The translations under genes and the position numbers were made by a program. Of a stretch of 64,000 bases of DNA, positions 1 through 64,000 are shown in pieces. The stretch is taken from positions 9,336-73,335 of the forward strand of contig JBBQAO010000009.1 in the NCBI GenBank assembly GCA_038316355.1, written 5' to 3'. The notes below the pieces were generated by a model, which was given only the letters and a program-made list of their open reading frames with translations, was not told the DNA's origin and ran no database searches. This DNA comes from Burkholderiales bacterium. GTDB taxonomy: Bacteria > Pseudomonadota > Gammaproteobacteria > Burkholderiales > SG8-41. Within the stretch, counting starts at the first letter, position 1, and each line of letters begins with the position of its first letter.

Positions 1-81
1 ATGACTGCGTGCCTTGGCCGCAAGCCGGCACGCAGTATGCAGCCGGTCGCCGCTCCGGGTATAAAAATCAATCTGGGTCAT
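1..81 (-). CDS. holC: DNA polymerase III chi subunit, N-terminal fragment (runs off window start)
   Basis: Minus-strand ATG at 81-79 gives MTQIDFYTRSGDRLHTACRLAAKARSH, which resembles HolC N-termini. The position directly downstream of pepA is the usual pepA-holC arrangement. Only 27 codons are visible. Confidence 0.5.
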   Translation of the reverse strand, partial: MTQIDFYTRSGDRLHTACRLAAKARSH

Positions 82-97
82 GCCGGGCCGCCGCCGC

Positions 98-1591
98 TCA
101 GCGTTTATCCGCCCGGGAGATCAGGAACTGGGTCAGCAGCGGCACCGGTCGACCGGTGGAGCCTTTTTCCTTGCCGGATTTCCAGGCGGTGCCGGCCACG
201 TCGAGATGGGCCCAGGGATATTTTTTGGTGAAACGGGAGAGGAAACACGCGGCGGTCACCGCGCCGGCGGGACGGCCGCCGATGTTGGCGAAATCCGCGA
301 AGTTGCTGTGCAGCTGATCCTGGTATTCGTCGTGCAGCGGCAGGTGCCAGGCGCCGTCGCCGGCGATCTCGCCCGCGGCCAGCACTTCGTGCGCCAGCGG
401 GTCGTTGTTGGCGAACAGGCCGCTTACCACATGACCGAGCGCGATGACGCAGGCGCCGGTGAGCGTGGCGATGTCGATGACTGCGGCGGGCTGGTAACGC
501 TCGGCGTAGGTCAGCGCGTCGCACAGGATCAGGCGGCCCTCGGCGTCGGTGTTGAGGATTTCCACGGTCTGGCCCGACATGCTGGTGACGATGTCGCCGG
601 GTTTGGTGGCGCGTCCGCCGGGCATGTTTTCGGTAGCGGGTATGATGCCGACCATGTTGACCGGAAGTTTCATTTCGGCAATGGCTTTGATGGTGCCCAG
701 CACGCTGCCGGCACCGCTCATGTCGTACTTCATTTCATCCATTTCCGGCGCCGGCTTGATCGAAATGCCGCCGGTGTCGAAAGTGACGCCCTTGCCGACC
801 AGCACCACCGGTTTCTGCCGCTTCGGTCCGCCGCTGTATTCAATAACGATCAGTTTCGGCGGTTCGCTGCTGCCCTGCGCCACCGACAGCAGCGTGTTCA
901 TGCCAAGTTTTTTCATGTCGGCACGTTCGAGCACCTGGATTTTCAGGCGGTAGTGTTTGGCGAGTTTGCGCGCTTCGTCGGCCAGATAAGCGGGCGTGCA
1001 GACATTGCCCGGCAGGTTGCCGAGATCACGGGCGAGGTTCACGCCATGGGCGAGTGCGAGTCCGCGCGCGAGTCCGCTTGCGGCGCGTTTGACGTCAGCC
1101 TGGGTTTTCACCGAGAGCACGGCCTTGCTCAATGCCGACGCGGTTTTTTCCGGCTTGCTTTTCATCTGTCCGAAACGGTAGTTCGTGGTGCGTGCGGCAC
1201 AGGCAGCCTGCATCGCCTTCCACTCGATGTCGCGGTGGCCGACACTGAGCTCGGTGAGGTGCAGTTCGGCATCGGTTGTACCGGTGCTGGCGAGGGCGCC
1301 GATGGCCGCGGTGACGCTGCGGCGGAATTGTTTTTCTCCGAATTCGGCCTCTGCGCCCAGTCCGACCAGCAGCACGCGCGCACTGCCAATGCCGGACACG
1401 TCGTGCAGCAACAAGGTGCTGCCGATGCGGCCTTCCATGTCGCCGCGCTGCAGCACGCGGCGCAGGTAACCTTTGGTGGCGTGATCGATTGCCGTGGCGG
1501 CGTCGCTCAGTGTCCTGCCGGCGTATACGCCGACCACGGTGCAGCCGCTGGCGTTGCGGCCCGGAACGAGGGGTTTTATGCTAAATTCCAC
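98..1591 (-). CDS. pepA: leucyl aminopeptidase (M17 family)
   Basis: 497 aa ORF with the M17 signature [17 protein letters not shown] and a [11 protein letters not shown] motif. Confidence 0.95.
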
Positions 1592-1814
1592 GCGTCAACT
1601 CCTATGCGCATTAGGTTCTTTTCAGGAACATGTCTGGCGATCCGTGTCGTACCGCATTGTGTGCGGAACCGGCCATCGTGAGCATCGTTGAAACCCGGCG
1701 ACAAGTGCGGCAAAAACATGTGCAAGACGTGCAACACACCGTGCAGCAACACACCGGCATCCAGCATCATCCATTGATTATCTGCGCGTTCATTTCAAAA
1801 AGCAAAATGCCGGC

Positions 1815-2894
1815 ATGATTTTCCGCTCTGCATTGCTGCGTGAACTTGCGACCTCGGCGGTCGCGATATTCCTGGTCCTGCTCGGCATTTCCATTACCAC
1901 CCAGCTGGTGCGTCTTCTGGGTCAGGCAGCCAGCGGGCTGATAACCTCCACGGGTGTCGTTGCCCTGCTCGGGTTCACACTGGTCGGCTACCTGCCGATC
2001 CTGCTCTCGGTGACACTGTTCATTGCGGTGTTGATGACGCTGACCCGCAGTTACCGGGATTCGGAAATGGTGGTGTGGTTTTCCTGCGGCCTCGGTCTGA
2101 CCCGCTGGATCCGGCCGGTGCTGACTTTTTCCCTGCCGCTGGTGCTGACGATTGCGCTGCTGTCGCTGTTGCTCTCGCCATGGGCGGTGCAGAAGGCCGA
2201 GGATTTTCGCCGCCAGATGGACAGCCGCGATGAAGTGGCGCAGGTGACGCCGGGCGTGTTCCATGAATCGCGCCGGGCCGACCGGGTGTACCTGGTTGAG
2301 GAGGTTGCCGGCAAGGCCAACCTGGTGGCCAATGTGTTTGTCAGCTCGACCCAGAACGGCAAGCTCGGCGTGATGGTCGCGCAGAGCGGTTTCCAGGAAA
2401 CCGCAGCCAACGGCGACCGTTTCCTGGTGTTGCTTAACGGCCGTCGTTACGAGGGTGAGCCAGGCTCCCCTGAATACAAGATTTTCGAGTTCGGGCGTTA
2501 CGCGATGCGCATCGAGACTGCGGAGTCCGTGGCTCGGGCACCCACGACCAAGACCATGTCGACATTGGACCTGATGCGCGATCCGGATCCGCGCAATCTC
2601 GGCGAATTGTCCTGGCGCGTGGGCCTCCCCGCGAGCGCGCTGATTCTGTGCCTGCTGGCCATTCCGCTGTCGTTCGTGAATCCCCGCGCCGGCCGCTCGA
2701 TGAACATCGTGCTGGCGATACTGGTGTACATGGTCTACAGCAATCTGCTGTCGATCATGCAGGCGTCTATCGCGCAGTCCCGGATTGATTTTTTCATCGG
2801 CATGTGGGGCGTGCATGCGGCCATGGTGCTGCTGCTGCTGGGAATGTTCTATCGGCGGCTTTCGGTGTTCTCGTTGTGGCGGCTGCTGCGGTGA
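1815..2894 (+). CDS. lptF: LPS export ABC transporter permease LptF
   Basis: 359 aa YjgP/YjgQ-type membrane protein (MIFRSALLRELA...). It is divergent from pepA and followed by lptG, as in many proteobacteria. Confidence 0.9.
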   Translation: MIFRSALLRELATSAVAIFLVLLGISITTQLVRLLGQAASGLITSTGVVALLGFTLVGYLPILLSVTLFIAVLMTLTRSYRDSEMVVWFSCGLGLTRWIRPVLTFSLPLVLTIALLSLLLSPWAVQKAEDFRRQMDSRDEVAQVTPGVFHESRRADRVYLVEEVAGKANLVANVFVSSTQNGKLGVMVAQSGFQETAANGDRFLVLLNGRRYEGEPGSPEYKIFEFGRYAMRIETAESVARAPTTKTMSTLDLMRDPDPRNLGELSWRVGLPASALILCLLAIPLSFVNPRAGRSMNIVLAILVYMVYSNLLSIMQASIAQSRIDFFIGMWGVHAAMVLLLLGMFYRRLSVFSLWRLLR

Positions 2895-3964
2895 GGACGC
2901 TGCGCAACTATGTGGCACGGGAAGTCGCGATGGCGACTTTTCTGGTGTTCGTCGCGTTGCTGCTGCTGTTCGCGTTTTTTGATCTGGTGGAGCAAATGAA
3001 GGATCTCGGGCGTGGCGGCTACCAGTTGCGCCACATCCTGCTACACGTGCTGCTGTCTGCCCCGAATCATGTCTATGAGCTGTTTCCGATTGCCGCGTTG
3101 ATCGGCACGCTGTTTGCGCTGGCGCAACTGGTGGCGAGCTCGGAATACACGGTGATGCGCGCCTCCGGCGTGTCGCTGGTGCGCATAGTGGGCGCGCTTG
3201 CGACTGTGGGCGTGGCGTTCGGCGCGCTGACTTTTGTTGTCGGCGAGTTTGTCGCGCCGCCCGCCGAACAGTACGCGCAGAGGCTGCGCTCGCAGGCGAT
3301 TTCCGGCATCGTGGCGCAGGAGTTTCGCTCCGGTTTGTGGATCAAGGACGGCACCGCTTTTGTGAATGTGCTCGAGGTCACACCTTCCGGTGGACTTAAG
3401 GGGCTGCGGATTTACGAATTCGATGCAAACTACCGCCTGCGCAATCTCCGCTTTGCCGCAGGCGCGGAGTACAAGGGCGACAACCGCTGGCAACTGATGG
3501 ATGTTGCGCAAACGACCTTTGAGGGTTTGAAAACGCGGGTGAGCAATATTGAGCGCATGGACTGGCAGTCGGTGCTCGAACCGGCGTTGCTCACGGTGCT
3601 GCTGGTCAAGCCGGAGAAAATGTCGGCGTGGAGCCTGTATTCCTACGCACAGCATCTGAAGGAGAACCGGCAGAAGGCGCTGCGCTATGAAATCGCCCTG
3701 TGGATCAAGCTCCTGTACCCGGTGGCGGTGCTGGTGATGATGGTGCTGGCGCTGCCGTTCGCCTACTTCCAGAGCCGTCAGGGGGGGGTCGGTGCAAAGT
3801 TGTTCGCCGGCATCATGCTGGGGCTGGCATTTCATTTCCTCAATCGCCTGTTCGGGCATCTGGGGCTGCTCTATGACTGGCCGCCGTTCTCCAGCGCCGT
3901 GGTGCCGACGATGCTGTTCCTCAGCATTGCGCTGGGCATGATGTGGTGGCAGGAACGGCGCTGA
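2891..3964 (+). CDS. lptG: LPS export ABC transporter permease LptG
   Basis: YjgP/YjgQ family. I place the start at GTG 2891 (VRTLRNYVAREV...), which overlaps the lptF stop as GTGA. The ORF-track start at 2804 would overlap lptF by 90 nt. Confidence 0.88.
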   Translation: MRTLRNYVAREVAMATFLVFVALLLLFAFFDLVEQMKDLGRGGYQLRHILLHVLLSAPNHVYELFPIAALIGTLFALAQLVASSEYTVMRASGVSLVRIVGALATVGVAFGALTFVVGEFVAPPAEQYAQRLRSQAISGIVAQEFRSGLWIKDGTAFVNVLEVTPSGGLKGLRIYEFDANYRLRNLRFAAGAEYKGDNRWQLMDVAQTTFEGLKTRVSNIERMDWQSVLEPALLTVLLVKPEKMSAWSLYSYAQHLKENRQKALRYEIALWIKLLYPVAVLVMMVLALPFAYFQSRQGGVGAKLFAGIMLGLAFHFLNRLFGHLGLLYDWPPFSSAVVPTMLFLSIALGMMWWQERR

Positions 3965-3973
3965 GCCTGCTAC

Positions 3974-4393
3974 TCATCCGCTGACGACCAACCGGGTTCC
4001 GGCCAGCCGGTCGTGCAGAAACTGCCCGTCGCGGTCGATCAAAGCCCAGATGATTGACAGGCCCAGCAGCAGATAACCGGCGGTTGCGAGAGCGGCGCGC
4101 AATAACGCCCGCGGCACTTCGACGGGGGTGCCATTGACGGTTTCAAGGCGCATGCGCCAGGTTTTCATCGGCAGCGTCTGCCCGCTGCGCTGCCACTGCC
4201 AGACAAAATAAGCAGCACATGCTGCGCTGCCGATCACCTGAGTGAACAGCCGCGCGTACCCGGGATTGGTGATTTGCGCCAAGGCTGCTGCAGCGCCGCC
4301 GGCGGTCAGCACGACCACGGTGAGAAGCAAAATCTCGTAGACGAGGCTGAGCAGGCGTCTGCCGATGCCTGGCGTTCTGGAGCTTGCCGTCAC
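3974..4393 (-). CDS. RDD family membrane protein
   Basis: 139 aa with several TM segments and the C-terminal RDGQFLHDRLAGTRLV motif typical of RDD domains. Confidence 0.75.
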   Translation of the reverse strand: MTASSRTPGIGRRLLSLVYEILLLTVVVLTAGGAAAALAQITNPGYARLFTQVIGSAACAAYFVWQWQRSGQTLPMKTWRMRLETVNGTPVEVPRALLRAALATAGYLLLGLSIIWALIDRDGQFLHDRLAGTRLVVSG

Positions 4394-4869
4394 TGCCGTT
4401 GGGTTGAGGGTGCTGGAGCAGAACCGGTGCCCGGTGTGATGAGTTCGCCAACCGGTGGATCAAACGGAGTTTCGGACTGGGCCAGGGAACTTTTGTAGTC
4501 GCGGTATTGCTTGGCCATGTTGCGGCGCTGTTCCGGAGTCAGTTTTTTCAGTTCCTTGTAGCGGTCCCGCGCGGCCTGGCGCTGGGCAGGAGTCAGCGCG
4601 GCCCAGTCTTTCATCCGTTTCTGCAGCCGCTGCTGGTCGGCAGGCTTCATTTTCGGATAACGGTCGGCGATGGCGACCCATTTTTTGCGCCGCGTGGAAT
4701 CCATTTCGGGCCACTCTGCGGCAAGGGGGGCGAGCACCTGTTGCTGCGCGGGCGCGAGTTCCGACCAAGTCGGTTTTACGGGTTTAGCGCCCTGTTTTGC
4801 AGGCTGTGCGGCGACGGCAGGAAGCGCAAGGCATAGCCAGAGGATCAGCGCGATTGCCGGTTTAGCCAT
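4390..4869 (-). CDS. DUF3106 domain-containing secreted protein
   Basis: Signal peptide followed by repeated W..L.P.QR helices (WSELAPAQQQ, WAALTPAQRQ, LTPEQRR). Its start overlaps the stop of the upstream gene. Confidence 0.7.
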   Translation of the reverse strand: MAKPAIALILWLCLALPAVAAQPAKQGAKPVKPTWSELAPAQQQVLAPLAAEWPEMDSTRRKKWVAIADRYPKMKPADQQRLQKRMKDWAALTPAQRQAARDRYKELKKLTPEQRRNMAKQYRDYKSSLAQSETPFDPPVGELITPGTGSAPAPSTQRQ

Positions 4870-5231
4870 GAATCGAAGCCCTTGTCGAGGTAGGCATCGA
4901 TCGGCAGGTCGTCGGTCAGCAACCGAACGTCAAGATCGGCCAATTCATTATTTTGCCAGCTGCCGGATTGCCAGTAACCGATGCTGATCAGCCCCATGAC
5001 CAGCAGGGCGATGGGCAGCGCGTAGTGCAGGCCCGTGGCCGGACGGTCGCTGTTTCGCGATGACCATGATCCTGCCCAGGCGAGTTTCCAGCCCGGCGCT
5101 GTGCGAAATCCGGCCAGCGCGTGTTTACGTGCTGCCGCCAGTTTTGCCACGGTGTCGCCACCCATGTCGCGGGTACTGCGGTCGAGCACCCGGGCGATTT
5201 TTTTCGCGGTCTCGTGTTCATGGGCATTCAT
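4845..5231 (-). CDS. DUF3619 family protein
   Basis: 128 aa with one TM segment. It sits in the conserved position between an ECF sigma gene and DUF3106 and is translationally coupled to the sigma gene. Confidence 0.6.
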   Translation of the reverse strand: MNAHEHETAKKIARVLDRSTRDMGGDTVAKLAAARKHALAGFRTAPGWKLAWAGSWSSRNSDRPATGLHYALPIALLVMGLISIGYWQSGSWQNNELADLDVRLLTDDLPIDAYLDKGFDSWLNRQSR

Positions 5232-5794
5232 AGCTCAATTCCCTGTTTTCTGAGCAATATCGCCAATGCATGCGTGGCCCGGGAGCAATGCGTTTTAACG
5301 CTACCCTCCGAGCATCCCATGGCTTTAGCGGTTTCGGCGACATCCAGTTCCTCCCAGTAACGCAACATGAATGCCTGACGTTGACGCAGCGGCAGAGTTG
5401 CCACGGCTTTCTCAATAAAATCAAGAACTTGTTTTTGTTCGAACTGTTCGGCAGGGCGGTTGGCGACTTTCGAGGTGTTGTCGACTTCCAAGGTTTCCAG
5501 CGGATCATAGTCTTCGTCGGCGTCGCTGCCAAACAGCGTGCTGAGCGGGGTGAGCCAGGCGGAGCGTACTTTCTGGCGGCGGAAGAAGTCGCGGATGGCG
5601 TTCTGCAGGATGCGCTGGAATAGCATCGGGAACTCGGTGACCGGGCGGTCCGAGTATTTCCCCGAGAGTTTAAACATGGCGTCCTGCACGATATCCAGCG
5701 CAAGATGTTCATCCCGCACGGAAAATACCGCCTGCTTGAACGCCCTGCGCTCGACTCCGGCCAGGAAATCCGCGAGTTCCTTGTATGTGGCCAG
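5228..5794 (-). CDS. ECF-type RNA polymerase sigma factor (start uncertain, possibly CTG at 5794)
   Basis: Sigma-70 region 2 (ALDIVQDAMFKL, FPMLFQRILQNAIRDFFRR) and region 4 (LRQRQAFMLRYWEELDVAETAKAMGCSEGSVKTHCSRA). The track ORF starts at GTG 5719, but conserved-looking in-frame sequence continues upstream (LATYKELADFLAGVERRAFKQAVFS). Confidence 0.85.
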   Translation of the reverse strand: MATYKELADFLAGVERRAFKQAVFSVRDEHLALDIVQDAMFKLSGKYSDRPVTEFPMLFQRILQNAIRDFFRRQKVRSAWLTPLSTLFGSDADEDYDPLETLEVDNTSKVANRPAEQFEQKQVLDFIEKAVATLPLRQRQAFMLRYWEELDVAETAKAMGCSEGSVKTHCSRATHALAILLRKQGIEL

Positions 5795-6043
5795 CTGGGT
5801 GCCTTTTTTTATGTGCCGGCGCCGATGGTGGCGCGACGGGGGCTCGGAAATCCTTGGGTTCGCGGCATCTTAGCAAAACAGCGGGTTGAGGCAAGGGCTG
5901 TTTAGTGTGCTCTGCAAACGCTTGTATCCTGCTGTTTACAGAGATATTTTGCTTGACCGACGGAGCTTCGCGCGGTAACGTTTCCGGTTTCCTCCTCGCC
6001 TTAAACTCGCGTTGAGCGTTCCAACACGAGCGGGTCCAAAATC

Positions 6044-7741
6044 ATGCAATTGTCGGGTGCAGAGATCGTTGTGCGCTGCCTGCAGGAAGAAGGCATAGAC
6101 CATATCTTCGGATATCCGGGCGGCGCTGTGTTGTTCCTGTATGACGAGCTGTTCAAACAGGACAAAGTCAAACATGTGCTGGTTCGCCACGAGCAGGCGG
6201 CGGTGCATGCGGCCGATGCCTACGCGCGGTCCACCCACAAGGTCGGCGTCGCGCTGGTGACCTCCGGTCCCGGCGTGACCAATGCGATCACCGGCATCGC
6301 CACAGCGTACATGGATTCCATCCCGATGGTGATCCTGACCGGGCAGGTGCCTACCCACGCCATCGGCGAAGATGCTTTTCAGGAGTGCGATACCGTCGGC
6401 ATCACGCGTCCCTGCGTGAAGCACAATTTCCTGGTGAAGGACGTCAAGGATCTGGCGCTGACCATCAAGAAAGCGTTTTACATCGCGTCCACGGGCCGGC
6501 CGGGTCCGGTGGTGGTCGATATCCCCAAAGACATCACCGCAATGAAGGCGGACTTCGAATATCCGAAGTCGATCAGCATGCGTTCGTATAACCCCGTGGT
6601 CAAAGGGCACGCCGGGCAGATCAAGAAAGCCGTGAAACTGTTGCTCGAAGCCAAGCGCCCGATGATTTATGCCGGCGGCGGCGTGATCCTCGGCAATGCT
6701 TCGGCGGAACTGACCCAGCTGGTGAAGCTGATCGGGTTTCCGTGCACCAACACGCTGATGGGGCTGGGCGGGTTCCCGGCCACCGACCGCCATTCGCTCG
6801 GCATGCTTGGCATGCATGGCACCTACGAGGCCAACATGGCCATGCAGCATTGCGATGTGCTGCTGGCCGTTGGCGCACGTTTCGATGATCGCGTGATCGG
6901 CAATCCCAAACATTTTTTCGAGCAGCCGCGCCAGATTATCCATATCGACATTGATCCCGCCTCCATATCCAAGCGCGTGAAAGTTGATGTGCCGGTGGTG
7001 GGTAATGTGGGCGAGGTGCTGAAAGAGCTGATTCGCCAGATCGAAGCGGCGCGCGGCGGTCCGGACAAGGAATCACTGAAGGCATGGTGGGCGCAGATCG
7101 AGCAGTGGCGCGGACGCGACTGCCTCAAGTACGACCGCTCAAGTGCGATCATCAAGCCGCAGTTTGTGATCGAGAAGCTCTACCAGGTGACCAAGGGTGA
7201 TGCATTCATCACCTCCGACGTCGGCCAGCATCAGATGTGGGCGGCGCAGTTCTACAAATTCGACAAGCCGCGGCGCTGGATCAATTCCGGCGGCCTGGGC
7301 ACGATGGGGGTTGGCCTGCCATACGCGATGGGCGTGCAGATGGCGCATCCCAGGGCGACGGTTGCCTGCGTGACCGGCGAAGCGTCGATTCAGATGTGCA
7401 TCCAGGAATTGTCGACCTGCAAGCAATATCGTTTACCGGTGAAGCTGGTGAACCTGAACAACCGTTACATGGGCATGGTGCGGCAGTGGCAGGAATTTTT
7501 CCATGGCAATCGCTACGCAGAGTCGTACATGGATGCGCTGCCGGATTTCGTCAAGCTGGCCGAGGCTTATGGTCATGTCGGCATGCGCATCGACAAACCG
7601 GCGGATGTCGAGCCGGCGCTGAAGGAGGCCTTTGCCCGCAAGAAGGATCTGGTGTTCCTCGACTTCATCACCGACCAGACTGAAAATGTGTTTCCGATGG
7701 TGCCGGGCGGCAAGGGCCTGTCGGAAATGATCCTGGTCTGA
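6044..7741 (+). CDS. ilvI: acetolactate synthase (biosynthetic), large subunit
   Basis: 565 aa ThDP enzyme with GYPGGAVL and GGLGTMGVGLPYAMG motifs, followed by the small subunit gene. Confidence 0.95.
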   Translation: MQLSGAEIVVRCLQEEGIDHIFGYPGGAVLFLYDELFKQDKVKHVLVRHEQAAVHAADAYARSTHKVGVALVTSGPGVTNAITGIATAYMDSIPMVILTGQVPTHAIGEDAFQECDTVGITRPCVKHNFLVKDVKDLALTIKKAFYIASTGRPGPVVVDIPKDITAMKADFEYPKSISMRSYNPVVKGHAGQIKKAVKLLLEAKRPMIYAGGGVILGNASAELTQLVKLIGFPCTNTLMGLGGFPATDRHSLGMLGMHGTYEANMAMQHCDVLLAVGARFDDRVIGNPKHFFEQPRQIIHIDIDPASISKRVKVDVPVVGNVGEVLKELIRQIEAARGGPDKESLKAWWAQIEQWRGRDCLKYDRSSAIIKPQFVIEKLYQVTKGDAFITSDVGQHQMWAAQFYKFDKPRRWINSGGLGTMGVGLPYAMGVQMAHPRATVACVTGEASIQMCIQELSTCKQYRLPVKLVNLNNRYMGMVRQWQEFFHGNRYAESYMDALPDFVKLAEAYGHVGMRIDKPADVEPALKEAFARKKDLVFLDFITDQTENVFPMVPGGKGLSEMILV

Positions 7742-7745
7742 CGCC

Positions 7746-8237
7746 ATGAGACACATCATTTCGGTTTTGCTGGAAAACGAAGCGGGCGCGCTATCCCGGG
7801 TGGCCGGACTTTTTTCGGCGCGCGGCTACAACATCGAATCGCTGACCGTGGCGCCGACCGAGGACGCAACGCTGTCGCGGATGACCATCGTCACCTCCGG
7901 GTCTGACGACGTCATCGAGCAGATCAACAAACAGTTGAACAAGCTGGTGGATGTGGTCAAAGTCGTCGATCTTTCCGAGGGCGATCACATCGAGCGCGAA
8001 CTGATGCTGGTCAAGGTGCGCGCGATCGGCAAGGATCGTGAGGAAATGAAGCGCATGGCGGACATTTTTCGCGGGCGTATCATTGACGTCACCGACAAGG
8101 ATTACACAATAGAGCTGACCGGGCCGGGTTCGAAGCTCGACGCGTTCCTGAAAGCCATCGACCAGACCGCTATTCTGGAAACTGTCCGCACCGGCGCTTC
8201 CGGCATCGGCCGCGGCGAACGCATTTTAAAGGTTTGA
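7746..8237 (+). CDS. ilvH: acetolactate synthase small (regulatory) subunit
   Basis: 163 aa with an ACT domain N-terminus (MRHIISVLLENEAGALSRVAGLFSARGYNIESL). Confidence 0.95.
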   Translation: MRHIISVLLENEAGALSRVAGLFSARGYNIESLTVAPTEDATLSRMTIVTSGSDDVIEQINKQLNKLVDVVKVVDLSEGDHIERELMLVKVRAIGKDREEMKRMADIFRGRIIDVTDKDYTIELTGPGSKLDAFLKAIDQTAILETVRTGASGIGRGERILKV

Positions 8238-8273
8238 GGGGGCGGGCAGGGCGCTTGCCATGCCTGCGCATGA

Positions 8274-9320
<1,047 letters not shown>

Positions 9321-9329
9321 CGAACGCGT

Positions 9330-9390
9330 GAAAGGCGGTTTGCGCCGGGGAAATCGTCTCGAACGGCGAGCCCTGCGTAAACCGCCTTTC
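9330..9390 (+). other. long-range stem-loop between ilvC and psd (12-bp perfect stem, about 37-nt loop)
   Basis: GAAAGGCGGTTT (9330-9341) pairs with AAACCGCCTTTC (9379-9390). Only a weak T stretch follows, so a terminator or processing role is uncertain. Confidence 0.35.
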
Positions 9391-9401
9391 GCCATTTGTT
9401 G

Positions 9402-10046
9402 ATGACCCACTATCCCCATCCGATCATCGCCCGCGAAGGCTGGCCGTTCATCGCTACAGCGCTGGTGGTGGCCGCTGGCGTGCACGGTTACGCAGGTTTC
9501 GGCTGGGCGGCGTTCCCGTGGCTGATCCTGCTTTTCATGGTGCAGTTCTTCCGCGATCCGCCGCGGCAGATTCCCGCGGAAGCCAGGGCAGTGCTGTCGC
9601 CCGCGGACGGGCGCATTGTTTCCGTGGAAAAAACGCGCGACCCTTACCTCGAACGCGACGCGCTGAAGATCAGCGTGTTCATGAACGTGTTCAATGCGCA
9701 TTCCAACCGCAGCCCGGTGGATGGCGTGGTGGAGAAGACCTGGTATTTTCCCGGCAAGTTTTTCAACGCCGATCTGGCCAAGGCTTCCACGGAGAACGAG
9801 CGCGCGGTGATTTACCTGCGGACACCGGCTGGCCAGGATGTGACCTGCGTGCAGGTCGCCGGACTGATTGCCCGGCGCATCCTCTGTTACGCCAAAGAGG
9901 GGCAGCAACTGGCGCGTGGTGAGCGTTTCGGATTTATCCGTTTTGGTTCCCGCGTCGATGTTTATCTGCCGCTTGCGGCGTTGCCGCGGGTGAGCGTTGG
10001 CGACAAGGTCTACGCAACCGAGACCGTGCTGGCGGCGTTGCCTTGA
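9402..10046 (+). CDS. psd: phosphatidylserine decarboxylase proenzyme (short type)
   Basis: About 214 aa with a C-terminal IRFGSRVDV region containing the G-S self-cleavage site. ATG 9402 is chosen over the TTG at 9396. Confidence 0.85.
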
Positions 10047-10107
10047 CGCCCGGTGTGCGGCGGACTTCCCTGACGCTGCCCTGGTCTATGGTTTAAGATT
10101 GCCCACC

Positions 10108-10929
10108 ATGTCCGAATTCAAGGAACACAAACAGTTCATCAAATCCCGCTTTGCGCGGCGCGGGATCTATTGGCTGCCCAACATGTTCACTCTCGCGGCG
10201 CTGTTTGCCGGCTTCTATGCCATCGTGCAGGCGGTAGGCGGTCGCTTTGAACAGGCGGCGATTGCGATATTCGTGGCGCTGGTGCTCGACGGCCTGGATG
10301 GTCGCGTGGCGCGGCTGACGCATACCCAAAGCGCGTTCGGCGCCGAACTCGACAGTCTCTCCGACATGGTGTCGTTCGGCGTGGCGCCGGCGCTGGTGGT
10401 TTATGTGTGGGCGCTGAAGGACTTCGCCGCAATGAATACCGTGCCGCTGCTCGGGCCGTGGCTGTCCGCGAAACTCGGCTGGATTGCGGCTTTTGTCTAT
10501 TGCGCCTGCGCGGCGTTGCGGCTCGCGCGCTTCAATACCAACATCGATGTTGTCGACAAACGTTTTTTCCAGGGACTGCCCAGCCCCGCGGCGGCGGCAC
10601 TGGTTGCCGGGCTGGTGCTGGCGATGAGCGAATATCAGGTCAAGGGCGCCGACGTGAAATGGCTGGCCTGGGGGCTGACGCTGGTGGCTGGTCTGACCAT
10701 GGTCAGCAATCTGCGTTTCTACAGCGGCAAGGACATCAACCTGCGCAAAAGCGTACCGTTTTCAGTGGTGGTCGCCATTGCGCTGGGTTTTGTGCTGCTG
10801 ATCTCTTTTGCGAACACGATACCCGAACTCCTGTTCACGCTGTTCGGGCTGTACGGTCTTTCAGGATATGCACTTTGGGTTTATGACCGGTTCCGCCGCA
10901 AAACCCCGCTGCCGGCGACCCCAGAGTAG
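10108..10929 (+). CDS. pssA: CDP-diacylglycerol--serine O-phosphatidyltransferase
   Basis: CDP-alcohol phosphatidyltransferase motif DGLDGRVARLTHTQSAFGAELDSLSDM. The start is placed at ATG 10108 (MSEFKEHK...) and not at the track start 9997, which overlaps psd. Confidence 0.9.
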   Translation: MSEFKEHKQFIKSRFARRGIYWLPNMFTLAALFAGFYAIVQAVGGRFEQAAIAIFVALVLDGLDGRVARLTHTQSAFGAELDSLSDMVSFGVAPALVVYVWALKDFAAMNTVPLLGPWLSAKLGWIAAFVYCACAALRLARFNTNIDVVDKRFFQGLPSPAAAALVAGLVLAMSEYQVKGADVKWLAWGLTLVAGLTMVSNLRFYSGKDINLRKSVPFSVVVAIALGFVLLISFANTIPELLFTLFGLYGLSGYALWVYDRFRRKTPLPATPE

Positions 10930-10966
10930 TCGGCTTGCACGGCCGGAAAAAAGCCGATATATTTCC
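10930..10966 (+). terminator. possible weak terminator hairpin after pssA
   Basis: TCGGCTT (10930-10936) pairs with AAGCCGA (10951-10957) and is followed by TATATATTT. The stem is short and the loop is 14 nt. Confidence 0.3.
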
Positions 10967-11002
10967 CGGTATGGATCGTTTAACGCAGACCCAAAAATCC
11001 CG

Positions 11003-11025
11003 AAAGCTTTTGACTCAAAAGCTTT
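11003..11025. promoter_or_regulatory. perfect 23-bp palindrome (11-1-11) in the leuA upstream region
   Basis: AAAGCTTTTGA-C-TCAAAAGCTTT, verified base by base, followed by TCTCC. It could be an operator or an AU-rich hairpin. Confidence 0.4.
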
Positions 11026-11188
11026 TCTCCGTTGCCGCGCTTGCGCTGGCCGGTCTGCTGCTGCGCGGCCGCGCGCACTAACCCCCCCTCCCATTTTGCA
11101 GTTTCAGTCCGGCCCGGAACACGGTGCCGGGAATCCCGATTCCGGGCGCGCAGTGTTTGCGCCCTGCGTAAAGATTGAGGTTTGAATC

Positions 11189-12730
11189 ATGGCCAAAGAA
11201 AAATTGATCATATTTGATACGACGATGCGTGACGGCGAGCAGAGCCCCGGCGCGTCAATGAGCAAGGACGACAAACTCCGCATCGCGCGCCAGCTGGAGC
11301 GCATGCGCGTGGACATTATCGAGGCCGGATTCCCGGCCGCCAGTGACGGCGATTTCGAGTCGGTGCAGGCCGTCGCGCGTGCGATCAAGGACAGCACCGT
11401 CTGTGGACTGGCACGCGCCAACGAAAAGGACATTCGCCGCTGTGGCGAAGCGGTCCGGGTGGCCGCGCGACCACGGGTGCATACCTTCATTGCGACGTCG
11501 CCGATCCACATGGAAAAGAAGCTGCGCATGGAACCTTCACAGGTCATCGATCAGGCGGTGCGTGCGATCAAATGGGCGCGTGAATACACCGACAACGTCG
11601 AGTTTTCCCCGGAAGACGCCGGCCGTTCGGATCTCGATTTCCTCTGCCGCATCCTCGAGCAGGTGATCAAGGCCGGCGCGACAACCATCAACGTGCCGGA
11701 CACCGTGGGCTATACGCTGCCTGACCAGTTCGGGCGGCTTATCAAGAATCTGCGCGAACGGATTCCGAATGCCGATCAGGCGGTCTGGTCGGTGCATTGT
11801 CATAACGATCTCGGCCTGGCGGTGGCCAACTCGTTGGCCGCAGTACAGAACGGCGCGCGCCAGGTGGAATGCACCATCAACGGCCTCGGCGAACGTGCCG
11901 GCAATGCCGCGCTCGAGGAAATTGTCATGGCCGTGCGTACCCGCCAGGATCTTTTTACCTGCGATACCAATATCGATGCGACGCAGATCGTGCCGGCCTC
12001 GAAACTCGTGTCCGGCATCACCGGTTATCCGGTGCAGCCGAACAAGGCCATCGTCGGCGCCAATGCGTTTGCGCATGAGTCGGGTATTCACCAGGACGGC
12101 GTGCTGAAACACCGTGAAACATACGAAATCATGAGTGCGGAATCGGTGGGCTGGACCACCAACCGGCTGACGCTGGGCAAACTGTCCGGGCGCAATGCTT
12201 TCAAGACCCGTTTGCACGAAATCGGTGTTGACCTGGAATCGGAAGAGGCACTCAATGCCGCGTTCAAACGCTTCAAGGAGCTCGCCGACAAGAAGCGCGA
12301 GATTTTCGACGAGGATCTGCACGCGCTGATTACCGAAGAGAACCTCGAACACATCGAGAACGAGCGTTACAACCTCGTTTCGCTGACCGCGCATTCCGAG
12401 ACTGGCGAACAACCCTACGCGCGTATCATCATCTCCGATGATGGAAAGGAGTTGCCGTCACAGTCGGAAGGCAGCGGACCGGTGGATGCTGCGTTCAAGG
12501 CCATAGAGGCGCTGGTGACAAGCAAGGCCGAACTGCTGCTGTATTCGGTCAATGCCATCACCACCGGCACCGATGCCCAGGGCGAGGTCACCGTGCGGCT
12601 GTCGAAGGACGGGCGCATCGTCAACGGCCAGGGCGCAGACACCGATATCGTGGTGGCTTCCGCCAAGGCCTACATCAACGCGCTGAACAAACTCTGCGCC
12701 AAAGCGGAACGGCTGAATCCGCAGCTGTAA
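11189..12730 (+). CDS. leuA: 2-isopropylmalate synthase
   Basis: 513 aa with [14 protein letters not shown] and [12 protein letters not shown] motifs and a C-terminal LeuA dimerisation/regulatory domain. Confidence 0.97.
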
Positions 12731-12763
12731 CCGCGGTGCGGGCGGACGGCGGGAAGGGCGGGC

Positions 12764-12932
12764 ATGCTGAAATGGCTGATTACGCTGCTTGTCGTCCTGT
12801 TTGCACTGGGCCTGTTGCGGCCGGTGCTGGTCAAACTGGGCTTGGGCCGGCTGCCCGGTGACCTGGAAGTGCAGCATCGCGGACGGAAGTTTTATGTTCC
12901 GCTGGCCACCAGTGTCATTTTTTCAGTGCTGA

Positions 12933-12958
<26 letters not shown>
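12764..12958 (+). CDS. DUF2905 family small membrane protein
   Basis: 64 aa with two TM segments and an LPGDL..Q..G.KFY.P motif. Confidence 0.65.
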
Positions 12959-14533
<1,575 letters not shown>

Positions 14534-14546
<13 letters not shown>

Positions 14547-16246
14547 ACCATTGATTTTATTAATATTTTTGCCTCATTCAGAGGCAGGTTGCGGGCTTCG
14601 GTATCGCGCCGGCCCTTGTACTCGATCTGACCTTCCTTCAAACCGCGGTCACCGATGACGACGCGGTGCGGCACCCCGATCAGCTCCATGTCGGCGAACA
14701 TCGCGCCGGGGCGTTCGTCGCGGTTGTCGAGCAGCACATCGATGCCTTCGTTCAGCAGTTCGGCGTACAGCAGGTCGGCGGCAGCTTTGACCGCGGCACT
14801 CTTGTGATAACCGATGGGTACGATGGCGACAGCGAAGGGCGCGATGGCGCACGGGAACATGATGCCGCGTTCGTCGTGGTTCTGCTCGATGGCTGCGGCG
14901 ACAATGCGCGTGACACCGATGCCGTAACAGCCCATTTCCATGATCTGTGTTTTGCCCGACTCGTCGAGGAAGCCCAGCTTGAGGGCCTCGGAGTATTTGG
15001 TGCGCAACTGGAAAATGTGACCGACTTCGATGCCGCGGCAGAGTTCCAGCGTGCCCTTGCCGTCGGGCGAGAGATCACCGGTAACAACATTGCGGATATC
15101 GGCGACAGCCGGCTCGGCAAAATCGCGACCGATGTTGGCACCGGTGTAATGATGATCGTTGGTGTTGGCGCCGGTGACAAAATCCGCCATCGCCATCACT
15201 GAGCGATCTGCGATCACCGTGCCGGCGAATCCCGCAGGCCCCAGCGAGCCGGGCTCAGCACCGAATGCGTCGCGTATCGCTTCCACGGACGAGAACGTCA
15301 CCGGCTGTTTGAGTTGCGCCAGCTTGCCGGCCTTGATCATGTTCAGTTCATGATCGCCGCGCACCAGCAACAGCACCGGTTTGCCGTCGGCGCCGTCAAC
15401 CACCACGGCCTTGACGGTGTGTTGTGCCGGGACTTTGAGGAAGGCGCACAGCTCGGCGATGGTTTTGACGCTCGGCGTATGTATTTTCTGCAGCGTCTGT
15501 GTCGCCGCCGGGCGCGGCGTTGCGGGTGCCACGGCTTCCGCCAGTTCGAGGTTCGAGGCGTAATCCGATTGTGGGCAATAGGCGATGGCGTCTTCGCCGG
15601 AGTCGGCAAGCACATGGAATTCGTGCGAACCGGTGCCGCCGATCGAGCCGGTGTCGGCAGCGACCGCGCGGAACTTAAGTCCGAGCCGCGTGAAAATACG
15701 GCTGTAGGTGTCGTGCATATTGCGGTATTCGCGCACCAGATCGTCGTAATTGACATGGAATGAATAGGCGTCTTTCATGATGAACTCGCGTCCGCGCATG
15801 ACCCCGAAACGCGGCCGGATCTCGTCGCGGAACTTGGTCTGGATCTGGTAAAAATTCAGCGGCAGCTGACGGTAGCTCTTGATTTCGCGGCGTACCACGT
15901 CGCTGACGACTTCCTCATGTGTCGGGCCGAAACAGAAATCGCGCTGGTGGCGGTCCTTGATGCGCAGCAATTCCGCACCGTACTGTTCCCAGCGCCTCGA
16001 TTCATGCCACAGTTCGGCGGGCTGCACGGCCGGCATCAGCAGTTCGATGGCGCCGCCGCGGTTCATTTCCTCGCGGATGATCATTTCGACCTTGCGCAGC
16101 ACGCGCAGGCCCAGCGGCATCCAGGTGTATACGCCGCTGGTCAGGCGTTTGATCAGGCCGGCACGCAGCATGAGCTTGTGGCTGATGACTTCCGCTTCGG
16201 AAGGCGCTTCCTTCAGCGTCGAAATGAAAAACTGCGAGACACGCAT
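14534..16246 (-). CDS. proS: proline--tRNA ligase
   Basis: 570 aa bacterial-type ProRS with an editing-domain insertion. The N-terminus is [30 protein letters not shown]. Confidence 0.97.
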
Positions 16247-16324
16247 GCCTGTTCCCGATCCGATAAAACCCTTATTCTACCGAACCCTACGACCAACCTT
16301 GTGAAACTCGGGCTGTAACCACGC

Positions 16325-17122
16325 ATGAAATTCCTGCCCAAATGGCGTTTGCGCAAGCCGGCCGAAGACGCCGAAACGGTTTATGTCAGCGAGAAGTTCG
16401 GTGTGCGTTCACTGCACATCGGCAGCGACACCGTGCAAAGCGCCATGCGCATCACGCGGCCGAACGATTTGGAGCTGTCCTATACGCGGTCGATGATGGC
16501 CTGCCTGTTGTTCCAGACCGATCCGCGCAATGTGCTGATGATCGGTCTGGGTGGCGGCTCGGTGGCCAAGTATGTGTATCACCAGTTTCCCGAGGCGAAA
16601 GTGCGCGTGCTGGAGCTGGATCTGCAGGTGGTGGCGATTGCCCGGCAATGTTTCCTGGTGCCGCCGGATGATGCGCGGTTCCAGGTCATCATCGGTGACG
16701 GTGCCGAATACATGGCGCGACGTGATGCGCGGGTTGACCTGATCATGGTTGACGGTTACGACGCGGAATCGCATGTCGAGGAGCTGGCAACGCGCGAGTT
16801 CTACAGCGATTGCCGCGCCCGGCTCAGTGCCGGCGGTGTGCTGGTGGTGAACCTGTGGGGTGGCGACCGCCAGTTCAACGAAGTGCTCAAACGGATTGAG
16901 GATGTGTTTTCCGAGGGCACCCTGTGCCTGCCGGCGCGCAAACCGGGCAATGTGATTGCCTTTGGCTTCCGCGACCCGCCGGGGCCGATGCTCTGGGCGG
17001 ACCTGGAATGCCGGGCGTCAGAGCTGGAAACGCGCCTCGGACTGGAGTTCCCGCTGTTCGTCGCCGGGCTGCGCACCATGAACCGCTGCGATGCCGCCCG
17101 CCTTTACGCCCGAAATCTATAG
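16325..17122 (+). CDS. spermidine synthase-like methyltransferase-fold protein
   Basis: LMIGLGGGSVAKY and IMVDGYD motifs of the spermine/spermidine synthase fold. The substrate is unknown. Confidence 0.65.
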   Translation: MKFLPKWRLRKPAEDAETVYVSEKFGVRSLHIGSDTVQSAMRITRPNDLELSYTRSMMACLLFQTDPRNVLMIGLGGGSVAKYVYHQFPEAKVRVLELDLQVVAIARQCFLVPPDDARFQVIIGDGAEYMARRDARVDLIMVDGYDAESHVEELATREFYSDCRARLSAGGVLVVNLWGGDRQFNEVLKRIEDVFSEGTLCLPARKPGNVIAFGFRDPPGPMLWADLECRASELETRLGLEFPLFVAGLRTMNRCDAARLYARNL

Positions 17123-17196
17123 AGGTTGCGGGCTTTCAATGCCCGGGGATTTGTGAAAAAATCAATTCCATATGATTAACAGATTCGGGGATGCCC

Positions 17197-17715
17197 ATGA
17201 TCGACAGAGATGGCTATCGCCCCAACGTTGGAATCGTTTTATGCAATTGCAAAAACGAGGTGTTTTGGGGTAAACGGGTACGCGAACATTCGTGGCAGTT
17301 TCCGCAGGGCGGAATTAATGGCGGTGAACGCCCGGAAGCGGCGATGTACCGCGAATTGCACGAAGAAGTCGGCTTGAAACCGGAGCATGTGCAGGTGCTG
17401 GGACGCACCCGGGACTGGCTGCGCTACGAGGTGCCGGTGCGCTGGCTGCGGCGCGAGTGGCGCGGCAATTACCGCGGCCAGAAACAGATCTGGTTCCTGC
17501 TGCGAATGGTCGGGCGTGATTGCGATGTCTGTCTGCGTGCCTCGGAAAAACCAGAATTCGACGCCTGGCGCTGGCATGATTACTGGGCGCCGACCCAGGA
17601 TGTCATCGAGTTCAAGCGCGGGGTTTACGAACAGGCATTGAACGAACTGTCACGGTTTCTGGTCAAGCGCCAGGATCAGCACAAACACCAGCGGGTACCG
17701 CTGGCCGGTGCATGA
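17197..17715 (+). CDS. rppH: RNA pyrophosphohydrolase (Nudix)
   Basis: [18 protein letters not shown]-terminus and a Nudix box [23 protein letters not shown]. Confidence 0.93.
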
Positions 17716-17794
17716 CGGCTTGATATTCTCCATCCGGCATCCCGAAAGGCCGGCGGCCCACCGCGCGACGCACATCAACCACAGGTAAGCGAAT

Positions 17795-18388
17795 ATGGTA
17801 CGCAATTACTCTGCAATCAAGCCTGTCAGCCTTCAGGTGGATAGTGGTTATGCTCAACCCACGCAGGCCGTTCTGGATCGCGTGCGCATCGACAGTCCTG
17901 CGCGCGATGTCATGACCGATTTCACCAAAATCACTGCGGTCATCATCCTGCAGGGGGACAGTGCCGACGAAGCCCACCTGCGGATGATCCAGCGTGGTGT
18001 GCGTCTGCTGCTGGTGGTTGATGCGGATCGCCGCGTGCAGGGTATCGTCACTGCGAACGATGTGCTGGGTGAAAAACCGGTCAAAACGGCGGTGCAGCGC
18101 GGCGTACCGCGCAGCGAGGTGCGGGTCCGCGACATCATGACACCGCGCGCCACGCTGGAAGCACTGGAGATTCGTGAGGTCGAAGCCGCGACAGTTGGGC
18201 ATGTCGTGGCCACGCTGAAAGCTGCCGGCCGCCAGCACACGCTGGTTGTTGATCTCGATGCCAAGGGGCAACAACGGGTTCGAGGCGTATTTTCGGCGAC
18301 ACAGATTGCGCGCCAACTGGGGATTGCCATCACGATCGAAGTCGTGGCGCGGACTTTCGCGGATATCGAGGCCAGCCTCGGTCATTAA
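17795..18388 (+). CDS. CBS domain-containing protein
   Basis: Two CBS-like repeats (ARDVMTDF...VVDADRRVQGIVTANDV and VRDIMTPR...LVVDLDAKGQQRVRGVFSATQI). Confidence 0.7.
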   Translation: MVRNYSAIKPVSLQVDSGYAQPTQAVLDRVRIDSPARDVMTDFTKITAVIILQGDSADEAHLRMIQRGVRLLLVVDADRRVQGIVTANDVLGEKPVKTAVQRGVPRSEVRVRDIMTPRATLEALEIREVEAATVGHVVATLKAAGRQHTLVVDLDAKGQQRVRGVFSATQIARQLGIAITIEVVARTFADIEASLGH

Positions 18389-18468
18389 GTCTGGATTGCC
18401 GCGCATCGGCCGGGCTTTACTGTTGACTCCCTTCCGGGGTTTCACTTACACTTCATTTACAGATTAGA

Positions 18469-18481
18469 TTTAGTCTAAATA
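18469..18481. promoter_or_regulatory. 13-bp perfect palindrome upstream of the rubrerythrin gene (candidate operator)
   Basis: ATTTAG-T-CTAAAT within the AT-rich spacer, 80 bp upstream of the ATG at 18561. The regulator is unknown. Confidence 0.3.
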
Positions 18482-18560
18482 TCTGTGGAGCATGGTTTGC
18501 CGCGGTACGCGCTTTGTATTCGCAGTATATAAGTAAACTATTGTTTTTAAAGGAGTTTTT

Positions 18561-18980
18561 ATGCAGCTCAAAAATTCGCAGACCCACGGAAACCTGAAAG
18601 CCGCGTTTGCCGGCGAATCCCAGGCCAACCGCCGTTACCTCTACTTTGCAGCCAAAGCCGACGTCGAAGGTCAGAACGATGTGGCGGTGGTGTTCCGTTC
18701 CACCGCCGAAGGTGAAACCGGCCACGCCCACGGCCACCTGGAGTACATGGAAGCCTGTGGCGACCCCGCAACCGATCTGCCGATCGGCCGCACCCGCGAG
18801 AACCTGAAGGCCGCGATTGCCGGTGAAACCCACGAGTACACCGACATGTACCCGGGCATGGCGAAAACCGCGCGCGACGAAGGTTTCGGCGAAATCGCCG
18901 ACTGGTTCGAAACGCTGGCCAAAGCCGAGCGTTCGCACGCCAACCGTTTCCAGAAAGCCTTGGACGCACTGGCCGACTGA
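18561..18980 (+). CDS. rubrerythrin-family diiron protein (no rubredoxin domain)
   Basis: 139 aa with duplicated E...ExxH ligand sets (GESQANRRY, EGETGHAHGH, AGETHEY, AERSHANRF). Confidence 0.88.
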   Translation: MQLKNSQTHGNLKAAFAGESQANRRYLYFAAKADVEGQNDVAVVFRSTAEGETGHAHGHLEYMEACGDPATDLPIGRTRENLKAAIAGETHEYTDMYPGMAKTARDEGFGEIADWFETLAKAERSHANRFQKALDALAD

Positions 18981-19001
18981 TCAGGCATGTTGTTTGTGAT
19001 G

Positions 19002-19031
19002 GAAAGAGGCGCGCCTGCGCCTCTTTCTTTT
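19002..19031 (+). terminator. rho-independent terminator after rubrerythrin
   Basis: GAAAGAGGCGC-gcct-GCGCCTCTTTC, an 11-bp perfect stem, followed by TTTT. Confidence 0.8.
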
Positions 19032-19134
19032 CTGACGCTGCAACTATTGAAAGCCCCATAAAATAATGACAAAAACATGCCCTTGCCCAGGTTGTCACGT
19101 TTTTGGAAAACATCGATAAACGGTACTGCTCACC

Positions 19135-20499
19135 ATGACTGTACGCGAAGGTAGTCTCGAGGCCCCCACCAGGCACCCGCTGGACTGGCAATCGGCAGAT
19201 TTTTACGACGAAGGCAAACTCAACCACGAGCTTGAGCGCGTTTTCGACATCTGCCACGGCTGCCGCCGCTGCGTGAATCTGTGCACGGCCTTTCCCAGGC
19301 TGTTCGATCTGGTCGATGAAAGCCCGACGCTGGAAGTCGACGGCATTCCCAAGAAGGATTACTGGGAAGTCATTGACCGCTGTTACCTCTGTGACATGTG
19401 TTACATGACCAAGTGTCCGTACGTGCCGCCACATGAATGGAATGTGGATTTCCCGCACCTGATGCTGCGTGCCAAGGCGGTCAAATTCCGCAAGGGCGAA
19501 ACCTCATTCCGCGACAAGCTGCTGTCGAGCACCGATGCGCTGGGCAAGCTGGCGTCGATCCCGGTGGTGGTGCAGATGGTCAATGCTGCGAACAAGTCCG
19601 CACCGGTGCGCAAGGTCATGGACAGCGTGCTCGGCATTCACCAGGATCGCGTGCTGCCCGAGTACAACAGTGCGAAATTCCGCACGACGGCGAAACCTGA
19701 TGCTTCGTTTCCGGTCAGGGACGGCAAAACTGCGCCGGGCAAGGTCGCGATATTTTCGACCTGTTATGTCAATTACAACGAGCCGGGCATCGGCCATGAC
19801 CTGGTGAAAATTCTCGCCCACAACGAGGTTCCCGCGATCATCGTCGAAAAAGAAGCCTGCTGTGGCATGCCCAAGCTGGAACTGGGCGACCTCAAAGCCG
19901 TGGCACGCAACAAGGAACTGAATATCCCCGTGCTGGCGAAACTGGCACGTGAGGGGTACGCCATTCTGACCGCAGTGCCGTCGTGCACGCTGATGTTCAA
20001 GCAGGAACTGCCGCTGATGTTCCCTGATGATGCGGATGTACAGGCGGTGGGCGAGGCGATATTTGATCCCTTCGAATACCTGGTGCTGCGCCACAAGGAC
20101 GGCCTGCTGAAAAAAGAATTCAGCCGGCCGCTGGGCAAGGTGTCGTACCACATTCCCTGCCACCTGCGGGTGCAGAACATGGGGCAGAAGACGCGCGAAC
20201 TGCTGGAAATGATCCCGGATACGACTGTCACCACTGTAGAGCGCTGCGCCGGCCATGACGGCACCTGGGGTGTCAAGAGCGAGTACTTCGAGCAGTCGAT
20301 GAAAATCGGCCGCCCGGTGTTCCGCCTGATGAACGACGCCGCGCCGGATTACATCAGCTCCGACTGCGCAATCGCCGGCCGCCATATCGAACAGGGGATT
20401 AATGAAAGCAAGGCGAGTGACGGTAAGGCTGACCCGGACCGCGGCGCAGCGCAAAAACAGCATCCCATTACATTGATACGCATTGCCTACGGACTTTGA
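19135..20499 (+). CDS. (Fe-S)-binding protein with CCG domains (heterodisulfide reductase D / GlpC-like)
   Basis: Two 4Fe-4S ferredoxin motifs (CHGCRRCVNLC, CYLCDMCYMTKCP) and Cys-rich CCG motifs (ACCGMP, HIPCH). Confidence 0.8.
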   Translation: MTVREGSLEAPTRHPLDWQSADFYDEGKLNHELERVFDICHGCRRCVNLCTAFPRLFDLVDESPTLEVDGIPKKDYWEVIDRCYLCDMCYMTKCPYVPPHEWNVDFPHLMLRAKAVKFRKGETSFRDKLLSSTDALGKLASIPVVVQMVNAANKSAPVRKVMDSVLGIHQDRVLPEYNSAKFRTTAKPDASFPVRDGKTAPGKVAIFSTCYVNYNEPGIGHDLVKILAHNEVPAIIVEKEACCGMPKLELGDLKAVARNKELNIPVLAKLAREGYAILTAVPSCTLMFKQELPLMFPDDADVQAVGEAIFDPFEYLVLRHKDGLLKKEFSRPLGKVSYHIPCHLRVQNMGQKTRELLEMIPDTTVTTVERCAGHDGTWGVKSEYFEQSMKIGRPVFRLMNDAAPDYISSDCAIAGRHIEQGINESKASDGKADPDRGAAQKQHPITLIRIAYGL

Positions 20500-20507
20500 T
20501 ACCCGCC

Positions 20508-21092
20508 ATGCCCCACATTAGCCAAGACAGCCTGATGCCGCTCGAAACTTACGCCAGGGTGCGGCCTGAATTCCGTGCCAAGGTGATTGCACACAAAAAA
20601 GACCGTGCCATCCAGCTCGGTGCAAACGTGACGCTGATTTTCGAGGATGAGCTGACCATCCGTTACCAGGTGCAGGAAATGCTGCGCGCGGAAAAGATTT
20701 TTGAGCAGGCCGGCATTGTTGACGAACTGGAAGCCTACAACCCGCTGATTCCGGACGGCAGCAACTGGAAGGCGACCATGATGATCGAGTATCCCGATGA
20801 GAACGAGCGCCGCATCAAACTTGCGCAACTGATCGGGGTCGAGGATCGCGTCTGGGTGCAGGTTGCCGGATGTGACCGCGTGCATGCTATCGCGGACGAA
20901 GATCTGCAACGCGACAACGGGCAGAAAACGTCAGCCGTGCATTTCCTGCGCTTCGAGCTTGCCGCGACCATGGTTACTGCATTGCGTGGCGGCGCGGTGC
21001 TGGCGATGGGGGTGGATCATCCGAACTACGCCGCGACTGTCGTCCGGGTCGGGGATACGCTGAGCGCATCGCTGCTCGCCGATCTCGCCTAG
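20508..21092 (+). CDS. DUF3501 family protein
   Basis: MPHISQDSLMPLETYARVRPEFRAKVIAHKKDR... It directly follows and slightly overlaps the Fe-S gene. The track start is the TTG at 20496. Confidence 0.65.
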   Translation: MPHISQDSLMPLETYARVRPEFRAKVIAHKKDRAIQLGANVTLIFEDELTIRYQVQEMLRAEKIFEQAGIVDELEAYNPLIPDGSNWKATMMIEYPDENERRIKLAQLIGVEDRVWVQVAGCDRVHAIADEDLQRDNGQKTSAVHFLRFELAATMVTALRGGAVLAMGVDHPNYAATVVRVGDTLSASLLADLA

Positions 21093-21140
21093 ATTGTCAC
21101 GGGTGCCCGCGCCGGCGCCTGAGGCAGTACAATCCACGGC

Positions 21141-21680
21141 GTGAAAACCATACGTTTCAGATTCGCATGCTGGCTGGCCGCCGGCTGGCTGGTTGCCGGC
21201 CCGGCGCTGGCCCAGTGGGATGGCTGGGATTACGCATTCGACCGTGAAATCAAGCCTTGGGCCGAGATGCAGCAGCAGATCCCGGTTTATCCCGTGGATA
21301 ACAACCTGATTCCGCTGGATGTCGGTTCCGCCACTTCCCATCGTTTTTTTGTCGACAGCAAGTCGGTATCTACCGGCACCGACGGCGTGGTGCGCTATAC
21401 GTTAGTGATCAAAACCGCCGGCGGTGCAAGCAATGTGTCCTTCGAGGGCATTCGCTGCGAATCCCGGGAACAGAAATATTACGCCATCGGGCACAATGAC
21501 CGGACTTGGGCCCGCGCCCGCAGTCCGCAGTGGCGATACATAGAATTCCAGAACATCAATGCACAGCACATTACGCTCTATGGCGAATACTTTTGCCGCA
21601 GGAAAATAATGGTGGAATCGGCCGGGCAGATTGTGCAGGCCTTGCGCCGTGGACCCGCGCGGGCCCCGACCGTCGACTGA
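21141..21680 (+). CDS. CNP1-like secreted protein
   Basis: Signal peptide plus a recalled resemblance to CNP1-like domain proteins (GTDGVVRYTLVIKTAGGASNVSFEGIRC). GTG start. Confidence 0.5.
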   Translation: MKTIRFRFACWLAAGWLVAGPALAQWDGWDYAFDREIKPWAEMQQQIPVYPVDNNLIPLDVGSATSHRFFVDSKSVSTGTDGVVRYTLVIKTAGGASNVSFEGIRCESREQKYYAIGHNDRTWARARSPQWRYIEFQNINAQHITLYGEYFCRRKIMVESAGQIVQALRRGPARAPTVD

Positions 21681-21689
21681 TTTGCTCTG

Positions 21690-22826
21690 CTAGAGCAGTA
21701 CCAGATTATCGCGGTGTATCAGTTCCGGCGCGTCGACGTAGCCCAACTTGACCTCAATCTGGCCGGACGGCGTGCGCAGGATGGCGCAGGTGTCGGCGTA
21801 GTTGTAATTGATCAGCCCGCGGGCGATTTCCCGGCCTGATTCGTCCAGACAACTCACCACCTCGCCACGCTCGAAGTCCCCCGTCGCGGCGCAGACGCCG
21901 ACCGGCAGCAGGCTTTTGCCGTCGATCAGCAGCGCTTTTACTGCACCCGCATCCAGAGTGACCCGGCCGCGCACCTGCAGGTGGTCGGCCAGCCATTGTT
22001 TGCGCGCGACAACCGTTGCCTGCTGCGCGAGCAACTGGGTACCGAGACGTTCTCCGGCGGCAAGCCGCAGCAGTACATCGGGTTCACGTCCCCAGGCGAT
22101 GATGGTGTCTGCGCCGCTGCGCGCCGCGCGTTTGGCCGCGAGGATTTTGGTCAGCATGCCCCCGCGCGCAATGGCGCTGTCTGTCGATCCGGCGATGGTT
22201 TCCAGGTATGGATCACCGGCAACGCCGTCGGCGATGGGTTTGGCACCGGGATCCTTGCGCGGATCCGCGCTGTACAGCCCGCGCTGGTCGGTCAGGATCA
22301 CCAGCGCGTCGGCTTCGATCAGGTTCGCGACCAGTGCGGCCAGGGTGTCGTTGTCGCCGAATCTGATTTCATCGATCGCCACCGTGTCGTTTTCGTTGAT
22401 GACCGGGATGACGCCCAGGTCGAGCAGGGTTCGCAGGGTCGAACGCGCATTGAGGTAGCGTTTGCGGTCGGCGAGATCTTCGTGCGTCAGCAGGATCTGT
22501 GCCGTCAGCAATCCGTGGCTGCGGAAACAGGACTCGTACACCTGGACCATGCCCATCTGTCCGACGGCTGCTGCCGCCTGCAGTTCATGCAGCGCATGCG
22601 GTCTGCGGGGCCAGCCCAAGCGCTGCATGCCTTCGGCAATGGCGCCGCTGGAGACCAGCACGATCTGTCGTCCGTCACTTTGCAGGCGCGCGATCTGTTC
22701 TGCCCAACCGGTCAGTGCGCCATGATCCAGGCCCTGTCCGGCATTGGTCACCAGGCCACTGCCGACCTTGACCACCAGCCGCCGCGCTTTTTTGATGACG
22801 GATTCCATGGCTGGTTGCGCGCTCAT
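21690..22826 (-). CDS. proB: glutamate 5-kinase
   Basis: [14 protein letters not shown]-terminus and a C-terminal PUA domain. The start at ATG 22826 forms an ATGA overlap with the obgE stop. Confidence 0.95.
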
Positions 22827-23881
22827 GCGGCGTCGGCGTCGGCTTTCCGTTGCGTCGTTGTTTTGCGCCCGGCGCTGTTTTCGACGTGTTCCATCACCGC
22901 AAATGTCATCGCCCGGCATCCTTCTCCTGTCAGCGCTGAAATATTAAAGCTTTTGCGTTTGATGCCCAACTTTTTCAGCAGCGCCTGCACCAGTTTGCCG
23001 CGCTCGGCTTCGGGAATCAGGTCGAGTTTGTTGAACACCAGCCAGCGTGGCTTGCGATACAGGGCTTCGTCATATTTGCGCAGCTCGCGCACCAGGGCCT
23101 TGGCGTCGCGCACCACATCGGCTGCGGGGTCGGGCGGCATGACATCGATGATGTGCAGCAACAGCCGCGTGCGCGCGAGGTGGCGCAGGAACTGGTGGCC
23201 CAGTCCCGCGCCTTCGGCGGCACCTTCGATCAGCCCCGGGATGTCGGCGACGACGAAACTGCGGTTATCGTCGACGCGCACCACGCCCAGATTGGGCTGC
23301 AGGGTCGTAAACGGATAATCAGCAACCTTCGGCCGTGCCGCGGAGATCGCGCGGATCAGCGTCGATTTGCCCGCATTGGGCAGACCGAGCAGGCCGACGT
23401 CGGCAAGCACCTTCAGCTCAAGCTGAAGATAACGCGAAACACCGGGGCCGCCGACGGTGAACTGCCGCGGCGCACGGTTGGTGCTGGATTTGAAGTGCAG
23501 GTTGCCGAGGCCGCCGTTGCCGCCCTGGGCCAGCGTCACCCGTTCACCGTCATGTGCCAGGTCAAACAGGATTTCGCCGGTCTCGGCGTCGCTGACCACG
23601 GTGCCCACGGGCATGCGCAGTACGATGTCCGCCGCGGCGCGGCCGAAACAGTCCGAGCCCATGCCTTTCTGGCCGTTTTTTGCACGGTGGATGCGGGCGT
23701 AGCGATAGTCGATCAGCGTGTTGATGTTGCGATCGGCCACGGCAAAAATGCTGCCGCCGCGACCACCATCGCCACCGTCGGGTCCGCCGCGCGGCACGAA
23801 TTTTTCGCGACGGAAACTGGCAACACCGTCGCCACCCTTGCCGGCATGCACTTCAATCCGCGCTTCATCAATGAATTTCAT
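22823..23881 (-). CDS. obgE: GTPase ObgE/CgtA
   Basis: [19 protein letters not shown] Obg fold, G1 [18 protein letters not shown]. Confidence 0.95.
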
Positions 23882-23892
23882 GGCATTCCCCA

Positions 23893-23921
23893 AATAAAAA
23901 AGCCCTGTCGTTCAACAGGGC
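23893..23921 (-). terminator. rho-independent terminator between rpmA and obgE
   Basis: On the minus strand: GCCCTG-ttgaacga-CAGGGC followed by TTTTTTATTT. Confidence 0.7.
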
Positions 23922-23944
23922 CTCTTCAGCACTACAGCAAGAGA

Positions 23945-24202
23945 TCAGGCGGGAACGACGCTCACGGTCTGACGCTGTTGCGGGCCCTTGTGCGCGAACT
24001 GCACACGACCGTCGACTTTGGCGAACAGCGTGTGGTCGCGGCCGATACCGACGTTTTCGCCGGGGTGCATGCGCGTGCCGCGCTGACGCACGATGATGCT
24101 GCCGGCGGGGATCAGTTCACCGCCGAAACATTTGACGCCGAGGCGTTTTGCCTGCGAATCGCGACCGTTACGGGAACTGCCGCCTGCTTTTTTATGTGCC
24201 AT
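23945..24202 (-). CDS. rpmA: 50S ribosomal protein L27
   Basis: [16 protein letters not shown]... Confidence 0.97.
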
Positions 24203-24214
24203 GGTGTGTGCTCC

Positions 24215-24526
24215 TTAGCCCGCGATGCCGGTGATTTCGAGCTCGGTGAAATTCTGCCGGTGGCCCTGGGTTTTGCGATAGTGCTTGCGCCGGCGCATCT
24301 TGAAAATGTGAATCTTGTCGCCGCGTCCCTGCGACAGCACTTTGGCTTTGACAGCGGCACCCGACAACAGCGGGGTGCCGAGTTTGACGCTGCCGTCTTC
24401 GGCAATCATCAGAACCTGGTCGAGAGTGACTTCCGACCCGACTTCGGCCGTCAGTTGTTCGACCTTGATTTTGGTGCCAGCGCTCACGCGATACTGTTTG
24501 CCGCCGGTCTTGACTACCGCATACAT
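24215..24526 (-). CDS. rplU: 50S ribosomal protein L21
   Basis: [14 protein letters not shown]... Confidence 0.97.
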
Positions 24527-24729
24527 GGAAAACCTCTCTCAGCTCGGACTACGGAAAGCCCGCGATTATACAAGTCGGAAGCGGATGAGTCAAAACTTCC
24601 GGACAGTCATTTCCCGGTAAATAGTCCAGCAAAATCAATGGATTGCAGATGATTGCCGGGCTGCGTCAGCGGCCGGCACTGTGCCCGGGGTTTCGCGATG
24701 TTGTTATCATCCCGGTTTTTGCCCGCTCC

Positions 24730-25698
24730 GTGTTCCTCGAAAACCTCAGCAAACTGCTCGCCGCCGACATGCACGCCGTGGATCAGGTGATCCGCGATCG
24801 CCTGCATTCGGAAGTGGCGCTGATCCGCCAGGTGGCTGAATACATCATCGGCGGCGGCGGCAAACGGCTGCGCCCGGCGCTGGTGCTGCTGTCCGCCGGA
24901 GCGCTGGGTTATCGCGGTACTGCCCACCATACGCTGGCTGCCGTCGTCGAGTTCATCCATACCGCAACGCTGCTCCATGACGATGTGGTCGATGAATCGG
25001 CGCTGCGGCGCGGGCGCCCCACGGCCAATACCCTGTTCGGCAACGCGGCGTCAGTGCTGGTCGGTGATTTCGTCTACTCCCGTGCGTTTCAGATGATGGT
25101 GAACGTCGATGACATGCGTGTGCTGCGGGTGCTTGCCGACGCGACCAACGTCATCGCCGAGGGCGAGGTGCTGCAGTTGATGAATTGCCGCAATGCCGAT
25201 ATCAACGAGGCCAGCTACCTTCAGGTCATACGCTACAAAACGGCCAAGTTGTTCGAGGCCGCGAGCCGGCTCGGGGCGCTGCTGGCGGGGGCGCCGCCGG
25301 CGGTGGAAGAGGCGATGGCGGCCTATGGCAGTCATCTGGGCACGGCATTCCAGCTGATTGATGATGTGCTGGATTATTCCGGGGACTCCGGCGCCATTGG
25401 CAAAAACGTGGGTGATGATCTTGCCGAAGGCAAGCCCACCCTGCCGTTGATCCGCGTCATCCAGCATGGCGCCCCTGAGGAGGCGGCGCTGGTACGCGCT
25501 GCCCTGGTATCCGGCGGGCTGGATGACCTGGATCGTGTGATGGCGGCGATCCGCTGCTCCGGGGCGCTGGACTACACACGCCGGCAGGCCGAGGCAGAGG
25601 CGCGCGCGGCAGGCGTGGCATTGGATTCGATTCCATCCACGCAGTACCGGGATTTTTTGTTACAATTAACGGAGTTCGCGGTGACGCGGACGCATTGA
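24730..25698 (+). CDS. ispB: octaprenyl diphosphate synthase
   Basis: Polyprenyl synthase motifs LLHDDVVDES and QLIDDVLD. A GTG start at 24730 gives 322 aa, the usual IspB size. The track start at 24643 adds 29 non-conserved-looking residues. Confidence 0.9.
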   Translation: MFLENLSKLLAADMHAVDQVIRDRLHSEVALIRQVAEYIIGGGGKRLRPALVLLSAGALGYRGTAHHTLAAVVEFIHTATLLHDDVVDESALRRGRPTANTLFGNAASVLVGDFVYSRAFQMMVNVDDMRVLRVLADATNVIAEGEVLQLMNCRNADINEASYLQVIRYKTAKLFEAASRLGALLAGAPPAVEEAMAAYGSHLGTAFQLIDDVLDYSGDSGAIGKNVGDDLAEGKPTLPLIRVIQHGAPEEAALVRAALVSGGLDDLDRVMAAIRCSGALDYTRRQAEAEARAAGVALDSIPSTQYRDFLLQLTEFAVTRTH

Positions 25699-25748
25699 AG
25701 GGCACGCGCAACGTGCCCTTCTTGTTTGCAAAACTTGTTTGTGAAAAT

Positions 25749-25825
<77 letters not shown>

Positions 25826-25891
25826 CGATTTTCTGGATGCCGTCCGGTCGACTCTGACCGGAGTGGTCTTTCCAATCCCGGAGTGTTACTG

Positions 25892-26425
25892 ATGGCCCGC
25901 GTAGCCTATGGCGACGAGAACAGCAGTCCGACCGTGCGGACGCTGGCGGATCAGATTCGCAAGGAGCGCGACGGGCGCATGCTCAATCTGTACAGCATGT
26001 TGCTCAACGCACCGCCGGTGGCCCAGGGCTGGCTCGCGCTGTTTACCGCGATTCGCCAGCAGTGCACGCTGCGCGGGGACTACCGCGAACTGGTCATTTT
26101 GCGCGTGGCGTTGCTGAACGGCGCTTCTTACGAATATCAGGTACACGTGCCGTTTGCGCTGCGCGAAGGTGTCACCCAGGAGCAGCTCGACACGCTGGAT
26201 CGCTGGCAGGATTCCGGCGTGCTGACGCCTGCGCAACGGGCGGTGCTGGCCTATACCGACGCCATGACGCGGGACATCCATGTGCCCGACGCTGTTTTCG
26301 AGGCCTTGCGCGGGCATTTCAACCAGCGCGAAATCGTCGAACTGACGGCGACCATCGGGGGCTACAATCTGGTGTCGCGTTTCCTGGAGGCACTGGCCGT
26401 GGACCCGGAGTCGGCGCACGCTTGA
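25892..26425 (+). CDS. carboxymuconolactone decarboxylase (AhpD-like) family protein
   Basis: 177 aa with the CMD-family pattern (LYSMLLNAPPVAQGW, VALLNGASYEYQVH, ELTATIGGYNLVSRF). Confidence 0.75.
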   Translation: MARVAYGDENSSPTVRTLADQIRKERDGRMLNLYSMLLNAPPVAQGWLALFTAIRQQCTLRGDYRELVILRVALLNGASYEYQVHVPFALREGVTQEQLDTLDRWQDSGVLTPAQRAVLAYTDAMTRDIHVPDAVFEALRGHFNQREIVELTATIGGYNLVSRFLEALAVDPESAHA

Positions 26426-26487
26426 CGTGCGCCCCGCGCAGCGGCTGGTCGCCGCCCGCGCCAGGTTGTCCGGCAGTTGAAGCATCA

Positions 26488-26718
26488 ATGGCCAAGATTC
26501 TGCTCATCGCAATTGCTTTCGCGGCAGTGTTCTGGCTGCTGCGCAACCATCGCCGGCGAGCGGATCGCAGTGCAGAGCCGCCTCCGGACCCGAAGGCCGA
26601 AGACATGGTGGATTGCGCGCATTGCGGCTTGCACCTGCCGCGGGGCGAAGGCATTGTGTCCGGATCCCGCTACTTCTGCTCCGCGGAACATGAGCGGGAT
26701 TTCCGCGCAAAACGCTGA
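26488..26718 (+). CDS. PP0621-family small membrane-anchored Cys protein
   Basis: 76 aa with an N-terminal TM segment and CAHCGLHLP...YFCSAEH zinc-ribbon-like Cys/His residues. It is encoded immediately upstream of the kinase / sigma-54 regulator pair. Confidence 0.65.
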   Translation: MAKILLIAIAFAAVFWLLRNHRRRADRSAEPPPDPKAEDMVDCAHCGLHLPRGEGIVSGSRYFCSAEHERDFRAKR

Positions 26719-26727
26719 GCGCACCTG

Positions 26728-28341
26728 ATGATCTCCGTCGGACAACACTCCATGCGGCCGGATTTCCGGGACGCCGAAGGCGCCCACCGGACGCAGGACA
26801 CCTATTGGCGCTCGTTACAATTGTTCAATGGTTATCGTGCGGCCGCTGCGCTGCTGTTGCTGCTGGCCGGCGGTTTCTGGGGCAGCACTCTGCAGTTCGG
26901 CTCTCGGGATCTGCGGCTGTTCCTGATCGGTGCCGCCAGTTATGCCGCATTTGCGCTGGCGATGTTCGTGGTCATCCGCACTCGCGAGCGGTTTACCTGG
27001 CAACTGGCGATCCAGGTCGGCGGCGATATCGGCTTTGTCGTGTTGCTGATGTATGCCAGCGGCGGCTTGTCGAGCGGCCTGGGGCTGCTGCTGCTGACCT
27101 CGCTGGCCGCCGCAGGGCTGGTCAGCCGCGGCCAGTTGACGCTGTTCTTTGCCGCGATCGCGACCATTGCGGTGCTGCTGGAACATACCTACGAGGTGTT
27201 GCGATTTTCCGAGAACGGTGCGCAGTATGCGCAGGCCGGTCTGCTGTCCATTGCCTATTTCGCGACTGCCTGGCTCGCCCATACCCTGGCCACGCGCTCG
27301 CTGGCGAGCGAACGGCTTGCGGCACAACGCGAAATCGACCTGGCCAACATGGCGCAGGTTAACCAGCTGGTGATCCAGGACATGGAACATGGCGTGATCG
27401 TCGTTGACGGCGAGGGCATCGTGCGCCAGGTCAATACCGCTGCGGAGCGCATGATCGGCGGTCTGCGCGGCGGCGGGGTGGTGGCGCTGAAGGACCGCGC
27501 CCCCGCGCTGCATGCCCGCGTCGAGACCTGGTTGCACGATCAGCAGGGCCGAGAAACCCCGGACGCTTTCGAGCTCGGATCGCATCTGCGCGCAAGGCTG
27601 GTGCCGGTTGCAGCGCGGCGCGGTGCCGGTGCGGTTATTTTTCTGGAAGACCTGGCGCGTATCCAGGCCGAGGCCCGGCAACTGAAGCTTGCCGCGCTTG
27701 GGCGGTTGACGGCAAACATTGCCCACGAAATCCGCAACCCGCTGGGCGCCATCAGCCATGCCGCGGAATTGTTGCAGGAGGAGCCCGAGATTTCCCCCGG
27801 GGCACAACGCCTGACGACGATCATCCGCGACAATACCCGCCGGCTCGACCGCATGATCAACGACGTGCAGACGCTGAACCGGGGGGAGCGCGCCATGCGC
27901 GAGCGCTTCCATCTGGCGACTTACCTGCAGACATTTGTCGAGCAGTTTGCCGCAACGGAAAAACTGGCGGCGAACGTGATTGAGCTGAATCTGACGACAG
28001 ATCCCCATGTCATGTTCGACCGCGATCACCTGAACCAGGTGTTGTGGAACCTGTGTCAGAACGCGTTGCGCCATTCGCAGCGCGGCCCCGGCAGCATCAG
28101 CCTCGTGGTGGGGCGGGCCAGCCTTGGCAATGCGGTAAGATTGGACGTCATTGATGACGGTCCCGGGTTGCCGTCTGAGTCGCGCAGCAAATTGTTCGAG
28201 CCGTTTTTCACCACCTCGCCCGGCGGCACCGGACTGGGCCTTTATCTGGCGCGGGAGATTTGTGAAGCGAACGGCGCCATGCTCGAATACGTGGATTCGG
28301 CCAGAGGTGCGCGGTTCTCGGTAACCTGCACTGCGGGTTAA
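26728..28341 (+). CDS. two-component sensor histidine kinase (PilS/NtrB-like, multi-TM N-terminus)
   Basis: About six TM helices, a PAS-like segment, H-box HEIRNPLGAISH, N/G boxes and GTGLGLYLAREI. Confidence 0.9.
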   Translation: MISVGQHSMRPDFRDAEGAHRTQDTYWRSLQLFNGYRAAAALLLLLAGGFWGSTLQFGSRDLRLFLIGAASYAAFALAMFVVIRTRERFTWQLAIQVGGDIGFVVLLMYASGGLSSGLGLLLLTSLAAAGLVSRGQLTLFFAAIATIAVLLEHTYEVLRFSENGAQYAQAGLLSIAYFATAWLAHTLATRSLASERLAAQREIDLANMAQVNQLVIQDMEHGVIVVDGEGIVRQVNTAAERMIGGLRGGGVVALKDRAPALHARVETWLHDQQGRETPDAFELGSHLRARLVPVAARRGAGAVIFLEDLARIQAEARQLKLAALGRLTANIAHEIRNPLGAISHAAELLQEEPEISPGAQRLTTIIRDNTRRLDRMINDVQTLNRGERAMRERFHLATYLQTFVEQFAATEKLAANVIELNLTTDPHVMFDRDHLNQVLWNLCQNALRHSQRGPGSISLVVGRASLGNAVRLDVIDDGPGLPSESRSKLFEPFFTTSPGGTGLGLYLAREICEANGAMLEYVDSARGARFSVTCTAG

Positions 28342-28386
28342 TGGGGCAACCAGCGGGGGCAACCAGCGGGGGCAAACAGCGGAGGG

Positions 28387-29760
28387 GTGAAAGTGGCAAC
28401 GGGTCAGGTACTGGTTGTCGATGATGAAGCGGACATCCGGGAGTTGCTCGGCATCACGTTGCTGCGCATGGGCCTGGAGCCGCACTGCGCGGGCAGCGTG
28501 TCCGAAGCCCTGTCCTTGCTCGGGAGCAATTCTTTCGAGCTTTGTCTCACCGACATGCGGCTGGCCGACGGTGACGGACTGTCGATCGTCGAGCACATCA
28601 CGCGGAATCATCCCAGCCTGCCGGTGGCGGTGATTACTGCGCACGGCAGTGCCGAGAACGCAGTGGCCGCACTCAAGGCCGGAGCCTTTGATTATCTCGG
28701 CAAACCGGTATCGCTGGATCAGTTGCGGGCGTTGGTACGTTCCGCGCTGAAGCTGCCTCGCCCGGGCGGTGAACGTCAGGATCCGGATATCGCGCAGTCT
28801 GAATCCAGCGGCCCCTGCCTGATCGGCGATTCGCCGCTGATGGCGCAGGCGCGGCAGATGATCGACAAGCTGGCGCGCAGCCAGGCGCCGGTGCAGATTC
28901 GCGGCGAATCGGGTTCCGGCAAGGAACTGGCAGCGCGGCGGATACACCAGAACGGCGCGCGGCGCGATAGTCCTTTTGTCGCGGTCAATTGCGGTGCGAT
29001 TCCGGAAAACCTGATGGAGTCCGAATTTTTCGGCCACAAGAAGGGCTCATTCACCGGGGCTTTGGCGGACCATGACGGTTTTTTCCAGGCGGCTGACGGC
29101 GGCACCCTGTTTCTCGACGAAGTCGGTGATCTGCCGTTGTCGATGCAGGTGAAGCTGCTGCGTGTCATCCAGGAAAAACGCGTGCGCCGGGTTGGTTCTA
29201 CCGCCGAGGAGCCGGTGGATGTGCGCATCATCAGCGCGACGCACCGCCACCTCGCCGAAGAAGTGAAAAGCGGCGCGTTCCGGCAGGATCTGTATTACCG
29301 CCTGAACGTGATTGAATTGCGCATGCCGGCATTGCGTGAATTGCGTGAAGACATTACGCAACTTGCCGCCGCAATACTCGCGCGCCACGCCGGCGAGGGG
29401 CGGGCGCCGCGGCTGTCGGCGCAGGCTGAAGCGGCACTGCAGGCCTATCATTTTCCGGGCAACGTGCGCGAACTGGAAAACATCCTGGAGCGCGCGGTGG
29501 CGCTGGTCAGCGCTGACGAGATTGCAATCGATGATCTGCAGTTGTCGGACGAACGCGCTGCCGAGCAGGAAGTCGATGTCGAGGGCCTGCCGCTGCCCGA
29601 ACGGCTTGAGGCCATTGAGCGCAAGGCCATACTCGATGCCCTCGAACGGGCCCGCTACAACCAGACCGCGGCGGCCAAGCTGCTGGGCATTTCCTTCCGC
29701 GCCTTGCGTTACCGCATCCAGCGCCTGGGCATCAAGCAGGAACTGGATGCCAGGTCCTGA
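28387..29760 (+). CDS. sigma-54-dependent response regulator (NtrC/PilR family)
   Basis: REC domain (VLVVDDE, CLTDMRLADGDG), AAA+ domain (GESGSGKE, ESEFFGHKKGSFTGA, RQDLYYRL) and a Fis-type HTH. GTG start. Confidence 0.93.
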   Translation: MKVATGQVLVVDDEADIRELLGITLLRMGLEPHCAGSVSEALSLLGSNSFELCLTDMRLADGDGLSIVEHITRNHPSLPVAVITAHGSAENAVAALKAGAFDYLGKPVSLDQLRALVRSALKLPRPGGERQDPDIAQSESSGPCLIGDSPLMAQARQMIDKLARSQAPVQIRGESGSGKELAARRIHQNGARRDSPFVAVNCGAIPENLMESEFFGHKKGSFTGALADHDGFFQAADGGTLFLDEVGDLPLSMQVKLLRVIQEKRVRRVGSTAEEPVDVRIISATHRHLAEEVKSGAFRQDLYYRLNVIELRMPALRELREDITQLAAAILARHAGEGRAPRLSAQAEAALQAYHFPGNVRELENILERAVALVSADEIAIDDLQLSDERAAEQEVDVEGLPLPERLEAIERKAILDALERARYNQTAAAKLLGISFRALRYRIQRLGIKQELDARS

Positions 29761-29769
29761 GGGGCGGTC

Positions 29770-30306
29770 ATGAATATCGACGCTCCCGGATTGGCAGACG
29801 AAGCTCTCTATATCGCCTCGCCGAATTGCGACGAGCGGCCGCCCGATACAGCCATCGAGTTGCTGGTCATCCACAACATCTGCCTGCCGCCGGGTGCATT
29901 CGGCGGCACCGCGGTCGCGGACCTGTTCCTGAACCGGCTGGATCCAGCGGCACATCCGTATTTCGCCACCATCGCCGGCTTGCAGGTATCCGCGCATTTT
30001 TTCATCCGCCGCGACGGCGCCCTGCTGCAGTTCGTACCCTGCGCGCTGCGCGCCTGGCATGCCGGACAATCGTTGTGGTGCGGGCGCGGGCGCTGCAATG
30101 ATTATTCGATCGGCATCGAGCTCGAAGGCACGGATGACATGGCGTTCAGTGCCGCCCAGTACGACCGGCTGGGGGTGCTCGCCCGCGCCCTCCATGATCG
30201 ATATCCGATCACCGCCAGCGTCGGGCACTCCGACATTGCGCCGGGCCGCAAGACCGATCCTGGACCGCATTTTGACTGGCCGCGTTATCGGGCCAGCCTG
30301 CGGTAG
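29770..30306 (+). CDS. ampD: 1,6-anhydro-N-acetylmuramyl-L-alanine amidase
   Basis: Amidase_2 fold with SPNCDERP, LLVIHNICLPPG, AWHAG, GHSDIAPGRKTDPG. Confidence 0.9.
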   Translation: MNIDAPGLADEALYIASPNCDERPPDTAIELLVIHNICLPPGAFGGTAVADLFLNRLDPAAHPYFATIAGLQVSAHFFIRRDGALLQFVPCALRAWHAGQSLWCGRGRCNDYSIGIELEGTDDMAFSAAQYDRLGVLARALHDRYPITASVGHSDIAPGRKTDPGPHFDWPRYRASLR

Positions 30307-30503
30307 CCGGAACCCCCCTCACAAGCAACGTCGTTGGGCGGCATCCGGAAGCGGCTTTTCGCAATTCCTTGATTTTCATCGTTTGGTGCACCACAGCGTG
30401 GCGGCCCGGGCATTTTGCTGCCCACTTTTTGTGCAATAAATCCGGTGCTTGGCGCTGTTTCCTGTTGTTTCTCAATAACTTTTAAAAAAAACGTCAAAAC
30501 CTA

Positions 30504-30532
30504 TTGCGGATTCAAAACACGGCCACTAGAAT
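30504..30532 (+). promoter_or_regulatory. candidate sigma-70 promoter of nrdAB (-35 TTGCGG, 17-bp spacer, -10 TAGAAT)
   Basis: Hexamers at 30504-30509 and 30527-30532. This would give a 5' UTR of roughly 105-110 nt before ATG 30647. Confidence 0.5.
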
Positions 30533-30569
30533 TGGTCGAAATTAATGCGCGAACCACAACATATAGTGG
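30523..30569 (+). promoter_or_regulatory. tandem NrdR-box-like operator (box 1 overlapping -10, box 2 CCACAACATATAGTGG)
   Basis: Box 2 (30554-30569) fits the recalled NrdR consensus acaCwAtATaTwGtgt well. Box 1 (CCACTAGAATTGG, 30523-30535) fits more weakly. The box centres are about 32 bp apart, the usual tandem spacing. Confidence 0.55.
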
Positions 30570-30646
30570 TCGTGCCGTGGTTATCGGGCTGGGAGCGCTG
30601 GTGTTCCTGGGGGTTAGAAAACCTAAAAAAACCAAGGAGTAACGTT

Positions 30647-33508
30647 ATGCAAGTCGCCGCAGAATCCACCCAATCCCGTGTTTTTCCGCAAGCCACCCCC
30701 GCCGAGGAGGCTGCGCGGGAGGCCCTGTATGCCCAATACAAAATCATCCGCCGCAATGGCTCAGTGGTGGGTTTTGAGCCGGCGAAAATCGCCATTGCCC
30801 TGACCAAGGCTTTCATCGCCGTCAACGGCGGTCAGGGTGCGGCTTCGGCGCGGGTGCGTGAGCAGGTCGCGGCGTTGACCGACTGCGTGGTTGTCGCGCT
30901 GATGCGGCGCCAGCCTTCGGGCGGCACTTTCCATATCGAGGACATCCAGGACCAGGTCGAACTCGCACTGATGCGCATGGGCGAGCACCACGTGGCCCGC
31001 TCCTACGTGCTCTATCGCGAGGAGCGCACCAGGGAACGCGCGCGTCAGCGCGAAGCGCAGCCTGCGGCGACGGCACAGCGCGAGTCGGTGGTCAACGTCA
31101 CCGAAGGCGGCGTGAAGCGGCCGCTCGACCTTCCGCAGATTACCGCTCTGGTGCAAAGCGCCTGTGCCGGACTTGGCCACGAAGTCAGCACGCAGCCCAT
31201 TCTCGATGCAATGTTCCGTGACCTCTACGAAGGCGTGCCCATCGACGAAGTGCGCAAATCACTGATCCTGGCCGCGCGCGGGCTGATCGAACAGGACCCG
31301 GGCTACAGCTACGTGACCGCCCGCCTGCTGATGCACACGATGCGTCTGGAAACCCTGGGGGAAGAGGTGACGCAGGAGGATATGGCAACGCGTTATGCCG
31401 CCTACCTGCCGGAATTCATCAAGAAGGGCATCGCCGCTGAACGGCTGGACGAACGCCTGGGTGATTACGATATGAAGGCGCTGGGCGCCGCACTCGACGC
31501 GAAACGCGACCTCAAGTTCACCTATCTCGGCCTGCAGATTCTCTACGACCGCTATTTCCTGCACATCGAAGGCCGGCGCATTGAGCTGCCGCAGGTGTTT
31601 TTCATGCGCGTGGCGATGGGACTTGCATTGAACGAACCGAAAAGCCAGCGTGAAGTGCGTGCGATCGAGTTCTACAACGTGTTGTCCAGCTTCGATCTGA
31701 TGAGCTCGACCCCGACGCTGTTCAATTCCGGCACGCGCCGCTCGCAGCTCGCCAGCTGCTACCTGACCACGGTTGCCGACGACCTCGACGGCATCTACGA
31801 GGCGATCAAGGAAAACGCGATGCTGCAGAAGTATGCCGGCGGCATCGGCAACGACTGGACCCCCGTGCGCGCGCTCGGCGCCTACATCAAGGGCACCAAC
31901 GGCAAGTCGCAGGGCGTTGTGCCGTTCCTGAAGGTGGTCAACGATACCGCCGTTGCAGTGAACCAGGGCGGAAAACGCAAAGGCGCGGTGTGTTCGTACC
32001 TCGAAACCTGGCATCTCGACATCGAGGAATTCCTCGAATTGCGCAAGAACACCGGCGATGACCGCCGGCGCACCCATGACATGAACACTTCGAACTGGAT
32101 TCCGGATATGTTCATGAAGCGTGTGATGGAGGGTGGCGAATGGACGCTGTTCTCACCCTCGGACGTTCCGGACCTGCACGAGAAATTCGGCAAGGCTTTT
32201 GAGAAAGCCTATATCGAATACGAGGCGCAGTGCACCCGCGGCGAGTTGAAACTCTACAAGAAGGTTCCAGCCAACCAGCTGTGGCGAAAAATGCTGACCA
32301 TGCTGTTCGAGACCGGGCATCCGTGGATCACATTCAAGGATCCCTGCAACCTGCGCTCGCCGCAGCAGCACGTCGGCGTCGTGCACAGCTCCAACCTGTG
32401 CACCGAAATCACGCTGAACACCGGTCCCGACGAAATCGCTGTTTGCAATCTGGCGTCGGTCAACATGCCGGCGCACCTGGATTTGTCGACCGGCCTGCTC
32501 GACATGGAGAAGCTGAAGCGTACGGTCGGCACCGGCATGCGCATGCTCGACAACGTGATCGATCTCAACTTCTACAACGTCAACAAGGCGCGCAACTCCA
32601 ACTTCAAGCACCGTCCGGTCGGGCTCGGCATCATGGGTTTCCAGGACTGCCTGCACATGTTGCGTATTCCCTACGGTTCGCCGGCAGCAGTGGAGTTCGC
32701 CGATCGTTCGATGGAACAGGTGACCTACACCGCATACTCGGCTTCGTCGGACCTGGCGGAAGAACGCGGCCCGTATTCGACGTTCAAGGGCTCGCTGTGG
32801 GATCGCGGCATTCTGCCGCTGGACTCGCTGAAGGTGCTGGCTGACGAGCGCGGCGGATACGTCGAATGCGACATGTCCACCAGGCTGGACTGGGACAGCC
32901 TGCGCAGCCGCATCCAGCGCGTCGGTATCCGCAATTCGAACTGCATTGCGATTGCGCCGACGGCAACCATTGCCAACATCACTGGACTGTCGCAGTGCAT
33001 CGAGCCGACCTACCAGAACCTCTACGTCAAATCCAACCTGTCGGGCGAGTTCACCGTCGTCAACGAATTCCTCGTGCGCGACCTGAAAAAACTCAACCTG
33101 TGGGACGAGGTGATGATCGCCGATTTGAAATACTTCGACGGCTCGCTGGCCAGGATCGATCGTGTGCCGCCGGACGTGCGCAGCCTCTACGCCACGGCCT
33201 TCGAGATGGATGCGAGCTGGCTGGTGGAATGCGCGGCGCGCCGGCAGAAATGGATCGACCAGTCGCAGTCGCTGAACATTTACATGGCGGGTGCGTCGGG
33301 CAAGAAGCTGGATGACACCTACAAACTCGCCTGGATTCGCGGCCTGAAAACGACCTACTACCTGCGCACGCTGGGCGCGACTTCCACCGAGAAGTCGACA
33401 TCGAAGGTGGGCCAGCTCAATGCCGTGACGTCGGATGGCGGCGTGAACGGGGAAGAGCAGCCCAAGGCATGTTCGATCCTCGACCCGGAATGTGAGGCCT
33501 GCCAGTAG
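30647..33508 (+). CDS. nrdA: ribonucleoside-diphosphate reductase (class Ia) alpha subunit
   Basis: N-terminal ATP-cone region, catalytic SSNLCTEITL and a C-terminal Cys pair (CSILDPECEACQ). ATG 30647 is preceded by AAGGAG. The track start at 30545 lies in the operator region. Confidence 0.97.
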   Translation: MQVAAESTQSRVFPQATPAEEAAREALYAQYKIIRRNGSVVGFEPAKIAIALTKAFIAVNGGQGAASARVREQVAALTDCVVVALMRRQPSGGTFHIEDIQDQVELALMRMGEHHVARSYVLYREERTRERARQREAQPAATAQRESVVNVTEGGVKRPLDLPQITALVQSACAGLGHEVSTQPILDAMFRDLYEGVPIDEVRKSLILAARGLIEQDPGYSYVTARLLMHTMRLETLGEEVTQEDMATRYAAYLPEFIKKGIAAERLDERLGDYDMKALGAALDAKRDLKFTYLGLQILYDRYFLHIEGRRIELPQVFFMRVAMGLALNEPKSQREVRAIEFYNVLSSFDLMSSTPTLFNSGTRRSQLASCYLTTVADDLDGIYEAIKENAMLQKYAGGIGNDWTPVRALGAYIKGTNGKSQGVVPFLKVVNDTAVAVNQGGKRKGAVCSYLETWHLDIEEFLELRKNTGDDRRRTHDMNTSNWIPDMFMKRVMEGGEWTLFSPSDVPDLHEKFGKAFEKAYIEYEAQCTRGELKLYKKVPANQLWRKMLTMLFETGHPWITFKDPCNLRSPQQHVGVVHSSNLCTEITLNTGPDEIAVCNLASVNMPAHLDLSTGLLDMEKLKRTVGTGMRMLDNVIDLNFYNVNKARNSNFKHRPVGLGIMGFQDCLHMLRIPYGSPAAVEFADRSMEQVTYTAYSASSDLAEERGPYSTFKGSLWDRGILPLDSLKVLADERGGYVECDMSTRLDWDSLRSRIQRVGIRNSNCIAIAPTATIANITGLSQCIEPTYQNLYVKSNLSGEFTVVNEFLVRDLKKLNLWDEVMIADLKYFDGSLARIDRVPPDVRSLYATAFEMDASWLVECAARRQKWIDQSQSLNIYMAGASGKKLDDTYKLAWIRGLKTTYYLRTLGATSTEKSTSKVGQLNAVTSDGGVNGEEQPKACSILDPECEACQ

Positions 33509-33698
33509 GCGGGTAACAGGCAAGAGGCAAGTGGCAAGGCGCGAATCAGGGAAGCAGTGAATAACGATTGATTGGAAGGCAGTTGTTGGTTCAGGGTTTG
33601 CTGCACGGCAAGTCGGCGGTTTCACCGATAACAATCTCAAGAGTCCGCCGACTGTGCTGGAAGGTATCCACCTACAACGCTAATAAAGGAGACTGAAG

Positions 33699-34829
33699 AT
33701 GTTGCAATTTGAAGAACCGGGTGTGGCCGGACTGGCAAAACAGCCCGTGATGGCAGATCGCGCGCCCTCGCATGCCCCCTCGCAAAATCATCCCGCTGCT
33801 GAAGAAGAGTTACGGCGCGTCAATGTCGCCGACAAACGCATCATCAACGGCCGTACTGACGTCAACCAGCTGGTGCCGTTCAAATACAAATGGGCCTGGG
33901 ACAAGTACCTCTCGGCCTGTGCCAATCACTGGATGCCGCAGGAAATCCAGATGAGCCGTGACATCGAGCTGTGGAAAAACCCCAATGGCCTGACCGAAGA
34001 CGAGCGTCGCATCGTCAAGCGCAATCTCGGGTTTTTTGTCACCGCTGACTCACTGGCAGCGAACAACATCGTGCTCGGCACCTACCGCCATATCACTGCG
34101 CCGGAATGCCGCCAGTACCTCCTGCGCCAGGCTTTTGAAGAGGCGATCCATACCCACGCCTACCAGTACATCGTGGAAAGCCTGGGGCTGAACGAAAGTG
34201 AAATTTTCAACGCCTACCACGAGGTTTCGTCGATCCGCGACAAGGATGAGTTCCTGATCCCGTTCATCGACGTGCTGACCGATCCCACCTTCAAGACCGG
34301 TACGCCGGAAGCCGACCAGAAGCTGCTGAAAAGCCTGATCGTGTTTGCCTGCCTGATGGAAGGCCTGTTCTTCTACGTCGGTTTTGCGCAGATCCTCGCG
34401 CTGGGCCGGCAGAACAAGATGACCGGTGCCGCCGAGCAGTACCAGTACATCCTGCGCGACGAATCCATGCACTGCAATTTCGGCATCGACCTGATCAACA
34501 CCATCAAGATGGAGAATCCTCACCTGTGGACCACGGAGTTCCGCGAAGAACTGCGCGAGTTGTTCCACAAGGGTGTGGAGCTCGAATACAAATATGCCGA
34601 AGACACCATGCCACGCGGTGTGCTTGGTCTGAATGCTGCGATGTTCAAGGAATACCTGCGCTTCATCGCCAACCGCCGTGCCCAGCAGATCGGGCTGGAA
34701 GTGCTGTTTGAGGGCGCGACCAATCCCTTCCCGTGGATGGCGGAAATGATCGACCTTAAAAAAGAACGCAACTTTTTTGAAACCCGCGTCATCGAGTACC
34801 AGACCGGGGGCGCGTTGTCCTGGGATTGA
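33699..34829 (+). CDS. nrdB: ribonucleoside-diphosphate reductase beta subunit
   Basis: Diiron ligands EEAIHTHAY and [14 protein letters not shown] lies upstream of the ATG. Confidence 0.97.
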
Positions 34830-35003
34830 TGTGCCCCTTTGTTTTTGCAGACGGGAATGGATACGAAAAACGGACACCAAACATGCGATTGAGAACAGGG
34901 ATCCCGGAACAAAGCGGGGTTCCGTGCTGAAGCAGCAAGACACCCGGCGGCGCATTGCCCTGCGATTAAAACCGCAGGGCGGCGCCGCCGGATTCTTTCC
35001 GGG

Positions 35004-35342
35004 TTGCAATGTTCATCACCATGGAGGGTCGAAACCTTGGCACTCAGTCTGAAGTTCCGCCGTTACCGCAGCCGCAGGACCCATCTGCACACGGTTACCG
35101 AACTGCGCGCAGAGGACAACTGCACGCTCTGGCTGCGATTCGATGACGGGCTCGAGGGCCATGTTTACCTGGGTGACCTGGTGGAAGACACGGCGATGGA
35201 GGTGTTGTCCGACGCCGCGCTGTTTCGCCGCGTGGCTTTTGATCCGGTATCGAACGTGCTGATCTGGAGCGGCGGCATCCGGATTGATCCGGACATGTTG
35301 TACCGCAATCTGGCGAACAAGGCGGGCGCCGCGCTGCACTAG
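35004..35342 (+). CDS. DUF2442 domain-containing protein (start uncertain)
   Basis: VTELRAEDNCTLWLRFDDGLEGHVYLGDL...VAFDPVSNVLIWSGGIRIDPDMLY matches the DUF2442 pattern. The N-terminal roughly 25 residues of the track ORF look non-native. Confidence 0.6.
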   Translation: MQCSSPWRVETLALSLKFRRYRSRRTHLHTVTELRAEDNCTLWLRFDDGLEGHVYLGDLVEDTAMEVLSDAALFRRVAFDPVSNVLIWSGGIRIDPDMLYRNLANKAGAALH

Positions 35343-35458
35343 CACCGGGTCAAGGACGGGAGTTGGCAGGAAAGGCGTGCGCCGTATAAAGGCGTGCATC
35401 ACGCGCGATAGTCCCGCTGGGGAGCGCGCACTAAAGCTGGATATTGAAGGAGGTTCGC

Positions 35459-35794
35459 ATGGCAAAAGCGAAAAAGAAGGCTGCGAAGAAAAAAGTAAGT
35501 AAAAAGGCCGGCAAAAAAGCGGTCAAGAAAAAGAAACTGCTGAAGAAAAAGATTACACGCAAAGCCGCCGGAAAAAAAAGCGCCAGCCGCAAAACGGGCA
35601 AAAAAAAGCCGGCTCGAAAGCCGGCCAAGAAAAAAGCAGTCAAGAAAAAAGCAGTCAACAAAAAGCCTGCCATCAAAAAGCGGGCGGCTGCCAAAAAGCC
35701 CGCGTCCCAGGTAATGCCGGGACCGGCTCCGGTAGCGCCCCGTCCAATTGCGATTCCAGGTGCATGGCCGTTTCCGATGGGAAACAAACCCTGA
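35459..35794 (+). CDS. Lys/Ala-rich histone H1-like basic protein
   Basis: MAKAKKKAAKKKVSKKAGKKAVKKKK... with about 85 residues of K/A/P repeats, then a Pro-rich hydrophobic tail PGPAPVAPRPIAIPGAWPFPMGNKP. GAAGGA lies 8 nt upstream of ATG 35459. Confidence 0.7.
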   Translation: MAKAKKKAAKKKVSKKAGKKAVKKKKLLKKKITRKAAGKKSASRKTGKKKPARKPAKKKAVKKKAVNKKPAIKKRAAAKKPASQVMPGPAPVAPRPIAIPGAWPFPMGNKP

Positions 35795-36267
35795 CATCTG
35801 TGCCGTGCGGCGGTTCCGGTCTTGGGAGAAGTCCGGTGCCCGTCGCGGAAGGCGGTTCACAACCGCGGACAGCAGGGAGCTAAAGATACCCAATCCATCC
35901 GGGTGGGGCAAGGCTTAGGTTGTCCGCGGCACCCGGAAGACATCAAAAATATCATTTATAATCAACAACTTATAAAAATAAAAAAAATTCACCGGCATAC
36001 TCCGGAGCGGTGCAAGCGGTCGCCCAAAACAGCGATTTTCACGAAAAACCCGAATGTTCGCCGGCGGCCTGCGAGTCCGCGGCGGATACGCAGACCGGGT
36101 TCCGCGGCATTACACTGACTGCCTGAGTTGTTGCCTGGAGATGTGGCCGACGCAAACGGTGAAGCGGCGAATCGCTGCGGGCAGATGCTGTTGTGGAAGC
36201 GCCACGACAAATGGTGGCGGAATAAAACAGAAAAATTCAAATCGTCAATCTACAAAGGAGGTGGACC

Positions 36268-37302
36268 ATGGTTGTGTTCAGGAATCTGCTGGCAGGGATA
36301 TTGGTCGCGTTGTGGGCCGCAGTTTTGCCGTCCGCATTTGCCCAGTCCGACGATTGCAGGAACCGGGGGCAACTCGACAATCTGTATTGCGATGAAAACA
36401 GGGATCTGGTGGCGGATACGCCCAAGGATCCGAAGCGGCTGAAAAATCCTTCCACGCTGGTCTTCACCTACACACCGGTGGAAGACCCCGCCGTTTACGA
36501 AAACGCATTCAAACCCTTCCTTGAACATCTGGGCAAATGCACCGGCAAGCGCGTTGTTTATTACTCGGTAAATTCCAATGCTGCGGAGATCGAAGCGATG
36601 CGCGCCGGGCGCCTGCATGTCGGCGGATTTTCCACCGGGCCAACAGGGTTTGCCGTCAATCTGGCGGGCGCGGTTCCGTTTGCCGTCAAAGGTTACGAGA
36701 AGGATTTCCAGGGTTACAACCTGCTGATGATTGTCAAGAAGGACAGCTCGTACCAGAAACTCGGTGATCTCAAAGGCAGGAAGGTGGCACATACCTCGCC
36801 GTCGTCGAATTCCGGCCATCTCGCGCCGCAGGTGCTGTTCCCGCCCGAAGGGCTGGCGCCGGACAAGGATTACAAGGTGTTGTTCTCCGGCGGCCACGGC
36901 CAGTCGGTGAAAGGCGTGGAGTCCGGCGACTATGACGCGGCGCCGGTGGCCTCAGACGTTTTCTACCGGATGGCGGGGCGCGGAGAAGTCAAAGCCGATG
37001 ATTTCCGCATCATTTACAAGAGCCCGGTGTTCCCGACGTCATCGTTTGCCTATGCCCATGATCTGCACCCGGATCTGGTGAAAACCATGACCAAGTGTTT
37101 CTACGATTATCGTTTTCCGGAAGACATGAAAAAAACCTTCGGCGGTGCGGACCGTTTTTTCCCGATTACCTACCAGAAGGACTGGGAAGTGGTGCGCAAG
37201 ATTGCCGATGGCACCGGCACACCGTTTAACCGCGCGGCCTACGAGAAAGAAAGTGCGCGTGAGGAGGCGGCGCGCAAGAAGGCTGCCGAAGCCAAGAAGT
37301 AA
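36268..37302 (+). CDS. phnD: phosphonate/phosphite ABC transporter substrate-binding protein
   Basis: Signal peptide plus PhnD-family pattern ([36 protein letters not shown]). Confidence 0.88.
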
Positions 37303-38081
37303 TGGCCGGGATCCCGGCCGCCGCCCCCGCCACCATCGAGGTGCGCGGGCTGACCAAGGAATACCGTCGCGGCACCCCGGTGCTGCGCGGTATTTCCATC
37401 GCTTTTCCCGATCGCGGCATCACCGCTGTGATCGGCCCTTCCGGCACCGGCAAGTCGACGCTGATCCGCTGCATCAACCGGCTGGTGGAGCCGACCAGCG
37501 GCCAGATCCTGTTCCATGGCGCCGACCTGGTGCAGTTGTCGCGCAAGGCGCTGCGCGAACACCGCCGCCGCATCGGCATGGTGTTCCAGGAATACAACCT
37601 GGTGGAGCGGCTGTCGGTAATGGAAAACGTGCTGTCGGGCAGGCTGGGTTATCTACCGTCGTGGAAGGCGTTTTTGCGCAGATATCCGCCGCAGGACATC
37701 GCCATGGCCTGGGACCTCCTCGAAACCGTGGGCCTGACTCCGCAGGCCAACCAGCGCGCCGATGCGCTGTCCGGCGGCCAGCGCCAGCGCGTCGGCATTG
37801 CCCGGGCGGTCATGCAGCAGCCCGACATCCTGCTGGCCGATGAGCCGACCTCGTCACTGGATCCGAAGACCTCGGTGGAAATCATGGAATTGCTGGTGAG
37901 CATCACGGATACCCGCCATATCCCGGTCATCGTCAACATCCACAACGTGCCGCTGGCGAAACGTTTCGCCAGTCACGTGATCGGCATGGCCGGCGGCGCC
38001 ATCGTCTACGATGGGCCGCCGGACGGGCTGACCGATGACCACCTGAATCAGATTTACGGCGGCGAGGACTGGCAGGAGTGA
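37302..38081 (+). CDS. phnC: phosphonate ABC transporter ATP-binding protein
   Basis: Walker [10 protein letters not shown], signature LSGGQRQRV and Walker B ILLADEP. The start overlaps the phnD stop (TAATG). Confidence 0.93.
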
Positions 38082-38881
38082 TGAATCCGGGCCTGACGGC
38101 GCGGACCCGCCGCCCCGCTTTTTTGCCCAACTGGCCGGCACGGCTGGCATGGCTGGCGCTGATCACCTATGCCTTCTACGCAGCCTCCATCCTTGACGTC
38201 ACCTGGGAGCGCTTCGTCACCGGCCTCGACAACGGTATGCGCTTCATCGCGCGCATGTTCCCGCCGGACACCGGTGCCGCCAAGCTGCAATTGCTGGCCA
38301 AAGGGCTCTACGAATCGATCGAAATGGCGATCATCGCCTCGGCGCTGGGCATTCTGTTGTCGCTGCCGATCGGCCTGCTGGCGGCGCGCAACCTGATGCC
38401 GGCCTGGGTGACGTGGCCGATGCGCCTGTTCATCGCCCTGTGCCGCTCGTTTCACCAGGTCATCATCGCCATCATCTTCGTCAAGGCGGTCGGTTTCGGC
38501 GCACTGGCCGGAATTCTGGCGCTGACCGTGGCCTCAATCGGTTTCATCGGCAAACTGTTTGCCGAGGCGATTGAGGAGATTTCACTGAAACAGGTCGAGG
38601 CCATCCGCGCCACCGGCGCGCCGTTCATGAGCGTCATCGCCTATGGCGTGCTGCCGCAGGTGTTGACGCGTTTTGTCGGCTTCGCCACCTACCAGGTGGA
38701 CTCCAACCTGCGCAATTCGACCATGGTCGGCATCGTCGGCGCCGGCGGCATCGGCGGCACCATGTTCGCCGCGTTCCAGCGTTTCGATTTCGACTTCCTG
38801 CTGACCATCCTGCTGGCGATCATCGCCGTCATCATGGTCAGCGAAATGCTGCAGAACCAGATCAAGAAACTCTACCAGTGA
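38078..38881 (+). CDS. phnE: phosphonate ABC transporter permease
   Basis: 267 aa PhnE-type permease ([22 protein letters not shown]) with an ATGA overlap to phnC. Confidence 0.9.
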
Positions 38882-39681
38882 CAAGCGCCGGCAAGCGGCA
38901 GGAATGGCAGCGTTACACGCGGCGCGAACGGCTGGCGCGTTTCGCGCTGTATTTCGGCATCGTGACGGCCTGCGTGGTTTCGCTGCGCACGGTCGAGATC
39001 ATCCCCGAGTTCCTCTACGATGCGCCCGAACAGATGGCGGACCTGCTGCGACGGATGTGGCCGATCGAGTGGCGTTATTACCCCAAGGGCGTGCACGCGG
39101 CGCTGATCGAAACGCTGCACATTGCCACGCTGGGCACGATATTCGCGATTGCGATGGCGTTGCCGCTGGGCATGCTGGCGGCGAACAATGTGACGCCCAA
39201 CGCCGGACTCAACTACCTGGCCAAGCTGCTGCTGGTGTCGTCGCGCTCGGTCAATTCGCTGGTCTGGGCGCTGCTGTTCGTCGCCATCTTCGGCCCCGGC
39301 GCGCTGGCCGGCACCATGGCCATCGCTTTCCGCTCCATCGGGTTCGTCGGCAAACTGTTCAGCGAGGCGCTGGAGGAGGCGCGGCCGGGTCCGGTTGAAG
39401 CGCTGCGCAGTTGCGGGGCACCCTGGCCGAGCGTGTTCATCAAGGGTTACTGGCCGCAGGTCGAGCCGGCATTCTGGGGCATTGCGCTGTTCCGCTGGGA
39501 CATCAGCGTGCGCGAGTCCGCAGTGCTGGGACTGGTCGGCGCCGGCGGCATCGGCATGGCCATTGATTCGGCGATGAACCTGTTTCAGTGGGATCGCGTG
39601 GCGCTGATGCTGGTGGTGATATTTGCGGTGGTGCTGATTGCCGAGGTCGTGGTGACGGAGATCCGCAAACGCATTATCTGA
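38878..39681 (+). CDS. phnE: phosphonate ABC transporter permease (second copy)
   Basis: 267 aa paralogue (EALRSCGAPWPSVFIKGYWPQV), translationally coupled to the first phnE. Confidence 0.9.
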   Translation: MTSAGKRQEWQRYTRRERLARFALYFGIVTACVVSLRTVEIIPEFLYDAPEQMADLLRRMWPIEWRYYPKGVHAALIETLHIATLGTIFAIAMALPLGMLAANNVTPNAGLNYLAKLLLVSSRSVNSLVWALLFVAIFGPGALAGTMAIAFRSIGFVGKLFSEALEEARPGPVEALRSCGAPWPSVFIKGYWPQVEPAFWGIALFRWDISVRESAVLGLVGAGGIGMAIDSAMNLFQWDRVALMLVVIFAVVLIAEVVVTEIRKRII

Positions 39682-40720
39682 TGCTGTGCTGCCAGATGTC
39701 CCTGCACGCGGCGATTGCTGCATCGACCTCGGCATCGCCGATGTGGCGATGAGTCACGAAGCGCAGCGATGACGAGTCTGCCGGACTGACGGCAATGCCC
39801 CGCGCCTTGAAATCCTCCGCCCATTGCGCGGCGCTGCGGCCGCTGGCGCGCAGGCTGACGCGCACGATGTTGGTTTCGATACCTGCCGGATCGACCAGTG
39901 AGGCATCGACTGCATGAAGTCCGGTTGCCAGCCGTTTCGCCGTGGCGTGATCGTCCTGGAGCCGTTCGACCATGGTTTCCAGCGCGACGATACCGGCGGC
40001 GGCGATCAAGCCGGCTTGGCGCATCGCGCCGCCGACCATGCGCCGGAACGGGCGCGCGCGCTCGATGAATGCCTGTGATCCGCATAGCACCGAACCGACC
40101 GGCGCCGACAGGCCTTTCGATACGCAGAAGCAGACCGAATCGGTGTGCTGCGCGATGGTCGATGCGGGCACGCCCAAGGCGATCGCGGCATTAAAAAACC
40201 GTGCGCCGTCGGTATGCACCGGAATGCCGCGCTGTTGCGCGAGTTCGTGGACCATTCTCATGTGCGCCATTGGCAGCACCGTGCCGCCGGCGCTGTTATG
40301 CGTGGTTTCCATGCAGATCAGCGCGGTACCGAAATTGTTACGCGTCATCGGTCGCACGGCCTCACGCAGTGCGCTCTCGTCCATCGCACCGCGCGTGCCT
40401 GGCAGCGGCTTGTAATACACGCCGGCCACCGCCGAGAGTCCGCCGAGTTCGTTATTGAGGATGTGCGCTTTCTGTTCGAGCAGCACTTCGCCGGCGCGCG
40501 GGGTGTGCGCCAGCACCGCCACCAGGTTAGTCATGGTGCCGCTGGGCATGTAGAGGCCGGCGGCTTTGCCGGTCATCTTCGCGGCCAGCGCTTCCAGTCT
40601 GATCACGGTTTCGTCGCCGTCGCGTGAATCGTCGCCCTGGGTGGCGGTCTGCATCGCGGCGAGCATGGCCGGTGTAGGCCGGGTGACGGTGTCAGTCCTT
40701 AAGTCTATGATTTTATTCAT
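39674..40720 (-). CDS. ltaE: low-specificity L-threonine aldolase
   Basis: IDLRTDTVTRPTPAML N-terminus and a PLP-dependent beta-eliminating lyase fold (FCVSKGLSAPVGS with the PLP lysine). Confidence 0.85.
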   Translation of the reverse strand: MNKIIDLRTDTVTRPTPAMLAAMQTATQGDDSRDGDETVIRLEALAAKMTGKAAGLYMPSGTMTNLVAVLAHTPRAGEVLLEQKAHILNNELGGLSAVAGVYYKPLPGTRGAMDESALREAVRPMTRNNFGTALICMETTHNSAGGTVLPMAHMRMVHELAQQRGIPVHTDGARFFNAAIALGVPASTIAQHTDSVCFCVSKGLSAPVGSVLCGSQAFIERARPFRRMVGGAMRQAGLIAAAGIVALETMVERLQDDHATAKRLATGLHAVDASLVDPAGIETNIVRVSLRASGRSAAQWAEDFKARGIAVSPADSSSLRFVTHRHIGDAEVDAAIAACRDIWQHSIR

Positions 40721-41517
40721 TTTATATTTGCTTTGAGCAGATGGTCTGCGAGTTCAACAAAACCGGCGCCGGCGGCGGCGACAGTAACATAAGCAGGTTC
40801 GTGCGCCAGGCGGCCGGCGAATTCACAGATGTTGGCGACGCCGACTGCATGCGGGAAATGGCTGAACATCGGCGCATCGTTCGGCGAGTCGCCGACAAAG
40901 ACGTACTCGGCGCGTGCGGCATCCAGATCAATGCCGAAACATTCCGCGTACAGCCGGCGCGTCATCGCCAGCTTGTCGTAGTCGCCGAACCAGCCGTTGA
41001 CGTGGATGGAACTGATTTTCGCCGTCAATCCGCAGCTTTGCATGAGCGCGACGATGCGCTGCACGGCGGCATCGGGCAGCCGCGGCACATCTTCGCAAAA
41101 ATCAATGGCAAGATCGGTTTCCCGGTACTGCTGGTCGGCGGCGATGGCGGCGCCGGGCACGGCGGCGAGAATTTCTTCGGCGATGACGGCAAGTGCTGCA
41201 CGGTGCTGTGTGCGTATCGCCGGACTGTCAACGTATTGCCGTTGCATCGTGCGCGCGGCGTGATCGTAGCGGAAATAAAACGCACCATTCTCGCCCACCA
41301 CCGCATCAACCGGCCACATCCGCGCGATGTGGTCGCACCAGCCGGCTGGCCGGCCGGTGATCGGCACCACGGTCAGGCCGGCGTTGTGCAGGCGCTCGAG
41401 CGCAGTGTAAGCCTGCGCCGTCAACCGGCCGTCGCTGGTGAGCGTGTCGTCGATGTCGCACAGCACGCCGCGTACGACGCGTCGTGCCGCAATGCCGAAT
41501 GCCGACAGCGCCTGCAT
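40717..41517 (-). CDS. HAD-IIB family hydrolase
   Basis: DxDxT motif (LCDIDDTLT) and C-terminal GDSPNDAPMF. ATG 41517 overlaps the upstream stop (TGATG). The track start at 41556 is also possible. Confidence 0.75.
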   Translation of the reverse strand: MQALSAFGIAARRVVRGVLCDIDDTLTSDGRLTAQAYTALERLHNAGLTVVPITGRPAGWCDHIARMWPVDAVVGENGAFYFRYDHAARTMQRQYVDSPAIRTQHRAALAVIAEEILAAVPGAAIAADQQYRETDLAIDFCEDVPRLPDAAVQRIVALMQSCGLTAKISSIHVNGWFGDYDKLAMTRRLYAECFGIDLDAARAEYVFVGDSPNDAPMFSHFPHAVGVANICEFAGRLAHEPAYVTVAAAGAGFVELADHLLKANIK

Positions 41518-42122
41518 CAGTAACATTCCTCCTGTCCGGCCGGCTGGACCGGGCACACAACGAAGCCGAATCGCGCCGGCACTTCGGCGACGCGTACCGG
41601 TTTGACCCGAATGCGCGTCGTGCCCAGATCCAGGTCCAGCGCCGCATGGTTGCCGGCCTGCAGCGTGTCCAGCGTTGCGGCCAGCGCGGCTTCGCCGGCC
41701 TGCCCGGCGGAGCTGTTGAAGCGCGGCAACAGGGCTTCGAGATCGGCGTCATGCAACAGGCCGATGCCAAGGTCGGTGTCGAGCAGCAATTGCCCGGCAT
41801 CATCAACGTAGGCGGCGTTGATCGCGGTCGCCGCTGTGCCGCTGTGCGAAACCAGCGCCAGCGCTTCGCCCGGCAGCGAAGTCGCGCGATAAACATGCGG
41901 CGTGTAATCCAGCGTGACATAAACGCGTTGCGGCCCGTTCTGGAAAAACCAGCGGCCCTGGTCGTCATGGCTGTAGTTGCGGCCGAAAAAAGCGGCGATG
42001 CCGGGATTGGCGACGCGCTCACCCTTCAGCAGCCAGTGACCGCGGCGGTCGAGCGACAACCAGCCGTAGACCGCCGGCACATTGGGCCACTTGGCCATGC
42101 CACGAATTACGAGTTCATCCAT
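41517..42122 (-). CDS. conserved hypothetical protein (family not confidently recognised)
   Basis: 201 aa, MDELVIRGMAKWPNVPAVYGWLSLDRRGHWLLKGERV... It is first in an overlapping three-gene string with the HAD hydrolase and ltaE. Confidence 0.6.
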   Translation of the reverse strand: MDELVIRGMAKWPNVPAVYGWLSLDRRGHWLLKGERVANPGIAAFFGRNYSHDDQGRWFFQNGPQRVYVTLDYTPHVYRATSLPGEALALVSHSGTAATAINAAYVDDAGQLLLDTDLGIGLLHDADLEALLPRFNSSAGQAGEAALAATLDTLQAGNHAALDLDLGTTRIRVKPVRVAEVPARFGFVVCPVQPAGQEECY

Positions 42123-42249
42123 TGCTGGAATCCTCCGCTACGCCGGCGGTCCGGCGCTGCTTCCCGCAAACGGGCCTGCGGCTAACGGGTCCGCAGCGCG
42201 CCGGCACCTTGGGCCATTTCGCCATGCCGCGAAGCACAAGTTCATCCAT
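42115..42249 (-). other. 44-codon upstream ORF created by a duplicated copy of the 5' end of the downstream gene
   Basis: Hand translation gives MDELVLRGMAKWPKVPARCGPVSRRPVCGKQRRTAGVAEDSSNG*. The first 17 residues mirror the start of the 41517-42122 gene. Its TGA (42117-42115) overlaps that gene's ATG (42122-42120). Confidence 0.45.
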
Positions 42250-42310
42250 GACTTCAATTTATCACAGCCGCGGTCGGGCCCGACCCGGTGTCCGCTGTGC
42301 AATGCGGATA

Positions 42311-43042
42311 TCAGGCTGACAGGGATCGTGGTGTGGTTTTCGCGGGTGGCAGCAGCCGGGCCAATTCCTTCTTGATCACGGCGTAACACTCACAGGTGCG
42401 GGTTTCCAGTCCGGAGCGCTCAAGCACTGTAATGTGGCCGCGGCGGTAGCTGATAAACCCCGCACGCTGCAACGCCCCGGCCGCTTCCGTAATACCTTCC
42501 CGGCGCACGCCGAGCGTGTTCGCGATCAATTCCTGCGTCATGATTAATTCGCGTGATGAGGCGCGATCTACGGTAAACAACAGCCAGCGGCACAACTGTT
42601 GTTCCACGGAGTGGTGCCGGTTGCACGCCGCAGTTTGCGCCATTACGGTGATCAGCCCCTGGGTATAACGCAGCAACAAGAGTTGCAGCGCTCCGCCACG
42701 CTCGAATTCCCCTTTAAGGAGACTTGCCTTGAGCCGGTAGCCGTAACCCGCGGTCTGCACCACCGCCGAACTGGGCGTGGTATCTCCCCCGGTGAACAGC
42801 GAAATGCCGACGATGCCTTCGTTGCCCACGCCCGCAGTCTCGGCTGAGGCGCCGGATTCCATGACATAGTGCAGCGAGACGATGGCGGTGGTCGGAAAAT
42901 AGGCGTGCTGCAGCTTTCCACCGGGTTCGTAGAGCATTTCGCCAAGCAGCATCGGAACCAGTTCCAGATGCGCAGCCAGATGCCCGAACTCCGCTGTCGG
43001 CAGGGCGGCAAGCAGATGATTTTGATGTGGATTATGCTGCAC
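42311..43042 (-). CDS. Crp/Fnr family transcriptional regulator
   Basis: cNMP-binding-like beta-roll plus a C-terminal HTH (TQELIANTLGVRREGITEAAGALQRAGFISYRRGHI). There is no N-terminal Cys cluster, so it is not a classic O2-sensing Fnr. Confidence 0.85.
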   Translation of the reverse strand: MQHNPHQNHLLAALPTAEFGHLAAHLELVPMLLGEMLYEPGGKLQHAYFPTTAIVSLHYVMESGASAETAGVGNEGIVGISLFTGGDTTPSSAVVQTAGYGYRLKASLLKGEFERGGALQLLLLRYTQGLITVMAQTAACNRHHSVEQQLCRWLLFTVDRASSRELIMTQELIANTLGVRREGITEAAGALQRAGFISYRRGHITVLERSGLETRTCECYAVIKKELARLLPPAKTTPRSLSA

Positions 43043-43072
43043 GGAGATCGCTCGCAGTCGACGTCAAAGCTT

Positions 43073-43894
43073 CTATTTTTGTGCGGTGATTTCCACGCCG
43101 ATGCCGCGGTAACCGATGAAGCGGCAGGTCTCGTCGAACTTGGGTTCTCCGCTGACCCGAAACCTTTGTTGCGAGCCGTCGCTATTGACACGGCTGAAGA
43201 CGAAATCCAGAAAGGGCTGTCGTGCGGCAATGGTGTTTCGCAGCCATTCCTGCTCCGCCTCATTCCAGCCGGTTACCGGGGCGCTGTCGCCATTTCCCGC
43301 CAGGGCGTGGACCCGGATGCCGAGCATTTCCAGGACCGGCCCGGAAACCTTGCTGAAGTTGCCCTGCTCGTCCTGTTCCCAGTACCAATCGGAGGCCAGT
43401 TCCGTCAGGCTGCGATAGCGGGCTTCGCTTTCGCGCAGCTCGGCGGTGCGTTCGCGCACGGTTTGTTCCAGTTGCTGGTTGTGCTGATCGAGTTTCTTGT
43501 ACAGCAGCCGCACTTCAAGCATGTTGCGGATGCGCGTCTTGGCCTCGACCAGATCAAACGGCTTGCTGATGAAATCCTTGGCCCCGGCCTGCAGCGCCCG
43601 CAATTTATGTCCGGGTTGGGCGGTGATCACCAGGACCGGAAGGTAACCGTCCGCATCGTTGGTCTTGAGGGCTTCAATCACCTGGAAGCCGTCCATGCCG
43701 GGCATCTGCAGGTCGAGCAGGATCAGGTCATAGCGGTTTTTGCGATGCAGCGCGCAGACTTCTTGCGGATTCATGGTCGAGGCAACACAGCTGTAGCCGG
43801 CTTCACGCAGTAATTCTTCAAGCAGGCGGACATTGGCCTCCTGATCATCCACAATCAGGATGTTGGCGTCGAGAATCTCCTGTACGGTAATCAT
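43073..43894 (-). CDS. response regulator: REC + coiled coil + PAS-like C-terminal domain
   Basis: ILIVDDQEANVRLL and DLILLDLQMPGMDG (REC), then a heptad-like linker and about 100 aa of PAS-like sequence (DWYWEQDEQGNFSKVSG). No DNA-binding domain is recognised. Confidence 0.8.
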   Translation of the reverse strand: MITVQEILDANILIVDDQEANVRLLEELLREAGYSCVASTMNPQEVCALHRKNRYDLILLDLQMPGMDGFQVIEALKTNDADGYLPVLVITAQPGHKLRALQAGAKDFISKPFDLVEAKTRIRNMLEVRLLYKKLDQHNQQLEQTVRERTAELRESEARYRSLTELASDWYWEQDEQGNFSKVSGPVLEMLGIRVHALAGNGDSAPVTGWNEAEQEWLRNTIAARQPFLDFVFSRVNSDGSQQRFRVSGEPKFDETCRFIGYRGIGVEITAQK

Positions 43895-45585
43895 TCTGCT
43901 TTTCCCTTGTCAGCGGCGCTGACTGATGTTGTCTGCGAGAATCTCAGAGCCACGTCAAGCGCATCCATGAACTCGTTGACTTTGATGGGTTTGGTGAGAT
44001 AGTTGAAGAACCCGGCTTCGAGACCCCTCTCGACATCCCGCGGCACCGCATTGGCGCTCAGAGCGACGATGGGGATATGCGCCGTTGCCGGGTCCGCCTG
44101 CAGGATTTTCATGGCTTCGATGCCGCTGATGCCGGGCAGATTGATGTCCATCAGAATCACCGCCGGCTGATGGGTCCGCGCAAACTCGATGCCGAGATTG
44201 CCGTCTGCCGCGCTCAGCAGGCGCAGATCCGGGCGACGCGCGATGAGTTGTTCGACCAGTTCCAGATTGGCCGGATTGTCTTCCACATAAAGCAGGGTGT
44301 GCAGTGGTGCCCCGTCCAGCACCCGTGATTGCGCCAGCGCCGCGTGTTGTTCGGTTTCCGCTACAAACTGCGGCGCATGCGTCAAGTTCAATTCTATCCA
44401 GAATACGCTTCCCACTCCGACAGAGCTTTCGGCGCCGATGGTGCCTTCCATCAGTTCGACCAGCCGTTTGGTCACCACCAGACCGATGCCCGTACCTTCC
44501 TCAGCGCCGGTCTCCTTGCCGAGACGATTGAACGGCTGGAACAGCAGTGCGAGCTGTTCCGGGGACAGTCCCACACCGGTGTCCCGTACCGAAATGCGAA
44601 TGGCATCCGCAGAGCGCACAGCGTATTCCACCGCAACCGTGCCGTTCGGCTTGTTGTACTTGATGGCGTTGAACAGCAGGTTGATCAGAATCTGCTTGAC
44701 CCGGGTCCGGTCGGCCATGACAAAGTAGGGAACGTCAAAACGCGGAAATGTCATGCTGATGCCGCGTTTCTGTGCTTGGGGTTCGATCATCGCCTGGCAT
44801 TCGAGCATGACCTCGACCAGGGAGACGGGCTCCCGCGAAAGGATCACCTTGCCCGATTCGATCAGTGCGAGATCGAGAATTTCATTGATCAGTTCCAGCA
44901 GGTACCAGCCGGCCTTGAGGATCTGGTCGAGGTTGCGCTTCTGGGAGGGCGTCGGCGAGGGGGCCCCGGATTCCATGAGCTGGGCAAAGCCGAGGATCGC
45001 ATTCAGCGGCGTACGCAATTCATGGCTCATGGCGGAGAGAAAATCCGTTTTTGCGCGGTTGGCCTGTTCCGCGGCGACCATGGCCTTGTTCAGTTCCGAT
45101 TCAACGCGCTTGCGCACCGAATTGTCGCTGCCGATCAGCAGATAGCCGATGATGTCGCCAAAGTCGTCGCGCAGCGCCGTGATCGATACGATGGCCGGAA
45201 AGCGGCGGCCATCCTTGCAGATATAGGTCAGTTCATAGTTGTCATCAATTTCACGTGAAGCCTTGAAAGCCAGTGCCTCGAAACCCGGCGCAATGGGGGT
45301 CGCCAGTTCGAGACTCAAGGCTTGGGCGTGCGCCATCACTTCCTGCGGGTCATGCAAATCGCTCGGGCTGATGCAGTTGACGACCTCGGCTGCCGTGTAG
45401 CCCAGCATGCGCTCGGCACCGACGTTGAACAACTGAATGATGCCTTTTTCGTCGGTGGCAATAATCGAGAAATTGGCGCTGGTGAGGATCGCATACTGCA
45501 AGGCGCCCGCTTTGAGCGTGGTCTTTTGGCGCTGCACTGCGGCGGCGCTGTCGGCAAGGGGGGGGCTGTTTGCTGCTTCTGGCAT
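43891..45585 (-). CDS. hybrid sensor histidine kinase/response regulator (PAS-HisKA-HATPase-REC), cytoplasmic
   Basis: PAS (IIATDEKGIIQLFNVGAERMLGY), H-box FLSAMSHELRTPLNAI, GTGIGL and C-terminal REC (LLYVEDNPANLEL, ILMDINLPGISG). The start is placed at ATG 45585. The upstream 109 codons of the track ORF look non-coding. Confidence 0.88.
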   Translation of the reverse strand: MPEAANSPPLADSAAAVQRQKTTLKAGALQYAILTSANFSIIATDEKGIIQLFNVGAERMLGYTAAEVVNCISPSDLHDPQEVMAHAQALSLELATPIAPGFEALAFKASREIDDNYELTYICKDGRRFPAIVSITALRDDFGDIIGYLLIGSDNSVRKRVESELNKAMVAAEQANRAKTDFLSAMSHELRTPLNAILGFAQLMESGAPSPTPSQKRNLDQILKAGWYLLELINEILDLALIESGKVILSREPVSLVEVMLECQAMIEPQAQKRGISMTFPRFDVPYFVMADRTRVKQILINLLFNAIKYNKPNGTVAVEYAVRSADAIRISVRDTGVGLSPEQLALLFQPFNRLGKETGAEEGTGIGLVVTKRLVELMEGTIGAESSVGVGSVFWIELNLTHAPQFVAETEQHAALAQSRVLDGAPLHTLLYVEDNPANLELVEQLIARRPDLRLLSAADGNLGIEFARTHQPAVILMDINLPGISGIEAMKILQADPATAHIPIVALSANAVPRDVERGLEAGFFNYLTKPIKVNEFMDALDVALRFSQTTSVSAADKGKAE

Positions 45586-45868
45586 GGCTTGTTTTTGTGA
45601 AAAGTGACCTCCAATCCAGAGGCGGAACTGTTTTTGTGCGGCTGCCTGCCGGGGATCACCATGGCACCCCGTCTGCAACTGCCGGAAAAAACGGCGCTTC
45701 CACGCAAACAACCATAATTGTTGTCTTGTTTCGGCGCTCCATCTGTACGCTGGCACACATATGGCAGTCCGGACCGGCGATTTTCGGCGTTTAACCCCGA
45801 TCCGCTGTGGCTGGCGTTTACAGCAGGGTTGCGGGTCTTCCGCACACCACCACAATGAAGGAGCGCCC

Positions 45869-46708
45869 ATGAAACGCCTGATTACCGTTGCGGCCGCGCT
45901 GGCCGCCTGCACCCTGTCATTGCCCGCTGCGGCGGTGGGCAGTATCGCCGATATCGTGATTCACGACCGTGCCCAGAACCGCACGCTGCCGGTCCATGTC
46001 CACGAAGGGCGGCATTATGTCGTCGGTCATCCCGGCAATGAGTATGAGGTTCGCCTGCGCAACCGGCAACTGGGCGACATCCTGACCGTGGTTTCGGTGG
46101 ACGGGGTGGACGTGATCACCGGCGACACCGCCGACTGGGGGCAAAGCGGTTATGTGCTTGGTTCGCAACAAGGTTTTGGTGTCAAAGGCTGGCGCAAAAG
46201 CCTGGATCGTACCGCTGCGTTTTATTTCACGGCGCTGCCCGATTCCTATGCCGCGCGCACCGGACGTCCCGACCATGTCGGCGTGATCGGTGTTGCGGTA
46301 TTTCGCAAAAAAGCGGAACCGGTGGTGCAGTATTTACCGCCGCGGCTGGCTCGCAACGTGGTGGAAGCCGAAGCACCAGCACCTTCGGCGATGGCCGAAG
46401 ATCGTAGTGCCGCCGGCTCTGCGCATGATGCAGCCAGCGGGGTCGGTGCGTCTGCACGCGCCGAGGCGCCGGCCAGTGCCGCGAAAAAATCCGCTCGTCT
46501 CGGTACCGGCCACGGTCGCAGCGAAACTTCGGTGGTGACGTACACCGAATTCGAACGCGCCACCGCAACACCGGCCGAGATCATCACTATTTACTACGAC
46601 AGTTACCGCAATCTGGTGGCGCAGGGCGTGATCCGCGCGCCGTCGCTGGCGCGGCCGGATCCTTTCCCCGCGCCGTTTCCGGCGCGTTTTGCGCCCGACC
46701 CACGTTGA
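45869..46708 (+). CDS. secreted protein of unknown function
   Basis: ATG 45869 is preceded by GAAGGAG. Signal peptide MKRLITVAAALAACTLSLPAAAVG, an N-terminal beta-rich domain of about 150 aa, an Ala-rich linker and a conserved-looking C-terminal block GTGHGRSETSVVTYTEFERATATPAEIITIYYDSYRNLVAQGVI. Confidence 0.6.
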   Translation: MKRLITVAAALAACTLSLPAAAVGSIADIVIHDRAQNRTLPVHVHEGRHYVVGHPGNEYEVRLRNRQLGDILTVVSVDGVDVITGDTADWGQSGYVLGSQQGFGVKGWRKSLDRTAAFYFTALPDSYAARTGRPDHVGVIGVAVFRKKAEPVVQYLPPRLARNVVEAEAPAPSAMAEDRSAAGSAHDAASGVGASARAEAPASAAKKSARLGTGHGRSETSVVTYTEFERATATPAEIITIYYDSYRNLVAQGVIRAPSLARPDPFPAPFPARFAPDPR

Positions 46709-46756
46709 TTTGACCCACGTTGATCTCCCCCGCGTTGATTTCAGCGTCGTTGATTC
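46697..46756 (+). repeat. 4 x 15-bp tandem repeat (core CGTTGAT)
   Basis: GACCCACGTTGATTT / GACCCACGTTGATCT / CCCCCGCGTTGATTT / CAGCGTCGTTGATTC. The array spans the stop codon of the upstream gene and lies 68 bp before the ECF sigma ATG. Confidence 0.85.
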
Positions 46757-46823
46757 CATGGTGGATGCAGTACTACAGCCGGGTTGCCGGTATGCGGAGG
46801 CTTCTGCATACTGGCACCCCGTT

Positions 46824-47387
46824 ATGTCTACGGATACCGACGCCACCGATGAAGCACTGATGCTCGGTTATCGCGATGGCGATGCGGCAGCCTTTGATGT
46901 GCTCTACAGCCGCCACAAAGGCGGCATTTACCGTTATCTGCTGCGCCAGTGCCGCAACGCGGCGCAGGCCGACGAACTGTTCCAGGATGTGTGGATGAAT
47001 CTGATCCGCGGCCGCGCCGGGTATAAGGCGCAGGCGAAATTTTCGACTTGGCTCTACCGGATAGCCCATAACCGGCTGATGGACCACTTTCGCCGTGACG
47101 ATGCCGCTGTATCGCTGGATGACGAGTCGGTGTCGGTCGATGAGCCGGTGGCGCCGCGCAGTGTTGAGCCGGAAGTCAGTGCGACGTCCCGGCAACAGGC
47201 GGCGCAACTGCTGGCTTTGCTCGATGATTTGCCGGAAGAACAGCGCGAGGCTTTTGTGCTGCAGCAGGAGGGCGGACTGAGCATTGAGGAAATTGCTGCC
47301 GCCACCGGCGTCAACCGTGAAACGGCGAAAAGCCGCCTGCGTTATGCGCTGGCGAAACTGCGGCAGGGGATGCAGGCATGGCAATGA
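46824..47387 (+). CDS. ECF-type RNA polymerase sigma factor
   Basis: Region 2 (AAFDVLYSRHKGGIYRYLLRQC, ELFQDVWMNLI) and region 4 (EQREAFVLQQEGGLSIEEIAAATGVNRETAKSRLRYALAKLR). Confidence 0.9.
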   Translation: MSTDTDATDEALMLGYRDGDAAAFDVLYSRHKGGIYRYLLRQCRNAAQADELFQDVWMNLIRGRAGYKAQAKFSTWLYRIAHNRLMDHFRRDDAAVSLDDESVSVDEPVAPRSVEPEVSATSRQQAAQLLALLDDLPEEQREAFVLQQEGGLSIEEIAAATGVNRETAKSRLRYALAKLRQGMQAWQ

Positions 47388-48217
47388 CCCCGGGGCCTGA
47401 CAAAGTCGATATCGAAAACGATCTGCAACTGGCGGCGATGTATCGCGCCGGCGCAGATGCCGCGCCGCCGGCACACTTGGACGACGCGATCCGCGCTGCG
47501 GCACGGCGCGAGGTGGCCGCGGGTCCGCGTCGTGCCGGCGCCCGTCGCTGGGCGCTGCCGGTTTCGCTGGCTGCGGTGCTGGTGCTGTCGGTCAGCGCGG
47601 TGACGATGATGCGCGAACAGGGGGCCGATCGTCCAGATTCGATGATTTCGCCGCCGGAAGCCCCGACCATGACTCCGCCACGTGAGATTGCACAGCCACC
47701 AGTCACGGCTGCGGCGGAAACCACGCCCAAACGCCGGTCGGTCACGTCGCCGCCGGTTACGGCGGCGGATGCACCCGCCGCGCAGGCCGGACCACCGGTG
47801 CCAGCGCAGGCAATGTCCGGTCGCGTTGCCGAAGCGGAGCGGGCTGTGCCCGAATCCCGCGCCAAAGCTGCTGCGGCTGAATCCAATCGCACCGAAGCAC
47901 CGGTTGCCGCCAGCCGTGACTACACGGTATCGCAGCCGCTGCTGCGGTCTGCGCCGGCGTCGATGGCCGCAGAAATGTCGGACGGTGCTGGCGCATCGGC
48001 ATCGGCCAAAGCCGCTGCACCGGCACCGGCCGCTGCCCTGTCGGCGGTCCCGGCAAGGGGCGCGCTGTGGCAGGACTTGCTCAGGGAACCGCCGGAAAAA
48101 TGGATCCAGCGCATCGCTGAGTTGCGCCGCACCGGCAAAACAGCCGATGCCGATACGCTGGCGGCCGAGTTCCGCCGGCGTTTTCCGGATCAGCGGCTAC
48201 CGGATGAGGCGCGCTGA
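47378..48217 (+). CDS. putative anti-sigma factor (single-pass membrane, Ala/Pro-rich)
   Basis: Overlaps the sigma gene stop (ATGGCAATGA). It has a short cytoplasmic N-terminus, the TM segment WALPVSLAAVLVLSVSAVTMM, a low-complexity region and a conserved-looking C-terminus WIQRIAELRRTGKTADADTLAAEFRRRFPDQRLP. Confidence 0.6.
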   Translation: MAMTPGPDKVDIENDLQLAAMYRAGADAAPPAHLDDAIRAAARREVAAGPRRAGARRWALPVSLAAVLVLSVSAVTMMREQGADRPDSMISPPEAPTMTPPREIAQPPVTAAAETTPKRRSVTSPPVTAADAPAAQAGPPVPAQAMSGRVAEAERAVPESRAKAAAAESNRTEAPVAASRDYTVSQPLLRSAPASMAAEMSDGAGASASAKAAAPAPAAALSAVPARGALWQDLLREPPEKWIQRIAELRRTGKTADADTLAAEFRRRFPDQRLPDEAR

Positions 48218-48220
48218 GAG

Positions 48221-48409
48221 ATGACGGCCGGTCTCGACTCCAAACCGGAAAAACCGCCGGCCCCCGAACCCTGGGAGTGCTGCCAGAGCGGTTGCGAGCC
48301 CTGTGTTTATGATCGGTATTGGGAAGCGCTCACTGACTACGAAGCCGCGCTCCGGACCTGGGAGGCACGCCAGGCCGAAGCGCTGCCTGATCCCCAAGAC
48401 GAACTATAA
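48221..48409 (+). CDS. small oxidoreductase-like-domain protein (Cys-rich)
   Basis: 62 aa with the motif PEPWECCQSGCEPCVYDRYWEAL. It starts 4 nt after the anti-sigma stop. Confidence 0.6.
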   Translation: MTAGLDSKPEKPPAPEPWECCQSGCEPCVYDRYWEALTDYEAALRTWEARQAEALPDPQDEL

Positions 48410-48587
48410 GTGATTGTTTTTATTAATTTTTTAAACAAGAGTTGGTGCCATTCTGCGCTTGTGTCCGGCAGCAATGAACTCTTTGCCGCAGTGCAGTTCA
48501 AATCCCTGCCATTTGCCCGGTTTAACCCCGGGTGCGACGCCTGAAAATACTTAAATTCTTTTATAAACAAAGAGTTATATTTTTGTT

Positions 48588-48599
48588 GCGTTGCAACGC
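48588..48599. promoter_or_regulatory. perfect 12-bp palindrome GCGTTGCAACGC in the AT-rich spacer
   Basis: Verified by eye. It lies about 60 bp upstream of the candidate -35 at 48661. Confidence 0.3.
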
Positions 48600-48660
48600 G
48601 TGTTGCCGTTACACTCCGCCCCCGGCCGTTTTCCCGACTTGATGAAAATCGGTGACAGGG

Positions 48661-48689
48661 TTGCGGTCCATGGCTTGAACACCTAGAAT
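48661..48689 (+). promoter_or_regulatory. candidate sigma-70 promoter with hexamers identical to the nrdA promoter (TTGCGG-17-TAGAAT)
   Basis: TTGCGG at 48661-48666 and TAGAAT at 48684-48689, with a 17-bp spacer, about 145 nt upstream of the SLT gene ATG. Confidence 0.5.
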
Positions 48690-48726
48690 TGGCCAGTTTT
48701 TTTGAGTAGCCCACAACCTGTAGTGG
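48680..48726 (+). promoter_or_regulatory. second tandem NrdR-box-like operator
   Basis: CACCTAGAATTGG (48680-48692) and CCACAACCTGTAGTGG (48711-48726). An 18-bp gap separates TAGAATTGG from CCACAAC, the same as at nrdA. Confidence 0.45.
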
Positions 48727-48833
48727 TTTTAGGCTGACCGCAGTCTTAAGGAGACACCGTTACCGTAGCGAGGTAACACCAGCACAAAGGCGTCCCGCCC
48801 GAGGCAGGCGCCACTCCCCAAAGGAGGTTTTGC

Positions 48834-49601
48834 ATGTACGCAAAATCGATTTCAGAAATACCCCCCGAAATATCCACCCAAGTTCGGGCCGCGGCAGCGC
48901 CGCACTGGACCCGCAAGATGGTCACCCTGGCGATGCTGATTGCCAGTTTCTCCGCCCTGGCCCTGCTGCTCCACGAACGTTACGGCGCCCACTGGCTGCA
49001 ATCCGCATATGCCGCCATGGAGAGCGAAGCCAAGGCCGTGTCCGATCGCGTGCTGCCGCAGCCCGCGCCGGCCGTGCACCCGGACGCCGCCCGGCATGAG
49101 GCGTTGGCCGAGTTCCTGGCCAAGCGCTACAAGGTATCCCAGGACGTGACGCTGGAGTTCGTGCAGATCGCCCATGCCGAAGCTGGCCAGGTGAATCTGG
49201 ACCCACTGCTGATCATGGCGGTGATTGCCGTCGAGTCGCGCTATAACCCGATCGCTGAAAGCGGCGTCGGCGCCAAGGGCCTGATGCAGATCATCCCGAA
49301 ATTCCATGGCGACAAGCTGGCTGAGTTTGGCGGCGAAAAAGCGGTGTTTGACCCGGAATCCAACATCCGCGTCGGCACCCGCATCCTTCGCGAATATCTG
49401 TCCCGCACTGGCAACCTGAGCATTGCGCTGCAGATGTATGCCGGCGCCCTGGGCGACGATAACGACACCTATACCAACAAGGTGTTGGGCGAAAAACAGC
49501 GCCTGCAGCGCGTCGTCGCCGCATTTGCCGAACCCGCGCCGGTACGGATGGCGCCGCAGCGCGTCGCCTCCCGGCGCATCGATTCCCTCCTCGGCGAATA
49601 A
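48834..49601 (+). CDS. membrane-anchored lytic transglycosylase (SLT domain)
   Basis: N-terminal TM segment (MVTLAMLIASFSALALLL) and an SLT catalytic region IMAVIAVESRYNPIAESGVGAKGLMQIIP. AAGGAGG lies upstream of the ATG. Confidence 0.85.
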   Translation: MYAKSISEIPPEISTQVRAAAAPHWTRKMVTLAMLIASFSALALLLHERYGAHWLQSAYAAMESEAKAVSDRVLPQPAPAVHPDAARHEALAEFLAKRYKVSQDVTLEFVQIAHAEAGQVNLDPLLIMAVIAVESRYNPIAESGVGAKGLMQIIPKFHGDKLAEFGGEKAVFDPESNIRVGTRILREYLSRTGNLSIALQMYAGALGDDNDTYTNKVLGEKQRLQRVVAAFAEPAPVRMAPQRVASRRIDSLLGE

Positions 49602-49628
49602 GCGCCGCTTTCCGCGGTTACCTGAGCG

Positions 49629-50000
49629 GTGGCCGCCATCCGTATTTCCTGGCCGACAGGATCGGTGATTGCCGATCTCCAACCGGGCGTCACTGTCGAT
49701 AAGCTGCTGGCGATCCTGCCCTGTGTATCCAGCGTCAGCACCTGGGGGGAGGAGGTTTATTTCTCCCTGCCGGTAGCCGCCACGCTGGAACCCGGTGCGC
49801 GGCAGGTGGTGGATCCCGGCACGGTGTGTTTCTGGGTGGACGGCAGTGCGCTGGCGCTGCCCTGGGGGCGAACCCCCGCATCCCGCGGTGATGAATGCCG
49901 GCTGGTCTGTGCCTGCAACGTGCTGGGCCGCATCCGGGGTGACCCGGCGGTGCTGAAATCCGCCCGCGACGGCGAAACGATCCGCGTCGAAGCGCTGTAA
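49629..50000 (+). CDS. cyclophilin-like fold protein (DUF3830-like)
   Basis: STWGEEVYFSLPVAATLEPGARQVVDPGTVCFW...NVLGRIRGD pattern recalled from cyclophilin-like family proteins. GTG start. Confidence 0.6.
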   Translation: MAAIRISWPTGSVIADLQPGVTVDKLLAILPCVSSVSTWGEEVYFSLPVAATLEPGARQVVDPGTVCFWVDGSALALPWGRTPASRGDECRLVCACNVLGRIRGDPAVLKSARDGETIRVEAL

Positions 50001-50023
50001 CAGCATCTGCGGCCTATAATCCC

Positions 50024-50079
50024 CGTAACGCAGGGCTCGTAATACAGGGTTCGTAACGCAGTGCTCGTAATACAGGGGG
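50024..50079 (+). repeat. 2 x 28-bp (4 x 14-bp) tandem repeat upstream of the PhaM-like gene
   Basis: CGTAACGCAGGGCTCGTAATACAGGGTT / CGTAACGCAGTGCTCGTAATACAGGGGG. The array ends 9 nt before ATG 50088. Confidence 0.85.
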
Positions 50080-50087
50080 AAGCGACC

Positions 50088-50363
50088 ATGGCCGATCAAG
50101 ACGTACCCAAAGACTTTTTTGAATTCATGCAGAAAATGTGGAACCCGATGGGATTTCCCATGCCGGGCATGATCGCGCCGACGATGAATGTCGAGGATCT
50201 GCAGAAAAAAATCGCTGAGCTGAAGGCGGTCGAAACCTGGCTGACCATGAACACCGGTTTTGTGCAGATGACCGTCAAGACGCTGGAGATGCAGAAGGCC
50301 GGACTGGAGAGTCTGCAGTCTGCGGGCAAGGCCGCAGCGGGTGAAAAAAGGGCGCCGGGTTAA
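50088..50363 (+). CDS. PhaM-like N-terminal-domain protein (short, no Lys-rich tail)
   Basis: 91 aa. FMQKMWNPMGFPMPGM...VEDLQKKIAELKAVETWLTMN...LEMQKAGLESLQS resembles my recollection of the PhaM N-terminal domain. Confidence 0.55.
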   Translation: MADQDVPKDFFEFMQKMWNPMGFPMPGMIAPTMNVEDLQKKIAELKAVETWLTMNTGFVQMTVKTLEMQKAGLESLQSAGKAAAGEKRAPG

Positions 50364-50388
50364 AGGCAGCTTTTTCTTGCGGGCGATT

Positions 50389-50465
50389 TAAGCCCGCGCG
50401 TCGAGCGTCTTCGGATCAAGGAACGGTTTGTCACCCCTGATCTGGGTGCGATGCGTCAGGCGCCG
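50389..50465 (-). pseudogene. duplicated 3'-terminal fragment of the adjacent TauD-family gene
   Basis: A 77-nt stretch matches 50555-50631 at 73/77 positions. It encodes ...HRTQIRGDKPFLDPKTLDARA*, against ...HRTQIRGDKPFFDPKTLDARA* in the intact gene. No similarity is seen upstream of the fragment. Confidence 0.75.
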
Positions 50466-50553
50466 CTGCGCGGCACCTGCCCGATGCATCTTTTTAAATG
50501 TTGTGGCTGCGGCCTGACCCGTGCTGCGCCCGGGCCAGCCTCCGCCGCAACCG

Positions 50554-51450
50554 CTAAGCCCGCGCGTCGAGCGTCTTCGGATCAAAGAACGGCTTGTCAC
50601 CCCTGATCTGGGTGCGATGCATCAGACGCCGTGACTCCGGATCAAAGGCATCGCGGCGGTGCATGGCGCTGCGGTTGTCCCACAGCACCAGGTCGCCGAC
50701 CTGCCATACCTGATACCACTCGAATTCCTTTTTGGTGGCGTGCGCCCACAGCTGGTTGAGCAGATCTTCGCTCTCGTCCAGCGGCATGCCGATGATGTAG
50801 GCATTGCGGCGGCGGCCGAGAAACAGGCAGTTGCGGTGGCTGCGCGGATGGGTGCGCAGCAGCGGATGGATGGCGCCCGGCGCATCACGCGGATCGTTGA
50901 CATCGCTGAAACCCTTGCGCAGCTCGCCAGCGCTGTTGCGACTCGAGTCATGGCGGCAGAAACGGCCAAGAATCTGTTTTTTGATGGCTGCCGGCAGCGT
51001 GTCATAGGCTTTAAACATGTTGGAGAAGCCCGTGTTGCCGCCTTCCGGCGGCACTTCCAGCGAATACAGCAGGCTGCCGATCGGCGCCATGTCGTTGTAG
51101 GACATGTCGGTATGCCATTCGGCCTCGTAATGGCCGAGGTTACCGATGGATTTACCGTCGACCTTGATGTTCGACATCACGGTGATTTGCGGAAAGGGAT
51201 TGACCACATCCTTGCCGGCATGAACCGGTGCCTGGTCGAGTTCGCCGAACAATTGTCCGAATGCCAGCAGCGCCGGATCATCGAGCTGCTGATTGCGGAA
51301 ACGCAGCACCAGATGCGAGTGCCAGGCGTCCTCGATCTGCCGGAACGTCTCCTGCGACAGCGGTTTGGCCAGATCGACGCCGACGATATCGGCGCCCAGC
51401 GCCGCGCCGGTGGGGATGACGGTGATGTTGCTTTTTTGCGGGATGTCCAT
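50554..51450 (-). CDS. TauD/TfdA family Fe(II)/2-oxoglutarate dioxygenase
   Basis: 298 aa with WHTDMSY (HxD iron ligands) and VLWDNRSAMHRR. Confidence 0.88.
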   Translation of the reverse strand: MDIPQKSNITVIPTGAALGADIVGVDLAKPLSQETFRQIEDAWHSHLVLRFRNQQLDDPALLAFGQLFGELDQAPVHAGKDVVNPFPQITVMSNIKVDGKSIGNLGHYEAEWHTDMSYNDMAPIGSLLYSLEVPPEGGNTGFSNMFKAYDTLPAAIKKQILGRFCRHDSSRNSAGELRKGFSDVNDPRDAPGAIHPLLRTHPRSHRNCLFLGRRRNAYIIGMPLDESEDLLNQLWAHATKKEFEWYQVWQVGDLVLWDNRSAMHRRDAFDPESRRLMHRTQIRGDKPFFDPKTLDARA

Positions 51451-51542
51451 GGGGTTCCTCCTTCTCAGCGGAACATGCTACTGCGCGCCGCCGCGATCCT
51501 CAAGGCCGCGGCCATATTGCGGAAGTTCGCGGTGCGCAAACC

Positions 51543-52457
51543 TCATTTTGCCCCGATTTTGTTGCGCAGCACGCCCAATCCTTCCACTTCAGTCTCAAGG
51601 ATGTCGCCTGCTTTCATGAATTCCGGCGGGGTGCGTGCATGGCCGACGCCGGCCGGAGTCCCGGTGAGGAACAGGTCACCCGGTTCCAGCGTGAGGCCCG
51701 CCGACAGTTCCGCAATCAGCCGCGGCAGCTTGAAATACATACAGCTGGTGTTGGAATCCTGCTTGGTCACGCCGTTGACGCGGCAGGTGATGCGCAGATT
51801 CTGCGGATTCCTGACTTCGTCCGCAGTTGTTAACCACGGCCCCATCGGGCAGTGGCCGTCGAGGCTCTTGCCTTTGAACCACTGCTGGCCGTGCTGGCGC
51901 TGCACTTCGCGCGCCGAGACATCGTTGGCGATCATGTAGCCGTAGATGTGTTTCATCGCATCGGCTTCGCTGATGTTGCGGCCGCCCTTGCCGATGACCA
52001 CGGCCATCTCCACTTCCCAGTCGAGTTTTTCGGTGACGCCGGGGTGCGAGGGCACTTCGCCGTAGGGGCTGTTGACAGTCAGCGGCTGCTTGCTGAAAAA
52101 CGCCGGATGTTTCGGCAGTTCCGTCACATGCGGCCGCGCCTTCGCACCTTCCTCGAAATGTTCAACGTAATTCCAGCCGACGCAGAACACGTTTTTGCGC
52201 GGACGGGGAATCGGCGCATGCAGCGTGACCTTGGCCATCGCGTGATGACCGGTTTTCACGCCGGCGACGGCTTTTTTGACCAGCGCCAGACCGGATTTGC
52301 CGGCGGCGACCAGTGCGACCATGTCGTTCGCGGCGAAGGGCAGCTTGACCCGCGCTTTTTTCGCCGCGGCCTCGAGGTCGATGATGCTGCCGTCGGCGGC
52401 GATCACGCCGATTTTTGCCGGAACGCGTTTGCCTGCAGAATAAGTGACCAGTTTCAT
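51543..52457 (-). CDS. fumarylacetoacetate hydrolase (FAH) family protein
   Basis: FAH fold pattern: DWEVEMAVVIGKGG, GYMIANDVSARE, GDLFLTGTPAGVG. Confidence 0.88.
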   Translation of the reverse strand: MKLVTYSAGKRVPAKIGVIAADGSIIDLEAAAKKARVKLPFAANDMVALVAAGKSGLALVKKAVAGVKTGHHAMAKVTLHAPIPRPRKNVFCVGWNYVEHFEEGAKARPHVTELPKHPAFFSKQPLTVNSPYGEVPSHPGVTEKLDWEVEMAVVIGKGGRNISEADAMKHIYGYMIANDVSAREVQRQHGQQWFKGKSLDGHCPMGPWLTTADEVRNPQNLRITCRVNGVTKQDSNTSCMYFKLPRLIAELSAGLTLEPGDLFLTGTPAGVGHARTPPEFMKAGDILETEVEGLGVLRNKIGAK

Positions 52458-52487
52458 GTCATTCTCCCTTGGTGATATTGGGTGATT

Positions 52488-53492
52488 TTATTGAGTAAGT
52501 TGTTTGAATTTTTCGGTGGCCTGGACCAGCGCCGCGCAGATGCCGGGCTCCCATGCCGAATGTCCGGCATCGGGCACGATGATGTATTCCGCTTCCGGCC
52601 ATGCGCGGTGCAGGTCGTCCGCGGACACGATGGGGCACACCGCGTCATAACGGCCCTGCACGATGACACCGGGAATGTTGCGGATGCGGCCGACATTGTC
52701 CAGCAGCGAATTGTACGGCAGGAAAATGTCGTGCTTGAAATAATGCGCTTCGACGCGCGCGAGGCCCAAGGCAACCACGTCGCCGGCAAAATAGGCCACG
52801 GTTTCCGGGCTCGGCAGCAGCGTCGAGCAGGAACCTTCGTAAGTGCTCCATGCCCGCGCCGCCGGCATGTGCACTGCTGGATCGGGATCGGTCAAACGGC
52901 GATGGTAGGCGCTGAGCAGGTCGCCGCGTTCGGCTTCCGGTATCGGGCCGGTGAAGGCGCGCCAGGCTTCCGGGAACAGGTTGCGCAGGCCGTAGAGAAA
53001 CCAGTCGATTTCACTGCTGCGGCAGAGGAAAATGCCGCGCAGGATCAGCCCGGTGCAGCGTTGCGGATGCGCTTCGGCGTAGGCCAGCGCGAGGGTGCTG
53101 CCCCAGGAACCACCGAATACCAGCCAGCGTGCGATGCCGAGTTTTTCGCGAAGTTGTTCGATGTCCGACACGAGTAACGGTGTCGTGTTGTCGGTGACCT
53201 CACCCAGCGGGGTCGAGCGGCCCGCGCCGCGCTGATCGAAAATGATGATGCGGTAATGCGCGGGATCAAAAAAACGCCGGTGCGCGGATGCTGCGCCGGC
53301 ACCGGGCCCGCCGTGCAGGAACAGCACCGGTGCGCCGCGCGGATTGCCGCTTTCCTCGAAATACATCTGATGCCGGCCGTCGAGCGCCAGCATGCCGCTG
53401 CTGCAAGGCTGGATTTCGGGATAAAGATCGGCGCGCAAGCTGGAAGATGTGCCGGAAGATGAGCCGGAAGATGTCTGGACCATGAAAGCCAC
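52488..53492 (-). CDS. pip: prolyl aminopeptidase (proline iminopeptidase)
   Basis: LYPEIQPCSSGML, FLHGGPGAG, nucleophile elbow GGSWGSTLALAYA and C-terminal GHSAWEPG. It carries an N-terminal Ser/Gly-rich extension encoded by a 3 x 12-bp repeat. Confidence 0.92.
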   Translation of the reverse strand: MAFMVQTSSGSSSGTSSSLRADLYPEIQPCSSGMLALDGRHQMYFEESGNPRGAPVLFLHGGPGAGAASAHRRFFDPAHYRIIIFDQRGAGRSTPLGEVTDNTTPLLVSDIEQLREKLGIARWLVFGGSWGSTLALAYAEAHPQRCTGLILRGIFLCRSSEIDWFLYGLRNLFPEAWRAFTGPIPEAERGDLLSAYHRRLTDPDPAVHMPAARAWSTYEGSCSTLLPSPETVAYFAGDVVALGLARVEAHYFKHDIFLPYNSLLDNVGRIRNIPGVIVQGRYDAVCPIVSADDLHRAWPEAEYIIVPDAGHSAWEPGICAALVQATEKFKQLTQ

Positions 53493-53566
53493 GTTGTTCG
53501 CTGCAAAAAAAGCAGCGCAACGTTAGCACAAAGGCGGCTGCAGCGTGTGCGGGCGGTCGCCCCTGA

Positions 53567-53932
53567 CTACATCATGCTGACGTGTGCGGCGACGACGCGC
53601 CAGCCTTCAGCCACACGCACCCACGTCTGCATCTGCCGTCCTGAGCGGCTGCTGCGCTCGAACTGCAGGCTCGAGGTGGCGAAGTCGCGGCCGTAGGTGG
53701 TGATCACTTCACGAGAAACCGTTCGCGCCAGCCCTGCCGGCGAGCGCGCAGAGCGGAACTGCGCAATCTCCTGATAACCGTACAGCACTTCCCCGGCACC
53801 GTAACGAATGGTATGCGGGCTGTGCCAGAACAGGGCATCAAGTGTCGCCACATCATTGCTGACCAGCGCCTGTTCATAGCGCTTGCATGCTGCGGCGACC
53901 TCCGCCACCACTTCCGGAATATTGATCTCCAC
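53567..53932 (-). CDS. AtzH-like / SnoaL-like (NTF2 fold) protein
   Basis: 121 aa. [46 protein letters not shown]...WRVVAAHVS matches my recollection of AtzH-like (DUF3225) proteins. Confidence 0.6.
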
Positions 53933-53975
53933 CGTTTCCCCTCAATCCGCAATCCGTGATCCTCAATCCTGCTCT

Positions 53976-54938
53976 TCAGTCCGCGCGGGCCCCGGTTTCC
54001 TTGGCCACTTTCGCCCATTTTGCGATGTCCTGTTTGACCACCGCGGTGAATTGCGCGGAATTACCATACATCATTTCCGCGCCGCGTTGGGACAGGCCGC
54101 TGCGCAGCGGCTTATTGTCGGACAGCAGCGCGACATCGTTTTCAATTTTCTTGGCGATGGTTGCCGGAAGTCCGGCCGGGGCGAAAAGCCCGTACCACTG
54201 CGCGGCTTCGTAGCCGGGCAATCCGCTTTCGGCGACCGTGGGCACTTCCGGCAGCGTGGGGTAGCGCTTGGTGGTGGTCACGGCCAGCATGCGCAGCTTG
54301 CCGCTTTGCACCAGCGGCAGCGCCGACACGATGATGTCGATCATGTACTGGGTGCGCCCTGCGATCAGGTCCGGCAATGCCGGGCCGCTGCCCTTGTACG
54401 GCACATGTACCGCTTTGATGCCCGCCGTGATGTTGAACATTGCGGCGGCCAGGTGCGGCAGTGCGCCGTTGCCCGAAGACGCAAACGACAGTTGGTCGGG
54501 TTTGGCCTTGGCCAGCGCAACCAGATCCTTCACTGATTTCACCGGCAGCCCGTTGGTGACCACCAGCAGTTGCGGCGACAGCGCAAACGAGGCCAGCGCG
54601 ACCAGGTCCCTGCGTGGATCGTAGCTCAGGTCCGGATAAATGCTCGGTGCGATGACGACACCAGCATTGACGCCCATCAACAAGGTGTAACCGTCGGCCG
54701 GGCTTTTTGCGACCAGGCCGGTGCCGATGGTGGCGCCGGCACCGCCGCGGTTGTCCACCACCACGTTTTGCCCCCACATTTCCGACAGTGCCTGGGCCAC
54801 CGTGCGTCCGACGTAGTCGGAGGCACCGCCCGGCGGGAAGGGAATGATCATGCGTACCGGTTTGGTCGGATAGGCGGAGGTTGCCAGCGGTATGCCGGCA
54901 AATACAGCGGCGGCGATCAGGCGGGTGATGAGGCGCAT
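53976..54938 (-). CDS. Bug-family tripartite tricarboxylate transporter substrate-binding protein (TctC-like)
   Basis: Signal peptide, YPTKPVRMIIPFPPGGASD and HVPYKGSGPAL. Confidence 0.9.
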   Translation of the reverse strand: MRLITRLIAAAVFAGIPLATSAYPTKPVRMIIPFPPGGASDYVGRTVAQALSEMWGQNVVVDNRGGAGATIGTGLVAKSPADGYTLLMGVNAGVVIAPSIYPDLSYDPRRDLVALASFALSPQLLVVTNGLPVKSVKDLVALAKAKPDQLSFASSGNGALPHLAAAMFNITAGIKAVHVPYKGSGPALPDLIAGRTQYMIDIIVSALPLVQSGKLRMLAVTTTKRYPTLPEVPTVAESGLPGYEAAQWYGLFAPAGLPATIAKKIENDVALLSDNKPLRSGLSQRGAEMMYGNSAQFTAVVKQDIAKWAKVAKETGARAD

Positions 54939-55203
54939 GGGGTTCTCCGGTAAATGGCGACAGGCGACAGCAATTGCCGTGCAGCAGATTTAGCAATTCC
55001 TGTGCCACTGCAGCAGCGCCACGCGCATGCGACGACAGGCGGGCGTAAGCGCGTACGCGGGCACCGCGCGGGTGCCTGCGCCCCGTTGCGGTGCAGGTAA
55101 CCGGACAGGCTGGCAGCAGCAGGGCAGCGAGGGGGCTACGGTATAATTCCGCTCCCGCAAAGCCACGCGGCTTGCGGCTGACATCGAAAGGCGGTTTTCG
55201 CAA

Positions 55204-57501
55204 ATGCCTGAAGAGCAACTCCGTAAAGCGGCGCTCGAATATCACCGCTTTCCCGTGCCGGGAAAAATCGCAGTCACTCCGACCAAGAGTCTGGTCAACC
55301 AGCGCGACCTGGCACTCGCCTACACGCCTGGTGTAGCCAAGGTCTGCGAGGAAATCGCCGCCAATCCGGCGGACGCCAGCCTCTATACCGCGCGCGGCAA
55401 CCTGGTTGCGGTGATCACCAACGGCACCGCCGTGCTCGGCTTGGGCAACATCGGTCCGCTGGCGGCGAAGCCGGTGATGGAAGGCAAGGCGGTGTTGTTC
55501 AAGAAATTCGCCGGCATCGACGTCTTCGATATCGAAATCAACGAACTCGACCCGTACAAGCTGGTCGACATCATCGCCTCGCTCGAGCCCACCTTTGGCG
55601 GCATCAACCTCGAAGACATCAAGGCGCCGGAGTGTTTCATCGTCGAGCGCGAACTCCGCAAGCGCTGCAAGATTCCGGTATTCCATGACGATCAGCACGG
55701 CACTGCAATCATCGTCAGCGCGGCCTTCACCAACGGCCTGAAGGTCGTCGGCAAGGACATCTCGACAATAAAACTCGTCGTGTCCGGTGCGGGCGCCGCA
55801 GCGCTGACCTGTCTCGACCTGCTGGTGTCGCTGGGCCTGAAAAAGGAAAACATCACCGTCACAGACATTGTCGGTGTTGTTTACAAAGGCCGCGCCGAAC
55901 TGATGGACGACGAAAAATCGCGTTACGCCATCGACACCGACGCGCGCGAGCTGCGCGACGTGATGGCCGGCGCCGACGCATTCCTCGGCCTGTCGGCGGG
56001 GAAGGTGCTGAAACCCGAGATGGTCAAGCTGATGGCGGAGCGCCCGCTGATTCTGGCGCTGGCCAACCCCGAGCCGGAAATCCTGCCCGAGCTGGTGAAG
56101 GAAGTGCGCCCTGATGCGGTAATGGCCACCGGCCGTTCGGATTATCCGAACCAGGTCAACAACGTTCTGTGTTTTCCGTTCATCTTCCGCGGCGCGCTCG
56201 ATGTCGGCGCGACCACCATCAACCGCGAGATGGAAATTGCCGCGGTCAACGCGATTGCCGCGCTGGCGCAGGCGGAACAGTCCGACATTGTCGCTGCCGC
56301 CTACGGCGAACAGGATTTGAAATTCGGTGCCGACTACCTGATTCCCAAGCCCTTCGACCCGCGCCTGATTGCGCATGTGGCACCGGCGGTGGCCAAGGCT
56401 GCGATGGACAGCGGCGTCGCGACGCGCCCGATCACCGACTTCGATGCCTACAAAGAGCGGTTGAACCGCTTTGTATACCAGTCCGGCCACATCATGAGTT
56501 CGGTGTTTGCCGCGGCGAAAAAATCACCCAAGCGCGTGGTCTATGCCGAGGGCGAGGAAGAGCGCGTGCTGCGCGCTGCCCAGCAGGTGGTGGACGAGGG
56601 CCTCGCGCGGCCGATCCTGATCGGGCGGCCCGATGTCATCAAGACCCGCATCGAGCGCCTCGGTCTGCGCCTGCAGCGCGAGCAGCATTACGACACCATT
56701 GATCCCAACAACGATCCGCGCTATCGCGAGTACTGGACCGAATACCACCGTCTCACCAAACGCAAGGGTATTTCCGGCGAGATCGCCAAGCTCGACATGC
56801 GCCGCCGGCCGACGCTGATCGGTGCGATGCTGGTGCACATGGGCGATGCTGACGCGATGCTGTGCGGCATCCTTGGCCAGTACGGTCGCCACCTGCACAC
56901 CATCGACCAGGTCATCGGCCGCCGGCCAGGCGTGAACCAGTATTCCGCGATGAATACGCTGCTGCTGCCCAAGGGCACGGTCTTCATCTGTGATACCTAC
57001 GTCACCTTCGATCCCACTGCCGAGCAGATCGCCGAATCGACGATCCTCGCCGCGGAGGAAATCCGCCGTTTCGGCATCACGCCCAAGGCCGCGCTGTTGT
57101 CGCACTCGAGCTTCGGTGGCAGCGATTCCGTCACCGCGCAGAAAATGCGTCGCGCGCTGGAACTGGTCATGCAGATCGACCCGCACCTCGAGGTCGAAGG
57201 CGAGATGCAGGGCGACATGGCGCTGTCCGAGGAAATCCGCCAACGCGCGCTGCCCGACAACCGCCTCAAGGGCGCGGCAAACCTGCTGGTGATGCCCAAT
57301 CTCGACGCCGCGAACATTTCGTTCAACCTGCTCAAGTCCGCATCCGGCGACGGCATCACCATCGGCCCGATCCTGCTCGGTGCCGCCAAGCCCGCGCACA
57401 TCATCACGCCGTCATCGACCGTACGCCGCATCGTCAACATGACCGCGCTGTCGGTGGTCGATGCCGGCGCTGAGCGCGGCGAACAACGTCCCTTGCTGTA
57501 G
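55204..57501 (+). CDS. maeB: NADP-dependent malic enzyme (malic enzyme + PTA-like domain)
   Basis: 765 aa with an N-terminal malic enzyme domain ([25 protein letters not shown]) and a C-terminal phosphate acetyltransferase-like domain. Confidence 0.95.
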
Positions 57502-57569
57502 CCTCAGCACTTTTTATAACCAATTGTTTTTATTGATTATTTTATAACTTATTTTTGTAACTTATCACC

Positions 57570-58982
57570 ATGGCTAAATTCCGCACCGAACACGACACGA
57601 TGGGCGCCATCGAAGTGCCCGACAACATGCTGTGGGGCGCGCAGACCCAGCGCAGTCTGCATCACTTCCATTTCCCCGGCGAGACCATGCCGCTGCCGGT
57701 GGTGCATGCGCAGGTGATGGTGAAAAAAGCCGCGGCGCTGACCAACATGGCGCTGGGCGCGCTCGACAAAAAGAAAGGCAAGGCCATCGTCAAGGCTGCT
57801 GACGAAGCGCTGACCGGACAATGGGATGCACATTTCCCGCTGGTGGTGTGGCAGACCGGCTCCGGCACCCAGACCAACATGAACGTCAATGAAGTGCTGG
57901 CGAATCGCGCGTCGGAAATCCTTGGCGGCAAACGCGGCGCAGCGCGCCTGGTGCATGAGAACGACGACGTCAACAAGGGGCAGTCTTCGAACGACACCTT
58001 CCCCACGGCGATGCATGTTGCAGCAGTGATCGCGCTGGAAAAACAGTTGAAGCCCGCGGTAAAAAAACTGCGCAACACGCTGGACAAAAAATCCCGCGCC
58101 TTCATGAACATCGTCAAGATCGGTCGCACCCATCTGCAGGATGCGACGCCACTGACGCTGGGCCAGGAATTTTCGGGTTATGTGTCGCAGCTCGACCACA
58201 GCCTGAAACACGTCGAGGCGTCACTGCCGCATCTGTGTGAGCTCGCGCTCGGCGGCACTGCCGTCGGCACCGGCCTCAACGCCCATCCGAAATTCGCCAA
58301 GGATGTCGCGGCGCAGCTGAAGAAGATGACGGGTCTTCCTTTCATCACCGCACCCAATAAATTCGAAGCACTGGGCTCCTGCGACGGCGTGGTTGCCGCT
58401 CACGGCGCAATAAAAACGCTGGCGGCATCGCTGATGAAAATCGCCAACGACATTCGCTGGCTGTCCAGCGGCCCGCGCTGCGGCATCGGCGAACTGAGCA
58501 TCCCGGAAAACGAACCGGGCTCGTCGATCATGCCGGGCAAGGTCAATCCAACGCAGTCGGAATCGATGACCATGGCCTGCTGCCAGGTCTTCGGCAACGA
58601 CGTCGCGATCAATGTCGGTGGTTCAATGGGCAACTTCGAGCTCAACGTGTTCCGGCCGATGGTGATCCGCAATTTCATGCACAGCGTGAATCTGCTGGCG
58701 CATGCCTGCGAGAACTTCGACGAACACTGCGCGGTCGGCATAGAGCCCAATCTCGAACGCATCACCCAGCTCACCAATGATTCTCTGATGCTGGTGACCG
58801 CGCTCAACCCGCACATCGGTTATGCCAAGGCCGCGGCGATTGCCAAAAATGCCCACAAGAAGGGCTTGACGCTGAAGGCCTCGGCGATTGCGCTGGGGCA
58901 TCTGACTTCAGCGCAGTTCGATCAGTGGGTCAAGCCGGAGAGCATGGTCGGCATCAAGATCAAGGCGCCGAAAAAGAAATAG
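57570..58982 (+). CDS. fumC: class II fumarate hydratase
   Basis: 470 aa with [17 protein letters not shown] and the signature [13 protein letters not shown]. Confidence 0.97.
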
Positions 58983-59007
58983 GTTTCAGCGCTGGCTGTC
59001 AACCAGA

Positions 59008-59042
59008 ACGCCTGCCGGCGGGAGTCGGTGGGCGTTTTTTTT
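59008..59042 (+). terminator. rho-independent terminator after fumC
   Basis: ACGCC..CCG-gcgggagt-CGG..GGCGT composite stem followed by TTTTTTTT. Confidence 0.75.
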
Positions 59043-59077
59043 GGGGATTGACGTCTTGTGGAGTGACGCTCATTTGG

Positions 59078-59114
59078 TCCCGTAATACGCTGCGCTCCTT
59101 ACGGGCTACGCTTG
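59078..59114 (+). repeat. REP element copy 1
   Basis: TCCCGTAATACGCTGCGCTCCTTACGGGCTACGCTTG, containing an internal hairpin CCCGTAA...TTACGGG. Confidence 0.85.
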
Positions 59115-59804
59115 CTGCGCTTTACGTCCGATAATGTTGAATATTTGCTCGGCTGCTGTAGTGCGTTCTCGCTGGACGGAGGATGTGGCAACTTGCGCTC
59201 GGTTCCAGACAATTAGATTTGGAAATGATTTGCCTCCAAGTTCAATAATCCTTGCGGCCCTTTTCCCCATTGCGATGATTACGCGCGGTTGAATCTCTTC
59301 AATTAGCGGATAGACGTAGTTCTTTGCAGCTTTTTTCCCAGCGGTGTCATCAAAATTTGATTCGCTGGCCGTTCGCCAAGGTAGCGCGTTTGAGTATGCA
59401 ATATCTTCAAACGAAAGCTTGCCTGCACCAATGACTTCAGAGCAATGGCGTCGCCAAATCGGCCACGATTGACACACCGACTTATATGCTTTTTGCGCTT
59501 GGATGAACGACGTTATTGAAACATCAGCAGCAAAGCGATGTAGGGCAGGCATCATAGTGTTGTCTTGTCGACTGCGCACGAGATCATTTCCGTTTCCTGG
59601 ATTAATTCCGAGGAGCAATACCCTGCTTTGGTCGAACTGAGTGCCTACATAACCAAACTGTGGAATGAGGTCGTCGCTTGCTACGAGGGCTGATCGATTA
59701 TGTGGTAAATCGGAAGTTACAGAACCGAGAAATTCGGCTCTGCCGAAAGCAATCGCGTCCTTTGCTGATTTGTAACCAAGCGGTAGGTCATATTTGGATG
59801 TCAT
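59106..59804 (-). CDS. orphan protein with UDG-superfamily-like motif pattern (function unproven)
   Basis: 232 aa from ATG 59804. LLLGINPGNG resembles the MUG/TDG GINPG motif. IAYSNALPWRT and PRVIIAMGKRAA parallel the N-x-V-K-C-R-P and P-K-V-I-V-x-L-G-x-x-A blocks of family 4 UDGs. The ORF is AT-richer than its neighbours, and its stop codon lies inside REP1. Confidence 0.5.
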   Translation of the reverse strand: MTSKYDLPLGYKSAKDAIAFGRAEFLGSVTSDLPHNRSALVASDDLIPQFGYVGTQFDQSRVLLLGINPGNGNDLVRSRQDNTMMPALHRFAADVSITSFIQAQKAYKSVCQSWPIWRRHCSEVIGAGKLSFEDIAYSNALPWRTASESNFDDTAGKKAAKNYVYPLIEEIQPRVIIAMGKRAARIIELGGKSFPNLIVWNRAQVATSSVQRERTTAAEQIFNIIGRKAQQA

Positions 59805-59806
59805 GC

Positions 59807-59843
59807 CAAGCGTAGCCCGTAAGGAGCGAAGCGTATTACGGGA
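59807..59843 (-). repeat. REP element copy 2 (inverted)
   Basis: The reverse complement is TCCCGTAATACGCTTCGCTCCTTACGGGCTACGCTTG, which is 36/37 identical to REP1. Confidence 0.85.
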
Positions 59844-59854
59844 TAACATACGCT

Positions 59855-60385
59855 ATGGTTTCCTATCGCCGCAACCATGTCGCTGGAGGCACGTATTTCT
59901 TCATCGTGAACCTGCACGACCGCCGGCAAACGCTGCTGGTGGATTACGCCGAGGCCTTGCGCGAGATTGTTCGTGGGGTGAGGCGCGAAATTCCGTTCAA
60001 GATTGATGCGATGGTGATCCTGCCCGACCACTGGCATGCGGTGTGGACCTTGCCGGAGGTCGACGCTGCTTATGCGCGGCGCATACGCTTGATCAAATCG
60101 CGATTGACGCGAGATCTGTTGAAGGCCGGGGTCCCGCTCACAAAAGACAGGCGCGGCGATTACGATTCATGGCAAAAACGCTACTGGGAGCATACGATTC
60201 GCGATGAACGCGATTTCGAGGCGCACGTGAATTACGTGCACATCAATCCGGTCAAACACGGTTACGTGAAGCGCGCGGTGGATTGGCCTTATTCGACATT
60301 GCACCGGTATATCAAGAACGGTATCTTGCCGGCGGATTGGGCGTTTGGAGATCAAGGTGGAATGTTTGGTGAGAGGGCCCCCTGA
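59855..60385 (+). CDS. REP-associated tyrosine transposase (RAYT, IS200/IS605-like Y1 HUH family)
   Basis: 176 aa with an HUH motif in LPDHWHAVW and a catalytic Tyr region HVNYVHINPVKHGYV. It is flanked by REP2 and REP3 in opposite orientations. Confidence 0.85.
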   Translation: MVSYRRNHVAGGTYFFIVNLHDRRQTLLVDYAEALREIVRGVRREIPFKIDAMVILPDHWHAVWTLPEVDAAYARRIRLIKSRLTRDLLKAGVPLTKDRRGDYDSWQKRYWEHTIRDERDFEAHVNYVHINPVKHGYVKRAVDWPYSTLHRYIKNGILPADWAFGDQGGMFGERAP

Positions 60386-60422
60386 TCGCGTAATTCGCTG
60401 CGCTCCCTGCGGGCTACGGGTG
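60386..60422 (+). repeat. REP element copy 3 (diverged)
   Basis: TCGCGTAATTCGCTGCGCTCCCTGCGGGCTACGGGTG. It has the same orientation as REP1 and about 30/37 identical positions. Confidence 0.7.
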
Positions 60423-60515
60423 AAGTTTTGTTGCACATGGCGCTCGCGTTAAATATATAATAAAATCAATTACTTATATAGTTTATGCCAGCTTTCCGAT
60501 TCTGGCTGATCGCTG

Positions 60516-61040
60516 ATGCCCAAATTGAATCCCGACAGTCCGCTATGCGCCCTGATGGAAACCTTCCCCCGCGCGGGCAAGCTCGAATGGATCGGTCTGC
60601 GCCCGGCGCGGCGCGCACCGCTGCAATCCTTCAACCATGTCGAAGTGCTGACGGATCACGGCCTCGTCGGCGATCACAAGGCGCAACGCGCCGGCGGCAA
60701 GCGCCAGGTCACGCTGATCCAGCGCGAGCATCTTGATGTCGTGGCGAGGCTGCTCGGGCGCGATGCAGTTGATCCCGCGCTGCTGCGGCGCAATCTGGTG
60801 GTCTCCGGCATCAACCTGCTGGCGCTGCGTGATGCGCCATTTGAAATCGGCGGTGTGGTATTCGAAGGTACGGGTCTGTGCGAGCCGTGCTCACGCATGG
60901 AGGAGGTGCTGGGTGTCGGCGGTTACAACGCGATGCGCGGCCACGGAGGCATCACTGCGTGGGTTCTGGCGGGCGGGGTGATCGCGGTGGGGGATGCGGT
61001 GGTTTTTCAACCCCAGACCGATTACGGGCAAGTTCAATAG
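60516..61040 (+). CDS. MOSC domain-containing protein
   Basis: 174 aa with GLVGDHKA, RQVTLIQREHLD and CEPCSRMEE (the conserved MOSC Cys). Confidence 0.82.
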   Translation: MPKLNPDSPLCALMETFPRAGKLEWIGLRPARRAPLQSFNHVEVLTDHGLVGDHKAQRAGGKRQVTLIQREHLDVVARLLGRDAVDPALLRRNLVVSGINLLALRDAPFEIGGVVFEGTGLCEPCSRMEEVLGVGGYNAMRGHGGITAWVLAGGVIAVGDAVVFQPQTDYGQVQ

Positions 61041-61066
61041 ATTTGTAGTTACCCCTCACCCCAAGC

Positions 61067-61092
61067 CTCTCCCCGCCAGCAGGCGGGGAGAG
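61067..61092. terminator. GC-rich perfect hairpin between convergent genes (possible bidirectional terminator)
   Basis: CTCTCCCCGCC-agca-GGCGGGGAGAG, an 11-bp perfect stem. There is no clear U-tract on either side. Confidence 0.4.
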
Positions 61093-61206
61093 GGAGTTGG
61101 TCTGCGTTAAGTCGACCCGATTCAATCAGGCAGCGAAGCAGGTCATCCGAGCCGCAAGCCGCTTACGCTGTCGCCGTGAGTATTTACTGCGGCGTTCCTG
61201 AAAACC

Positions 61207-62214
61207 TCAATTCATGCCCCACAGCAGGCTGGAGCGGTCTTCGGGATTCCAGATGCGCTGGTCACGCCGTTCCTTCCTCCGGATTTCGTGCCAGCGGCGG
61301 TAGGCGACATTCTCCGGATTGGTCACCGTGTCGCTTTCGATGAATTGCGCCGCAAGCCGGTCCGGTAGTGGAAAACGTTTGCCGCTGCCCGGGTAGCCGA
61401 ACAGCGCCAGCGTATCGCCGATCAGGGCCTCCAGTGCTTCCACGTCCGGACGCGGAAGGCGCGTCTTGTACATCTCGCAATATTTGGTCGTGATCGACTC
61501 GGATGTTTTCGCGTGCAAGGGATGGCTGCTCCACTTTTCGGCGGACTTTGTCCGGTTGGGGGCGAGCATTGCGCGATCGAAATCCTCGCCCAGAAAACCG
61601 CACAGGCTCCGGATCGTCGCCTCCGGGTCCGCGCAGAGATCCTCGTAGCGGATTTCAATGAAAGAACTCCCGGGAAGCCGGCGCATCGAGTCGCGGATCG
61701 CCAGCACGTAGCGCTGCCACAGATTGGCGCCCGAGTACACCGAGTACGGCAGCAGTATTGAATCGGAAATGTCGATGGCCATGTCGCGGCCGTCGCGCAC
61801 GATGTGTATGAACCGGGCGTCGGGAAAGAGCGCGTGAATCTCGTCGATCCAGAAGGCGTTGCGGGGAGTCTTTTCGCCCCAGCGCCGTTTATGGCCTGGT
61901 TTCGCGTACGCCGTGTGCAGCGCGGCGTACAGCCCGGCGAAGGATTTTTCTTCGGCTGCGGCGACGAGCTCTGCGGCCGAGATGGTCAGGGGCCACTTCT
62001 GCACCGTAGGCGTCGCGAGGACGTCCTCGGCCAGCGCAAGAAAATTGGCATCGTTGTCGAGCGCTCCGTAACTGTAAAGGTACGGAAAGACAAGGTCGAA
62101 CAGCCAGCCCGGCGGCGGTATCGCGATGTCCGGATGCGCGTCGAGGATCAGCCGCAGCAACGTCGATCCGGAGCGGGGGGCGCTTACGACAAACAGGGGG
62201 GACGATTGATCCAT
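61207..62214 (-). CDS. sulfotransferase family protein
   Basis: 335 aa with a 5'-PSB-like motif SAPRSGSTLLRLIL and a later RDGRD region. It appears cytoplasmic. Confidence 0.78.
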   Translation of the reverse strand: MDQSSPLFVVSAPRSGSTLLRLILDAHPDIAIPPPGWLFDLVFPYLYSYGALDNDANFLALAEDVLATPTVQKWPLTISAAELVAAAEEKSFAGLYAALHTAYAKPGHKRRWGEKTPRNAFWIDEIHALFPDARFIHIVRDGRDMAIDISDSILLPYSVYSGANLWQRYVLAIRDSMRRLPGSSFIEIRYEDLCADPEATIRSLCGFLGEDFDRAMLAPNRTKSAEKWSSHPLHAKTSESITTKYCEMYKTRLPRPDVEALEALIGDTLALFGYPGSGKRFPLPDRLAAQFIESDTVTNPENVAYRRWHEIRRKERRDQRIWNPEDRSSLLWGMN

Positions 62215-62289
62215 AGGGCATGCCTCATGATGAAAGTTGGCTGAATCCGGTGCGGCATGGCGGCACGCCGTGGTCCCTGATCGAGCGTC

Positions 62290-62493
62290 TCAAGCTTCGA
62301 TGATCGCGACGATCTGTCCCTCGGTCACCGGATCACGCTCCCCGACAAGCAATTCGCCGAGCATGCCGCCGACCTCGGTGATGATCGGGATTTCCATTTT
62401 AATGGATTCGATCACGATCAGCGTGTCGCCGGGCTTTGCCTGCAGTTTCCAGACGATGCCGGTGATTTCGGACTTGATCTCAATGCGGGGCAT
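62290..62493 (-). CDS. stand-alone biotinyl/lipoyl-domain carrier protein (67 aa)
   Basis: MPRIEIKSEITGIVWKLQAKPGDTLIVIESIKMEIPIITEVGG... The attachment-type motif E-S-I-K-M replaces the usual E-A/S-M-K-M. The start is placed at ATG 62493. Confidence 0.7.
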   Translation of the reverse strand: MPRIEIKSEITGIVWKLQAKPGDTLIVIESIKMEIPIITEVGGMLGELLVGERDPVTEGQIVAIIEA

Positions 62494-62541
62494 GCGGCTG
62501 TCTTCCGTGTCGCTATTCCCTGGGAGCGGCACCGCGGCCCG

Positions 62542-63516
62542 TCAGTTCTCCTTCACACCAGCGTCACGGATGACCTTGCGCCATTTCTCGTAATCCTCCC
62601 GCAGGAACTTCTCGCTTTCTGCGGGGCTGCCGCCGATCGGTTCGGCTGCGTCCGCCGCGAGGCGCTTGCGCACGTCGGCCATGGTCAACGCCTGCTGCGC
62701 CGCGGCGTTCAGGCGGTTGACCGCCTCGGCCGGCATGCCGGCCGGCCCGAACATGCCCCACCACTGGTTCGACTCGAATCCGGGCAGGGTCTCGGCAATG
62801 CTCGGCAGGTCTGGCGCGATCGAGGCGCGTTTGGCGCTGGTCACTGCCAGCGCGCGCAGCCGCTTGCTCTGGACCTGCACCGATACCGTCGGGTAGGCCG
62901 AGAACAGCAGCGAAACATTGCCCGCCACTGTATCGATTACCGCCGGCGGGGCGCCGCGGTACGGCACGTGCACCATCTTGATGCCGGTGCGCTGGCTGAA
63001 GAGCTCGCCGGTGAGGTGGCTCAGCGTCCCGGCGCCGTTTGAGGCGTAGTTGAGCAGTCCGGGCCGCTGCCGCGCCAGCATGATGAGTTCCTGCACGTTT
63101 TTGGCTGGCACCGACGGGTGTATGACCAGCACGTTCGGCGCGGAGCTGATGATGATGATCGAGGAGAAGCTCCGCAGCGGATCGTACGGCGGCTTCTGCA
63201 TCAGGTTGGGCCCGATGACCAGCGCGCTGGAAGAAGTGACCAGCAGGTTGTAGCCGTCGGGCGCGGCTTTGGCGACGAGGTCGGAGCCGAGCGTGCCGCC
63301 GGCGCCGGTGCGGTTGTCGACGAGGAACTGCTGGCCCAGCGCGGCGCCCAATTTTTCGGCGACGGTGCGGGCCATCAGGTCGGTGCCGCCCGCGGCCGGG
63401 AACGGCACGATGATCCTCACCGGCTTCGCCGGGTAACCCTGGGCGGTGGCTGCGGCTGAACCGAAAAGAATGAATCCGGCGGCAAGCATTCTGAAACCGT
63501 TCGAGATTATTATCAT
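62542..63516 (-). CDS. Bug-family tripartite tricarboxylate transporter substrate-binding protein (TctC-like)
   Basis: Signal peptide, YPAKPVRIIVPFPAAGGTD and HVPYRGAPPAV. Confidence 0.9.
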   Translation of the reverse strand: MIIISNGFRMLAAGFILFGSAAATAQGYPAKPVRIIVPFPAAGGTDLMARTVAEKLGAALGQQFLVDNRTGAGGTLGSDLVAKAAPDGYNLLVTSSSALVIGPNLMQKPPYDPLRSFSSIIIISSAPNVLVIHPSVPAKNVQELIMLARQRPGLLNYASNGAGTLSHLTGELFSQRTGIKMVHVPYRGAPPAVIDTVAGNVSLLFSAYPTVSVQVQSKRLRALAVTSAKRASIAPDLPSIAETLPGFESNQWWGMFGPAGMPAEAVNRLNAAAQQALTMADVRKRLAADAAEPIGGSPAESEKFLREDYEKWRKVIRDAGVKEN

Positions 63517-63562
63517 TTTCTCCTCCGTTGAATTGTCTTGAAGACGTGGTGTTGGCAGACTG

Positions 63563-64000
63563 TCAGCGGCGTTGCGAAAGCTTCCTGATGAGTTTTTCGT
63601 CGACAGTGAGGCCCAGGCCCGGCGAGGTCGGCATGACGAAATAGCCGTCCTTGTCCTGCGTGACGCCGCCTTCCTTCACCGGCTGGTCCTTGATGCGCAG
63701 TTGATAGTCCATGCCGGGATCGCAGCCGACTATGCGCACTGCGGCGTGAAGGTGGCCGGTTGCGGTGTCGAGCAGGTGGCTGCCCTGGGTCCAGTCGATG
63801 CGCACGGGCAAGCCGACAGCTTCCGCGATGCGCATCATCTGCACCGACTTGTAGAAGCCACCGCATTTGCCGAGCTTGAGGCTGACCATGTCCGCGTAGC
63901 GTCCGGAGGCGATGCGGACCATCGTCGCAAGGTTCTGGATCGCTTCGTCGGCGACGATCTTGTGCGGCACGGCCTGCGTGATCGACGCGAGCCCGTTGAG
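63563..64000 (-). CDS. enolase-superfamily (mandelate racemase/muconate lactonizing enzyme-like) protein, C-terminal part, runs off the window
   Basis: ADMVSLKLGKCGGF, followed by a barrel-end pattern and GYFVMPTSPGLGLTVDEKLIRK, as in MR/MLE C-terminal domains. Confidence 0.7.
   Translation of the reverse strand, partial: LNGLASITQAVPHKIVADEAIQNLATMVRIASGRYADMVSLKLGKCGGFYKSVQMMRIAEAVGLPVRIDWTQGSHLLDTATGHLHAAVRIVGCDPGMDYQLRIKDQPVKEGGVTQDKDGYFVMPTSPGLGLTVDEKLIRKLSQRR

Follow-up and report, generated by a model that had tools for sequence, protein, structure and literature searches.

A predicted NrdR operator at the promoter of a lytic transglycosylase gene in uncultured Burkholderiales

A gene for a membrane-anchored lytic transglycosylase in an uncultured member of the Burkholderiales is preceded by a 47-bp element, at positions 48680 to 48726 of the 64,000-nucleotide stretch of DNA that we analyzed as a whole (the window). 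We propose that this element is a functional NrdR operator located on the proximal promoter of the gene and that it represses the transglycosylase operon, a reading to which we assign a probability of about 0.7. Its sequence has the form of an ordinary NrdR operator; what is unexpected is the gene at which it is found. The novel point is its target, an operon that does not code for a ribonucleotide reductase, and not a property of the operator itself.

The nrdAB promoter arrangement is found at a second locus

The original prediction was that the elements of the nrdA promoter recur in the same order upstream of a gene with an SLT domain. Exact pattern searches recovered both copies, with the same spacings. 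In the 3.96-Mb genome, there are just two instances of the full arrangement, TTGCGG-17-TAGAATTGG-18-CCACAACNTNTAGTGG, one at nrdAB and the other 108 bp before the SLT gene. The proximal part of the arrangement, TTGCGG-N17-TAGAATTGG, lies at positions 30504 to 30535 and 48661 to 48692, and none of 100 shuffled sequences matched it. The distal palindromes, CCACAACATATAGTGG (30554 to 30569) and CCACAACCTGTAGTGG (48711 to 48726), are identical at 14 of 16 positions. The gaps of 17 and 18 nt have equal lengths at the two loci, and their sequences are unrelated, as had been claimed, with 2/17 and 6/18 identities by direct reading, in agreement with an alignment. No third copy of either the -35/-10 pattern or the distal palindrome was found in the whole assembly (171 contigs, 60.6% G+C).

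The nrdAB copy served as the reference. It extends from 30504 to 30569 on the plus strand and comprises a -35 hexamer (30504 to 30509), a first box, CCACTAGAATTGGTCG (30523 to 30538), a 15-bp linker and the second box, CCACAACATATAGTGG. The start codon of nrdA is at 30647, and nrdA (30647 to 33508) and nrdB (33699 to 34829), both on the plus strand, were assigned by their matches to Pfam families PF02867, PF00317, PF03477, and PF00268. We considered whether the second copy stems from a recent duplication of the nrdA promoter. This was ruled out by the unrelated spacers and by the conservation of the site across species whose transglycosylases are 45 to 90% identical.

Architecture of the two-box element

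The predicted proximal promoter of the SLT gene (P2) has the -35 hexamer TTGCGG at 48661 to 48666 on the plus strand, the same as that of nrdA, and the -10 hexamer TAGAAT 17 nt downstream, at 48684 to 48689. A generic promoter scan misses this promoter, because TTGCGG shares only three of six positions with TTGACA. The -10 hexamer is contained in a 16-bp box, CACCTAGAATTGGCCA (box 1; 48680 to 48695), which has C4, A6, T11, and G13 and A/T at six of the eight positions between C4 and G13. It is followed by a linker of 15 bp, GTTTTTTTGAGTAGC (48696 to 48710), which would also provide the first bases of the transcript, and by box 2, CCACAACCTGTAGTGG, which again has C4, A6, T11, and G13, with A/T at five of eight positions.

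The original prediction was right in taking the distal palindrome as an NrdR box. That it is the only one did not hold, as TAGAATTGG, described as the -10 hexamer plus three bases, is the core of box 1. This became apparent because box 1 contains the -10 hexamer in nrdA promoters across the order. We compared the nrdA promoters of 29 genomes of the genus and of 12 from other families in the order. Most of these promoters follow a common plan, made up of a -35 hexamer, a box 1 of the form c(C/T)ACTAGAATTAGTgg containing the -10 hexamer, a linker of 15 to 16 bp, and a box 2 of the form CCACWAyATrTWGTGG. This operator architecture is kept in the 29 genomes of the genus and in about 11 of those from other families.

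The binding requirements of NrdR were taken from a mutational study published in 2026 (PMC13584703). The protein needs both 16-bp boxes and does not bind to a single one. It requires C4 and G13, 8 bp apart, and A6 and T11 in the boxes, with an A/T content of at least about 63% between C4 and G13. The linker must be 15 to 16 bp (or 26 to 27 bp) long, its sequence being irrelevant. The central AT of the box is dispensable, and A8C is tolerated (PMC13584703). The site upstream of the SLT gene passes each of these rules, with its two boxes, C4/G13, A6/T11, A/T content, and 15-bp linker. The A/T content of box 2 (5/8, or 62.5%) is at the published lower limit, and relatives with CCTATAG in this box reach 6/8. 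The central change in box 2 is A8C, the tolerated substitution.

Genome-wide search for NrdR sites and the nrdR gene

We derived a position matrix from nrdA operators, using 29 distinct sequences from other genomes and excluding that of the genome under study, and scanned both strands of this genome. In the 3.96 Mb, only two sites scored above 12 bits, namely the nrdA operator with 53.6 bits and the SLT site with 31.2 bits. Box 1 of the SLT site alone reaches 11 bits, because its left arm reads CACC instead of CCAC. We also scanned the genome for pairs of boxes using the published rules, and obtained seven pairs versus about 29 in Markov simulations. The nrdA operator and the SLT site are the only two of the seven with CAC...GTG arms. 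The other five pairs (C14, C27, C68, C131, and C150) lack such arms and score below 12 bits, and we took them to be chance occurrences. A chance origin of the SLT site itself was ruled out by the absence of matches in shuffled sequences, its uniqueness genome-wide, and a drop of 19 bits on the matrix between it and the next-best site. The NrdR-type operator claimed at the SLT gene thus conforms to the binding rules and is the sole matrix match in the genome besides nrdA.

The genome carries a canonical nrdR gene (L002, 1354 to 1815) in a glyA-nrdR-ribD arrangement. The protein that it encodes starts with MNCPFCKSDETQVIDSR and matches the ATP-cone domain. It has a CxxC...CxxC zinc ribbon, contains the sequence CVSC, and possesses both D15 and R17, the residues that contact C4 and G13 (PMC13584703). 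We consider it very improbable that nrdAB and the SLT gene are both under the control of another DNA-binding protein with a similar palindrome as its target. The motif, its spacing, and the critical positions agree with what experiments have defined for NrdR, nrdA promoters of the whole order bear the same boxes, and the genome encodes a canonical NrdR.

A second reductase gene, of a class II-like type, is found on contig C8, and no NrdR pair was detected at this gene, even with relaxed rules. No class III reductase was found in the genome. NrdR control is therefore not universal among the reductase genes of this organism, nor is it obviously needed for the transglycosylase.

Conservation of the operator in related bacteria

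An ortholog of the SLT gene was found in 33 of 36 other genomes of the genus, with proteins 66 to 90% identical. All 33 genomes of the genus that were examined have the box pair, and its distance from the start codon does not vary; one of them is borderline, with an A/T-poor box 2. In three genomes, the G of box 1 is one position further out, a change that is tolerated in a single box. The most divergent member of the genus, G030, has a mis-registered site with an 18-bp linker. Within the genus, mean pairwise identity is 0.94 for the -35 hexamer, 0.91 for box 1, 0.94 for the linker, and 0.92 for box 2, compared with 0.51 for the promoter spacer, 0.50 for the upstream flank, and 0.62 for the downstream flank.

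Five further lineages (G348, L199, L200, L201, and one of the two copies in G309), with proteins 45 to 60% identical, retain the TTGC-17-TAGAAT promoter, both boxes, and the 15-bp spacing. A single critical mismatch was noted in box 1, in G348, and the genus g28 keeps its pair with such a mismatch. When the sequence of the window was compared with those of these five lineages, pairwise identity across the six was 0.82 for box 1 and 0.80 for box 2 versus 0.35 for the linker, 0.37 for the promoter spacer, and 0.23 to 0.32 for the flanks, the last three being close to random, in line with the original argument that selection acts on the protein-binding elements and that the resemblance to nrdA is not due to a recent duplication. 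The TTGC of the -35 hexamer does not vary among the six. TAGAAT is unchanged in 67 of the 67 orthologous loci that carry the site, and no lineage departs from C-TAGAATT, the core of box 1. Apart from G030, every lineage with a pair has a linker of 15 bp, and it is only in the genus and its nearest relative that the linker sequence is conserved. Box 2 was compared in 23 operator variants. Its positions C4, A6, and G13 are fixed, and T11 is altered only in the mis-registered site of G030, whereas positions 2, 3, 5, 7, 9, 10, and 12 vary.

The operator has a different layout in family f7, for which six genomes were available. Canonical pairs are found at four of five orthologs, as in G042 (CCACAATTAGTAGCCA-15-CTACTACATATTGGGG). 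These boxes sit downstream of another promoter, one that is not nrdA-like, and they resemble the nrdA boxes of the same family.

One could envision that an nrdA-type promoter was captured and kept simply because it is a good sigma-70 promoter, with the likeness to NrdR boxes carried along as baggage and NrdR acting weakly or without physiological effect. The identity of the -35 and -10 hexamers with those of nrdA fits such a history, and box 1 would be constrained in any case, as it contains the -10 hexamer. Its matrix score of merely 11 bits and the situation in the sister genera g26 and g27, which have retained the TTGC-17-TAGAAT promoter but lost the canonical pair, also speak in its favor. 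Nevertheless, box 2 is located downstream of the -10 hexamer, where it has no promoter role, and it keeps its critical positions and its 15-bp spacing amid randomized surroundings; furthermore, the f7 pairs do not belong to an nrdA-like promoter. We therefore regard a mere promoter relic as unlikely. Control of the SLT gene by NrdR, in turn, appears to be well supported by the comparative evidence.

The operator is lineage restricted. The boxes are kept upstream of the orthologous SLT genes in the genus, in the further lineages, and in most members of f7, but about 85 other orthologs in the order have no pair, including those of f14, f18, f36, f43, f61, f10, f5, and others and of the sister genus g26. 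In the sister genus g27, a palindrome resembling box 2 is located 23 to 25 bp from box 1, with a 16-nt loop in one genome, and neither arrangement fits NrdR. In a maximum-likelihood tree of the proteins, the genes with a pair are grouped in two supported clades, with the G309 copy in addition, which forces at least four gains or losses of the operator. None of 500 label shuffles matched this clustering.

The probable transglycosylase operon and its genomic context

The SLT gene (48834 to 49601, plus strand) codes for a family-1 lytic transglycosylase of 255 residues with a single transmembrane segment as an anchor. Residues 115 to 212 match the Pfam SLT domain (PF01464, E = 8.9e-19), and the sequence contains the catalytic E-S motif as AVESRYNP along with a GLMQI motif. 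The nearest relatives of known structure are Slt70, MltC, EmtA, and a phage tape-measure protein, all of them distant (E of about 1e-6). The protein shares the SLT_1 domain with its E-S motif with Slt70, MltC, and EmtA/MltE of Escherichia coli and with LtgA, LtgB, LtgC, and LtgF of Burkholderia. Unlike those enzymes, it is short, has an N-terminal transmembrane anchor, and possesses neither a lipobox nor a superhelical domain. It has no characterized ortholog. LtgG of Burkholderia was considered as a candidate and ruled out, since it is an MltA-type enzyme.

A cyclophilin-like gene (PF04126, Cyclophil_like; 49629 to 50000, plus strand) starts 27 nt after the SLT stop codon. The Pfam matches of the two genes bear out the functions initially proposed for them. 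Given this organization, the cyclophilin-like gene is probably cotranscribed with the SLT gene and probably also controlled by the same operator. The order of the two genes is kept in most genomes of the genus and in L087 and L199 to L201, lineages in which the operator overlaps the -10 hexamer.

In several families, the transglycosylase gene is found downstream of nrdAB on the same strand. In f14 and f43, about 1 kb separates it from nrdB, with only the gene of a small Lys/Ala-rich protein in between. The gene lies about 7 kb from nrdAB in f7 and 3 to 18 kb from it in the source organism's own family. In one possible history, insertions separated the gene from nrdAB, and the lineages concerned gained or kept an NrdR operator of their own. 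The presence of the operator in two separate clades with different layouts, together with the location of the gene directly downstream of nrdAB elsewhere, may suggest that a coupling of peptidoglycan cleavage to DNA-precursor status has been repeatedly maintained or re-created by selection.

Proposed regulation and comparison with known NrdR targets

By analogy with the characterized systems of E. coli and Streptomyces coelicolor, from which we carried over the successive steps, an NrdR tetramer would occupy both boxes when dATP is bound together with ATP. With the -10 hexamer inside box 1, and with box 2 spanning about +15 to +30, RNA polymerase would be excluded from the promoter, and transcripts initiated further upstream might be blocked at the boxes too. 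A decrease of the dATP/ATP ratio would change the oligomeric state of NrdR and release the DNA, so that nrdAB and the transglycosylase gene would be derepressed together. We infer all parts of this scheme, namely binding, repression, the transcription start, and the coupling of dNTP supply or replication to peptidoglycan cleavage. The broader idea that NrdR is, in these bacteria, a dATP/ATP-sensing switch that couples the status of DNA precursors directly to peptidoglycan cleavage, and not a reductase-only repressor, is put forward tentatively; we find it conceivable but somewhat doubtful.

About three quarters of bacterial genomes encode NrdR. The closest known counterparts of the SLT site are the operators of nrdAB, nrdHIEF, and nrdDG in E. 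coli and of nrdAB and nrdRJ in S. coelicolor (Rodionov and Gelfand 2005; PMC9110341; PMC12176259; PMC13584703). The SLT site resembles the reductase operators of these two organisms in having two partially palindromic 16-bp boxes with C4, A6, T11, and G13, an A/T-rich center, and a 15-bp linker. As at reductase promoters, box 1 lies over a -10 hexamer, here a predicted one, and the genome has a canonical nrdR gene. The site is nearly identical to the nrdAB operator of the same organism. In contrast with the known operators, it precedes an operon that codes for a peptidoglycan lytic transglycosylase and a cyclophilin-like protein and contains no reductase gene, the central dinucleotide of its box 2 is CT and not AT, and the sequence of its linker is conserved within the genus.

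The field describes NrdR as reductase specific, with topA of Pseudomonas aeruginosa as the only published non-reductase target. In that case a single box was reported, with NrdR apparently acting as an activator (PMC4409342), and the mechanism has been questioned by specialists because NrdR needs two boxes (PMC12051234). Like topA, the SLT gene would be a non-reductase target; unlike topA, it has both boxes of an operator, placed where binding would be expected to repress, and the site is conserved across genera. The statement that lytic transglycosylases had not been described as members of the NrdR regulon agrees with our search of the literature, as a full-text search returned no paper linking NrdR to a transglycosylase, and the supplement of a survey of regulons in Proteobacteria lists no transglycosylase under NrdR.

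If our reading is true, the NrdR regulon extends to the cell envelope by means of a two-box operator on the gene of a wall hydrolase, which would provide a concrete molecular link between the dNTP pool, and with it replication status, and peptidoglycan remodeling. The distribution of the operator suggests that several uncultured freshwater Burkholderiales may tie wall remodeling to their dNTP pool. The case also illustrates how a regulon can grow, either by the copying of a promoter-operator module or by the evolution of a new one. Although the host is uncultured, the prediction is easily tested, since NrdR of E. coli or S. coelicolor also recognizes operators from other species in vitro.

The source organism is known only from metagenome bins. 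Public RNA data comprise only metatranscriptome contigs of relatives (90 to 95% identical). One contig spans the -35 hexamer, and it reflects either read-through from upstream or contaminating DNA.

The predicted 5′ leader and additional candidate control elements

The predicted leader of the SLT mRNA (48696 to 48833, plus strand) contains a conserved GGAGACA, a hairpin, and a Shine-Dalgarno sequence, and its fold has a z-score of -3.1 relative to shuffled sequences. The hairpin GUUACC-GUAGCGA-GGUAAC (48759 to 48777, plus strand) is present in families f1, f18, and f52. In its general form, GUYRCC-loop-GGYRAC, it shows two compensated pairs, with UA replaced by CG in two sequences and AU by GC in three. 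The leader also has a G+C-rich hairpin. Another hairpin, UUUUGC-AUGUAC-GCAAAA (48828 to 48845, plus strand), surrounds the start codon and recurs, with loops that differ, in other genera and families. A search of Rfam yielded no match for the leader; a tRNA is the sole hit in the window to pass the gathering threshold, and the best match below the threshold in positions 48400 to 48900 has an E value of 8.3. Membership of the leader in a known Rfam family was rejected on this basis.

Within the genus, the linker is nearly invariant, as conserved as the boxes. NrdR does not require this, and some other constraint must therefore act on that stretch. The run of seven T residues from about +2 recalls the UTP-sensitive reiterative transcription at codBA and upp of E. 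coli. This raises the question of whether the whole block from +1 to about +35, made up of the T7 run, GAGTAGCC, and the palindrome, acts as a leader helix or in reiterative transcription, the likeness to NrdR boxes being coincidental. Besides the conservation of the linker and the z-score of the leader, the 5′ end can pair with GGAGAC, and UAGCC with GGCUG. In the helix tested, which joins the linker to GGAGAC and GGCUG, 93% of the cells pair, which makes such pairing compatible with the data as a reason for the conserved linker, the remaining leader is clearly structured, and the palindrome of g27 persists as a hairpin with a variable loop length. However, covariation in the 5′ helix is not higher than in shuffled controls. 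At positions 2 and 3 of box 2, which would form a stem, uncompensated changes are found (CCCC, CTAC, or ACTC instead of CCAC), while the positions critical for NrdR are fixed. This argues for recognition by NrdR and against box 2 as an RNA hairpin. Moreover, L199 to L201 and G309 retain the boxes and their spacing but neither the T run nor the leader motifs, and an RNA-level or initiation element would leave the identity with nrdA unaccounted for. We consider it quite improbable that such an element explains the block.

Preferring an NrdR operator at this site does not mean that NrdR acts alone. An ECF/RpoE-type promoter-like motif, GAACTC-N16-TTCAAA (48476 to 48502, plus strand), is located directly downstream of an ECF sigma/anti-sigma module, about 358 nt ahead of the start codon of the SLT gene. 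It occurs once in the window. Of 30 genomes of the genus, 21 match the pattern at this position, and a near variant is present in most of the rest. The structured leader and the candidate upstream promoters indicate that NrdR is probably not the sole control of the SLT gene, but one of several inputs. On the broader, tentative reading of NrdR as a dATP/ATP-sensing switch, a replication-to-envelope checkpoint would be superimposed on control of the SLT gene by an ECF sigma factor and the leader RNA.

Between the RpoE-type motif and the NrdR promoter lies an AT-rich block with palindromes, among them TTGCGTTGCAACGCG (48586 to 48600) with the core GCGTTGCAACGC (48588 to 48599), which is conserved in the genus. 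Analogous palindromes are found downstream of a TTGACA-17-TAnAAT promoter upstream of SLT orthologs in other families.

Conserved 5′ leader of the transglycosylase gene

The start of the membrane-anchored lytic transglycosylase gene (48834-49601, plus strand) lies within a conserved 5′ leader (48750-48845), which was also detected in relatives (loci L063, L089, L091, L094, L100, L107, L109, L115, L117, L126 and L208) and was found in at least three families. Its elements occur in the order GGAGA, a hairpin GUYRCC-(6-7 nt)-GGYRAC in which compensatory changes are present, a G+C-rich hairpin, the Shine-Dalgarno sequence and a hairpin that encloses the start codon. Searches of Rfam yielded no match for this leader, which is a candidate for a new cis-regulatory element of this transglycosylase family.

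The linker GTTTTTTTGAGTAGC (48696-48710), which separates the two boxes of the predicted NrdR operator (48680-48695 and 48711-48726), is approximately 94% identical across the genus, and linker sequence is not read by NrdR (PMC13584703). A helix in the leader is one possible reason for this conservation, with covariation there not above that of shuffled controls. A possible alternative reason is UTP-sensitive reiterative transcription; a run of seven T residues starts near position +2 in the transcript that is predicted here.

Distal promoter-like motif and palindromes

An ECF/RpoE-type promoter-like sequence pattern, GAACTC-N16-TTCAAA, is located at 48476-48502, approximately 358 nt 5′ of the transglycosylase start codon and immediately downstream of a module encoding an ECF sigma factor, an anti-sigma factor and a small Cys protein. 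Its -10 part is the "T-loop-like" motif GTTCAAATCC. The motif occupies the equivalent position in 21 of 30 genomes of the genus, and most of the remaining ones harbor a near-variant. The adjacent ECF sigma factor may control the transglycosylase gene.

The motif is followed by an AT-rich block (48540-48625) that bears the palindrome GCGTTGCAACGC (48588-48599) and has counterparts at L087, L199-L201, L091, L094, L099, L103, L106 and L110, with the palindrome ATTGTTTAAAAACAAT found in the block of relatives. In other families, a TTGACA-17-TAnAAT promoter precedes the orthologous gene and is directly followed by the palindrome TGYTGCA-N2-3-TGCARCA. The palindromes may represent an order-wide operator or, alternatively, a 5′ stem-loop of a distal promoter.

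A relative's contig from a riverine metatranscriptome (run X23, record 1) extends from 58 nt 5′ of the position equivalent to 48677 up to 48778, and it includes the -35 element of the predicted transglycosylase promoter (48661-48666). The contig stems either from transcription that started at a promoter further upstream and read through, or from DNA within the RNA library.

Genes associated with nrdAB and the transglycosylase gene

The genome contains only two NrdR-type operators, one at nrdAB and the other at the transglycosylase gene. Its second reductase gene, which codes for a class II-like ribonucleotide reductase large chain, is outside the window (contig C8, 11997-13475, minus strand), and no NrdR box pair was found upstream of it.

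Anhydromuropeptides released by lytic transglycosylases are the substrate of AmpD, a 1,6-anhydro-N-acetylmuramyl-L-alanine amidase. ampD (29770-30306) is immediately 5′ of nrdA, as in many other genomes of the order, and is a second cell-wall-recycling gene with a link to nrdAB.

In two other families (f43 and f14), nrdB and the transglycosylase gene are separated by a gene (L092, 469-822; L110, 704-1000) whose small, Lys/Ala-rich product resembles histone H1. This protein has KKKAAKK repeats and the C-terminal end AWPF(A/P)PTGSRP. In the window, the transglycosylase and cyclophilin-like genes are followed by a PhaM-like gene (50061-50363) without a Lys-rich tail.

Follow-up and report, generated by a model that had tools for sequence, protein, structure and literature searches.

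A RAYT gene of an uncultured Burkholderiales lineage stands beside two near-identical inverted REPs that enclose a foreign protein gene, and relatives of this gene are integron cassettes in other bacteria. Our preferred reading is that the locus is a REPtron in which a turnover slot next to a REP has captured a gene that was once a cassette, and we put its probability at roughly 55%. The REPtron would consist of a single-copy domesticated RAYT and its own low-copy GTAG-type REPs, placed between fumC and a MOSC-domain gene. The slot on the head side of REP2 would have taken up a horizontally acquired UDG-superfamily gene, and this cargo is now joined at each end to the tail on the head side of one of two inverted REP copies. 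The module was found at one locus only and would not be a multiplying REPIN. The layout of the locus, the foreign, cassette-derived nature of the gene, the changing content of the slot, the discordant divergence and the single location are shown by the sequence data, while a part of RAYT in making the junctions is an inference.

Anatomy of the RAYT locus

The window is the whole stretch of DNA that was analysed, 64,000 nt of contig JBBQAO010000009.1 (positions 9,336-73,335) from a Burkholderiales bacterium (SG8-41). The features that bear on the argument are the following, in window coordinates:

57570..58982, plus strand: fumC (class II fumarase; Pfam Lyase_1 at 1e-113, and FumaraseC_C), the left flank of the slot
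59010..59045, plus strand: terminator-like hairpin of fumC with a T-run, from reading of the sequence; left edge of the variable slot
59044..59853, no strand: tract common to the window and lineage L001 (spacer, REP1, cargo, REP2 and a 10-nt gap)
59046..59077, no strand: non-REP spacer of 32 nt, present only in cargo-bearing lineages
59078..59114, conserved tail to 59117, minus strand: REP1, with GTAG head and tail CAGCAAGCGTAG, facing the cargo
59106..59804, minus strand: cargo ORF of 232 aa, a predicted UDG-superfamily protein
59807..59843, plus strand: REP2, GTAG head facing the cargo, tail shortened to CAAGC
59855..60385, plus strand: RAYT (TnpA_REP), a Y1 HUH transposase of 176 aa by NCBIfam, Pfam and PDB matches
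60386..60422, minus strand: REP3, the downstream REP of RAYT, degenerate here
60423..61040, plus strand: AT-rich promoter spacer and MOSC-domain gene (gene 60516-61040; Pfam MOSC, 1e-16), the conserved right flank

The order of REP1, minus-strand ORF, REP2, RAYT and REP3 given in the initial annotation was confirmed in its coordinates and features, with small corrections. RAYT is flanked by inverted REPs, as described there: REP2 lies 11 nt upstream, REP3 abuts the stop codon, and the GTAG heads of both point outward. The terminator-like hairpin after fumC is conserved in L018-L020 and L116; a simple terminator scan made no call at 59010..59045. A promoter-like site at 60432-60461 lies within the AT-rich spacer before the MOSC gene.

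The RAYT product matches the NCBIfam model NF047646 (REP_Tyr_transpos) with 173 bits against a cut-off of 80, and it also has a Pfam Y1_Tnp match. It aligns with E. coli TnpA_REP (PDB 4ER8) at 5e-44, with its HWH and YVHINP aligned to HMH and YIYINP, and both the HUH motif and the catalytic Tyr are present. Seven further lineages have an orthologous RAYT. The gene order malic, fumC, slot, RAYT, MOSC holds in six of them, with RAYT identities of 79-90%; the exception is L120, where the REPtron lies on the opposite side of MOSC. Synteny of fumC is kept in L007-L020, L094 and L116. Across the loci compared, these syntenic orthologues agree with a single-copy, vertically inherited gene. Together, the sequence comparisons indicate that RAYT is a genuine, domesticated TnpA_REP-type transposase gene.

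The REPs here have a GTAG head, a 7-bp stem and a conserved 8-nt tail. A repeat search reproduced the inverted pair first reported for REP1 and REP2: the 37-nt arms are 36/37 identical inverted copies (97% complementary) and lie 692 nt apart. When the 32-nt REP core was searched with up to 3 mismatches, only REP1 and REP2 matched in the 64-kb window, and 100 shuffles gave 0 matches. A Hamming scan of the window added only REP3 (60387-60418, 4 mismatches), with no further copy at up to 10 mismatches. The mapping of REP copies that the initial annotation had proposed therefore finds three in 64 kb, all at the RAYT locus; related lineages have 2-5 within ±10 kb of RAYT. Within this scope the cognate REP family is low-copy, and the abundance that had been raised as a caveat to the original reading is not seen. 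Chance pairing of abundant REPs was rejected on the three copies in 64 kb and on the shuffles, which gave none. REPtrons without any REP family are also on record (PMC3733652, PMC2817692).

The REP1 hairpin has the stem CCCGTAA / TTACGGG and a loop of 13 nt. Across lineages, 98% of the REP stem cells are paired and 3/7 pairs show compensatory changes, while 0/500 shuffles were equally high. Folding gave a divided answer: the 7-bp hairpins of REP1 and REP2 are intact and are predicted to fold locally, one by one, whereas the stem of REP3 in the window is broken at two pairs, is not predicted to form a stable hairpin, and is not followed by the CTTGCT tail. REP3 is intact in L094, L018 and L116. 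Because REP3 is degenerate and has no predicted stable hairpin, REP1 and REP2 are the only intact REPs of the locus. REP2, the upstream REP nearest RAYT, is found in all eight lineages.

Origin of the cargo gene

The cargo ORF fits its REPs closely, with no spare flanking DNA between them. Its ATG lies 2 nt from REP2 (the distance was first given as 3 nt); an alternative ATG at 59849 would give 247 aa and would translate REP2. At the other end, REP1 does supply the TAG stop that was claimed for it, and the 37-nt REP1 contributes two sense codons, the third being reached only with the tail to 59117. The native stop of the cargo has been replaced by REP1, which adds Q-A-stop. The ORF is nevertheless intact. 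It covers 99% of its 230-aa homologues (n = 169, mostly 225-230 aa), which excludes a truncated gene fragment between REPs. A promoter scan found no sigma-70 promoter for the cargo.

Consistent with what had been noted from hand counts, the ORF is AT-richer than its surroundings. Its GC is 0.478 and its GC3 0.438, compared with 0.595 and 0.779 for fumC and 0.642 and 0.737 for the MOSC gene; over the whole comparison, GC3 is 0.44 against 0.68-0.78. This composition indicates that the cargo gene is foreign and horizontally acquired.

The match of the cargo protein to PF03167 scores 24.3 bits, exactly at the gathering cut-off. Its AF2 model has a pLDDT of 90.7, and all top Foldseek matches in the PDB are UDG family 4, UdgX, SMUG1 and TDG (TM 0.43-0.55). 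The motif GINPGN is invariant in the cargo family and was counted as UDG motif A (G-x-x-P-G type). Scores against the NCBIfam family-4 UDG models fall far below their cut-offs, and a PDB sequence search with the cargo gave no match. The model points to a distant, DNA-glycosylase-like UDG-superfamily fold.

An integron cassette consists of an ORF and an attC site, which is an imperfect palindrome (R'' RYYYAAC ... R' GTTRRRY), and it begins TTRRRY. The closest relatives of the cargo outside its own lineage are 70-82% identical at the amino acid level and have no REP or RAYT nearby. Three of four independent homologue contexts begin with the core-site start TTGGGTTGCTCT-ATG, and in all four the inverse core ACCCAAC follows the stop, as TGA-n4-GCAACCCAAC. 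Two of the contexts contain attC-like palindromes of about 70-80 nt that end in GTTAGAC, and the L110 homologue is a cassette inside a clear attC array. Cassette features are present in the homologues of L002, L106/L107 and L110-L113. The window cargo has no attC and no core site, and REP tails lie at both of its ends. These comparisons indicate that the cargo is a former integron cassette gene that now lacks its core site and attC.

The initial annotation had suggested a gene captured between two REPs. This part of it holds up, and the gene is foreign: the composition is atypical, and the slot lacks the ORF except in its own lineage and L001. The capture reading is further supported because the closest outside relatives are integron cassettes without nearby REP or RAYT. 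We also considered that IntI had inserted the cassette into the REP tail, used as a secondary site. This route was rejected by reasoning, as attC would have been retained and the tail has no G^TT site (^ marks a point of cleavage or, below, a junction).

The slot beside REP2 and the tract shared with L001

Across the further lineages, six other gene contents lie beside REP2 (L094, L018, L019, L020, L116 and L120), and a single 1-kb slot therefore has seven different contents in eight lineages. In every case, homology between the lineages breaks off at the tail on the GTAG-head side of REP2. Most slot genes are divergent from RAYT and of foreign composition, while those of L020 and L094 are native-like. 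The slot of L094 contains an SDR on the plus strand and a MOSC 5' fragment, and in L020 the slot gene comes with a promoter and an operator of its own, while its far side is free of REPs. Upstream of RAYT in L019, two minus-strand ORFs are separated by three REPs of one orientation; one ORF is fused to REP3, and a second predicted ORF enters a REP tail and terminates inside that REP. In L018, a REP lies between two small foreign ORFs. PADLOC gave no hits on the slot genes, and an anti-phage defence annotation is not supported. The DUF2441 plasmid matches are at 27% identity only and do not inform on a cassette origin of the slot genes.

The cargo was found in 0/76 other RAYT loci, and no relative carries the ORF at this site without REPs, an arrangement that the initial annotation had named as evidence against its reading. 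We rejected the variable slot as a general feature of RAYT loci: those of Massilia are stable and have no such slot, and in Marinobacter the RAYT segment is inverted instead. Since the relatives have different genes at this position, the DNA next to the GTAG head of REP2 looks like a slot beside RAYT in which genes turn over, rather than a jumping cargo element.

The module and its neighbors have diverged discordantly. L001 was compared through one 1.7-kb metagenomic contig, on which the REP1-cargo-REP2 module is 97.7% identical to the window at the nucleotide level and RAYT is 85% identical. At third codon positions, identity is 97.0% for the cargo and 72.7% for RAYT. The tract 59044-59853 shows 18 mismatches in 810 nt (about 98% identity) between flanks of 77-89%. 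Its breakpoints lie at about 59043 and 59854: mismatches stop at 59043, and from 59854 their density is 9-13 per 50 nt. The 32-nt spacer is identical in L001 at 32/32 positions, against 77-92% in the flanks, and it matches nothing in the other lineages or in the rest of the window. L094 has a RAYT closer to that of the window (89%) yet carries no cargo. These data indicate that the module has moved between lineages and that the spacer was carried along. Because the tract starts at the fumC terminator and includes the non-REP spacer, recombination in the conserved flanks fits better than a REP-bounded transposition. One further origin of the spacer was rejected, namely that it is a relic of a RAYT 3' end, with REP1 as the REP3 of a lost tandem RAYT; the local alignment was no better than shuffled.

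Every copy of the module, on more than 20 contigs, is at the same fumC-RAYT site. The additional REP-ORF-REP copies that the initial annotation had proposed to look for were found neither in the window nor in more than 120 other loci examined; a metagenome contig search for a second copy returned only the same locus, and a plasmid search with the module gave no match. In the reading we prefer, a 0.81-kb tract bounded by the fumC terminator and the REP2/RAYT start would have passed between the two lineages, and the simplest route would be homologous recombination in short conserved flanks.

Formation of the junctions and comparison with known systems

TnpA_REP cuts 5' or 3' of single-stranded REPs and, in vitro, joins an unrelated attacking 3'-OH oligonucleotide to a cleaved REP (PMC8266576, PMC3333891). 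Some bacteria accumulate REPs next to rayt (PMC2817692). We infer that both REP-head junctions of the cargo were made by this known chemistry of RAYT, which would involve cleavage 5' of the REP head, a covalent 5'-phosphotyrosine intermediate and joining of any available 3'-OH. On this view, REP1 would be a REP copy that arose at the locus itself. The junctions have no consistent C^T or C^A cleavage dinucleotide; those seen are C^A, G^A, A^A and T^A. RAYTs have no known natural products besides REPs and BIMEs.

The REPs may instead be bystanders, and we regard this as possible but doubtful. Illegitimate or homology-facilitated recombination would have brought a foreign gene into an ordinary variable intergenic islet, with REP2 simply as RAYT's own REP and with REP1 landing at the gene's 3' end; deletion and selection would have produced the tight fit, and RAYT chemistry would have played no role. 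GTAG REPs often lie just downstream of ORFs and give them their TAG stop (PMC3733652), rayt genes have REPs accumulated around them (PMC2817692), and a replacement, by hicAB, is also seen at the REPtron locus of E. coli (PMC3333891). The native-like slot genes of L020 and L094, the far side of L020 without a REP, and the stable Massilia loci agree with this account as well. It does not fit well with a stripped cassette ORF whose two ends both fall within 0-2 nt of REP head tails, with the recurrence of this junction type, which is seen at REP2 in six more lineages and, in L019, at REP3, or with so many contents (seven in eight lineages) at one 1-kb slot. In the reading of the initial annotation, REP1-ORF-REP2 would be a cargo-carrying REPIN, a non-autonomous element excised and reinserted in trans by the adjacent RAYT. 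This is improbable in our view, since all copies are at the one fumC-RAYT site and the 64 kb contain no REPIN population and no other REP or REPIN target. The L001-shared tract reaches 32 nt past REP1 to the terminator, the cargo is missing from all 76 other RAYT loci, and the 692-nt spacer compares with tens of nt in REPINs (PMC3116915, PMC3390384). Moreover, only one of the two inverted REPs per strand would be a substrate, because an inverse REP is neither bound nor cut by TnpA_REP (PMC8266576). A mobile unit would account for near-identical inverted REPs with intact hairpins while REP3 decayed, for junctions at REP tails on both sides of a cargo without its own promoter or spare flanking DNA, and for a module whose common ancestor in the two lineages is more recent than that of the adjacent RAYT.

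A more far-reaching proposal is that the REPtron is an integron-like capture platform, in which RAYT joins promoterless ORFs, some of them drawn from integron cassettes, to REP heads and builds REP-separated cassette arrays next to its own gene. The L019 locus, where three same-orientation REPs separate two ORFs and one ORF is fused to REP3, would be such an array, and the REP between two small foreign ORFs in L018, the former cassette in the window and the mostly divergent, foreign slot genes point the same way. However, the REPs are not oriented alike (in the window they are inverted, in L019 direct), some slot genes have no REPs or lie on the plus strand (the SDR of L094), and the pattern occurs in one clade only when set against the Massilia and Marinobacter loci. 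We consider this platform highly improbable. A related claim is that the GTAG-head sides are an HUH-driven capture site, where RAYT would cut at the REP tail, attach foreign 3' ends there and so repackage single ORFs between REP hairpins, the present one coming from the integron cassette pool. The units would be mobilisable or exchangeable, as a Y1 cassette system parallel to integrons; this appears quite unlikely. Our preferred reading remains that of a REPtron whose turnover slot has taken up a gene that used to be a cassette.

This locus bears on the role of RAYTs in vivo and on the movement of REPs. It offers a very simple natural substrate, in which a single RAYT stands next to two intact REPs that frame a 0.7-kb marker gene, and eight related lineages provide seven contents at the same REP boundary along with a recent exchange of the module between lineages. 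If the junctions are RAYT products, domesticated HUH transposases would drive the gain and turnover of genes, and the integron cassette pool would be linked to REP systems. Otherwise, the locus remains a clear case of a hot spot next to a REPtron. A further outcome is an uncharacterised family with the UDG fold, which has about 170 members and is carried as an integron cassette.

Like a REPIN (Bertels & Rainey 2011, PMC3116915), the window has two near-identical inverted REPs. In REPINs, however, a short spacer of tens of nt (in Pseudomonas the centres are 60-70 bp apart, PMC3390384) gives one long hairpin, whereas the spacer here is 692 nt and filled by an ORF. The GTAG heads of the doublet point inward, towards the spacer. 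Many doublet copies are expected of a REPIN; this one has no copy population in the window and the more than 120 loci, and gives no sign of duplicating as a unit. It is common for a GTAG REP to give the TAG stop to a flanking ORF (Di Nocera 2013, PMC3733652), and rayt 3' ends are built into BIMEs (Nunvar 2010, PMC2817692). The window resembles both, with a stop codon supplied by the GTAG of REP1 and host sequence between REPs near a rayt, but in the window the REPs meet a complete foreign gene at each of its two ends, and the stop codon native to this gene has been replaced.

With IS200/IS605 elements and their non-autonomous derivatives, the locus shares a Y1 HUH transposase, subterminal hairpins preceded on the 5' side by a guide-like tetranucleotide, and a unit without flanking target duplication. 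The end hairpins of these IS are on the same strand, whereas those of the window are inverted, and RAYT is single-copy and largely syntenic, with no transposition of the unit seen. The parallel with integron cassettes is that other genomes have members of the cargo family as cassettes and that the window has a promoterless single ORF between single-strand hairpin sites, next to a recombinase gene read in the opposite direction. The window differs in lacking attC, core site and IntI; its hairpins are REPs, and its enzyme is a Y1 HUH transposase and not a tyrosine recombinase.

As in described REPtrons (Nunvar 2010, PMC2817692; Ton-Hoang 2012, PMC3333891), there is a single RAYT with HUH and Tyr, flanked by inverted GTAG-headed REPs with their heads outward. 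Its position is syntenic in most relatives, the REPs are concentrated beside the gene, and RAYT evolves faster than its neighbors. The window departs from them in a REP family of apparently only about 3 copies, in adjoining DNA that is unlike in almost every related lineage, and in a complete foreign protein gene, which is enclosed by the upstream REP on one side and by an additional, inverted REP on the other.

Anatomy of the locus and its REP family

As the initial annotation proposed, an inverted REP pair brackets an intact ORF (the cargo) beside a RAYT gene. The arms found by repeat search are 97% complementary and 692 nt apart, and the locus is flanked by fumC and a MOSC-domain gene.

Features of the locus (window coordinates)
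59078-59114, REP1, 37-nt arm of the inverted pair (repeat search)
59106-59804, minus strand, intact cargo ORF of 232 aa between REP1 and REP2
59807-59843, REP2, 37-nt arm of the inverted pair (repeat search)
59855-60385, RAYT/TnpA_REP, 176 aa (NCBIfam and PDB matches)
60387-60418, REP3 (looser scan)

The RAYT product scores 173 bits against NCBIfam REP_Tyr_transpos (cut-off 80). Its match to PDB 4ER8, the TnpA_REP of E. coli, is at 5e-44 and aligns both the HUH motif and the catalytic Tyr. These matches indicate that the 176-aa ORF is a genuine RAYT/TnpA_REP. The cargo ATG lies 2 nt from REP2, not 3 nt as first reported, and an alternative ATG upstream at 59849 would add 15 REP2-encoded residues. 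REP1 does provide the end of the ORF: the 37-nt arm contributes the final Q-A and the TAG stop, and a third sense codon only if the conserved tail to 59117 is counted.

On the GTAG-bearing strand, the REPs read 5'-(C)AGCAAGC-GTAG-CCCGTAA-13 nt-TTACGGG: a conserved 8-nt tail, then the classic GTAG head and palindrome. Folding, suggested in the initial annotation, predicted a 7-bp hairpin for REP1 and REP2 but no fold for the RAYT-flanking REP3, in which two stem pairs are broken. Over 34 REPs at related loci, pairing in the stem reaches 98% and 3/7 pairs carry compensatory changes; none of 500 shuffles scored as high for covariation, although choosing copies by similarity to REP1 biases this test somewhat.

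The 32-nt REP core (≤3 mismatches) matched only REP1 and REP2 in the 64-kb window, with no matches in 100 shuffles; a looser scan of the window added REP3 alone, giving three copies. Relatives carry 2-5 REPs within ±10 kb of RAYT. Over these ranges the REP family is low-copy. REPs restricted to rayt surroundings, and REPtrons (a RAYT gene with its own REPs) in genomes without a REP family, are known (PMC2817692, PMC3733652). In L001, a contig with a related locus, the REP3 loop has a 27-nt insertion (~211-269). In L018, another relative, a minus-orientation REP directly abuts CTACGCTTG, which is the tail sequence of a REP in plus orientation (9343-9387); this hybrid looks like a recombination product of two inverted REPs at the stem.

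The cargo gene and its cassette-borne homologues

The cargo is compositionally foreign, with a GC3 of 0.44 compared to 0.78 for fumC, 0.74 for MOSC and 0.68 for RAYT, in agreement with the earlier remark that it is AT-richer than its surroundings. It scores at the cut-off for PF03167 (UDG superfamily). The best PDB structure matches to its AF2 model (pLDDT 90.7) are all UDG family 4, UdgX, SMUG1 or TDG, at 10-17% identity, so the cargo is predicted to have a UDG-superfamily fold. No PADLOC match and no sequence match in PDB were found for it. The GINPGN motif is invariant in the family. Because the homologues (n=169) are mostly 225-230 aa, the window cargo is full length. The family as detected (~170 members) is UDG-fold and uncharacterised, without a close solved structure; it also conserves one Cys and several Trp, and toxin-antitoxin, Abi or restriction genes are frequent neighbours.

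The closest homologues outside the lineage (82, 78, 74 and 70% aa) lie on unrelated contigs with no REP or RAYT nearby. TTGGGTTGCTCT-ATG stands upstream in 3/4 contexts, and the base before TT varies, as is expected at the integron G|TT crossover point. Downstream, TGA-n4-GCAACCCAAC is found in 4/4, GCAACCCAAC being exactly complementary to the GTTGGGT found upstream, and imperfect palindromes of 70-80 nt ending GTTAGAC occur among the contexts. These features indicate that the closest outside homologues bear integron cassette boundaries. L110, an Opitutaceae MAG contig, has an attC-like site (AGCCGAAC...GACGTTRGGC) behind every small ORF and, from its sequence, reads as a clear cassette array. 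Its attC-like sites recur every 72-110 nt over 393-6000 (JBDHQJ010000051), and a longer intergenic repeat, up to ~250 nt, occurs three times (3024-3273, 3688-4024, 5917-6000), just upstream of some cassettes, the UDG-like one included. A 56% homologue lies among toxin-antitoxin and restriction genes without attC. When the window was aligned with DNA of the 82% homologue, homology ran from the ATG through the last sense codon, and the REP1 tail starts at the position of the native TGA.

A variable slot and exchange between lineages

The host is an uncultured Burkholderiales bacterium, and identical or near-identical loci occur in >20 metagenomic or MAG contigs; all relatives compared are of these two kinds. 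Lineages with orthologous RAYT have different genes in the slot, which runs from the fumC terminator to REP2; counting the window, there are seven slot contents in eight lineages.

Slot contents in relatives (RAYT aa identity to the window)
L094, 90%: SDR gene 22 nt downstream of fumC, followed by a 125-nt MOSC 5'-end duplicate abutting REP2
L018, 81%: two small low-GC ORFs with a REP between, plus a 33-aa remnant
L019, 82%: DUF2441 gene and 89-aa ORF, same-orientation REPs between; beyond REP3, a predicted 219-aa ORF entering the REP tail, stop inside the hairpin
L020 and L095-L104, 81%: NTP_transf_8 gene with its own promoter
L116, 79%: HTH gene
L120, 75%: 194-aa ORF; REPtron on the other side of MOSC

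The initial annotation had considered that relatives might hold the same ORF here without REPs; no cargo homologue was found in these relatives' loci or in 76 other RAYT loci. In every lineage, homology stops where the REP2 tail reaches its outer end. The junction reads CTTG|gcATG in the window and CTTGCTGA|, CTTGCTCA|, CTTACTGC|, CTTGCTTC| and CTTGCTAC| in others.

L001, a single 1.7-kb metagenomic contig, shares the window's order REP1-cargo-REP2-RAYT-REP3. When comparing the two, RAYT is 84.9% identical (nt; third codon positions 72.7%), the REP3-MOSC spacer 77% and the MOSC 5' end 89%, whereas the cargo is 97.7% identical (third positions 97.0%), REP2 37/37 and the 32-nt spacer left of REP1 32/32. 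Mismatch density jumps at ~59043 (terminator T-run) and again at 59854, the base just ahead of the RAYT ATG. The L094 RAYT is nearer to the window's (89% nt), yet that locus lacks the cargo. Together, the conserved cargo, the diverged RAYT and the cargo-less L094 indicate that the slot module was exchanged between lineages long after their RAYTs had separated. The conserved terminator, not REP1, marks one edge of the tract and REP2 marks the other; homologous recombination between short conserved flanking sequences would be expected to leave this pattern.

Contigs L007-L013 have malic enzyme, fumC and RAYT proteins identical to the window's and a 99% cargo, but their MOSC protein is only 86% identical. 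It is followed by a response regulator, HisKA kinase and Trypsin-PDZ protease, compared to a sulfotransferase (61207-62214, minus strand), biotin-lipoyl protein and TctC in the window. For L014 and L015, the MOSC portion retained on the contig (residues 1-94 and 1-75, respectively) matches the window. The sequences, compared over window 60516-64000, point to a strain-level recombination breakpoint within MOSC or directly behind it.

The L094 MOSC copy (5826-5950) is ~90% identical to its own MOSC and touches the REP2 tail. L120 has partial duplicates of the MOSC flank (1-120, ~780-930, 2954-3037); its REPtron lies downstream of MOSC and is bordered at the far end by a MOSC fragment (residues 119-146), and REP2 is preceded by a degenerate stretch of MOSC promoter and 5' sequence. 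These duplicates may be traces of Campbell-type integration of circular REPtron DNA by homology. In L019 (8644-8700 and 9436-9492; 9511-9535; 9571-9612), the DUF2441 gene lies between the copies of a 50-nt direct repeat, which consists of a REP (stem variant CCTGTAA/TTACAGG) and a 3' flank. Two REPs form a doublet beside the fumC terminator, and further in come another terminator-like stretch and one degenerate REP. In L006/L017 (GCA_038246865.1, 346-876), RAYT is called as two ORFs (85 and 88 aa) but aligns by tblastn at 98.9% over residues 1-176, implying an in-frame stop and thus a pseudogene or assembly error. Between Marinobacter species, RAYT and an adjacent small gene are inverted relative to conserved flanks (L039 versus L041, L042 and L051), as would be expected from inversion between a REPtron's inverted REPs.

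Origin of the junctions and comparison with known elements

The initial annotation's proposal that the cargo is mobilisable in trans as a REPIN-like unit is unsupported. REP1-cargo-REP2 occurs at one location only in the >20 contigs that carry it, no REPIN population was seen in the 64-kb window, the REPs are separated by 692 nt, and the tract exchanged with L001 is larger than the REP pair. Each strand would offer one active REP, since an inverse REP is not a substrate for TnpA_REP (PMC8266576), and GTAG REPs are already known to supply the TAG stop of ORFs (PMC3733652). A literature search found no paper describing a gene-carrying REPIN.

The cargo ORF, stripped of core site and attC, joins the REP head-side tails within 0-2 nt at both ends; the GTAG heads of REP1 and REP2 point toward it, and non-homology starts at the same REP boundary in all lineages. 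TnpA_REP cleaves REPs in single-stranded DNA, on either the 5' or the 3' side of the hairpin, and stays on the 5' phosphate, a link resolved in vitro by an unrelated 3'-OH oligonucleotide (PMC8266576, PMC3333891). RAYT may thus have cleaved a REP, formed the covalent 5'-phosphate link and joined a foreign 3'-OH of the cargo to the REP. In the window, each 3' end of the cargo duplex does meet a REP at its 5' head, the geometry that this chemistry predicts. Neither C|T nor C|A recurs consistently as a motif across the REP junctions of the compared lineages, and ordinary illegitimate recombination followed by trimming may also have produced them. We consider TnpA_REP chemistry the most likely origin, with low to moderate confidence.

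We rate the locus as a REPtron whose REPs enclose a captured gene, formerly an integron cassette, beside a lineage-variable slot. Its interest would grow greatly if RAYT chemistry does make such junctions. By definition the locus is a REPtron and not a REPIN, and the window cargo is not an integron cassette, whereas its relatives are.
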